From contig CAYWGS010000001.1 of the NCBI GenBank assembly GCA_964457525.1, forward strand, positions 18,411 through 50,410: a stretch of 32,000 nt of DNA, read 5' to 3'. Below the pieces are notes generated by a model. That model ran no database searches. It was not told where the DNA came from and worked only from the letters and a program-made list of their open reading frames with translations. Of the stretch, positions 1 through 32,000 are shown in pieces. The position numbers were made by a program, and so were the translations under genes. The stretch's first letter is position 1, and every line of letters starts with the position of its first letter. Source of the stretch: an uncultured Erysipelotrichaceae bacterium (GTDB taxonomy: Bacteria > Bacillota_I > Bacilli_A > Erysipelotrichales > Erysipelotrichaceae).

Positions 1-1284
1 GTTTGGTTAACTGTAAATTTACCTGTTAATTATCAAGGTAAAGAATTAAGAATTGATATTAGTTCACCGATATCATCCTTTTCTGGAGTCATTAATTCCA
101 TTAAATTAGATTCCAAAGATGTCTTATTATTCGGTTTAATAGAGGAACAACTTTTCGGATTAGTTGTGATTAGTTTGCTTCTATTTACAGGAGCAGGATT
201 GATTCTTTTATCGCTTTTCCTAAAAATAAGTGAAGATTCAAGAATATTGTACTTAGGCTTTGTGGCCTTTACTACCAGTTTATGGTTATTGGCAGAAAGT
301 CGATTATTGCAATTCATAACAGGTAACCGATTTATATTAGGTTCTTTTGCGTATATTATGATTCCACTCATGTCAATTTTCTTTGCGCTTTATGTTAGAG
401 AAGCAGTAATTACAGATAAACGATTTAAAAAATATATCTCGTATTTTGTCTATGTTATGCAAGTATCTATCTTGTTAAGTATTCTTTTACAGGTTTTAGG
501 GATACAATCATATATTCAAAGTATGAATTATGAGTTAATAATGATTTTGATTGGAGCGATAACTGCGTGTGGATTTATGATTGTGGAAGTAAGAAATTAT
601 CAAAATTTAACCGCAAAGCGATTAGCTAAATTTACAATTGTATTATTGGTCAGCTTACTCTTGGAAGTTGTGTCTTTCTACTTAGGGACATTTCAATTTA
701 CCTCTTCTTTCTTAAGAGTAGGTAGTTTTATCTTCTTCTTATTACTCACAATCGATACGATCAGTTATGTTCGTGAAAGTATGCAACAAAGAAGTGAAAC
801 TGCTTTACTCGAAAAGTTAGCATATAAGGATTTCTTAACAGGTGGGTTAAACCGGACTTCGTATGAGAAAGGCCTTGAAAAGAGAATTGATTCTAAACAA
901 AGTTTTAGACTTAATTTGATGGATTTAAACTATCTAAAGTACATAAATGATAACTTTGGTCATAATGTAGGGGATGAAGCGATCAAACATGTTTATGAAT
1001 CTCTCGAGTTAGCTTTCAAGGATATTGGAACATGTTATCGAATTGGTGGGGATGAATTTTCAGTTATTATGGATAATATTGATCCTATCATCAATCAAGA
1101 AGCGATCAATCGATTTAATCAATTGTTAGATGAAATCAATCAAACCTTTGTATTCCAACTTGAAGTCGCAATTGGTACAGATATTTATATGGTAGACAAG
1201 TGGGAACAATTCTCCAAGTTCTATCATCATGTGGATCAAAAAATGTACGAAGATAAAACAAAAATAAAATCAGCGAAGAGCTGA
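1..1284 (+). CDS. Membrane sensor diguanylate cyclase (multi-TM N-terminal region plus C-terminal GGDEF domain); 5' end cut by the window edge
   Basis: Frame 1 is open from base 1 (VWLTVNLPVNYQGKELRIDISS...), so the track's Met at 166 is internal. Several hydrophobic helices are followed by LTGGLNR...INDNFGHNVGDEAI...YRIGGDEFSVIM, with GGDEF at 1045-1059. No RxxD I-site sits 5 residues upstream of GGDEF. Confidence 0.85.
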   Translation, partial: VWLTVNLPVNYQGKELRIDISSPISSFSGVINSIKLDSKDVLLFGLIEEQLFGLVVISLLLFTGAGLILLSLFLKISEDSRILYLGFVAFTTSLWLLAESRLLQFITGNRFILGSFAYIMIPLMSIFFALYVREAVITDKRFKKYISYFVYVMQVSILLSILLQVLGIQSYIQSMNYELIMILIGAITACGFMIVEVRNYQNLTAKRLAKFTIVLLVSLLLEVVSFYLGTFQFTSSFLRVGSFIFFLLLTIDTISYVRESMQQRSETALLEKLAYKDFLTGGLNRTSYEKGLEKRIDSKQSFRLNLMDLNYLKYINDNFGHNVGDEAIKHVYESLELAFKDIGTCYRIGGDEFSVIMDNIDPIINQEAINRFNQLLDEINQTFVFQLEVAIGTDIYMVDKWEQFSKFYHHVDQKMYEDKTKIKSAKS

Positions 1285-1295
1285 TTTTATTCTTT
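1266..1295. terminator. Bidirectional hairpin shared by convergent genes
   Basis: AAAATCAGC (1266-1274) pairs with GCTGATTTT (1280-1288), giving a 9-bp stem with a 5-nt loop. Both flanks are T-rich when read on either strand. The hairpin overlaps the stop codons at 1282-1284 (+) and 1287-1289 (-). Confidence 0.55.
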
Positions 1296-1883
1296 ATTTA
1301 ACCATTTTTTAACCGCATTCAATTCAGATTCAGAAATACGATGTCCATTGTTTTCCCAATGAAGGGTTACATTCGCATGTGCTTTCGTTAATAATTCATT
1401 CATTTGAATGCTTTGTTCAGGTGGACATATTGGATCATTCTTACCAGCCCCAATAAATACAGAAACTAAACTTAAGTCTGGTAGTTCTTTTCTAATTGGA
1501 ACCATTGGATGAAGTAGAATTGCTTTACTAAAACCATCCGCATAGTGAAATAGAATACTTGCCGCAATATTTGCGCCATTGGAGTAACCGAGAGCCACAA
1601 CCTTAGTACGATCAAACCCATAATCTATCGCAGCTTGATCGACAAATTCTTTTAATTGATGCGTACGATAAACGAGATCTTCCTCATCAAATACACCTTC
1701 CGCAAGTCGTTTAAAGAATCGATTCATACCATTTTCTTGGACTTCACCACGAACACTTAATACATTGTAGTTGGGTTGAATAAAATGAGCGAGAGCGAGT
1801 AGATCTTTCTCATCTCCTCCTGTACCGTGAAGTAATAAAAAGGTAGGATTACTTAGATTTTCTTTATGAAAAATATGTTTCAT
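1287..1883 (-). CDS. Alpha/beta-hydrolase of the phospholipase/carboxylesterase family (B. subtilis MhqD/YodD-like)
   Basis: 198 aa. It has LLLHGTGGDEKDLL, the nucleophile elbow GYSNGA and a C-terminal His (NNGHRIS). Its start overlaps the upstream MarR stop by 4 nt (ATGA, 1880-1883). Confidence 0.8.
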   Translation of the reverse strand: MKHIFHKENLSNPTFLLLHGTGGDEKDLLALAHFIQPNYNVLSVRGEVQENGMNRFFKRLAEGVFDEEDLVYRTHQLKEFVDQAAIDYGFDRTKVVALGYSNGANIAASILFHYADGFSKAILLHPMVPIRKELPDLSLVSVFIGAGKNDPICPPEQSIQMNELLTKAHANVTLHWENNGHRISESELNAVKKWLNKE

Positions 1884-2296
1884 TCTTGTTTACCTAGTTT
1901 CTTTAATAGCGTTTGTAAATCACTTTCTTGGTCATGACTTAATATATCAATAACAGACCGTAAACGAGCCACATGTTTAGGATAGATTTCACTCATCAAT
2001 GCTTTTCCTGATTCAGTTAAATGTACAAAGTGAATCCGTTTATCCTCAGTGTTCTTTACCTTAACAATATAGTTCTTCTTGATTAAATTCTCAATCACAT
2101 AGCTCATACTCGATGATGCGATTAAAACCTTCTCACAAATCGATTGAACAGGTAAGGGACCTTTATGATAAAGTACTTCAAGTGCACCAAATTCAGAAGG
2201 ATTTAAACCATACTGTGATACATCCTCCGCAATGATCTTTTCAATTTGATTGGTTGCACGAAAGAGAATTGTAATGGTCTTAAGATCGTTCGTCAT
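1880..2296 (-). CDS. MarR-family transcriptional regulator (MhqR-like by context)
   Basis: The winged-HTH MarR pattern is present (LNPSEFGALEVLYHKGPLPVQSICEKVLIASSSMSYVIENLIKKNYIVKVKNTEDKRIHFVHLTESG). I place the start at the ATG at 2296 (MTNDLKTI...), which follows AAGGAA. The track's 2341 start would lie deep inside the dioxygenase gene. Confidence 0.8.
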   Translation of the reverse strand: MTNDLKTITILFRATNQIEKIIAEDVSQYGLNPSEFGALEVLYHKGPLPVQSICEKVLIASSSMSYVIENLIKKNYIVKVKNTEDKRIHFVHLTESGKALMSEIYPKHVARLRSVIDILSHDQESDLQTLLKKLGKQE

Positions 2297-3281
2297 TGAA
2301 GTATTCCTTCTTAAATTCTTTTGTACTTCTAACGGTATCAATTGGTCTAACTAGGGATTCAATACGTTCTCTTTGATTTCTGAATTTTGGAGGTAATGCT
2401 AACTTCTCACCTAAGATTTCATATGGTTCTTCATCATCAATGAATCCAGGTCCTTCCGTCGCATATTCAAACAAGATTCCAGGATATAAACGAGTATATA
2501 AGGATTTAAAATAGAAACGATCCACAAATCCTGAATGACCTGCTTTATACGAATTCAAATGTCTAATCCATGCATCGATATCTTCACGATCATCCACCCT
2601 AAATGCAACATGGTGTACGCCACCATAACCTTGATAAGCATTTGGTAATAAAGGTTGATAATCTAGGATAACGGATGCGCCATTACCACCTAAACCCATT
2701 TCAAATAAAGTATATTGATTTTGTTTACTGGAATAACGCATTCCCATAATTTCTTCTAAGATACGTTTCATATTTTCAATATTCTTAACTCTAAAGAAAA
2801 TAGGACCTAATCCAGTAATGCCATACTCAACAGGTACGGGTCCATTTAACCATGGTGTTCCTGATCCAATACCCTCATTATTTTCATCTGAGAAGAGGGC
2901 GTATTCTTGATCATCAAAGTCATAGAAGAATAAGACTTTCTTGTTGAATAATTCAGTAATCGGTTCAAAACGAACGTTATAATGTTTAAAACGTTTAACC
3001 CAATATTCTAACGCTTCATCATCCTTTACACGTAAGCCAATTCTTGAGATTTCATCCGTTCCACGAATTGCTTTGTTTATTCCATTGAAATCAAAGAAAG
3101 TCACATCTGTACCAGCATTCCCACGATCATCCGCGAAGAAAAGGTGGTAGGTATTGATATCATCTTGGTTGATGGTTTTCTTAACCAATCGCATCCCTAA
3201 GATATTTGTAAAAAATTCATAATTTTTCTCTGCGCTGCTCGTAATGGCAGTCACATGATGTATTCCGTTTAATTGTTTCAT
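2280..3281 (-). CDS. Ring-cleaving dioxygenase, glyoxalase/VOC superfamily (MhqA/MhqE/MhqO-like)
   Basis: It has tandem VOC modules (GIHHVTAITSS... and ...GGVHHVAFRV). I place the start at the ATG at 3281 (MKQLNGIHHVTA), preceded by GGAGAC at 3286-3291 on the minus strand. The track's 3308 start adds 9 aa without an RBS. Confidence 0.8.
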   Translation of the reverse strand: MKQLNGIHHVTAITSSAEKNYEFFTNILGMRLVKKTINQDDINTYHLFFADDRGNAGTDVTFFDFNGINKAIRGTDEISRIGLRVKDDEALEYWVKRFKHYNVRFEPITELFNKKVLFFYDFDDQEYALFSDENNEGIGSGTPWLNGPVPVEYGITGLGPIFFRVKNIENMKRILEEIMGMRYSSKQNQYTLFEMGLGGNGASVILDYQPLLPNAYQGYGGVHHVAFRVDDREDIDAWIRHLNSYKAGHSGFVDRFYFKSLYTRLYPGILFEYATEGPGFIDDEEPYEILGEKLALPPKFRNQRERIESLVRPIDTVRSTKEFKKEYFNDERS

Positions 3282-3311
3282 GTTAGTCTCCTTTGTAAGA
3301 TGATTCAATAT

Positions 3312-3329
3312 TAGTTCGAATTCGAACTA
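3312..3329. promoter_or_regulatory. 18-bp perfect palindrome TAGTTCGAATTCGAACTA; candidate operator of the embedded MarR
   Basis: Perfect dyad symmetry read directly from the sequence, about 30 bp upstream of the dioxygenase start codon. From memory, the central TCGAATTCGA core resembles the reported B. subtilis MhqR box. Confidence 0.5.
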
Positions 3330-3427
3330 TTATCAATTAATATGCTCACAAAGAGAATGAACTTGTTTCATCTTGACGCAAAAGGTATTATTTGAATAAG
3401 GAATAAACCAGAAGGGATAACGATACG

Positions 3428-3958
3428 ATGAATCGAAATCATGCATTGGTTTATGGATTTACTCCAGATGAAATAGCTCAATTGAATGTTCATCTTACTA
3501 AGAAAAATTATTTGATTAAGGAATGTAATGAGGAAAATATTAATCATCCTGATTATTCGCTTATACTAATCAAAAATACAATCAATCCAAAGATTGAACT
3601 GTATTTAAAAGAAATTGAAGGAAATTTAGTTGAGATTCGTTTGATTGGATTAAATTGGAAACTTGTATCAAAAAACTTTAAAGAATATTTAAGTTTTGAT
3701 GATTATCTCAGAGTGATTGATTATGATTTGGATAAGATTGAAGAAAGTAAAAAATCGATCCAACAAAAAGTAAACAATTTCGAAAAGATTATTCGTATTT
3801 ACTCAATCTTAAAGAAACATAAATCATTATCACTCATAACGTTAGAAAAATTATCAGGATACAAAAAGTTAGAAATAAGACGTTATATTGAGGTTCTACA
3901 ATGGATGAATGAACCGATTAAGTATGACTTTGATCTTAATGTTTGGGAATATGAGTAA
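3428..3958 (+). CDS. Hypothetical protein with a C-terminal HTH-like segment
   Basis: 176-aa ORF in its own intergenic space. A candidate promoter is TTGTTT (3363-3368), 17 nt, TATTAT (3386-3391). The C-terminus IIRIYSILKKHKSLSLITLEKLSGYKKLEIRRYIEVLQWMNEPIKYD looks like a DeoR/WYL-type N-terminal HTH. I do not recognise the N-terminal 110 aa. Confidence 0.55.
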   Translation: MNRNHALVYGFTPDEIAQLNVHLTKKNYLIKECNEENINHPDYSLILIKNTINPKIELYLKEIEGNLVEIRLIGLNWKLVSKNFKEYLSFDDYLRVIDYDLDKIEESKKSIQQKVNNFEKIIRIYSILKKHKSLSLITLEKLSGYKKLEIRRYIEVLQWMNEPIKYDFDLNVWEYE

Positions 3959-3980
3959 AATCAATGCATCAAAACCATTC

Positions 3981-4406
3981 TTATTTTAAGTTAAATAAGC
4001 CCATTCCTTGTTCAGAATCAATAGGAAGTGAAGAATGTTCATGAACAATCCTCCACTCATCATTTATTCGTTTTAATCCAAATGTAAAACGATTTGTTAC
4101 ATGCCTGAACTCAGCATTTAGTGTATTAAATTCTGAGAATCTAATAGAGGTATGAATAAATGCGATATCAGAATTTTCAAAGATACTAGTATCATTAAAA
4201 GTTACTTTTAAAGTTGATGAGTCATTTTTCAAACCATTAAACCAGTTTTCTATTATTTTTCTCCACTCTGATTTAGATTTTATCTCCCAAACATTCCAAC
4301 TATCAAAAATATGAACGGAATCGTCGTATAAACTCATGAATTGATGACTATTTTGGTTTAAGACTGAAGCGGCATAATGATCTAAACAATCTTGAATCGT
4401 TTTCAT
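3981..4406 (-). CDS. NTF2/SnoaL-like (DUF4440-type) small protein
   Basis: 141 aa. The length and C-terminal pattern ...NDEWRIVHEHSSLP are typical of the NTF2-like ketosteroid-isomerase fold. GAGGTA precedes the start. Confidence 0.6.
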   Translation of the reverse strand: MKTIQDCLDHYAASVLNQNSHQFMSLYDDSVHIFDSWNVWEIKSKSEWRKIIENWFNGLKNDSSTLKVTFNDTSIFENSDIAFIHTSIRFSEFNTLNAEFRHVTNRFTFGLKRINDEWRIVHEHSSLPIDSEQGMGLFNLK

Positions 4407-4474
4407 AGTTTACCTCTTTTGATTATAGTTTAGTAAAGAAGGACTAATACATCTATTTTAATGCTCAGATTATT

Positions 4475-4509
4475 AAAAGAGACATGCTTATTTGGTACAT
4501 GTCTCTTTT
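4475..4509 (-). terminator. Rho-independent terminator downstream of the dehydrogenase gene
   Basis: AAAAGAGACATG (4475-4486) pairs with CATGTCTCTTTT (4498-4509), a perfect 12-bp stem with an 11-nt loop. The tail is T-rich when read on the minus strand. Confidence 0.75.
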
Positions 4510-4512
4510 GAT

Positions 4513-5448
4513 TTATTTATCTTGTTCGAATAGTGTTTTAGCGAGTAAGGTAAACATCTTGTCGCGATAACGGATGACTTCTTCATCTCTACCATTTGAG
4601 TAGTCGTAGAAACCTGACCCATTCTTAACACCTAATTTATTATTCTCTACACATTCTTTGATTAAACCAAATGGTTCTTTATAGTCGCATAGATCAGGGA
4701 AGGTATATTTGGAGATATTATTATGAATATCAAGTCCCCCTAAATCACAGATTTCAAATGGACCAAATACTGCATATCTAAAGCCGAGTGCATACTTCAT
4801 CACATCATCCACACCTTCAGGGGTTGTTATACCTTCTTGTACGATATAGAGTGCTTCACGAAGGATTGCTTGTTGGAGGCGATTCAATACAAAACTTGGC
4901 GCATCTTTTACCTTAACCGGTTTCTTTTCAAGTTTGAGCGCGAGTTCATAGACGATATCTACAGTAGAATCACTGGTCAATTGTCCTTGAATAACTTCAA
5001 TTAGGGGAATGATATGTGGAGGGTTCATCCAATGCATACCCGCAAATCGTTCTGGATACATAACAGCTTCCGCAATTTTAGTAATACTTAATCCAGAGGT
5101 GTTACTACATAAGATTGTATCTTCTCTTACAAGTTCAGATACTTCTTTCCAGAATTTATGCTTAACATCGATGTTCTCAAGAATCGCTTCAATTAAGAAG
5201 TCCACATCTTTAAACGATTGAACATCATTTGAATATGAAATACGTCCTTTTAATTCATTTGATTTTTCTACCGATACAATACCCGATTTAATCCATGTTT
5301 CTTGGTTAATATCGACAAGTCGTTTTGCCTTATCTAAAGCGGTCTCAAAAATATCATAGACTGTAACCTCATAATTAAACAATGCGAATGTTTGGGCAAT
5401 CGAAGCACCCATTGTGCCAGCCCCTGCAATACCTATTTTCTTGATCAT
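4513..5448 (-). CDS. 3-hydroxyacyl-CoA dehydrogenase-family NAD-dependent oxidoreductase
   Basis: It has an N-terminal Rossmann motif (KIGIAGAGTMGASIAQ), then SNTSGL and GMHWMNPPHIIPLIEV, followed by the C-terminal helical domain. The substrate is not assignable from sequence alone. Confidence 0.8.
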   Translation of the reverse strand: MIKKIGIAGAGTMGASIAQTFALFNYEVTVYDIFETALDKAKRLVDINQETWIKSGIVSVEKSNELKGRISYSNDVQSFKDVDFLIEAILENIDVKHKFWKEVSELVREDTILCSNTSGLSITKIAEAVMYPERFAGMHWMNPPHIIPLIEVIQGQLTSDSTVDIVYELALKLEKKPVKVKDAPSFVLNRLQQAILREALYIVQEGITTPEGVDDVMKYALGFRYAVFGPFEICDLGGLDIHNNISKYTFPDLCDYKEPFGLIKECVENNKLGVKNGSGFYDYSNGRDEEVIRYRDKMFTLLAKTLFEQDK

Positions 5449-5460
5449 ATTTTCTCCTTG

Positions 5461-5474
5461 TGTAAGCGCTTAGA
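5461..5474. promoter_or_regulatory. cre-like box TGTAAGCGCTTAGA
   Basis: One mismatch to the CcpA cre consensus TGWAANCGNTNWCA. It lies in the divergent intergenic region, immediately upstream of the dehydrogenase RBS. Confidence 0.45.
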
Positions 5475-5608
5475 TTGATTTTAGTCTAACAAAGCATCTT
5501 GTGAAATTCAATCGATATTGAACAAATGGAGATACTAAAAACTTATAGATGATATAAGAAATGATTATATGGAAACTGTTGAACAATTTAAATTAAAGAC
5601 GAGTTACC

Positions 5609-5637
5609 TTGTTTAAAGATGATACAAAGGGTACAAT
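5609..5637 (+). promoter_or_regulatory. Candidate sigma-A promoter of the fumarase/malic-enzyme genes
   Basis: TTGTTT (5609-5614), 17 nt, TACAAT (5632-5637), about 38 nt upstream of the ATG at 5676. Confidence 0.35.
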
Positions 5638-5675
5638 TTAATCAATAAACGAATAGTTATAGTTAAGGAGAAACC

Positions 5676-6521
5676 ATGCGAACGGTTCATACGAACACAA
5701 TAAAAGATGCGGTTAAGAACTTATTTATCGAAGCGAATTTTGATATCGGCGAATCGGTATTTAAGGTAATAAAGGATTCCTTACAAAAAGAGAAATCACA
5801 ATTAGGTCAATCGGTCTTAGAAAAGATCTATGAGAATAATGAATACGCTAAAAAAGAAAGAATTGCGATTTGTCAGGATACAGGAATGTCTGTCGTCTTT
5901 ATTCAAATTGGACAAGAGGTTCATTTTGAAGGAGACTTCATTAATGATGCGATTAACCAAGGCGTAAGAGAAGCGTATGAAGAAGGATATCTACGCAAAT
6001 CAGTCGTAAGAGATCCACTATTTGAACGAGTGAATACCAAAGATAATACACCTGCAGTGATTCATACGAGTTTTATTCCTGGAGATAAAATAAAAATTGA
6101 AGTCATGCCAAAAGGCTTTGGTAGTGAAAATATGAGCACATTAAAAATGTTTCCACCATCAGCGGGTGTTGAAGGTGTTAAACAGTTTATCGTAGAAGCG
6201 ATTGAAAAAGCAGGTCCGAATGCTTGTCCACCCATGATTGTTGGGGTGGGAATTGGCGGTACCTTTGAATACGCCAGTTATCTAGCGAAGAAGGCTGTCT
6301 TAAGAGGCCCTGATCACAAACATCCTGATTCACGTTATCGTGACTTAGAAGAAGAGATACTAACGAGAGTGAATAAGTCAGGGATTGGACCAGCTGGATT
6401 AGGTGGACTCACAACTGCATTCGCTGTCAATATCGAAGTTTATCCAACACATATCGCATCGATTCCTGTAGCGATAAATATTAGTTGTCACGCATCTCGT
6501 CATGCGTCGATTGAAATCTAG
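5676..6521 (+). CDS. Class I (Fe-S) fumarate hydratase, alpha subunit (two-subunit FumA/TtdA type); candidate mesaconase
   Basis: 281 aa. It carries the CQDTGM motif and further Cys residues (GPNACPP, NISCHASRH) typical of Fe-S hydro-lyase alpha subunits. The RBS is AAGGAG. Confidence 0.85.
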   Translation: MRTVHTNTIKDAVKNLFIEANFDIGESVFKVIKDSLQKEKSQLGQSVLEKIYENNEYAKKERIAICQDTGMSVVFIQIGQEVHFEGDFINDAINQGVREAYEEGYLRKSVVRDPLFERVNTKDNTPAVIHTSFIPGDKIKIEVMPKGFGSENMSTLKMFPPSAGVEGVKQFIVEAIEKAGPNACPPMIVGVGIGGTFEYASYLAKKAVLRGPDHKHPDSRYRDLEEEILTRVNKSGIGPAGLGGLTTAFAVNIEVYPTHIASIPVAINISCHASRHASIEI

Positions 6522-6529
6522 GAGAAGTT

Positions 6530-7087
6530 ATGGAAGAACGAAAAGTACAATTGCCTCTTACTGAAGAGACGATTTTGTCTCTCAAAGCAGGAGATAGTGT
6601 TTTATTAACAGGGACAATGATTACAGGTCGAGATGCGGCTCATCAACGATTATTTGAAACAATTCAGAATCACCAACCCTTACCAATTAAACTTGAGGGT
6701 GAAGTCATTTACTATGTAGGACCCGCTCCAAGTAAACCAGGGATCCCTGTAGGATCTGCAGGACCTACATCCAGTTATCGTATGGATAAAGTTGCCCCAA
6801 CCCTTATGGCACATGGACTAAAAGGAATGATTGGTAAAGGAAATCGTAATACTGAAGTTATTGAAGCCATTAAGAAACATAAATGTGTTTACTTTGCGGC
6901 AATTGGTGGCTTAGGCGCAATGATCTCCAAAAGTATCTTAAGCAGTGAAGTATTATGTTATGAAGATTTAGGAACAGAGGCGATTCACCGTTTCTGGGTC
7001 AAAGATTTTCCAGCCATCGTTGTGATTGACGCAATGGGTAATAATTTATATGAAATTGAACAAGCGAAGTTCAGGGAGTCAGAATAA
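6530..7087 (+). CDS. Class I fumarate hydratase, beta subunit
   Basis: 185 aa. GDSVLLTGTMITGRDAAHQRL...YYVGPAPSKPG...GPTSSYRMD...GKG match the hydro-lyase beta subunit. It starts 8 nt after the alpha stop. Confidence 0.85.
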   Translation: MEERKVQLPLTEETILSLKAGDSVLLTGTMITGRDAAHQRLFETIQNHQPLPIKLEGEVIYYVGPAPSKPGIPVGSAGPTSSYRMDKVAPTLMAHGLKGMIGKGNRNTEVIEAIKKHKCVYFAAIGGLGAMISKSILSSEVLCYEDLGTEAIHRFWVKDFPAIVVIDAMGNNLYEIEQAKFRESE

Positions 7088-7089
7088 TC

Positions 7090-8265
7090 ATGTCAGATGT
7101 CTATCAAAGATCATTAGTTGCGCATAAAGAATGGAGAGGTAAACTTAGAACGGTTTTAAATGCCCCTCTTAACAATAAAGAAGAATTGAGTTTAGCTTAT
7201 ACACCGGGTGTTGCGGAGCCTTGTCGAGAAATTCATCGTAATCCTGAATCGGTTTATGATTATACTTGGGTGGGCAATACTGTTGCGGTTATTACCGATG
7301 GTACTGCGGTACTTGGTTTAGGTGATATTGGGCCTAAAGCAAGTTTACCTGTCATGGAAGGGAAATGTGCATTATTCAAATCTTTTGCGGCTATTGATGC
7401 GATTCCAATCGCACTTGATACCAAAGATCCAGATGAAATCATTCGCATCTGTAAAGCGTTAGCCCCAAGTTTTGGTGGAATCAACCTTGAAGATATTTCT
7501 GCGCCACGTTGTGTCAAAATTGAACGTGAACTCAAACAAAGTTTAAATATTCCAGTCTTCCATGATGATCAACACGGAACAGCGATTGTTGTAGCAGCAG
7601 GACTTATCAACGCACTCAAACTCATAAACAAAGAATTCCATGAGTTAAAAGTTGTGGTAAGTGGTGCGGGTGCAGCAGGTAGTTCAATTATGATGATGTT
7701 GCGGGATTTAGGAGTAAAGAATATTCTTGGGTTTAGAAAAGAAGGAATTATCTTAAAAGAAAATCATGATGATTTCTTAGTACAAGAACTCAGTGAGTTC
7801 ATTAATCCAGATCAACTCAATATTACTTTAAGAGAAGCGATGGTAAATGCGGATGTATTCATTGGTGTATCTGCTCCTCGTTTAGTGGATCAAGCGATGA
7901 TTAAGAGTATGAATCCGAAATCCATTGTATTCGCATTAGCAAACCCAGAACCTGAAATCAGTTATGAAGATGCGAAAGCAGCCGGTGCGTATATTATTGC
8001 GACAGGTCGTAGTGATTTCCCAAATCAAGTGAATAATGTTCTCGCATTTCCAGGTTTATTTAGAGGTGCATTGGATGCTAAGGCAACAAAGATCTCTGAA
8101 GAGATGAAGTTAGCAGCAGCTCAAGGTCTAGCGAGTCTTATCCAAGAAGATGAATTAAGTCCTGAAATGATTATTCCAAGCGTATTTGATAAACGAGTTA
8201 AGGATGTTGTGGCAGGTGCGGTAAAGGATGTCGCAATCAGACTCGGTTATGTTAGAAATGTTTAA
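7090..8265 (+). CDS. NAD(P)-dependent malic enzyme (short bacterial form)
   Basis: 391 aa. Motifs: LSLAYTPGVAEPC, VITDGTAVLGLGDIGP, GGINLEDI, FHDDQHGTA, SGAGAAG, ALANPEPE. It starts 2 nt after the beta-subunit stop. Confidence 0.9.
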   Translation: MSDVYQRSLVAHKEWRGKLRTVLNAPLNNKEELSLAYTPGVAEPCREIHRNPESVYDYTWVGNTVAVITDGTAVLGLGDIGPKASLPVMEGKCALFKSFAAIDAIPIALDTKDPDEIIRICKALAPSFGGINLEDISAPRCVKIERELKQSLNIPVFHDDQHGTAIVVAAGLINALKLINKEFHELKVVVSGAGAAGSSIMMMLRDLGVKNILGFRKEGIILKENHDDFLVQELSEFINPDQLNITLREAMVNADVFIGVSAPRLVDQAMIKSMNPKSIVFALANPEPEISYEDAKAAGAYIIATGRSDFPNQVNNVLAFPGLFRGALDAKATKISEEMKLAAAQGLASLIQEDELSPEMIIPSVFDKRVKDVVAGAVKDVAIRLGYVRNV

Positions 8266-8386
8266 TTTGTAAGCGCATTCTTATGTGAAATAGTGTAAAC
8301 TTAAACTATAGAACAAAACTTGTCTATGCCTAAACTCTTCATGATACAAAATCTGAACCAAGACTACGAGATAATATAAACTAAGC

Positions 8387-8420
8387 AAATGATGCACTTT
8401 TTCGGGCATCATTTTTGTTT
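8387..8420 (+). terminator. Hairpin plus T-tract between the malic enzyme gene and the glutamate mutase operon (terminator or attenuator)
   Basis: AAATGATGC (8387-8395) pairs with GCATCATTT (8406-8414), a perfect 9-bp stem with a 10-nt loop, followed by TTGTTT. The RBS GGAGAA at 8425-8430 follows within 5 nt. Confidence 0.6.
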
Positions 8421-8432
8421 GAATGGAGAACT

Positions 8433-9353
8433 ATGACACTCAGTATTGAACAATTTAGATATGCGACTTACTTTGCGCCTAGAGGTAAAGTACGTATGCA
8501 AAACTTGGGAAACCAAGTCAGTCAAAAGTATTTACTACCGAATGACCGAATCATTGGGATTATTGGTGATGCAGGAAGTGGAAAATCACTCTTTATAAAA
8601 GGGATGTTTCCGGGTTTAGAACTCACAAACGATGATGATGGAATCAATGTAAGACCTTCACCCCTCATGCGTGATTATGCTCAACTCAATTATCGTGCTC
8701 ACACCTATCATATTGATGCTCGATTTGAAGCCGCATTTACCCAAATGTTTGAGCTTGTGGATGCGGTCAATCAAGCAGTACAAAATAAGAAACGTGTGGT
8801 AATTGAGCATTTTGATGAGATATATCCTTATCTCAATATGAATGCCGATTTACTAATTGGAATTGGTGAAGAAGTCATTGTATCTCGACCGAATTTATTT
8901 GGACCAATCCCAGAAGATATAAAGATCACAGTCTATAAATCCATTCATTATCGCAGAATGGCACATAGTGCAGAAGACTTACTCGTTCATGTTCTTCAAG
9001 AGGACTACAATATTACCTGTGATGGACATGGAGATGTTAAACATGGCTTTATCTTATCGTTTAATAAGAAACCTAAAGCATCCATCTCTGTTTTAGAAAA
9101 GAAAGTAAAGTTGTTAATAAAGGATGATTTAACCATTAGTTATCATGACTCTACTCATATCAAGATTGGGGATAAGATTGATCAGTATTGTACAGGACCA
9201 CGAACACACGTGAATCATACTGGTCAAATTAAGAACTTTAGATTATTGAAAGATTATATTTATGACCCACAAAAGAAGACCTATGAGTTGGTTGGAATTG
9301 TGAGTGATGAAACCATCGAAGATATTCATAAATTGAATCATTTTGCGGACTAA
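8433..9353 (+). CDS. Uncharacterised P-loop protein; first gene of the glutamate mutase operon
   Basis: 306 aa from the ATG at 8433 (RBS GGAGAA). The track's TTG at 8415 lies inside the hairpin. Walker A is GDAGSGKS (8565-8588), followed by ...[11 protein letters not shown], which is reminiscent of HPr-kinase/RapZ-type P-loops. A possible Walker B is [10 protein letters not shown] do not recognise the C-terminal 150 aa. Confidence 0.6.
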
Positions 9354-9361
9354 GGAGCACT

Positions 9362-9787
9362 ATGGAAAAGATCAATGTCGTAATTGGAGTGATTGGGGCA
9401 GATGTACATGCGGTAGGGAATCGTATTATTGATTATGCGTTTACCCAAGCAGGCTTTAATGTGATTAATCTTGGGGTCATGGTATCTCAGAAGGAATTTA
9501 TGGATGCGGCGATTGAAACCAACGCAAAGGCTATCATTGTATCCAGTTTATATGGCCATGGTGAATTGGATTGTCGCGGTATGGGGGATATGTTAAAAGA
9601 AGCTGGATTAGATAATGTATTACTTTATATCGGTGGAAATCTTGTGGTCGGTAAATCCGATTTCAATGAAGTAGAGAAACTCTTTAAATCGATGGGTTTT
9701 CATCGTGTCTATCCGCCTGGAGCAGATATCAATCAAGGCATTGAAGATCTTAAGCATGATTTAAATGAGAAGGGAATTTATGCCTAA
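9362..9787 (+). CDS. glmS: Glutamate mutase (methylaspartate mutase) sigma subunit, B12-binding
   Basis: 141 aa. The cobalamin base-off/His-on motif DxHxxG is present (DVHAVG, 9401-9418), and the protein shows close end-to-end resemblance to clostridial MutS/GlmS. The RBS AAGGAG overlaps the upstream stop. Confidence 0.93.
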
Positions 9788-11135
9788 TTTTTATCTATTT
9801 GATGTGGGTTCAACCTACACAAAAGGATGTATCGTAGATACAGATTCAGAAGAGATACTTGCGCAAGCAAGTGATTTTACGACTTCAAGTACGGATATAT
9901 CCATTGGAATCGAAAAAGTTAAACATAAAATGATGCAAGGACTAGAATCTATTCATATCGATAAAACCTATGTCTGTAGTTCTGCTAAAGGTGGTCTCAA
10001 GATGATTGCGATTGGACTTGTACCAGACCTAACCCTTAAAGCGGCTCGATTGGCTTGTTATAGCGCAGGGGCAAAAGTCATACAATCCTATTCGTTTGAA
10101 TTAAACCAGAAAGAATTAGATGAAATTGAATCCTCACAATGCGACATATTACTCTTAAGTGGTGGTACAGATGGTGGAAATACAAGTTCTGTTCGTCATA
10201 ATGCGAATCAACTCATCAAACTAAGATCACGCTTTCCAATCATCTATGCTGGTAATAAATCGTGTCAGGATGAGATAAGAAACATCTTAGAATCCAATGG
10301 ATTTGAATGCATACTATGTTCAAATGTAATGCCAAGTTATGGAGTATTAGAAGTTGATGAATGTAAGGCAAAAATACGTGAGTTGTTTCTAAAATCTATC
10401 GTTAAGGCAAAAGGATTATCAAAGCTCAGTGCAGTCGTCGATGAGATTGTACTCCCGACTCCATCCAGTGTATTTGAAGCACTTAAACTACTTTCCAAAG
10501 GAACATACAATGAATCAGGTTTAGGAGATTTAATGGCCATCGATATTGGTGGTGCGACAACCGATGTTTATAGTATGAATGAGAAACTCGTGATTAACGA
10601 AGAATTTGGTTATAAAGGACTTCAAGAGCCCATTGAGAAAAGAAGTGTTGAAGGAGATTTAGGCTTACGCTTTAGTGCTTCACATGTCTATGAATTGAAG
10701 GAAGAGATACATAATCCGATCTTTGATCAATACATACAGGATATAAAACACAATCCACATCTAACGTCTAATCTGGATTTAGATACACAACTCGCAAGTG
10801 CTTGTGTTGAAATTGCGACAGAACGTCATGTGGGCCGACTTGAAACGAGTTATACTCCTATGGGGATTAACTATTATCAAACGGGTAAGGATTGTAGAGA
10901 AGTTAAACAGTGTATTGGGATTGGTGGACCGATTATCTATAATCCAAACGCAAAAAGGATTTTAGAGAATTGTTTAATGAAGAGTAATCATAAGGAAGTT
11001 TTATTGCCAATACAGTGTGAATATTATATCGATAAAGATTATTGTATCAGTTGTTTAGGACTATTGGCTAAACAGTATCCGGATGTTGTGTTACGAATCT
11101 TGAAAAAGAAATTGGAGAAAATAGATCATGTATAA
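9780..11135 (+). CDS. glmL: Glutamate mutase accessory protein GlmL/MutL
   Basis: Start [16 protein letters not shown] (ASKHA-type phosphate-1 motif) with a later DIGGATTDV. It occupies the canonical position between the S and E subunits. Its ATG overlaps the glmS stop by 8 nt. Confidence 0.85.
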
Positions 11136-12585
11136 TCGTAAAATCCCATTGGATGAATTTCTTAAACAACGTGAAGAAGTGCTTAAACAATGGAATACTG
11201 GAAAAGATGTGGATCTTGAAGAAGCAATTGAATACCAAAAATCATTAGATGAATCAAAGCGTTTCAGTAATAAACTAGCTCAAGCCATTGAGAATAAAGA
11301 AACATTGATTCAACCAAGAGCAGGGGTTGCGCTTCCTAATGAACACATCAAACTTCTAAAAACACTACAGGATGAAGGGGGAGCTGATTTACTCCCAACA
11401 ACCATTGATAGTTATACGCGTCACAATCGATATGTGGAAGCACAAACAGGGATTGATGAAAGTATTCGTACCGGGAAATCTCTACTCAATGGCTTTCCAG
11501 CTGTAAATCATGGGGTACAAGTTTGTCGCTCCATCATCTCTTCACTGAATGTGCCCGTTCAAGTACGTCACGGAACACCGGATGCTCGACTCCTTGCGGA
11601 GATTACCTGTGCTGGTGGATTTACCTCTTTTGAAGGAGGCGGTATTTCATACAATATTCCTTATGGAAAAAACTACTCCTTAGAAAAAACCATTACAGAT
11701 TGGCAATATGTGGATCGTTTAATTGGTTACTATGAAGAAATGGGTGTAACGATTAATCGTGAACCATTTGGTCCATTAACAGGAACACTTGTTCCAGCGT
11801 GTATTTCACACAGTGTAGCGATCCTCGAAAGCTTACTTGCGGCTGAACAAGGGTGTAAGTGCATTACGGTAGGTTATGGACAATGTGGAAATCAGAACCA
11901 AGATATCGCCGCAATTCGTACGTTGGATAAATTAACCAAAGAATATTTAGCACGATTTGGCTTTTATGATGTAAGCGTATCAACTGTATTCCATCAATGG
12001 ATGGGAGGCTTTCCACAAGATGAAGCGAAAGCTTATGCAGTTATCAGTTGGGGTGCGAGTACAGCAGTATTATCCGGTGCCACAAAGGTAATTGTTAAAT
12101 CACCACACGAAGCCTTTGGAGTCCCAACCGCAGAAGCGAATGCGAATGGATTAAAAACGACTAAACAATTAACGTCCATGTTAAAGGATCAAGTCTTTAC
12201 AGAGACAAATGAAATTAAAGCAGAAATGGATATCATCGAGAAAGAAACACGCAGTATCATGGAAGCGGTGTTGAAACTCGGTGAGAATAACTTTGGACTC
12301 TGTGCAGTACGTGCATTTGAAGCTGGATTGATTGATGTTCCTTTTGCCCCAGCAACCTGCAATGCGGGAAAGATGTTGCCGGCGAGAGATAATAATGGCG
12401 CGATTCGTATCTATGAATTCGGGAATCTTCCATTCGATGAATCACTTAAAGAGTTCCATCGTCAGAAACTCCAAGAAAGAGCGGATGTGGAACGTAGACA
12501 AGTGAGCTTCCAAATGGTAATTGATGATATATATGCCGTTAGTAAAGGTCGTCTTGTAGGACGTCCAAGTAAGGGGAATGTATGA
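11128..12585 (+). CDS. glmE: Glutamate mutase epsilon (catalytic) subunit
   Basis: 485 aa. Long blocks match clostridial MutE/Glm[85 protein letters not shown]. It overlaps glmL by 8 nt. Confidence 0.95.
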
Positions 12586-13841
12586 AAATAATTGATGTTA
12601 TTAGTAGTTGTGGTAGAACGGGGTTTTTCTTTGATGATCAAAAAGCGATCAAAAAAGGGGCACAATCCGATGGGAACTTCTACTTGGGTAATCCTGTCAC
12701 AGAAGGCTTTACGCGAGTTAGACAAGCGGGAGAATCACTTACGATTATGCTTGTATTAGAAGATGGACAGGTCGCATTTGGGGATTGTTGCGCTGTGCAA
12801 TACAGTGGATGTGGTGGTCGTGATCCACTCTTCATCGCCTCAGATTTTCAAAAGATTGTACAAGATAGAATACGACCATTATTACTCAATCGTGAATTGA
12901 CTTCGTTTAAAGAACTTGCCTATGAATTTGACCATCTAGAACTTGATGGCAAACGAATCCATACCGCATTACGCTATGGCATTACTCAAGCACTCTTAGA
13001 TGCGGTCGCTAAATCCCAACATACTCAAATGGCTAATATTATTGCGAATGAATATCATACCAATGTTAGTGAACAACTTATCCCAATCTTTAGTCAAAGT
13101 GGGGATAATCGCTATGATAATGTGGATAAGATGATTCTTAAAGAAAGTGCTGTTCTTCCACATGGATTAATTAATCATGTTGAAACAAAGTTAGGTTATC
13201 AAGGTGAGAAATTACTTGAGTATGTTAAGTGGTTAAGAAAACGAATTGATGATTATCGTAATCATGAGGATTACAAACCGGTATTACACATCGATGTCTA
13301 TGGAACATTAGGCATTATATTTAAAGAAGATTATGATGCGATGGTGGATTATCTTAAAACATTAAGAGAAGCAAGTGGCCCCTATCATTTACGCATCGAA
13401 GGTCCAGTCGATTTTGATGATCGTGAAAAAACCATGATGGGTCTACAAATCATTACACGTATGTTAGATGAGCGTGGAATTGAATGTGAGATTGTCGCAG
13501 ATGAATGGTGTAATACCCTCGAAGATATTAAAGAATTTGCGGATAAAAAAGCAGGTCATATGGTTCAAATCAAAACACCTGATTTAGGTGGTATACAAAA
13601 TATTGTGGAAGCTGTGTTGTATTGTAAGGAAAAAGGAATTGGGGCCTATCAAGGTGGTACATGCAATGAAACTGATATCAGTGCTAAGGCATGTGTTCAT
13701 TGTGCTATGGCTACTCAACCTGTACAAATTCTCGCAAAACCGGGTATGGGTGTTGATGAAGGATACATGCTTGTTTATAACGAAATGAAACGTATTATCG
13801 CTCTTGAAACGATACGAAAGGAGCGTCATGAAAAGTATTAA
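12582..13841 (+). CDS. mal: 3-methylaspartate ammonia-lyase (methylaspartase)
   Basis: 419 aa. MKIIDV...[17 protein letters not shown]...[15 protein letters not shown]...[28 protein letters not shown] closely parallels C. tetanomorphum methylaspartase, an enolase-superfamily enzyme. An ATGA overlap joins it to glmE. Confidence 0.95.
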
Positions 13842-15180
13842 AATATTATCCACAACCGCTATTCTAGGGTATGGATTTCCAATGGCCAGTTTCGAAGCTG
13901 GGATGAAGAAGAATCCAGATTGTATTGCGGTTGATGCAGGATCAACCGATCCTGGTCCATATTATTTAGGTGCTGGGGTTTCCTTTACCGACTATTACGC
14001 AGTTAAACGTGACTTAGGCATCATGATTCAAGCAGGGATTGAACATCATGTGCCTGTGCTTGTAGGAACTGCAGGTGGTAGTGGTGCGAAACCACATTTA
14101 GATTGGACAATTAAGATTGTAAAAGAGATTGCGGAAGAAAATAATCTACATTTTAAGATGGCGATTATTGAAGCAGATATAGATAAGGAAATCTTATATA
14201 AAGCATTTGATGAAGGTAAGATTAAACCTCTACATCCAGCACCTGAATGTACAAAAGATGACATAAAAGATTCAACCTATATCGTCGGTCAAATGGGTGT
14301 AGAGCCTTTTATCGAAGCGCTCAAACAAGATGTGGATGTGATTATTGCAGGAAGAGCATATGATCCAACGGTGTTTGCGGCTTTACCTATTCTTCGTGGA
14401 TTTGATCCTGGTTTAGCCTTGCATTGTGGAAAGATTCTAGAATGTGCAGCGATTGCCTCAACTCCAGGTAGTGGTAGTGATTGTATGTTTGGAACAATCT
14501 ATGAAGATTCATTTGTGTTAGAGACCCTTAATCCAGCGCGTAAGTGTACAACACTCAGTGTTAGTGCACATACACTCTATGAAAAAACCAATCCATATAT
14601 CTTACCAGGACCGGGAGGAACCATTGATTTGCATAACACAACCTTTACTCAACTCAATGAAAACCAAGTTGAAGTTAAAGGAAGTGTTTATATTCCATCC
14701 AATCCATATACCATTAAACTCGAAGCAGCGAAGTGTGTAGGCTATCGCACCGTAAGTATAGCTGGAGTACGAGATTCCATCTTTATTCGTGAGATTGATT
14801 CTATAATTACTGGAGTTGAACAACGTGTTAAAGATAACTTCAAAGACTTAAAAGATTATCATCTAAACTTCAAAGTCTATGGTAAGAATGGAGTGATGGG
14901 TGATCTTGAACCCATCAAAGAAATTCATTCCCATGAATTATGTATCGTAATTGATGCGGTAGCTCAAAGCCAAGAAGTAGCGAATACCATTTGTAGTTTT
15001 GCGAGAAGTACGATGCTACATTATGGTTATGAAGGAAGAATCGCAACAGCAGGTAATCTTGCATTCCCATATTCACCTTCTGATTTTAAAGTAGGTGCTG
15101 TGTATAATTTTAGTTTGTATCATTTAATTGAAGTAAGCGATCCCGTTAATCTATTCAAACAAACGATCGTAGAATTGTGA
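13828..15180 (+). CDS. Uncharacterised protein, tentatively AtuA/DUF1446-like
   Basis: 450 aa from the ATG at 13828, after AAGGAG at 13818-13823. It overlaps the mal stop by 14 nt. The size and its pairing with a roughly 100-aa DUF4387-like partner suggest the AtuA-type family. The assignment is from memory, not from a search. Confidence 0.5.
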   Translation: MKSIKILSTTAILGYGFPMASFEAGMKKNPDCIAVDAGSTDPGPYYLGAGVSFTDYYAVKRDLGIMIQAGIEHHVPVLVGTAGGSGAKPHLDWTIKIVKEIAEENNLHFKMAIIEADIDKEILYKAFDEGKIKPLHPAPECTKDDIKDSTYIVGQMGVEPFIEALKQDVDVIIAGRAYDPTVFAALPILRGFDPGLALHCGKILECAAIASTPGSGSDCMFGTIYEDSFVLETLNPARKCTTLSVSAHTLYEKTNPYILPGPGGTIDLHNTTFTQLNENQVEVKGSVYIPSNPYTIKLEAAKCVGYRTVSIAGVRDSIFIREIDSIITGVEQRVKDNFKDLKDYHLNFKVYGKNGVMGDLEPIKEIHSHELCIVIDAVAQSQEVANTICSFARSTMLHYGYEGRIATAGNLAFPYSPSDFKVGAVYNFSLYHLIEVSDPVNLFKQTIVEL

Positions 15181-15187
15181 GGAACGT

Positions 15188-15505
15188 ATGAAACATAAAC
15201 TCATAGATTTAGCGAAAGTGATTCGTTCTAAGAATTCAGGTCCTTATGAAATTACCTTTGATATCATCTTCAAAGACCGTGAAACCTTTGAAATCATGTG
15301 TCAACACAAGTTTATTAACGAAAAGTTGATTTCAGAACTTTACCATATTCCTGAATCCGATGTGATTAATATTATTGAATTTGTCCCTGCACAAGCGATT
15401 AAGGCAACCATTGTTCGTCCAATGTGTAGCGGTGATATTCGTGAAACAGATGTTTATGGTGCTCAACAACATGCGCCACTTCTTGATTTAGAATTTGATT
15501 ACTAA
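15188..15505 (+). CDS. Uncharacterised small protein, tentatively DUF4387-like (partner or C-terminal module of AtuA-type proteins)
   Basis: 105 aa. VIRSKNSGPYEITFDIIFKDRETFE matches my recollection of the DUF4387 signature. It starts 7 nt after the upstream stop, with the RBS GAGGAA overlapping that stop. Confidence 0.5.
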   Translation: MKHKLIDLAKVIRSKNSGPYEITFDIIFKDRETFEIMCQHKFINEKLISELYHIPESDVINIIEFVPAQAIKATIVRPMCSGDIRETDVYGAQQHAPLLDLEFDY

Positions 15506-15529
15506 CCATCCTTAGGATGGTTTTTGTTT
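15504..15529 (+). terminator. Rho-independent terminator ending the glutamate mutase operon
   Basis: AACCATCC (15504-15511) pairs with GGATGGTT (15515-15522), followed by TTTTGTTT. It begins within the stop codon of the last gene. Confidence 0.75.
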
Positions 15530-15614
15530 ACAATTATGTTTACATTGAGATGAAATATTATTTACAAAAGTGTTTACAATATTTCTTTACTTTGTTTACA
15601 AAAGTGTTTACAAT
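15525..15614 (+). repeat. Array of TGTTTACA boxes, including a 20-bp perfect direct repeat, upstream of the Fic gene
   Basis: TGTTTACA occurs at 15525, 15537, 15571, 15593 and 15605, with the variant TATTTACA at 15559. TTTACAAAAGTGTTTACAAT occurs identically at 15561-15580 and 15595-15614, a 34-bp period. Confidence 0.8.
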
Positions 15615-15638
15615 GAAGGTAAATAGTGAGGTTATAAC

Positions 15639-16820
15639 ATGATTGATGAGTACCTTGATTTAACGAGTAAGAGAATATATCCTTCGAAAAAAGAATGGTT
15701 TTTTAAATATGGTAAACATGGAAATGAATATCAGAAATTATTAGAGTATAAGAAAACAAATCTAACTCAAATAGATTTATATACAACAGAGGGAAGTATT
15801 TATTTTAACCGTGATTATATTCAGTCGTTTGTAAAGGAGTATTATCAGACTCAAGATTTAGGGATAGACTCTCTTATCCATTTTTCAGAAACATTTGAAG
15901 ATATGTTAATTTTTAGTGAAGTTGAAGGAACACTTGAGATTGAAGGGATAAAAACATCAAAAAAGAAAATTGAAGATGTCCTTTCAAAGGATACGTATGA
16001 TTCAAATGAGCAAATAATTGTAAATATGAAGAATGGGATCGATTTCATTTTTGAGAATGAAATAACAGAGAAGAATATATATGAACTTTATAAAATATTA
16101 TCTTTTAACAGTCTAAAAGAAGATGAAATAATACAGGATGGTTACTATCGTAATTCAGGTGTAGATATAATTGGGAAATATGGTGAGATCAGTGATTCTG
16201 GGGTAGATGCTAAGAACTTAGAAAAGTGGATGAAACGCTTTGTAGACTTTATTCAAGAGTCTATGTCAGAGTTAAATAGTTTAACGTATATCATGCCGCA
16301 CATCATACATTATTATGTTATTTACTTACATCCGTATTACGATTTTAATGGAAGAATGGCTCGAATGATTGCTTATTGGTATATCGTAAAATGCCATCAC
16401 ATTAAAGATAAGATGCCAGTTTATAGCGAGGCTATTAATTATAATTCTCAGACAAAAGCATTGTATTATAAAGCCATCGAAAACGCGCGTGAAGATGATA
16501 ATGATATAACCTTCTTTATTGAGATGATGTTTAAATTAGGGACTCGATTTATAGATGTCTATATCAAACTAGATAAGATTGAAATACGAAGTAGAAGAAA
16601 TAAAATGATACTAACTAAGAACGAAATAAGCCTATTAAAATCGATTCTTCTTCATGTTGGGACATCAGAATATTTCACATGGGAAGATGTTTATGCGTAT
16701 GATAAAGCACAATATACAAAACAGTACTATTTTAAGTTATTGAATTCGTTGAAAGATAAAAAAATCGTTGAAATAGATATAAAAAATAGAGTTTATTTCT
16801 ATAAACTAGTTGAAATTTGA
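15639..16820 (+). CDS. Fic/DOC-family protein with an N-terminal inhibitory-helix motif and a C-terminal wHTH-like tail
   Basis: 393 aa. The Fic core is HPYYDFNGRMAR (16329-16364), compared with the canonical HPFx(D/E)GNGRxxR. TLEIEG matches the (S/T)xxxE(G/N) auto-inhibition motif. The RBS is GTGAGG. The gene is visibly more AT-rich than its neighbours. Confidence 0.8.
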   Translation: MIDEYLDLTSKRIYPSKKEWFFKYGKHGNEYQKLLEYKKTNLTQIDLYTTEGSIYFNRDYIQSFVKEYYQTQDLGIDSLIHFSETFEDMLIFSEVEGTLEIEGIKTSKKKIEDVLSKDTYDSNEQIIVNMKNGIDFIFENEITEKNIYELYKILSFNSLKEDEIIQDGYYRNSGVDIIGKYGEISDSGVDAKNLEKWMKRFVDFIQESMSELNSLTYIMPHIIHYYVIYLHPYYDFNGRMARMIAYWYIVKCHHIKDKMPVYSEAINYNSQTKALYYKAIENAREDDNDITFFIEMMFKLGTRFIDVYIKLDKIEIRSRRNKMILTKNEISLLKSILLHVGTSEYFTWEDVYAYDKAQYTKQYYFKLLNSLKDKKIVEIDIKNRVYFYKLVEI

Positions 16821-16865
16821 AATGGATTTTCGCTTTTTTACGCCTAAAACCCATAATCCAAGGTT

Positions 16866-16903
16866 AAAATGAAAAAAATGTTCCAATTATACCTTGGAAC
16901 ATT
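16866..16903 (-). terminator. Rho-independent terminator on the minus strand, about 140 nt downstream of the RpiR stop
   Basis: AATGTTCCAA (16877-16886) pairs with TTGGAACATT (16894-16903), a perfect 10-bp stem with a 7-nt loop. On the minus strand it is followed by TTTTTCATTTT. Confidence 0.65.
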
Positions 16904-16937
16904 GAAACAATAAATCATAAATGAAATAATACGACTA

Positions 16938-17035
16938 TAGAACCCAAACACCCCTAAATGTGTGACCTTGCCAAATGGGTTCTATCATAACACATTGGTT
17001 TTTTGTTTCACTTGCCCAGTTGAACCCAATGTGTT
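16938..17035. other. Two long-loop inverted repeats in the RpiR 3' region (possible structured 3'UTR, sRNA or element remnant)
   Basis: TAGAACCCA (16938-16946) pairs with TGGGTTCTA (16976-16984). AACACATTGG (16989-16998) pairs with CCAATGTGTT (17026-17035). GAACCCAA occurs twice. Confidence 0.3.
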
Positions 17036-17039
17036 TTCT

Positions 17040-17891
17040 TTAGCGATTTCTGAGTTGATCAAGCGATAACTTCGTCTCTGCGCTAATCTTTAATATTTCT
17101 TCATAGTTCTTAATAACACTCATCGATACAAAGATATCGAGTACATATTGTGCCGCAATAGCAGACGTTAAACTAAATAATTCAAGTGTATTTCCAATAT
17201 CAAGAATTTTAATACTTTCTGTACATAAACTACTGAGTTTATCATTATCCTTGCCGGACAAAGCTAATGTTGGAATACCTAAAGTATTCATGCGTTTAGC
17301 GGTATCGATAATAATAGGGTTTGTACCTGTTAAAGAAATTAGAATCGCAAAACTAGGTACATCATGAAGTTTTAATCGAGATAAGTGTTGCCAGTGTGTT
17401 GAGTCATAAGCGATTGCAGGAATACCGACTTCTTCAAATTTATACTGATACATTTTTGCCAAATCGAAGTTTAAACCAGTTCCATAGATTCCAATATGTT
17501 TACTCGTTTGTATATGCTTAATGCATCGTGCTACACAATCAAAATCAAGCATTGTTCGTGTTTCATCGATTGCTTTTTGATAAATCATAGGTAATCGAGT
17601 CACAACATCATTCAAAGTTGTTTTTGGGGTAAAGGGAATCTCTTTAAGATGTTCCTGTTGTTCTAAGAAGAGTGAGAATTCAGATACATAAGTTAGTTTA
17701 AATTCTGTAAAACCCTTATACCCAAGTTTCTTACATAGGCGTACAATAGTAGATGTACTGGAATAACTTAAAATCGCAAGATCGTTAATACTCATTCTTA
17801 AAAGATCACTTGGATGATCCAGAATGTATTGTACAACCGCTTCTTCTTGATGCGTAATATTCTGTAGGTTTTTAAGTTTGTTGTATAACAT
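17040..17891 (-). CDS. RpiR/MurR-family transcriptional regulator (HTH plus SIS domain)
   Basis: 283 aa. The N-terminal HTH_6 pattern is present (INDLAILSYSSTSTIVRLCKKLGYKGFTEFK), and the C-terminal SIS domain shows IGIYGTG...ILISLTG. Confidence 0.85.
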   Translation of the reverse strand: MLYNKLKNLQNITHQEEAVVQYILDHPSDLLRMSINDLAILSYSSTSTIVRLCKKLGYKGFTEFKLTYVSEFSLFLEQQEHLKEIPFTPKTTLNDVVTRLPMIYQKAIDETRTMLDFDCVARCIKHIQTSKHIGIYGTGLNFDLAKMYQYKFEEVGIPAIAYDSTHWQHLSRLKLHDVPSFAILISLTGTNPIIIDTAKRMNTLGIPTLALSGKDNDKLSSLCTESIKILDIGNTLELFSLTSAIAAQYVLDIFVSMSVIKNYEEILKISAETKLSLDQLRNR

Positions 17892-17942
17892 ATTAAGTTC
17901 ATTTTAACATAGACACATCCAATTAAGTGAAGGAGATTCAAT

Positions 17943-18737
17943 ATGAAAATAGCGTTTGTTGATATCGATGGTACCATACTCGATTACCCAAAAGGACTTA
18001 ATCGTCCAACGAGTGAAACCATAGAAATGTTTCGCTTGTTTCGTGAACAAGGGAATATCTTAATTATTGCGACATCTCGCACTGAATTACCTGAAGGATT
18101 AGAAACTTCGATGTTTGATGGTTTCGTGTTTAGTAATGGTCAATACATCGAGTATCACAATCAAGTATTACTCAATAATTGTTTCTCTAAGACTCAAATT
18201 AAATATCAATTATCGGTATATCAGAAATATGGTGCAGGTTCTTACTTCCAAGGAATTAAAGGACAATGGTTAACGCCATTTAAAAGTGAATTAGCCATTG
18301 AACATAAGGTTCATTTTGGCTTTGATCCAAAGAAAGTTGATACTGCATTTCTTCCTTTTAATATTGATGAAATCGAAAGCACTGCCGCGACAGCAGCGTT
18401 TGATAATGTGGAAGCGATGTGGCATGCGAAAGCAGAATTACCACAAGATTGGATTATACACGCATATGATGAAGAATCAATTCGCTTAGATGTTCATTTG
18501 CCTGGGATTACAAAAGGGAGTTCATGTGTATTCTTAATCGATCATTTAGGGATTGATCACCATGATTCTTATGCGTTTGGGGATGGGATGAATGATATTG
18601 AAATGCTAGAACTCGTTGGCTTTGGTGTTGCGATGGGGAATGCGAATGATGAAGTTAAAAAAGTTGCGAACTATGTAGCTCCATCCATTGAAGAAAATGG
18701 TCTTGCGAAAGCATTCAAAGATTTGTTTAAATTATAA
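17943..18737 (+). CDS. Cof-type HAD-IIB phosphatase
   Basis: HAD motif I is FVDIDGTIL, motif II is ATSR and motif IV is GDGMNDIEML. The cap insertion between motifs has the size typical of Cof/YbiV sugar phosphatases. Confidence 0.85.
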   Translation: MKIAFVDIDGTILDYPKGLNRPTSETIEMFRLFREQGNILIIATSRTELPEGLETSMFDGFVFSNGQYIEYHNQVLLNNCFSKTQIKYQLSVYQKYGAGSYFQGIKGQWLTPFKSELAIEHKVHFGFDPKKVDTAFLPFNIDEIESTAATAAFDNVEAMWHAKAELPQDWIIHAYDEESIRLDVHLPGITKGSSCVFLIDHLGIDHHDSYAFGDGMNDIEMLELVGFGVAMGNANDEVKKVANYVAPSIEENGLAKAFKDLFKL

Positions 18738-18739
18738 AA

Positions 18740-18753
18740 AGTAAACGTTTACA
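18740..18753. promoter_or_regulatory. Palindromic cre/LacI-type box AGTAAACGTTTACA upstream of the deoxyribosyltransferase-like gene
   Basis: GTAAACGTTTAC is a perfect 12-bp palindrome. The 14-mer has one mismatch to TGWAANCGNTNWCA. A second near-palindrome, GTAAACTTATAAGTTAC, follows at 18763-18779. Confidence 0.45.
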
Positions 18754-18808
18754 GTGAAAAAAGTAAACTTATAAGTTACAATAAAACTAACCGTTATAAG
18801 GAGAACAT

Positions 18809-19942
18809 ATGATAAAAGACGAAAGTTTGTATATTGCAGGTCCACTTTGTTTTTATAAAAATGGATATGGCATGTGGGATGCATTGAAAAAGGAAGCAGA
18901 GTTTTATGGATTTACTGTCGCTCTTCCTAATAATAATGTTTTAGAATATGAAGAAGGTAATAAGCGTCAATTCAGTGCTGCGATTTTTAAGAATTGTAGA
19001 GATTCAATCAATAAAACAACCTGTCTTATTGTTAACTTAGAAAACTATCGTGGATTAGTCCCAGATGGTGGTTCGGTTTATGAAATGGGTATGGCATACG
19101 CTAAGGGTGCTAAACTCTATGGATTTACACGTGATAAACGACCTGCTCGTATGAAATATGGACATGGTAAATATGTGGGTAATGATATTATTGATCTTGA
19201 TGGTCGTAAACTTGCACATAAAGATTTAGCATTTGGACCATGTATTGTTGGTTCTACAAAGATTGTGGAAGGTAAGTTTGGTGATGCACTTCAAATGTTT
19301 ATGACAGATATTGAAGAGGATTCAAAACTCAAAGCATCTCGTAATGTGTTTGTGCTTGATGCGGATCCACAAGTAACCGTTGAACCTTCTGATAAGCCTA
19401 GAGTCTATCTTTCTACTTTTGAACGTTATGATAATGACGCAAAAGAGAAACTAGAATCAATGAAGAAAATTTGTGAGAAATATGGATTTATTGGCATTAG
19501 TCCACTCGATGATGCGCCAATGGTTGAGAGAATAAACAGTGATGATGTGATGGAAATGGCGTATAACCAATTTGATCACTTCCAACAACACGTACGCAAT
19601 TGTGATATTATCCTAGCGAACTTAAATAATTACCATGGTTATGAACCAAACGATGATGTTTCATTTGAATGTGGAATGGCATTCCAATTAGGTAAGAAGT
19701 GTTTTGGTTACCTAGATGAGGTTAAACCAATGATTGATTTAGTTCCAAATCGTGGTGAAGCATTTGAATATCGTGATTTAAATGATATGAATGTTGAGAA
19801 CTTTGCGAATCCATTGAATTTAATGTTTGGGGCATCTTTCACATTGTTTGAAGGTAAATTTGAAGAAGCAATCAAGCAAATGGCTGAAGCATTAGTTGAT
19901 TTTAAGCTTGCGGATGATTTAGTTCCTCCAGTACTTGACTAA
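18809..19942 (+). CDS. Tandem-duplicated nucleoside 2-deoxyribosyltransferase-like protein
   Basis: 377 aa with two homologous halves. LYIAGPL...LENYRGLVPDGGSVYEMGMAYAKGAKLYGF...VEGKFGDALQMF aligns with VYLSTF...LNNYHGYEPNDDVSFECGMAFQLGKKCFGY...FEGKFEEAIKQM. Both halves keep the Asp...Glu-x-Gly core seen in Lactobacillus NDT (D-x-G-x-x-M-E-L-G-Y-A). Confidence 0.7.
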   Translation: MIKDESLYIAGPLCFYKNGYGMWDALKKEAEFYGFTVALPNNNVLEYEEGNKRQFSAAIFKNCRDSINKTTCLIVNLENYRGLVPDGGSVYEMGMAYAKGAKLYGFTRDKRPARMKYGHGKYVGNDIIDLDGRKLAHKDLAFGPCIVGSTKIVEGKFGDALQMFMTDIEEDSKLKASRNVFVLDADPQVTVEPSDKPRVYLSTFERYDNDAKEKLESMKKICEKYGFIGISPLDDAPMVERINSDDVMEMAYNQFDHFQQHVRNCDIILANLNNYHGYEPNDDVSFECGMAFQLGKKCFGYLDEVKPMIDLVPNRGEAFEYRDLNDMNVENFANPLNLMFGASFTLFEGKFEEAIKQMAEALVDFKLADDLVPPVLD

Positions 19943-19966
19943 AGACCACTAAAGTGGTCTTTTTTA
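19941..19966 (+). terminator. Rho-independent terminator
   Basis: AAAGACCAC (19941-19949) pairs with GTGGTCTTT (19954-19962), with a 4-nt loop and a T-run. It starts inside the stop codon. Confidence 0.8.
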
Positions 19967-19999
19967 ATGGTATGATTATTGCATTGAAGAGGGTTAACT

Positions 20000-21343
20000 A
20001 TGTTAGAAAGAGCAAAGAATGCACTGAGAAATAGTATTGAGACCAAAGATCTCGAACAGTTTAATTTACTTGTGAATGAAATGTATCCAATTGATATCGC
20101 GGATTTTCTAAGTACAAATTCTGATGATATTTTACAATCATTTCTTACTAATACAAATCCAGAAGTACACGCCAAAATTCTTGAACAAGCGAATGATAAA
20201 TTACAGTTACGAATGATTCGATTATTGGATTATAAAGAGATTGTTCATTTGTTTAAACAAATGTCGAAGGATGACGTAGCGGATACCTTAGGTCGATTAC
20301 CAACTGGATTACGTAAGAATATTTTAAATCAAATTAAAGGATCTGAACGTGTATCAGTAGAAGAACTTTTGGGTTATTCTAAGGACAGTGCCGGTGGTAT
20401 TATGACCACTGAATTCATTGCCTTAGAGAGTTATTTAAGCATACATGAATCACTTGATAAGATTCGTGAAATAGGGCCTAAAACAGAAGTGCTCGAATTA
20501 ATTTTTGTCTTGAATAAAGATCATGAACTCATTGGCACAGCCGACTTAAGAGATATCTTAAGCAGTGATGGAAATGAGTTATTACATACGATTACCAATG
20601 AAAACATACTTACAGTTTATCCAGAAACAGACCAAGAAAAGGTTGCGTTATTAGTATCAAAATATGACTTAAAAGCGATTGCTGTAGTGAACAAAGAGAA
20701 TAAACTCCTAGGGATAATTACAGTCGATGATATCATCGATGTCATCGTGCAGGAACAAACTGAGGATGTATTAAAACTTGGTGGTTTGGGTGGTCAACTT
20801 AAGAGTGATGAATCAATCTTCTATTATGTGCAAAAAAGAATTCCTTGGTTAATGATCAATCTAGGGACAGCTTTTTTAGCCGCATTCACCGTTACGTTAT
20901 TTGAAGATGTTATTTCACAGGTTGTGGCACTTGCCTCATCGATGTCAATCGTGACGGGTATGGGTGGAAATGCAGGCAATCAAACCTTATCACTTACCGT
21001 ACGAAGTATTGCGTTAGGTGAGTTAGAACTTAAAAAACATTGGAAGAAAGTGTTTAGAGAAGTTATGATTGGTGTGTTACAAGGAGCGATTATTGGGCTT
21101 TTTGCGGGTATCATATTACATCTAAAAGTAGGGAATCCGATGATTGGACTCATTATATTTTTGGCAATGATTGGAAATATGATGGTCGCAAGTATTTTTG
21201 GATTCATGGTTCCACTTGTACTAAAGCGTTTAAATTTTGATCCAGCACTTGGATCATCGATCTTCTTAACCGCCGCTACAGATGTATTAGGCTTCTTCTT
21301 TTTCTTAGGCTTAGCTCAACTCTTTCTACCTTGGTTAATATAA
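20000..21343 (+). CDS. mgtE: Magnesium transporter MgtE
   Basis: 447 aa with an MgtE N-domain, a CBS pair (GGIMTTEF...; GIITVDDIIDVI) and a C-terminal 5-TM domain (GMGGNAGNQ...TDVLGFFFFLG). A possible extended -10, TGgTATGAT, lies at 19968-19976. Confidence 0.92.
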   Translation: MLERAKNALRNSIETKDLEQFNLLVNEMYPIDIADFLSTNSDDILQSFLTNTNPEVHAKILEQANDKLQLRMIRLLDYKEIVHLFKQMSKDDVADTLGRLPTGLRKNILNQIKGSERVSVEELLGYSKDSAGGIMTTEFIALESYLSIHESLDKIREIGPKTEVLELIFVLNKDHELIGTADLRDILSSDGNELLHTITNENILTVYPETDQEKVALLVSKYDLKAIAVVNKENKLLGIITVDDIIDVIVQEQTEDVLKLGGLGGQLKSDESIFYYVQKRIPWLMINLGTAFLAAFTVTLFEDVISQVVALASSMSIVTGMGGNAGNQTLSLTVRSIALGELELKKHWKKVFREVMIGVLQGAIIGLFAGIILHLKVGNPMIGLIIFLAMIGNMMVASIFGFMVPLVLKRLNFDPALGSSIFLTAATDVLGFFFFLGLAQLFLPWLI

Positions 21344-21819
21344 TGGAGAATCAAATGGAACAACAAATTAATTTTGCACAAGCACAAACATGTTTACTCA
21401 TGGAACCCCAACATTCCAACATTCTTGGACATGTACATGGGGGAGAACTCATGAAAATGATGGATAATACAGCAGGAATCGCAGCCGCTAAACAGGCTAA
21501 AGGAATGGTTGTGACTGCGAGAGTGGATGAGATTGAATTTCATGAAGCAGTTAAAATTGGGGATGTAGTAACGGTACAAGCTCAAGTATGTTATGTCGGT
21601 AAGAGTTCCATACAAGTGTTCGTACGTGTCTTTGTCGATAACATACAAGACAATATTCCATCCATTATGGCACTCAGTGCTTTCTTTACGATGGTACATT
21701 TAGTGGATGGTAAACCAAGCAAAGTAGAACCCCTTAATGTCACAAACCCACTTGAACAAGAATTGTTTGATATGGGTTATAAAAAATACATTGAGATACA
21801 ACAGAAACGTCAGAAATAA
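21343..21819 (+). CDS. Acyl-CoA thioesterase, hotdog fold (YkhA/YciA type)
   Basis: The sequence P..SN..GHVHGGELMKMMDNTAGIAA is typical of this family. The start is ambiguous: the ATG at 21343 overlaps the mgtE stop (TAATG), and the ATG at 21355 follows GGAGAA. The track's TTG at 21331 is less likely. Confidence 0.8.
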   Translation: MENQMEQQINFAQAQTCLLMEPQHSNILGHVHGGELMKMMDNTAGIAAAKQAKGMVVTARVDEIEFHEAVKIGDVVTVQAQVCYVGKSSIQVFVRVFVDNIQDNIPSIMALSAFFTMVHLVDGKPSKVEPLNVTNPLEQELFDMGYKKYIEIQQKRQK

Positions 21820-21840
21820 TCAAAGAGTGGAGGATTTTGT

Positions 21841-23169
21841 GTGATTGAATTAAAACAAATAAGTAAGAATTATACCACTCGACTTGGGATTATGACGAAG
21901 GCGTTAGATCATATTAATCTCAGTTTTCCAAATAAAGGACTTATTTTCATCTTAGGTAAAAGTGGAAGTGGTAAATCAACCCTCTTAAATATCATGAGTG
22001 GGTTAGATACAGCAGATTCAGGTGAAGTCATCGTCAATGGTCGAAACATTGAAGGACTAGATCAAAAAGAACTCGATTATTATCGTAATGCACATGTTGG
22101 ATTTGTGTTTCAGGACTTTAATATTATCGATACCTTTACGATTGAACAGAACATTGGCTTAGCCCTTGAATTACAAGGTAAACAAGTTGATAAGGAAACG
22201 ATGGAATCCATTCTAAATTATGTTGGTTTAAGTGGATATGAAAAGCGTAAAGGGAATGAAGTATCGGGTGGACAGAAACAACGCATCGCAATTGCTCGTG
22301 CATTGATTAAAAGACCAACCATCATCCTTGCGGATGAACCTACCGGTAACTTGGATACCAATACTTCTAAACAAATTATGGATTTACTCAAAGAAGTATC
22401 GAAGGATAATCTTGTGGTAGTTGTCTCACATGATCCAGAAGAAGCGGAAGTATATGGGGATCGTATTATTAAGATCAAAGATGGAAAAGTGAATGATGAT
22501 ATTATCTTAAATCAAGATTTAAGCGATTCACGTCCATACGAATTGATTAAACCACAATTACATTTCATTTCTAGTTGGAAATATGGAGTGTATAGTTTAG
22601 CGAATAAGAAAGGTCAATTGTTAATCACAAACTTTATCGTATCGATATGCTTGTTATTTACACAATTATTGGGTTCTTACTTGTATTTCTTAATGGTTTC
22701 GTATAAGGATTTATCGAGTCTATATGGTTCTACTAAGGTCCTTAAGATTACTCAAGATTTACAAGGGTATTTATCCATAAATAATGCGGAAATATTGTTT
22801 GTGGGAATGTACATTGGCTTGGTGAGTATCCTTTATGTATTCTTATCCATGTCCATCGCTACTAGACGTAAACAAGTTGGTATATTTAAAGCACTTGGGG
22901 CAAGTACCGTTGATATTTTAAGAATATTTGTATGGGAAGGATTAATTATTGGACTCGTCTCTTTCATTCTTTCTAATCTAATGTCGTTAGCGTATATCGT
23001 AGATATCAATAAGAAATTTTTTGATGGACTAAAATTATTTGAACTTAATTTCTATCAAATTGGATTTAACTTTATTCTATTGGTCTTTGTCCCAGTGGGA
23101 TTGATTATTGGACTAACTTTGGTTCTAATGAAGAAGAACCCAGTTATTTCAATCCTGAAGGAGATTTAA
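21841..23169 (+). CDS. Fused ABC ATPase / FtsX-type permease (MacB-like), short extracytoplasmic loop
   Basis: It has a GTG start after GGAGGA. Walker A is GKSGSGKST, the signature is SGGQKQR and Walker B is ILADEPT. Four TM helices follow, with the FtsX motif RRKQVGIFKALGAS. Only about 30 aa separate TM1 and TM2. Confidence 0.85.
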   Translation: MIELKQISKNYTTRLGIMTKALDHINLSFPNKGLIFILGKSGSGKSTLLNIMSGLDTADSGEVIVNGRNIEGLDQKELDYYRNAHVGFVFQDFNIIDTFTIEQNIGLALELQGKQVDKETMESILNYVGLSGYEKRKGNEVSGGQKQRIAIARALIKRPTIILADEPTGNLDTNTSKQIMDLLKEVSKDNLVVVVSHDPEEAEVYGDRIIKIKDGKVNDDIILNQDLSDSRPYELIKPQLHFISSWKYGVYSLANKKGQLLITNFIVSICLLFTQLLGSYLYFLMVSYKDLSSLYGSTKVLKITQDLQGYLSINNAEILFVGMYIGLVSILYVFLSMSIATRRKQVGIFKALGASTVDILRIFVWEGLIIGLVSFILSNLMSLAYIVDINKKFFDGLKLFELNFYQIGFNFILLVFVPVGLIIGLTLVLMKKNPVISILKEI

Positions 23170-23170
23170 T

Positions 23171-25222
23171 ATGATTGAGTTATTGAATGTCAATAAGACC
23201 TATACCAGTAAAGCAAAGATTCAAGTTAAAGCATTGGATCATGTAAACCTTCAATTCAATTCAAAAGGATTAACGTTTATCTTAGGTAAAAGTGGAAGTG
23301 GTAAGACCAGCTTACTCAATATCATAGGAGGATTAGATTCTGCGAACTCCAGTAAGATTTTTATCAATGGCAAGGAACTTAAACGATTTGATGAAAGAAC
23401 CTGTGCTGAATATCGTAATTCTTACATTGGATTTGTGTTTCAAGAATACAACTTAATGAATAATCTAAATGTCTATGAAAACATTGCTTTATCGCTTCAG
23501 CTACAAAAGAAAGAAGTTAAAGATCAGATTATTCAAAAGGTACTAGAAGAAGTCGATTTAAAAGGACTAGAGAAAAGACAATTGGATGAATTATCGGGTG
23601 GGCAGAAACAACGTGTCGCAATCGCAAGAGCGCTTGTAAAAGATCCAGTCATCTTACTAGCCGATGAGCCAACAGGAAACTTGGATAGTGAAACTTCAAC
23701 TCAAATATTTGAATTATTTAAGAAACTAAGCCAAAACAAATGTGTGATTGTGGTGAGTCATGATGCGGAATACGCCCATCAATATGCGGATCGTATTATT
23801 GAATTATCCGATGGTCATGTGATACAAGATACAAATCCTGTTATATCAGATGAATTAATCACAATACCAGAAAAACGTAGAGCTAAGCTACCGTTCTCAT
23901 TAATCTGGAAGATGTCTTTTGGGAATATCCTTAACAATAAACTTCGCTTACTTGTGACTTGTGTAATTGTGTCTTTCTTAACCGCAATACTATCAACCGT
24001 CTATACTTCCCTTTATGTAAGTAATAACGTAACACCTGATTTAATGAACTTAAGTAAACAAGAACATTTGTTGTTGGTGGAACCAGTTCCATTTCAATCG
24101 ACAACGATTCTGAAGCCAAGTACTGAATATCAATACAATCGTAAACTAACGACAGATGTACTCATTCAAGTACGTGAAATGACTGAGAATGAACATGCAA
24201 TATTGTATCCAAAAACACAAATAAATTTGAATGATCATTGGTTGACTATCAATGATTTAGGCATGGATTTAAATCAAACATTAATTGAATCAGACTTAAT
24301 ACCTAAACCAAACGAAGAGCTTGTTCAAGAAATTCAATCATCTTACTTAAGTTTTGTGTCATCCGATGAAGAAGGATTATTTGATCAATTGATTGGAAGA
24401 ATACCCAATAATCGATATGAAGTTGTTATCTCAAACTATCTTGGAGAACTCTTATTGAAGACTAAGTACCAAGAATTCAATCAACTTGAAGATTTGGTAA
24501 ATGAAGATATTTGGTTAAACTTTAACGAACAGATTAAATTAAAGATTGTTGGTATACAAATGAATGAAACACCACTATTAAGAAATGACACAACGATTCT
24601 TAATACGAGTTATACCAATCTATATGTTCATCCAAGTTTCTCACGATACAATCCATATCCAACCTCTCAAATAAGTTATGGTGTAAAACTGAGTGAAGAT
24701 ACGAATATCAAAGAACTAATTCAAGATTATAAAACAATTGGAACATTCACAATCTTACCACGATACACGGATGCGCTTAATCGATATACACGGTTTGAAT
24801 TAACTTTGATTATGGGATTGTTGGTTCCATTAATTGGTTACTTCATGATTGTATTCTTAGGTAATTATATTTCATCGAGTATTCTATTTAGAAAGAAACA
24901 AATCGGAATACTTAGAGCATTAGGGTGTGAAGTGAATGAAATGAATAAGATTTTCTTAATTGAAGCATTACTCATTGGTTTGTTTATCATGACGCTTGTA
25001 CTAATAATGGTTCCATTTATGATTGATATCCTTAACTTCTCATTTATGGTAAATTTCTTCGATACCTATATCTCCTATTTCTATTATCCAATCTTTCATT
25101 TAGGCTTTGGTCATTTTATCGAAGTGTTTATCTTAATTGGGTTAGTATTTACCGTTCTTATTATTGTGTTAACGTATCATATTAACCTATTAGATCCTGT
25201 TGCGGTTATTAGTGGAAAATAA
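23171..25222 (+). CDS. Fused ABC ATPase / FtsX-type permease (MacB-like), large extracytoplasmic domain
   Basis: This is a paralogue of the upstream gene (GKSGSGKTS, SGGQKQR, LLADEPT, RKKQIGILRALGCE). It carries an insertion of about 270 aa between TM1 and TM2. It starts 1 nt after the upstream stop. Confidence 0.85.
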   Translation: MIELLNVNKTYTSKAKIQVKALDHVNLQFNSKGLTFILGKSGSGKTSLLNIIGGLDSANSSKIFINGKELKRFDERTCAEYRNSYIGFVFQEYNLMNNLNVYENIALSLQLQKKEVKDQIIQKVLEEVDLKGLEKRQLDELSGGQKQRVAIARALVKDPVILLADEPTGNLDSETSTQIFELFKKLSQNKCVIVVSHDAEYAHQYADRIIELSDGHVIQDTNPVISDELITIPEKRRAKLPFSLIWKMSFGNILNNKLRLLVTCVIVSFLTAILSTVYTSLYVSNNVTPDLMNLSKQEHLLLVEPVPFQSTTILKPSTEYQYNRKLTTDVLIQVREMTENEHAILYPKTQINLNDHWLTINDLGMDLNQTLIESDLIPKPNEELVQEIQSSYLSFVSSDEEGLFDQLIGRIPNNRYEVVISNYLGELLLKTKYQEFNQLEDLVNEDIWLNFNEQIKLKIVGIQMNETPLLRNDTTILNTSYTNLYVHPSFSRYNPYPTSQISYGVKLSEDTNIKELIQDYKTIGTFTILPRYTDALNRYTRFELTLIMGLLVPLIGYFMIVFLGNYISSSILFRKKQIGILRALGCEVNEMNKIFLIEALLIGLFIMTLVLIMVPFMIDILNFSFMVNFFDTYISYFYYPIFHLGFGHFIEVFILIGLVFTVLIIVLTYHINLLDPVAVISGK

Positions 25223-25224
25223 AA

Positions 25225-25242
25225 AAATCCTTGGTAGGATTT
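25225..25242 (-). terminator. Short hairpin serving mainly the minus-strand GNAT gene
   Basis: AAATCCT (25225-25231) pairs with AGGATTT (25236-25242). On the minus strand it is followed by a T7 run. The plus-strand tail is poor. Confidence 0.5.
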
Positions 25243-25780
25243 AGTTATCATTTTCATTGAGTAATCCGTAGATATAGTGATCTTCCCAGCGTCCATTAAT
25301 GTGGACGTTTTTTCTTAGTAGTCCTTCTCTAACAAATCCACAACGCTCTAATAGTCGATAAGATGCATGATTACTTGGCATGACACCTGCTTCAATTCGG
25401 TGGAACTTAATTTCATTAAATGCATAATCAACCACTAAGTTTAAGGCTTCGTACATATAACCTTGTTTAGTATGTTTTAAATCCAGTGAGTATCCGATAT
25501 AGGATGTTTTAAGTGGCCATAAGATATCATTTAACGCTATCATTCCAATCAACTCATGTGTACCATTTAGAAAGATTCCAAATCGTATGCTTGATTTTTC
25601 TTCAATCTCTTTTGTATAACTCTCAATGTTTTTGCGTATCCGTTCAATGGTGTAATAGGCATCCGTTCGAGTAAAAGAGGTTGGAATAAAAAAGTCTTTG
25701 TTTCTAAGTTCATAATTAAACAAACGTTGTGCATCATGTATATTTAAGTGTCTTAAATAGATTCGTTTTCCCTGTAACAT
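25241..25780 (-). CDS. GNAT-family N-acetyltransferase (RimJ/RimL-like)
   Basis: 179 aa. LRHLNIHDAQRLFNY..., the acetyl-CoA motif region (QGYMYEALNLVVDYAF) and HRIEAGVMPSNHASYRLLERCGFVREG are present. Confidence 0.85.
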   Translation of the reverse strand: MLQGKRIYLRHLNIHDAQRLFNYELRNKDFFIPTSFTRTDAYYTIERIRKNIESYTKEIEEKSSIRFGIFLNGTHELIGMIALNDILWPLKTSYIGYSLDLKHTKQGYMYEALNLVVDYAFNEIKFHRIEAGVMPSNHASYRLLERCGFVREGLLRKNVHINGRWEDHYIYGLLNENDN

Positions 25781-25862
25781 ACTTTTATCTTAACATATTA
25801 TTTGAGTCATTTTACTATCAAAAAGTAAGAGTTTAAGTTAAATTATACATGAGGTAAAAACT

Positions 25863-26477
25863 ATGAAAATTGAAATATGGGCAGACTATGCTTGTCCGTT
25901 TTGTTACATCGGAAAAACAACACTCGAACAAGCACTTGAGCAAACTGGATTAAACAATGTAGAAGTTGTATACAAAGCATTTCAACTGGATCCCAATGCG
26001 CCAAAGGAATCCAATGAGAATACGATTACACATTTAGCGCATAAATATGGTGTTACCATTCGTGAAGCGCAAGGGATGGTTGAGAATGTTATTCAACATG
26101 GTAAACGTGTTGGACTAGATTTAAATTTTGAAAAAGTGAATCAAACCAATACCTTTAATGCACATCGTTTAACGAAATTAGCTCAATCATTGAATCTAGA
26201 TTCAGATCTTAATCGTAGATTGTATAAAGCATATTTTACAGAGGGCATTAATCTAGCAAGTCTGGATGAACTAAACAAAATATCGATGGAATTAGGGATT
26301 GATTCGAATGAAGTGTTAAACTCAGATCGATATGAGAAAGAGGTTAAGCGTGATATCGAAGAAGCATATCGCAAGGGGATAAATGCAGTTCCCTATTTCT
26401 TGATTGATGGTAAAACCGCAATTAAGGGAGCTCAACCATTAGAGCGTTTTATACAAATACTCAACCAAGTTAAATAA
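25863..26477 (+). CDS. DsbA/FrnE-like thiol-disulfide oxidoreductase
   Basis: 204 aa. The N-terminal IEIWADYACPFCYIG carries a CPFC active site, and GINAVPYFLIDGK lies near the C-terminus. Confidence 0.85.
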   Translation: MKIEIWADYACPFCYIGKTTLEQALEQTGLNNVEVVYKAFQLDPNAPKESNENTITHLAHKYGVTIREAQGMVENVIQHGKRVGLDLNFEKVNQTNTFNAHRLTKLAQSLNLDSDLNRRLYKAYFTEGINLASLDELNKISMELGIDSNEVLNSDRYEKEVKRDIEEAYRKGINAVPYFLIDGKTAIKGAQPLERFIQILNQVK

Positions 26478-26501
26478 CAGGAAATATATCCTGTTTTTTT
26501 T
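26476..26501 (+). terminator. Rho-independent terminator
   Basis: AACAGGA (26476-26482) pairs with TCCTGTT (26489-26495), followed by a long T-run. Confidence 0.75.
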
Positions 26502-26505
26502 AAAA

Positions 26506-26519
26506 TGTAATCGATATCA
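26506..26519. promoter_or_regulatory. cre box TGTAATCGATATCA
   Basis: All 14 positions fit TGWAANCGNTNWCA. It lies 14 nt upstream of the candidate -35 of the maltodextrin operon. Confidence 0.55.
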
Positions 26520-26532
26520 TTTAGTATATCAA

Positions 26533-26561
26533 TTGAATTTTTAAGGTTTAAGTGCTATATT
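26533..26561 (+). promoter_or_regulatory. Candidate sigma-A promoter of the maltodextrin operon
   Basis: TTGAAT (26533-26538), 17 nt, TATATT (26556-26561). Confidence 0.45.
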
Positions 26562-26566
26562 CTAAA

Positions 26567-26580
26567 TGTAAACACTTACA
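26567..26580. promoter_or_regulatory. Operator-like pseudo-palindrome TGTAAACACTTACA just downstream of the -10
   Basis: One mismatch to the cre consensus. Its position over the expected transcription start is typical of a LacI/MalR-type or CcpA roadblock site. Confidence 0.4.
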
Positions 26581-26604
26581 TTGTGTTTAACAGGGAGGAA
26601 TAGA

Positions 26605-27801
26605 ATGAAAAAATTATTATTATCTTTGTTGATGATTTTAATGACTCTTTCTTTAGTTGCATGTACAGCTGAAGAACCAGTTGAAGAAGTCAAAGACGTA
26701 ACCTTGAAGGTTTGGGGTGCTCAAGAAGACCAAGAAATGCTAACTGGCATGATCGAAGAATTCAAGGCTGCAAACCCAGGAACAAACTGGACAATTGAAT
26801 TAGGTGTTGTTGGTGAACCTGACGCACGTACTAAGTATTTAGAAGATCCTGAAGCTGCTGCTGACGTATTTGCATTCCCTAATGACCAAGTTATGGACTT
26901 AGTTAATGCAGGTGCATTGTATGAAGTTACAATCAATAAGGATGCGATCGTTGCTGCTAATATTCAATCTGCTGTTGATTCAGCTACAGTTGATGGAAAA
27001 CTTTACGGTTATCCTATGACTGCTGACAACGGATACTTCATGTACTATGACAAATCCGTTTTCACAGAAGACGATGTTAAATCTTTAGACAAGATGTTAG
27101 AAGTAGCTCAAGCTGCTGGTAAATCTGTATTCATGGACGTTTCTAATGGTTGGTACATTGCATCATTCTTTATCGGTGCTGGTAACAAGTTTGAAATGGT
27201 TGATGGAAAACAAGTATTAGATTTCAATAATGAAACTGGCGTTAAAGTCGGTGAAGCAATCAAAGCATTCACTGCTCACCCAGCATTCTTAACAGGTGAT
27301 GACAATATCCTTAAAGCTGGTATCGGTACAACAATCGCTGCTGGTGTTTCTGGAACTTGGAATGCAACTGATATTTCAACAATCCTAGGCGCTAACTATG
27401 CTGCTACTAAACTTCCTGAATTCAATTTAGGTGGTGTTCAAACTCAAATGGGTAGCTTTGCTGGTTTCAAACTTATGGGTGTTAACAGCTTAACTGAATT
27501 CCCAGAAGAAGCAATGGCTTTAGCTGAATTCTTAACAAATGAAGCGAACCAAGTTAAACGTTTCGAAACTCGTAAATTAGGTCCTGCTAATAAGAATGCA
27601 GCTCAAAACGAAGCTGTATTAGCTGACGTAGCATTATCTGCTTTAGCTCAACAAGCACCATATGCAATGAGTCAAAACAATGTTGCTGGTACTTATTGGG
27701 GTCCTGCTGAAGCATTCGGCTTAGCACTTGAAAACAAAGATTACACTATGTCAATTCAAGAAATGCTTGATGCTTTAGTTGCTCAAGCAGCTGGTAACTA
27801 A
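26605..27801 (+). CDS. Maltose/maltodextrin-binding lipoprotein (ABC substrate-binding protein)
   Basis: I place the start at the ATG at 26605, after GGGAGG. The signal peptide MKKLLLSLLMILMTLSLVAC has an LVAC lipobox. The family-1 SBP features include KVWGAQEDQ and DVFAFPNDQ. The gene is visibly richer in GCT/GGT/GAA codons than its neighbours. Confidence 0.88.
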   Translation: MKKLLLSLLMILMTLSLVACTAEEPVEEVKDVTLKVWGAQEDQEMLTGMIEEFKAANPGTNWTIELGVVGEPDARTKYLEDPEAAADVFAFPNDQVMDLVNAGALYEVTINKDAIVAANIQSAVDSATVDGKLYGYPMTADNGYFMYYDKSVFTEDDVKSLDKMLEVAQAAGKSVFMDVSNGWYIASFFIGAGNKFEMVDGKQVLDFNNETGVKVGEAIKAFTAHPAFLTGDDNILKAGIGTTIAAGVSGTWNATDISTILGANYAATKLPEFNLGGVQTQMGSFAGFKLMGVNSLTEFPEEAMALAEFLTNEANQVKRFETRKLGPANKNAAQNEAVLADVALSALAQQAPYAMSQNNVAGTYWGPAEAFGLALENKDYTMSIQEMLDALVAQAAGN

Positions 27802-27826
27802 TTTAGTTCGTAATTAGAGATTAATC

Positions 27827-27854
27827 AAGGGCAATATGAATTCATATTGCCCTT
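27827..27854 (+). terminator. Intra-operon hairpin between the binding-protein and permease genes
   Basis: AAGGGCAATATGAATTCATATTGCCCTT is a perfect 28-nt palindrome. The T-tail (ATTCTT) is weak, so it is likely a partial terminator or an mRNA stabiliser. Confidence 0.55.
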
Positions 27855-27875
27855 ATTCTTAATGGAGGGTACATT

Positions 27876-29267
27876 ATGGAAAGGTCCCAAAAATTTAAAG
27901 ATTTTCTAAGTAGAAGTTCAAAGCGTGTGAGTAATTTCTTTAAAGGATTTAGTGAAGGAAATGCCATCACAAAAGGATCCTACTTTGTAATGGGTTTAGG
28001 CCAATTACTTAGAGGGCAACTATTTAAAGGAAGTTTATACTTAGTAACACAAATTGGATTCTTTGTCTTCATGTTAACAAGTGGTATTTACAATATATTA
28101 GGTCTTAGAACTCTAGGGACTAAGATGCAAGAACGTGTTTGGGATGAAGCGAGAGGTATATTTGTTGTTTCTAAGGGAGACAACTCAATGCTTATGTTGT
28201 TGTTTGGGGTTGCGACAATTTTCATTATTATTGCGTTTGTTATTGCGTATGTCATGAGTGTTCATGGCTCAATACAAAATGAAAAGTTGATCAAGTTAGG
28301 TAAAAAACCAAATAACTTAAAGAAAGACTTTGAATTATACTTGAATGATAAATATCATGTGACGGTATTAACACTACCTGTGATTCTAACGTTTTTATTT
28401 ACGATTGTGCCACTGGTATTTATGATTTTAATTGCATTTACAAACTTTGACCGTAATCATCAACCTCCAGGTAACTTGTTTACTTGGGTAGGTTTTGAGA
28501 ACTTTACAGCTGTTTTGTGGAATGATCCACTTAAGTCAAAAACATTTATTGAATTATTAATATGGACACTCATCTGGGCTGTACTTGCGACTGGACTAAA
28601 CTATATCTTCGGTATGGTTTTAGCTCTAATGATTAATAAAAAGGGAATTAAGATTAAGAAATTCTGGAGAACGATTTTCGTAATAACGATTGCGGTTCCT
28701 CAGTTTGTTAGTTTACTCTTAATGTCTCAATTACTTGCGGATTTAGGTACACTCAATGTGTTCTTGCGAGAGATAGGTTTGATTGAAAAGTTCTTACCAT
28801 TCTTATCAGATCCAACTTGGGCTAAGGTTACAGTTATTATTGTCAACCTATGGGTAGGGGTACCATATTCGATGTTAATTACTTCAGGTATTCTGATGAA
28901 TATTCCAACAGATTTGTATGAGAGTGCAAAGATCGATGGAGCGAATGCTTGGGTACAGTTCTGGAAGATTACTTTACCCTATATGTTATTTGTGACGGGT
29001 CCTTACTTGATTACACAATTTATTGGTAATATTAATAACTTCAACGTCATTTACTTGTTAACTCGAGGGGGTCCATTATCCTTGGAATACTTCCAAGCTG
29101 GTAAAACAGACCTATTGGTTACTTGGCTATATAAGTTAACTGTGAATGAACAAAACTATTCTTTTGCCTCAACAATCGGTATCTTTATTTTCTTAATTAG
29201 TGCGTTCTTCTCACTCATCGTCTTCAACAAGACAGCTTCAGCTCAGAAGGAGGAAGATTTCCAATGA
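27876..29267 (+). CDS. Maltodextrin ABC transporter permease (MalF/MdxF-like)
   Basis: 463 aa and multi-TM, with an EAA-loop region (YESAKIDGANAWVQFWKITLPYM). The RBS is GGAGGG. Confidence 0.88.
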   Translation: MERSQKFKDFLSRSSKRVSNFFKGFSEGNAITKGSYFVMGLGQLLRGQLFKGSLYLVTQIGFFVFMLTSGIYNILGLRTLGTKMQERVWDEARGIFVVSKGDNSMLMLLFGVATIFIIIAFVIAYVMSVHGSIQNEKLIKLGKKPNNLKKDFELYLNDKYHVTVLTLPVILTFLFTIVPLVFMILIAFTNFDRNHQPPGNLFTWVGFENFTAVLWNDPLKSKTFIELLIWTLIWAVLATGLNYIFGMVLALMINKKGIKIKKFWRTIFVITIAVPQFVSLLLMSQLLADLGTLNVFLREIGLIEKFLPFLSDPTWAKVTVIIVNLWVGVPYSMLITSGILMNIPTDLYESAKIDGANAWVQFWKITLPYMLFVTGPYLITQFIGNINNFNVIYLLTRGGPLSLEYFQAGKTDLLVTWLYKLTVNEQNYSFASTIGIFIFLISAFFSLIVFNKTASAQKEEDFQ

Positions 29268-30118
29268 TAAAAAACATGAAAACACGCGAACGTTTTGGGA
29301 ATGGCGTTATTTATGCGATTCTATCCTTCTTATCGTTCATTTGGTTAATTCCAATTGCTTGGTTGATACTTGTATCATTTAGAGCAGAACCAGGTGCCTA
29401 TACCGAATATATTTTCCCTAAATCATACACATTAGATAACTATATTAAGTTATTCACGGATACGAAGTTATTTAACTATCCAAGATGGTTTATGAATACC
29501 TTGATTGTAGCGATTGTTACATGTATTGTCTCTACGATTATCGTACTCCTAACGAGTTATGCGCTTAGTCGTCTACGCTTCAAACTACGTAAACCAATAA
29601 TGAATGTTGCGCTTGTGTTGGGTATGTTCCCAGGGTTTATGTCGATGATCGCAGTTTATCATATTCTTAAAGCATTTAATTTAACTCAATCACTCTTTGC
29701 GCTTGTCCTTGTTTATTCAGGGGGAGCTGCACTCGGTTATTACATCTCTAAAGGATTCTTTGATACGATTCCAAAATCAATTGATGAATCTGCCATGTTG
29801 GATGGGGCAAGTAAGAATACAATCTTTTGGAAGATTACATTACCTTTATCTAAACCGATTGTTGTGTATACAATTTTAACTTCATTTATCGCTCCATGGA
29901 TGGACTTTATCTTTGTGAGTGTCATTATGAAAGATAATTATGAGAATTATACCGTCGCATTAGGTCTATTCCAAATGCTGTCACGTGAAAATATTTATCA
30001 ATACTTCACACGTTTCGCTGCTGGAGCTGTACTAATTGCGATTCCGATTACCTTGCTCTTTATCTACATGCAGAAATATTACATTAGTGGTATAACTGGT
30101 GGATCTGTAAAAGGTTAG
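29264..30118 (+). CDS. Maltodextrin ABC transporter permease (MalG/MdxG-like)
   Basis: 284 aa with six TM helices and the EAA loop DESAMLDGASKNTIFWKITLP. It overlaps the upstream gene by 4 nt (ATGA). Confidence 0.88.
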   Translation: MIKNMKTRERFGNGVIYAILSFLSFIWLIPIAWLILVSFRAEPGAYTEYIFPKSYTLDNYIKLFTDTKLFNYPRWFMNTLIVAIVTCIVSTIIVLLTSYALSRLRFKLRKPIMNVALVLGMFPGFMSMIAVYHILKAFNLTQSLFALVLVYSGGAALGYYISKGFFDTIPKSIDESAMLDGASKNTIFWKITLPLSKPIVVYTILTSFIAPWMDFIFVSVIMKDNYENYTVALGLFQMLSRENIYQYFTRFAAGAVLIAIPITLLFIYMQKYYISGITGGSVKG

Positions 30119-30119
30119 T

Positions 30120-31631
30120 ATGATCAAAAAACTTGGAATTATCTTTATCACACTATTGTTAACTGCTTGTTCACAAGAAACCATTCGATCGAACAAGAAT
30201 TATGTTTACTATGAAATCTTTGTTGGTTCTTTCTATGATACCAATGAGGATGGGATGGGCGACCTAGATGGTGTGACAGAAAAGTTAGATTACTTGAATG
30301 ATTTAGGGGTAGGAGGAATCTGGATGATGCCTATTCATCCATCGCCTACCTATCATAAATATGATGTCGTGGATTATTATGACATCGATCCTAAGTATGG
30401 AACGATGGAAGATTTTGATGAACTCATTACAAAAGCAAATGAATATAACATTGAAATTATCATTGATTTAGTGCTTAATCATACTTCTTCTGAACATCCT
30501 TGGTTTATTGAAGCGAAGAAGAATGTATTAAATGGAACCTGTGAGAATGAGAATTCATATTGTGATTACTATGTTTTCTCCACAACACCACAAGGTAAGT
30601 ACTACCCTATAGGAAAAGGCTATTACTATGAAGCGTTATTCTGGGATAAAATGCCAGACTTAAATCTAGACAGTGAAAATGTACGTAATGAGATTAAAGA
30701 TATCCTACAGTTTTGGTTGGATAAGGGAGTTAAAGGCTTTAGACTCGATGCGGTTACTTCTTTCTATAATCAGAATGTGACAAAAAATACAGAATTTCTA
30801 CGTTGGTTAAATGAAACCATTGATTCCATTGATGAGGATGCTTATGTCGTTGGGGAAGCATGGACAACCAATAAAACGATAACAGATTTATATGATAGTG
30901 GTATTGATAGTCTATTCCAGTTTAGTCTTTCTCAAGCAGATGGATTGATTGCTTCATCGATTCGTTCTAAACAAGGTTATAACTTAGCGAATGAAGTTAT
31001 TAAGTATAATCAAATGATCAAAGAAGCGAATCCAGATGCTCTGAATGCCGTGTTTATCTCTAATCATGATCAGGGTAGAAGTGCTGGTTATTTCAAGAGT
31101 ACTCAACCAGAATACTTAAAGTTAATGGCTTCGATTTATCTCTTAATGCCAGGACGTTCCTATATCTATTATGGAGAAGAGATTGGTTTAAGAGGCAGTG
31201 GAAAAGACGAGAATAAGCGTTTACCAATGATTTGGGATAACAATGATAATACAGGAAAAACATTAGGACCTTCTGCAGCGGATTATAAATCAGAAGATAT
31301 TATGGGCCTTAAGCAACAAGCCTCTGATAAAAATTCCTTATACAATCACTATAAACAACTCATACAAATAAAGAATCGATATGATGTGATTACCGATGGT
31401 ACAATGGAATCACTGAATCTAAATTCAAATGTATATGCATTAAGAACATATGATGATACAGATGATGTGATCGTAATTCATAATCTCAGTGATCAGAAAG
31501 TTGTTATAGACTATGATTTCTCAAATTATAAGATTGCTCATCAAATCTATAACGCAAGCCAAACAAAAGCTGTATTAAATGATTCTCTTGAGTTATCAGC
31601 TTATAATTCAATTGTATTAATCAAAAAATAA
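30120..31631 (+). CDS. GH13 alpha-amylase-family lipoprotein
   Basis: The signal peptide has an LTAC lipobox (MIKKLGIIFITLLLTAC). The GH13 conserved regions are present: DLVLNHTS, GFRLDAV, VGEAW, FISNHDQ. It starts 1 nt after the upstream stop. Confidence 0.88.
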   Translation: MIKKLGIIFITLLLTACSQETIRSNKNYVYYEIFVGSFYDTNEDGMGDLDGVTEKLDYLNDLGVGGIWMMPIHPSPTYHKYDVVDYYDIDPKYGTMEDFDELITKANEYNIEIIIDLVLNHTSSEHPWFIEAKKNVLNGTCENENSYCDYYVFSTTPQGKYYPIGKGYYYEALFWDKMPDLNLDSENVRNEIKDILQFWLDKGVKGFRLDAVTSFYNQNVTKNTEFLRWLNETIDSIDEDAYVVGEAWTTNKTITDLYDSGIDSLFQFSLSQADGLIASSIRSKQGYNLANEVIKYNQMIKEANPDALNAVFISNHDQGRSAGYFKSTQPEYLKLMASIYLLMPGRSYIYYGEEIGLRGSGKDENKRLPMIWDNNDNTGKTLGPSAADYKSEDIMGLKQQASDKNSLYNHYKQLIQIKNRYDVITDGTMESLNLNSNVYALRTYDDTDDVIVIHNLSDQKVVIDYDFSNYKIAHQIYNASQTKAVLNDSLELSAYNSIVLIKK

Positions 31632-31683
31632 CGATTCTTTAACATTTGACGTTGGTAAGTGAAAAACGAAATCAAAGTCACAG

Positions 31684-31714
31684 AGGATATTCCTTATAGG
31701 GATGTCCTTTTTTT
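31684..31714 (+). terminator. Rho-independent terminator after the GH13 gene
   Basis: AGGATATTCC (31684-31693) pairs with GGGATGTCCT (31699-31708), a 10-bp stem with two G-U pairs, followed by a T7 run. Confidence 0.7.
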
Positions 31715-32000
31715 ATGCAAATCGAGGATTGAAAGAACTACGACCCACCAATAAGATACGAGCTTTAAACTTTTGGAAACTTCGATATCCAAAGGCAATG
31801 CGTTTAATCGTTTTGATGAGATTGTTCGTTCCTTCTATAATGCCATTAGAGGTTTCAAAGCGCAAGGCATTAAGAATGTAGGTGTCATATTCATTCAGTG
31901 TTCTAATCGCAGTTTTGAGATAGCTGGATAAATGATCCGTAGGCTGTTTGAGAAGTTGAGCCATGCGCTTAAGGTCTCGTGCATGAATCGCTTCAAGAAA
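31713..32000 (-). mobile_element. ISL3-family transposase, C-terminal part (continues beyond the window)
   Basis: The frame stays open to base 32000 (upstream of the track's Met: FLEAIHARDLKR-MAQLL...). The C-terminus ...TSNGIIEGTNNLIKTIKRIAFGYRSFQKFKARILL is typical of ISL3 DDE transposases. Confidence 0.75.

Follow-up and report, generated by a model that had tools for sequence, protein, structure and literature searches.

A methylaspartate-pathway gene cluster with a predicted CmlAB-type citramalate lyase and a conserved P-loop companion in an Erysipelotrichaceae-like bacterium

The stretch of 32,000 nucleotides analysed here (the window) very probably carries a complete cluster for the methylaspartate pathway, known for 60 years, with CmlAB as its lyase and a P-loop protein as an accessory that is independent of the type of lyase. 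The host is a low-GC, Erysipelotrichaceae-like Firmicute. The original prediction had described a seven-gene glutamate mutase/methylaspartase unit extended by three uncharacterised genes, and had held that no citramalate lyase is encoded in the window. The window does encode one, since two of the three, an AtuA/DUF1446 and DUF4387 pair, match CmlA and CmlB over their full length. The idea that the uncharacterised genes supply a missing downstream step was thus right for this pair, and of the three only the P-loop gene still deserves the description. The pathway unit, moreover, comprises ten genes, with a two-subunit mesaconase-type fumarase and a malic enzyme encoded directly upstream of the seven.

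In the pathway as we propose it, GlmS and GlmE, with GlmL as an accessory protein, would convert L-glutamate to (2S,3S)-3-methylaspartate, from which Mal would remove ammonia to give mesaconate. The upstream class I fumarase would hydrate mesaconate to (S)-citramalate, and CmlAB would cleave the latter to pyruvate and acetate in place of the acyl-carrier-dependent CitDEF. Because the AtuA/DUF4387 pair is the predicted CmlAB citramalate lyase, no step would be missing, and the gene content predicts that glutamate is fermented to pyruvate, acetate and ammonia.

Results

Gene boundaries were re-read in the ORF list and in the sequence, and every gap, overlap and terminator position claimed for the seven-gene layout was reproduced (Table 1). 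The P-loop gene starts at an ATG (8433) preceded by GGAGA; its mechanical ORF begins at a TTG at position 8415, and its homologues begin at the ATG. After an 8-nt gap (9354-9361) follows glmS, which is overlapped by 8 nt by glmL from the ATG at 9780 (the mechanical glmL ORF begins at 9765, and the NCBIfam GlmL model aligns only from residue 11). Further overlaps of 8 nt at 11128 and 4 nt at 12582 (ATGA) join glmL to glmE and glmE to mal. The AtuA-like gene has its ATG at 13828, after AAGGAG, overlaps mal by 14 nt and is separated by 7 nt (15181-15187) from the DUF4387 gene. Upstream, the fumA-fumB-malic enzyme trio (5676-8265) lies on the same strand and is equally free of long spacers, the beta subunit gene beginning 8 nt past the alpha subunit gene and the malic enzyme gene following after 2 nt. 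The order of all ten genes is repeated in five relatives found in a scan of genome contigs (L001, L002, L008, L011 and L033) and in one from a metagenome scan (L083). The genes of the cluster are presumably co-transcribed in this organism.

The single terminator expected at 15504 is present but has a counterpart within the cluster, a hairpin followed by a T-run in the spacer before the P-loop gene. This hairpin has a fold energy of -12.9 kcal/mol (z = -3.4) and no family match in Rfam. L001, L002, L008 and L011 have a hairpin with a T-run in the corresponding position, its stem differing in sequence. The element is either an internal terminator or an attenuator. Because it separates the fumarase and malic enzyme genes from the remainder, the cluster may form two transcription units.

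Table 1. Features of the methylaspartate-pathway cluster, in window coordinates
Feature	Position	Strand	Evidence
Class I fumarase alpha subunit (Fumerase domain), candidate MesA	5676..6521	+	Pfam PF05681, E 1.6e-114; NCBIfam NF004885, 408.7 bits vs 276
Class I fumarase beta subunit (Fumerase_C), candidate MesB	6530..7087	+	Pfam PF05683, E 3e-58; NCBIfam NF005310, 269.8 bits vs 238
Short malic enzyme, 391 aa	7090..8265	+	Pfam malic and Malic_M
Hairpin and T-run	~8387..8420	+	In 167-nt spacer; ends ~12 nt before P-loop gene start
P-loop protein, 306 aa; TsaE-like ATPase half and AlaX/tRNA_SAD-like half	8433..9353	+	Motifs, Pfam matches below cut-off, Foldseek
glmS (mutS), B12-binding small subunit of glutamate mutase	9362..9787	+	NCBIfam NF002612, 220 bits vs cut-off 110; TIGR01501
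glmL (mutL), glutamate mutase accessory protein	9780..11135	+	NCBIfam NF040745, 533 bits vs 475; Pfam MutL, E 1.5e-142
glmE (mutE), catalytic subunit of glutamate mutase	11128..12585	+	NCBIfam TIGR01503, 757 bits vs 390
mal, methylaspartate ammonia-lyase	12582..13841	+	NCBIfam TIGR01502, 587 bits vs 286
cmlA, predicted large subunit of CmlAB citramalate lyase (AtuA/DUF1446 family)	13828..15180	+	PDB 9erq_A/9evf, E 3.6e-168, 58% identity
cmlB, predicted small subunit of CmlAB citramalate lyase (DUF4387)	15188..15505	+	PDB 9erq_B, E 1.4e-27, 48% identity
Intrinsic terminator at operon end	15504..15532	+	8-bp stem AACCATCC/GGATGGTT then TTTTGTTT; stem 15504-15522, then T-run

GlmS, GlmL, GlmE and Mal, like both fumarase subunits, score above the NCBIfam equivalog cut-offs, which bears out the assignment of the core as a glutamate mutase/methylaspartase operon. 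The fumarase consists of Fumerase and Fumerase_C subunits encoded within a glutamate fermentation cluster, as expected of a mesaconase, and by analogy with published clusters (PMC4682846) it would act as the mesaconase that turns mesaconate into (S)-citramalate. Genes for FumA and FumB are present in 63 of 160 related loci. Erysipelotrichaceae loci keep the fumA-fumB-malic enzyme trio, and Sporomusa loci have the conserved order malic enzyme-fumA-fumB; SfcA is present in some of the published clusters (PMC4682846, Fig. 4).

The assignment of the pair behind mal rests on two solved subunits from Raoultella planticola (PDB 9ERQ, 9EVF), which belong to the same Pfam families. Residues 2-441 of the large protein align with residues 3-441 of "Citramalate lyase subunit A (cmlA)", and the small protein aligns over its full length (1-105 to 1-105) with "Citramalate lyase, subunit B (cmlB)"; Foldseek with the DUF4387 protein also led to 9evf_B. 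Both proteins are above the Pfam cut-offs of their families (AtuA PF07287, 73 bits vs 22.8; DUF4387 PF14330, 137 bits vs 27). We therefore identify the pair, by homology, as the predicted two-subunit, non-CitDEF citramalate lyase CmlAB. The function of CmlAB is taken from the depositors' names and entry titles in the PDB, 9EVF being entitled "Citramalate lyase - ADP - pyruvate complex" (released 2025-10-08), and from one preprint, in which the Raoultella enzyme served for the direct cleavage of citramalate into pyruvate and acetate and growth on mesaconate depended on CmlAB (bioRxiv 10.64898/2026.01.16.699985); a literature search found no primary paper describing the enzyme. Cleavage of (S)-citramalate and binding of ADP are known only for the Raoultella enzyme, and the protein pair encoded here would be expected to share the activity. 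E. coli and 48 related loci likewise have the pair straight after mal, and the large subunit shares 59% identity with the protein encoded behind mal in E. coli 042. This linkage is not new, a DUF1446 gene downstream of mal having been on record since 2015 (PMC4682846).

CitDEF citrate/citramalate lyase was rejected as a candidate in the window: tblastn with three representatives per subunit (E <= 1e-3) detected no homologue of the acyl carrier CitD, of CitE or CitF, or of CitC. The anticorrelation of the pair with CitDEF that the original prediction had anticipated was found among the 160 related loci, where CmlAB is present in 48, CitDEF in 42 and both in none, as scored within +/-10 kb at each locus. 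CmlAB is widespread in Firmicutes and is strictly alternative to CitDEF at the loci examined. That the pair is instead a paralogue that acts on a different substrate or handles a cofactor, citramalate being cleaved by an enzyme encoded elsewhere in the genome, is highly improbable: the Pfam AtuA match is partial (best stretch 248-404), neither subunit has an NCBIfam model and AtuA in the strict sense is part of an unrelated terpene pathway, but the full-length identity to both solved subunits, the conserved position and similarity in E. coli and the fact that the pair never occurs together with CitDEF in 90 lyase-bearing loci all speak against it.

Members of the tight Firmicutes family to which the P-loop gene belongs occur in at least 520 species genomes. 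The gene was detected in 23 of 27 loci anchored on Mal (with 5 kb or more of flank on either side), and pathway genes were detected in 37 of 42 loci anchored on the P-loop gene itself (at least 6 kb on each side). Together with the neighbourhood comparison of the CmlAB pair, this upholds the view of the extra genes as partners of the core, their linkage being kept across related loci. The P-loop gene is found in glutamate mutase clusters of both lyase types, including 22 of 25 CitDEF-type clusters in the Mal-anchored set, and is absent from E. coli, whose clusters work without it. The P-loop protein is a conserved accessory of the Firmicutes clusters, regardless of lyase type. Some clusters (L058, L068) have the gene and no glmL, and five loci with full flanks (L032, L048, L051, L059 and L080) carry it with no pathway gene within 10 kb.

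Three motifs are invariant in the family: a Walker A motif (GDAGxGKS), YHxDxRFE and CTGPRxH. The protein resembles TsaE (YjeE), the ATPase of the t6A TsaBDE complex, in its Walker A motif, its YHxDxxR-type motif and a weak profile match, and its C-terminal half resembles the AlaX trans-editing proteins in predicted fold and in a CxxxxxH motif. Unlike either, it fuses two domains, is encoded in the context of amino-acid fermentation rather than tRNA modification, and scores below the family cut-offs (TsaE PF02367, 22 bits vs 26.6; TIGR00150, 21.3 vs 60.1; tRNA_SAD, 18.8 vs 24), although 16 of 17 family members show the same two Pfam matches, to TsaE and tRNA_SAD. Foldseek with a model of the protein (pLDDT 76) returned AlaX (1v7o, 1wnu; E ~1e-4; TMt 0.55) and TsaE (6n9a_E; E ~1e-3). 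Membership of the TsaE family was rejected on the PF02367 and TIGR00150 cut-offs, and the likeness is one of fold and motif.

Our best guess, an inference, is that the P-loop protein uses ATP to assist the glutamate mutase module. By its Pfam clan GlmL would be an ASKHA-fold protein, and the TsaE-like domain could dock on it as TsaE does on TsaB-TsaD, which likewise are an ASKHA pair. Tentatively, and with more doubt than confidence, we suggest that the protein is an unrecognised ATP-dependent component of the pathway in Firmicutes, in which a TsaE-like ATPase is joined to an AlaX-like binding domain of the aminoacyl-adenosine type. Together with GlmL it would keep the adenosylcobalamin enzyme glutamate mutase active, possibly by ejecting damaged cofactor in the way in which TsaE cycles TsaB-TsaD.

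The proximity to glmS, which encodes the B12-binding subunit, would also fit a protein that handles cobalamin, by adenosylation or delivery, and stands in for the CobA/CobO of enterobacterial clusters; the window has no cobA or other adenosyltransferase gene, and in the E. coli cluster cobO is present and the P-loop gene absent. We consider this unlikely. The P-loop gene and cobA are not alternatives, because they lie side by side in at least nine loci, and the protein has no similarity to G3E/MeaB families or to adenosyltransferases (no match to CobA/BtuR, PduO, EutT or MeaB in Pfam, NCBIfam, a PDB sequence search or Foldseek).

Slightly less probable is a role in guarding translation, in which the AlaX-like half would act as a trans-editing or aminoacyl-ester hydrolase on tRNA mischarged with 3-methylaspartate or another intermediate and the TsaE-like half as an ATP-driven tRNA-handling module. 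The best Foldseek matches are AlaX and AlaRS editing domains, the tRNA_SAD-like CTGPRxHV motif is invariant and the two weak domain matches both point to families connected with tRNA. These Pfam matches are, however, below cut-off, a PDB search gave no sequence-level match to AlaX, and E. coli forms methylaspartate without the protein. Its HxxxxH and CxxxxxH motifs (H199/H204, C253/H259) are non-canonical relative to the HxxxH...CxxxH zinc motif, and their spacing is unlike the roughly 100 residues between the His and Cys motifs of AlaX and ThrRS. Several Peptococcaceae-type loci have the P-loop gene beside rph (RNase PH) and rdgB and lack glutamate mutase genes up to 10 kb away, but complete glutamate mutase clusters, too, can have rph-rdgB at their flank (L020, L053, L065), and the arrangement may be ancestral synteny.

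Discussion

The cluster is of a known type, here in an Erysipelotrichaceae-type bacterium, and CmlAB itself is already known. It resembles the cluster of E. coli O157/042 (Kronen & Berg 2015, PMC4682846), with the order glmS-glmL-glmE-mal-AtuA-DUF4387-transporter-fumD-cobO, in its pathway context, in a class I fumarase within the cluster and in the genes of ~450 and ~105 aa straight after mal. It differs in residing in a low-GC Firmicute and not an enterobacterium, in a two-subunit fumarase where FumD is fused, in having no transporter, CobO or LysR regulator, and in a P-loop gene and a malic enzyme that E. coli lacks. With the classical clostridial cluster of the C. tetanomorphum/C. tetani type (gntR-glmS-glmL-glmE-mal-mesAB-citDEF-citCXG) it shares the first three predicted steps and the two-subunit mesaconase-type fumarase, but its lyase would be CmlAB rather than the acyl-carrier CitDEF with its activation genes; no GntR regulator was found in the window.

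The gap sensed earlier, the fate of citramalate where CitDEF is lacking, is real, and work elsewhere on CmlAB has since filled it. In RefSeq (September 2026) and NCBIfam (June 2026) cmlA and cmlB still carry the names "AtuA family" and "DUF4387", and because of these labels many gut and environmental Firmicutes genomes seem to lack the last step of glutamate fermentation. The P-loop ATPase, as a highly conserved companion of glutamate mutase clusters, offers a lead in B12-enzyme maintenance.

Organization of the cluster and its upstream genes

An ORF map and direct reads of the sequence placed seven genes on one strand between 8433 and 15505, separated by gaps of 8 and 7 nt or overlapping by 8, 8, 4 and 14 nt, with a clean intrinsic terminator at the end of the operon. 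The coordinates, gaps and overlaps of the original prediction were thereby reproduced exactly. Its ATG starts at 8433, 9780 and 13828 are also preferable to those of longer, mechanically called ORFs, since homologues of the P-loop protein start at the position equivalent to 8433, the alignment to the GlmL model begins at residue 11 of the long ORF, and the alignment to the solved CmlA begins at residue 2 of the protein initiated at 13828. GlmS, GlmL, GlmE and Mal all scored over the NCBIfam equivalog cut-offs, and the AtuA-like and DUF4387 proteins over those of Pfam. The seven-gene layout was confirmed, but three same-strand genes had been left out of it: those for the two subunits of a class I fumarase and for a malic enzyme, which lie directly upstream of the P-loop unit with mutual gaps of 8 and 2 nt.

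Features of the cluster and its flanks (window coordinates)
Feature	Position	Strand	Basis
3-Hydroxyacyl-CoA dehydrogenase gene	4513-5448	-	
Class I fumarase, alpha subunit	5676-6521	same as cluster	profile search
Class I fumarase, beta subunit	6530-7087	same as cluster	profile search
Malic enzyme, 391 aa	7090-8265	same as cluster	profile search
Spacer, 167 nt	8266-8432		
TAnnCT hexamer	8296-8301		
17-codon ORF (MPKLFMIQNLNQDYEII)	8326-8379		
Hairpin and T-run	~8387-8420		
P-loop protein gene, 306 aa	8433-9353	cluster	
glmS	9362-9787	cluster	profile search
mal	12582-13841	cluster	profile search
AtuA-like gene (cmlA)	13828-15180	cluster	profile search
DUF4387 gene (cmlB)	15188-15505	cluster	profile search
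Terminator stem	15504-15522		
Three 23-nt direct repeats (TTGTTTACAAAAGTGTTTACAAT)	15524-15614		
Fic-domain gene	15639-16820		
Fic-domain gene with flanks	15524-16862		
377-aa protein gene	18809-19942		

The spacer ahead of the P-loop gene ends in a stable hairpin and T-run (-12.9 kcal/mol, z = -3.4). A hairpin and T-run occupy the equivalent site in four relatives with a different stem sequence in each; the feature is therefore conserved. It could be either the terminator of the fumarase/malic enzyme unit or an attenuator. Rfam gave no match anywhere in the window, and none in this spacer even at permissive thresholds. A block of the spacer that is conserved in relatives bears the TAnnCT hexamer, possibly a -10 element, and the 17-codon ORF is likewise open in the related locus L001; together, conserved block, ORF and hairpin look like a leader or attenuator.

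Upstream, the 3-hydroxyacyl-CoA dehydrogenase gene is divergent from the cluster, and its presence fits the formation of butyrate from acetyl units in a glutamate fermenter. Downstream, the Fic-domain gene and its flanks are lacking in the syntenic relatives L083 and L001, and are therefore an insertion. The direct repeats ahead of this gene, spaced by exactly 34 nt, look like operator or promoter repeats. The 377-aa protein contains two stretches that resemble nucleoside 2-deoxyribosyltransferase and apparently stem from an internal duplication.

Two of the extra genes encode a predicted citramalate lyase of the CmlAB type

The original prediction held that three genes of the unit were uncharacterised and that no citramalate lyase was encoded in the window. 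Neither statement is supported by comparison with PDB sequences. The AtuA-like protein aligned end to end with 9erq_A/9evf, "Citramalate lyase, subunit A (cmlA)" (E 3.6e-168, 58% identity), and residues 1-105 of the DUF4387 protein aligned with residues 1-105 of 9erq_B, "Citramalate lyase, subunit B (cmlB)" (E 1.4e-27, 48% identity). Two of the three genes thus correspond to a known enzyme, CmlAB. A Foldseek match carried the title "Citramalate lyase - ADP - pyruvate complex" (release 2025-10-08); the single-sequence model of CmlB was poor (pLDDT 40) and served solely to retrieve this title. The nucleotide in 9EVF, an ADP-pyruvate complex, is unexpected on an AtuA-family lyase for a simple retro-aldol cleavage, and may be relevant to the role of AtuA in terpene catabolism.

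NCBIfam holds no model for either subunit, and our literature search returned no primary CmlAB paper, just a 2015 study of FumD and one 2026 preprint in which the enzyme is used. The former, from the Berg laboratory (PMC4682846), noted a DUF1446 gene after mal in Enterobacteriaceae and Dictyoglomus, called the fate of citramalate unclear, and considered the two-subunit class I fumarases of such clusters as candidate mesaconases, MesAB. In the latter (bioRxiv 10.64898/2026.01.16.699985), the enzyme, a gift of the Berg laboratory, was expressed as cmlAB; growth on mesaconate was lyase-dependent and labelling of acetyl-CoA was shown. In E. coli 042 the cluster order is glmS-glmL-glmE-mal-AtuA family-DUF4387-symporter-class I fumarase-cobO-LysR, and the AtuA-family protein is 59% identical to that of the window.

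The suggestion that the extra genes supply a missing downstream step was right for the AtuA/DUF4387 pair, though it is no longer new. As read from its genes, the window encodes a complete predicted route, with a lyase of the CmlAB type, by which glutamate would yield pyruvate, acetate and ammonia. Two roles considered for the malic enzyme were set aside: citramalate, as a tertiary alcohol, is not open to oxidation, which rules out its oxidative decarboxylation, and a route via 3-methylmalate is needless once CmlAB is recognised. The short malic enzyme gene is joined to the fumarase pair in the order fumA-fumB-ME in Erysipelotrichaceae and ME-fumA-fumB in Sporomusa-type clusters; the link was noted at loci L040, L062, L065 and L072.

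Distribution of lyase types and gene orders

Pathway proteins were placed by tblastn and ORF clustering on two sets of loci, one anchored on the P-loop protein (relatives in at least 520 scanned species genomes, 80 loci kept) and one on Mal (80 metagenome loci). CmlAB was present at 48 of the 160 loci and CitDEF at 42, with no locus carrying both, as expected from the anticorrelation with citramalate lyase that had been proposed as a test. The ten-gene order of the window recurred in Erysipelotrichaceae relatives (L001, L002, L008, L011, L033 and L083), and the closest match, L082 (RRZT011269606.1), was 99.6% identical to the window across 11.9 kb. Three human gut metagenome loci (L138, L145 and L155) carry glmS-glmL-glmE-mal, and their flanks, which extend for at least 5 kb in both directions, contain neither a P-loop gene nor a fumarase, and neither CmlAB nor CitDEF. 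Here, either the genes of the pathway are dispersed or methylaspartate/mesaconate meets a different fate. Carboxydocellales- and Thermincola-type clusters (L020, L036, L042, L075, and also L032) have two additional genes between mal and cmlA, a 327-aa ORF (cluster c26) and a BcrAD/HgdC-like activase recognised solely by eye from its sequence.

The P-loop gene is linked to the pathway as a whole

The third extra gene showed conserved linkage in both directions. Pathway genes were present at 37 of the 42 P-loop-anchored loci with full flanks (at least 6 kb on each side), 34 of these with glmS, glmE or mal, and, among the 27 Mal-anchored loci whose flanks were full (at least 5 kb on each side), 23 had the P-loop gene. 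The position of the gene varies (before glmS, after cmlB, in the mal-fumA or mal-citD interval, or beside cobA) and it occurs with both lyase types; its role is therefore tied to the whole pathway and not to CmlAB. It is present in the window but missing from E. coli clusters. Just 5' of glmS, the E. coli 042 locus (L081, 2796-4243) has genes for two hypothetical proteins, of 314 and 140 aa; the 314-aa product was considered as a P-loop homologue and proved unrelated.

At five P-loop-anchored loci with full flanks, pathway genes were lacking within 10 kb; three of these loci are Peptococcaceae-type, with the P-loop gene beside rph-rdgB. At L032, L048 and L059 (and at L046, L054, L066 and L079) the gene directly precedes rph-rdgB(-yfcE), and glutamate mutase genes are absent within 10 kb. 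The rph-rdgB block also borders entire glutamate mutase clusters at L020, L053 and L065, in other Firmicutes. Since this block flanks both lone P-loop genes and whole clusters, it suggests an ancestral location from which the glutamate mutase cluster was later lost or moved.

The family is tight: although it exceeds 3,500 proteins at E <= 0.001, only 324 representatives remained at 50% identity, mostly fragments, and an exhaustive representative search found no distant relatives. Across sequences of 52-87% identity, a GDAGxGKS Walker A, a TsaE-type YHxDxRFE, HxDxxHGF and CTGPRxH are invariant or nearly so. Against PDB, neither profile searches nor searches with single domains brought up a significant sequence relative. 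The matches to Pfam TsaE and tRNA_SAD were under cut-offs, yet recurred in 16 of 17 members. In the AlphaFold model (pLDDT 76), the N-terminal half resembles TsaE (E ~1e-3) and the C-terminal half AlaX and AlaRS editing domains (E ~1e-4, TMt ~0.55). Apparent domain fusions (P0211, P0147, P0181 and P0206) look like chimeric assemblies and offered no functional clue.

Our preferred hypothesis, drawn by analogy, is that the P-loop protein would assist glutamate mutase in an ATP-dependent manner together with GlmL, much as TsaE acts on the TsaB-TsaD pair. GlmL, which by its Pfam clan would have an ASKHA fold, has no informative solved relative. Alternatively, the P-loop protein might be a trans-editing hydrolase, or a cobalamin-handling factor.

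The reading of the window as lacking a citramalate lyase and having three uncharacterised genes is overtaken. What remains new is chiefly the P-loop/AlaX-like gene, which is conserved, and less so the malic enzyme and the leader hairpin.

Follow-up and report, generated by a model that had tools for sequence, protein, structure and literature searches.

What is the function of the gene pair that ends a methylaspartate operon in an uncultured Erysipelotrichaceae bacterium? The window analyzed here, a stretch of 32,000 nt, carries the pair directly behind the gene for methylaspartate ammonia-lyase (mal). According to a preliminary description, the two proteins act on an intermediate of the methylaspartate pathway. 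This was in line with our results, and the intermediate, which was on its list of candidates, is most probably citramalate. With a probability of roughly 0.88, the pair encodes CmlA and CmlB, the subunits of a heteromeric citramalate lyase that is independent of CoA and ACP and would convert (S)-citramalate to pyruvate and acetate. The assignment rests on orthology, fold, synteny and the lack of classical lyase genes within the window, while the activity is taken from the work of others. It is known for the enterobacterial homologue only, from PDB titles and from the use of the enzyme in a preprint (10.64898/2026.01.16.699985).

The gene pair and its borders

The gene for the large, AtuA/DUF1446-type subunit, cmlA (450 aa), was located at 13828..15180 on the + strand, based on Pfam, a PDB match and an AF2 model. 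The gene for the small DUF4387 subunit, cmlB (105 aa), followed on the same strand at 15188..15505, as supported by Pfam, a PDB match and synteny. The start of cmlA overlapped the 3' end of mal (12582..13841, +) by 14 nt. Its ATG at 13828 had an AGGAG 7 nt upstream, and it was preferred over the TTG at 13804 because the closest CmlA homologues are likewise 450 aa long, at 100% coverage. Between the cmlA stop codon and the cmlB start there were 7 nt, and cmlB was preceded by GAGGA.

An intrinsic-terminator-like hairpin with a T-run (15504..15531, +) closes the operon. The hairpin itself (15504-15522) has an 8-bp stem with four GC pairs, followed by TTTGTTT, and it ranked first among the terminator-like sites of the + strand in a scan of positions 5000-17500 (MFE -9.9 kcal/mol, z = -2.5). 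The gene boundaries, the overlap with mal and the position of the terminator after the second gene of the pair had all been described before and were reproduced here. The tight spacing would help to produce both subunits jointly with the upstream enzymes.

Family membership, fold and relatives

Pfam searches placed CmlA in PF07287 (AtuA, 73.3 bits, cutoff 22.8) and CmlB in PF14330 (DUF4387, 137.1 bits, cutoff 27), in agreement with the families named in the preliminary description. The PF07287 match was partial, with its best stretch at residues 240-396, and no NCBIfam model matched CmlA or CmlB. Taken literally, the family name would imply a role in acyclic terpene utilization, as for Pseudomonas AtuA. 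The name is used by both Pfam and RefSeq, and it is the one point in favor of this role, which we regard as extremely improbable. The match to the family is partial, and the host is an anaerobic, Erysipelotrichaceae-type fermenter. Furthermore, neither the window nor the four neighborhoods read (E. coli, Prevotella, and the loci L057 and L087/L088) held atu-type neighbors (biotin carboxylase, acyl-CoA dehydrogenase, enoyl-CoA hydratase).

Much closer relatives were found among PDB sequences. In phmmer searches, CmlA matched 9ERQ_A, "Citramalate lyase, subunit A (cmlA)", with E = 3.6e-168 (residues 2-441 vs 3-441), and 9EVF chain A bears the same chain name. For CmlB, the match to 9ERQ_B, "Citramalate lyase, subunit B (cmlB)", spanned all residues (1-105, E = 1.4e-27). 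Both chains belong to a single PDB entry, which means that the homologous proteins form a complex. In a Foldseek comparison of the CmlA AF2 model (pLDDT 82) with the PDB, 9evf_A was the sole match below 1e-3 (TM 0.90, 57% identity). Judged by sequence and fold, the window pair is orthologous to a recently solved two-subunit citramalate lyase, and its family is already known. The crystal structures 9ERQ and 9EVF were released on 2025-10-08, so that the earlier statement that AtuA proteins have no established biochemical function is out of date.

The characterized CmlAB of Raoultella planticola and other Enterobacteriaceae (9ERQ, 9EVF; ECs_0760/ECs_0759) likewise pairs a subunit of 450-456 aa with one of 105 aa. 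It resembles the window pair in full-length homology, in fold and in clade-specific glycine-rich motifs. Identity to the enterobacterial enzyme was 57-59% for subunit A and 45% for subunit B. The E. coli O157 proteins ECs_0760 and ECs_0759 were 59% and 45% identical to CmlA and CmlB, respectively, and E. coli O157 CmlA matched 9ERQ_A with 970 bits. Among complete genomes, the closest relative (OW818653.1) had a CmlA with 93% identity. The motifs GTAGGSG (residues 80-86) and PGSGSDC (213-219) were kept in the window CmlA and in the E. coli, Prevotella, Klebsiella and Desulforamulus proteins, but were absent from a Variovorax paralogue with 43% identity. All motifs invariant in the CmlA clade were present in the window CmlA.

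The N-terminal half of CmlA may be a repeated beta-alpha domain, similar to a TIM barrel. Invariant acidic, basic and Cys residues were located at strand ends, an arrangement that would fit a retro-aldol-type active site holding pyruvate.

In AtuA (PF07287)/DUF4387 (PF14330) proteins at large, for example the Variovorax and Cupriavidus paralogues, the two genes are adjacent, as in the window. Window CmlA and these paralogues have in common the invariant residues D36, D41, R61, D62, R176, D179, H199, K202, E205, C206, H248, E252, R307, D316, E370, R393, H398 and N410. However, the paralogues are only 32-43% identical, lack the GTAGGSG and PGSGSDC loops, and adjoin tricarboxylate-transporter binding proteins, an RraA-family protein and a TPP enzyme. 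Because of these different neighbors, they probably have other substrates.

Methylaspartate-pathway genes and conserved neighborhoods

The window encodes the whole methylaspartate pathway, if the upstream class I fumarase (mesaconase) genes are counted. All of these genes lie on the + strand. In the first step, glutamate would be converted to 3-methylaspartate by GlmS/E, with GlmL. The B12-binding subunit of glutamate mutase, glmS, was found at 9362..9787 (PF02310, 50.8 bits), the accessory protein gene glmL/mutL at 9765..11135 (PF13941, 476 bits), and glmE, the glutamate (methylaspartate) mutase E subunit, at 11128..12585 (PF06368, 737 bits). Mal (TIGR01502 equivalog, 587 bits; PF07476, PF05034) would then form mesaconate from 3-methylaspartate. 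Hydration of mesaconate to (S)-citramalate would be performed by the candidate mesaconase MesAB, a two-subunit class I (Fe-S) fumarase-type hydratase encoded upstream at 5676..7087 (5676-6521 and 6530-7087), with matches in Pfam (PF05681, 382 bits; PF05683, 197 bits) and NCBIfam (NF004885, NF005310). Mesaconase activity is known for class I fumarases (PMC4682846). As the final step of glutamate fermentation, CmlAB would cleave (S)-citramalate to pyruvate and acetate.

An SfcA-like NAD(P) malic enzyme (7090..8265, +; PF00390, PF03949) was encoded between MesAB and the operon, and behind its gene lay a hairpin with a U-run (8389-8420; -12.9 kcal/mol, z = -3.4). An Rfam search of the window gave no riboswitch or other RNA family, and thus no B12 riboswitch before glmS.

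Cleavage of citramalate was the only pathway step without another candidate in the window. Genes for CitD/E/F-type lyases were not detected by Pfam among the ORFs of at least 90 aa across the 32 kb, and a CitDEF-type lyase could be encoded elsewhere in the genome. The idea that the pair acts on another pathway intermediate (mesaconate, 3-methylaspartate or beta-methylmalate) draws on the fact that genomic context alone cannot separate these substrates, and on Klebsiella and Variovorax relatives found in other contexts. Nevertheless, it is very unlikely: a close homologue was crystallized with pyruvate and named citramalate lyase, Mal and MesAB are already dedicated to other steps, and citramalate cleavage is the one step left to fill.

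The arrangement of the pair was well conserved in related loci. A cmlB homologue directly followed cmlA in 80 of 80 loci, so the order is not a chance pattern; the median distance between the two genes was about 19 nt. The co-occurrence with mal expected by the preliminary description was seen in 64 of the 74 loci with enough upstream sequence, and in 52 mal was directly adjacent. It was not obligatory, as the remaining 10 lacked mal; several of these keep a mesaconase-type hydratase. In some, cmlAB stood beside such a hydratase and a dicarboxylate transporter, as in locus L057 (TRAP DctPQM-cmlA-cmlB...MesA-MesB). MesAB was present in 26 of the 80 loci, and Prevotella had glmSLE-mal-cmlAB-unknown-mesAB in one row. 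A pair on a Klebsiella plasmid (61% identity) was found without mal, among aldehyde and alcohol dehydrogenases and a class I fumarase. Because the context differs, an identity of about 60% does not by itself prove that the physiological role is shared.

The E. coli O157 island, read from the sucD-cydA interval of NC_002695, had the order glmS-glmL-glmE-mal-cmlA-cmlB, identical to the window. At the DNA level the two are too diverged to align, and blastn of the cmlAB pair against E. coli genomes gave no match. The window host is of the low-GC Erysipelotrichaceae type. Where the window cmlA overlaps mal, E. coli has 3 nt between the two genes. As mesaconase, the window has a two-subunit class I hydratase with its genes upstream, and E. 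coli the single-chain FumD with its gene downstream. The E. coli island has CobA and transporter genes, which the window lacks, whereas the window operon has an extra gene for a 306-aa protein.

The classical citramalate/citrate lyase (CitDEF, EC 4.1.3.22 / 4.1.3.6), as in Clostridium tetanomorphum, catalyzes the same net reaction at the same place of the pathway, but its sequence and architecture are unrelated to those of CmlAB. One of its three subunits is an acyl carrier protein that has a phosphoribosyl-dephospho-CoA prosthetic group, and its activation needs CitC/X/G. In clostridia, its genes likewise lie in clusters with glm and mal (PMC4682846). As a match for the window pair, this lyase was rejected: domains of CitE (HpcH/HpaI-type beta), CitF (alpha) and CitD (ACP) were absent from CmlA, CmlB and the scanned window ORFs of at least 90 aa. 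The Pseudomonas atu cluster was rejected as well, as no atuB-H type genes (geranyl-CoA carboxylase subunits, acyl-CoA dehydrogenase, hydratase) were found in the window, and the neighbors are glutamate-fermentation genes.

Reaction chemistry, the 306-aa protein and annotation

The title of 9EVF is "Citramalate lyase - ADP - pyruvate complex". Because ADP is bound there, the enzyme may do more than a simple lyase cleavage. In this alternative, family and substrate would be the same, but ATP would activate the enzyme or the substrate, and ADP would be a product or cofactor, not a bystander. Conceivable intermediates include citramalyl phosphate, acetyl phosphate and an acyl-enzyme formed on a conserved Cys. 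This would mirror the thioester activation in classical citrate/citramalate lyases, and on general chemical grounds an acetate carbanion leaves poorly unless it is activated. Three invariant glycine-rich loops of CmlA (DAGSTDPGPYYLG, GTAGGSG and PGSGSDC) had low pLDDT in the model, as is often the case for flexible phosphate-binding loops, and Cys206 was invariant even in the 43% paralogue. On the other hand, isocitrate lyase demonstrates that a carboxylate-stabilized carbanion can leave without activation.

Further arguments against a nucleotide-dependent reaction come from the preprint in which the enzyme already serves as a tool (bioRxiv 10.64898/2026.01.16.699985). It gives direct cleavage to pyruvate and acetate, with no mention of ATP, and the enzyme supported mesaconate-dependent growth of an E. 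coli acetyl-CoA auxotroph. Evolved strains up-regulated Acs, as a free acetate product would require, and one selection strain failed, according to the authors because of thermodynamic push-back by 20 mM acetate. Overall, we give nucleotide-dependent chemistry a small but real chance, and direct cleavage of citramalate by CmlAB stays the favored reading.

The 306-aa protein is encoded at 8433..9353 (+), has no name, and is probably the product of the first cistron of the operon. Its ATG at 8433 agrees with the 306-aa length of its homologues. Pfam and NCBIfam profile searches gave no family above its cutoff, and a profile of its family against PDB sequences returned only P-loop noise, leaving the fold comparison as the one informative approach. 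The protein has the Walker A motif GDAGSGKS. Its AF2 model (pLDDT 84.5) matched TsaE (1htw/6n9a_E) and AlaX (9iuw/2e1b/1wnu) in Foldseek at about 1e-5. In the model, the N-terminal half resembles a TsaE-type P-loop ATPase and the C-terminal half an AlaX/AlaRS editing domain. E. coli ECs_0767 (314 aa) was considered as a homologue and found not to be homologous.

Homologues of the 306-aa protein occurred in 52 of the 80 cmlAB loci, and the protein is conserved in Bacillota and Bacteroidota with identities of 46-57%. In Desulforamulus ferrireducens, a homologue was found behind glmSLE-mal and the genes for an HgdB-like protein, an activator and an MBL-fold protein, and cmlAB was absent from the 8 kb to each side. 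This locus weakens a specific tie to CmlAB. We tentatively consider the protein an accessory factor of the methylaspartate pathway, for example an ATP-dependent activator, a repair factor or a regulator of CmlAB or glutamate mutase, although we would not bet on it. Should CmlAB be its target, the ADP of the CmlAB crystal could be a sign of this connection.

The preliminary description saw in this locus perhaps the most direct handle on the function of the AtuA family. That role had already been taken: the linkage of mal and DUF1446 has been in print since 2015 (Kronen & Berg, 2015; PMC4682846), and both structures and the use of the enzyme in a preprint exist. The question of the family function is already answered, and the locus raises no new one. 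Its value lies in annotation. Names in Pfam, NCBIfam and RefSeq are still "AtuA family", "DUF4387", "3-methylaspartate ammonia-lyase" or "acyl-CoA synthetase", and thousands of homologues (6,536 at E <= 1e-10) could receive new labels. With new names for the mal-linked members, the methylaspartate pathway would be complete in metabolic reconstructions of anaerobes from gut and sediment that have no CitDEF.

Gene arrangement and identity of the pair

The methylaspartate ammonia-lyase gene (mal, 12582-13841, + strand) matched TIGR01502 (587 bits) and PF07476/PF05034. The large-subunit gene (cmlA, 450 aa, 13828-15180, + strand) overlaps it by 14 nt and starts at an ATG (13828) with AGGAG upstream. 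A mechanical ORF list puts this start at TTG 13804; the ATG is favoured, because the nearest homologues are all 450 aa long, at 100% coverage. The small-subunit gene (cmlB, 105 aa, 15188-15505, + strand) begins 7 nt past the stop codon of the large gene. Directly 3' of it is a terminator-like hairpin with a T-run (15504-15531, + strand; 8-bp stem, −9.9 kcal/mol, z = −2.5), the top-listed such site on the + strand between 5000 and 17500. The ORF map, the sequence and the hairpin listing bore out every element of the preliminary description, from the overlap with mal to the 7-nt spacing and the terminator. Its family assignments were confirmed as well, with both proteins above the Pfam cutoffs: PF07287 (AtuA) for the large (73.3 bits, cutoff 22.8) and PF14330 (DUF4387) for the small (137.1 bits, cutoff 27).

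A repeat array (15524-15614) lies in the interval from the cmlB terminator to a Fic-domain gene (15639-16820). It has three copies of the 23-nt unit TTGTTTACAAAAGTGTTTACAAT, spaced by 34 nt, which amount to six TGTTTACA boxes, and it could be an operator array. Further on (18809-19942, + strand), a 377-aa protein has two stretches matching nucleoside 2-deoxyribosyltransferase (PF05014), which points to a duplicated architecture of an unusual kind.

Searches against PDB sequences matched the 450-aa protein to chain A of the enterobacterial entries 9ERQ/9EVF, "Citramalate lyase, subunit A (cmlA)" (E = 3.6e-168, residues 2-441), and the 105-aa protein to chain B, "Citramalate lyase, subunit B (cmlB)" (1.4e-27, full length). 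The AlphaFold model of CmlA (15 homologues, pLDDT 82) had a sole PDB fold match at E < 1e-3, namely 9evf_A, "Citramalate lyase - ADP - pyruvate complex" (TM 0.90, 57% identity). This structure was released on 2025-10-08 (PDB), and the CmlA fold was therefore without a solved relative before that deposit. Every feature that could be tested places the pair in the CmlAB family. The earlier premise that these proteins have no established function is out of date in view of the citramalate lyase structures, although the substrate range guessed for them held the right answer.

Reaction and pathway context

As the Berg laboratory pointed out in 2015, Enterobacteriaceae and Dictyoglomus carry a DUF1446 gene 3' of mal that frequently bears the wrong annotation of methylaspartate ammonia-lyase; what became of citramalate had no explanation at that time (PMC4682846). 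A cmlAB gift from the same laboratory let an E. coli acetyl-CoA auxotroph grow on mesaconate, as confirmed by isotope labelling (bioRxiv 10.64898/2026.01.16.699985). CmlAB would cleave (S)-citramalate to pyruvate and acetate without CoA or acyl carrier protein, a net reaction to which we assign a probability of about 0.88. The ADP present in 9EVF would fit a nucleotide-dependent variant with activation through an acyl phosphate or acyl-enzyme. We consider this variant improbable, as the preprint presents the cleavage as direct and its authors suspected that acetate inhibits it on thermodynamic grounds, and as acetyl-CoA synthetase (Acs) was up-regulated in the evolved cmlAB strains (10.64898/2026.01.16.699985). 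The classical citramalate lyase, CitDEF, has the same role as CmlAB but is unrelated to it.

In the CmlA model, the N-terminal half (~residues 1-215) alternates strand and helix seven or eight times, and its weak fold matches include TIM barrels, among them thiamin-phosphate synthase and GH31. For the C-terminal half, the resemblance is to the M20 amidohydrolase dimerisation domain. Residues D36, D41, R61, D62, R176, D179, H199, K202, E205, C206, H248, E252, R307, D316, E370, R393, H398 and N410 stay invariant when a Variovorax paralogue of 43% identity is included, whereas GTAGGSG and PGSGSDC are loops that set the CmlA clade apart in the alignment. Any roles given to these residues are putative.

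Upstream of the pair are encoded a class I Fe-S fumarase-type hydratase with two subunits (5676-7087; the mesaconase candidate MesAB) and a malic enzyme (7090-8265). Enzymes of the class I fumarase type act as mesaconases (PMC4682846). The seven-gene unit 8433-15505 comprises the gene of a 306-aa protein, glmS, glmL, glmE, mal, cmlA and cmlB. The window thus codes for the complete route from glutamate to pyruvate, acetate and ammonia. CmlAB is the only candidate in the window for the last step, and the scan of window ORFs gave no genes of a CitD/E/F-type lyase. The malic enzyme gene is followed, ahead of the 306-aa gene, by a hairpin with a U-run (8389-8420; −12.9 kcal/mol, z = −3.4). This hairpin may mark the boundary between a mesAB-malic enzyme unit and the glm-mal-cmlAB unit, or it may be an attenuator; Rfam gave no matching family for it and no RNA family in the window.

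Gene neighbourhoods in other genomes

The scan covered one genome per species (578 relatives), and the best 80 of the 578 loci were examined by tblastn with the window's proteins. They came from Erysipelotrichaceae (77-93% identity), Clostridia, Vallitalea, Spirochaetes, Bacteroidota, Desulfo-genera and others. Among these 80, cmlB was 3' of cmlA in every locus (median gap ~19 nt), glmE was found in 58 and a MesAB-type hydratase in 26. The proposed linkage with mal held in 64 of the 74 loci with at least 1.4 kb upstream of cmlA, with direct same-strand adjacency in 52, and failed in ten. Six of these ten had a MesA-type match, at 51-56% identity in five and at only 35% in the sixth (L070). Prevotella nigrescens encodes the complete pathway in a single row: glmS-glmL-glmE-mal-cmlA-cmlB-(314-aa protein)-mesA-mesB. 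Desulforamulus putei (L057) has the gene order TRAP transporter DctPQM-cmlA-cmlB...sigma-54 activator-MesA-MesB, which looks like a module for mesaconate or citramalate uptake and cleavage without glutamate mutase. This order fits a citramalate lyase, because a lyase predicts such a module and a methylaspartate-specific function would not.

A Klebsiella pneumoniae plasmid (L082, NZ_CP055107.1, 7980-16039) carries a cmlAB-like pair (61% identity) found on IncF-type Klebsiella plasmids. Its neighbours are two aldehyde dehydrogenases, glucose 1-dehydrogenase, alcohol dehydrogenase, class I fumarate hydratase and a LysR regulator, with neither mal nor glm in the region. This may be a plasmid-borne route feeding another substrate into mesaconate or citramalate.

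The 306-aa protein (8433-9353, + strand) is strongly conserved (46-57% identity to relatives outside Erysipelotrichaceae) and received no family assignment. It has a Walker A motif (GDAGSGKS), invariant ELTNDDxG, EHFD and GIGEEV, and a His/Asp/His-Cys/His set in its C-terminal half. In the model (pLDDT 84.5), the N-terminal half resembles TsaE/YjeE ATPases and the C-terminal half AlaX/AlaRS editing domains (E ~1e-5). NCBI names its homologues 'alanine-tRNA synthetase second additional domain-containing protein', TsaE or 'lantibiotic ABC transporter'. Homologues occurred in 52 of the best 80 of 578 loci (tblastn), directly 3' of cmlB in 36 and before glmS, as in the window, in 11. In Desulforamulus ferrireducens (L085, CP019698.1, 648-8972), glmS-mutL-glmE-mal is followed, where cmlAB would stand, by an HGD-D-like (HgdB-like) protein, a BcrAD/BadFG-type activator, an MBL-fold protein and the 306-aa protein. 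The arrangement hints that mesaconate is metabolised further by another route in this organism. The 306-aa protein, being present there without cmlAB, goes with the pathway and not strictly with CmlAB. Of the leads that the window offers, it is the most novel.

Paralogues and annotation

The Pfam family is named after the Pseudomonas atu cluster, none of whose context surrounds the pair. The Variovorax paralogue pair (AtuA/DUF4387; plasmid NZ_LR594673.1, L083, 4281-9356; 43% identity) lacks the CmlA-specific glycine loops and adjoins a TPP enzyme, a TctC-type binding protein and an RraA-family protein. Among the members of the RraA family are 4-hydroxy-4-methyl-2-oxoglutarate aldolases, and this context suggests that other AtuA/DUF4387 members cleave other hydroxy-di/tricarboxylates.

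In the sucD-cydA interval of E. coli O157:H7 Sakai (L081, NC_002695.2), an island reads glmS-glmL-glmE-mal-ECs_0760-ECs_0759-transporter-fumA(FumD)-cobA on one strand. Its cmlAB region (16934-18618) is mislabelled in RefSeq: the CmlA orthologue ECs_0760 (456 aa) as "3-methylaspartate ammonia-lyase" and the CmlB orthologue ECs_0759 (105 aa) as "acyl-CoA synthetase". ECs_0760 matched 9ERQ_A with 970 bits, and the window's CmlA and CmlB are 59% and 45% identical to ECs_0760 and ECs_0759, respectively. The wrong name for CmlA orthologues is also common among metagenome homologues. The pair is one more CmlAB, of a family whose function is already known, and the main value of the finding is annotation correction, because Pfam, NCBIfam and RefSeq have yet to adopt the CmlAB function.
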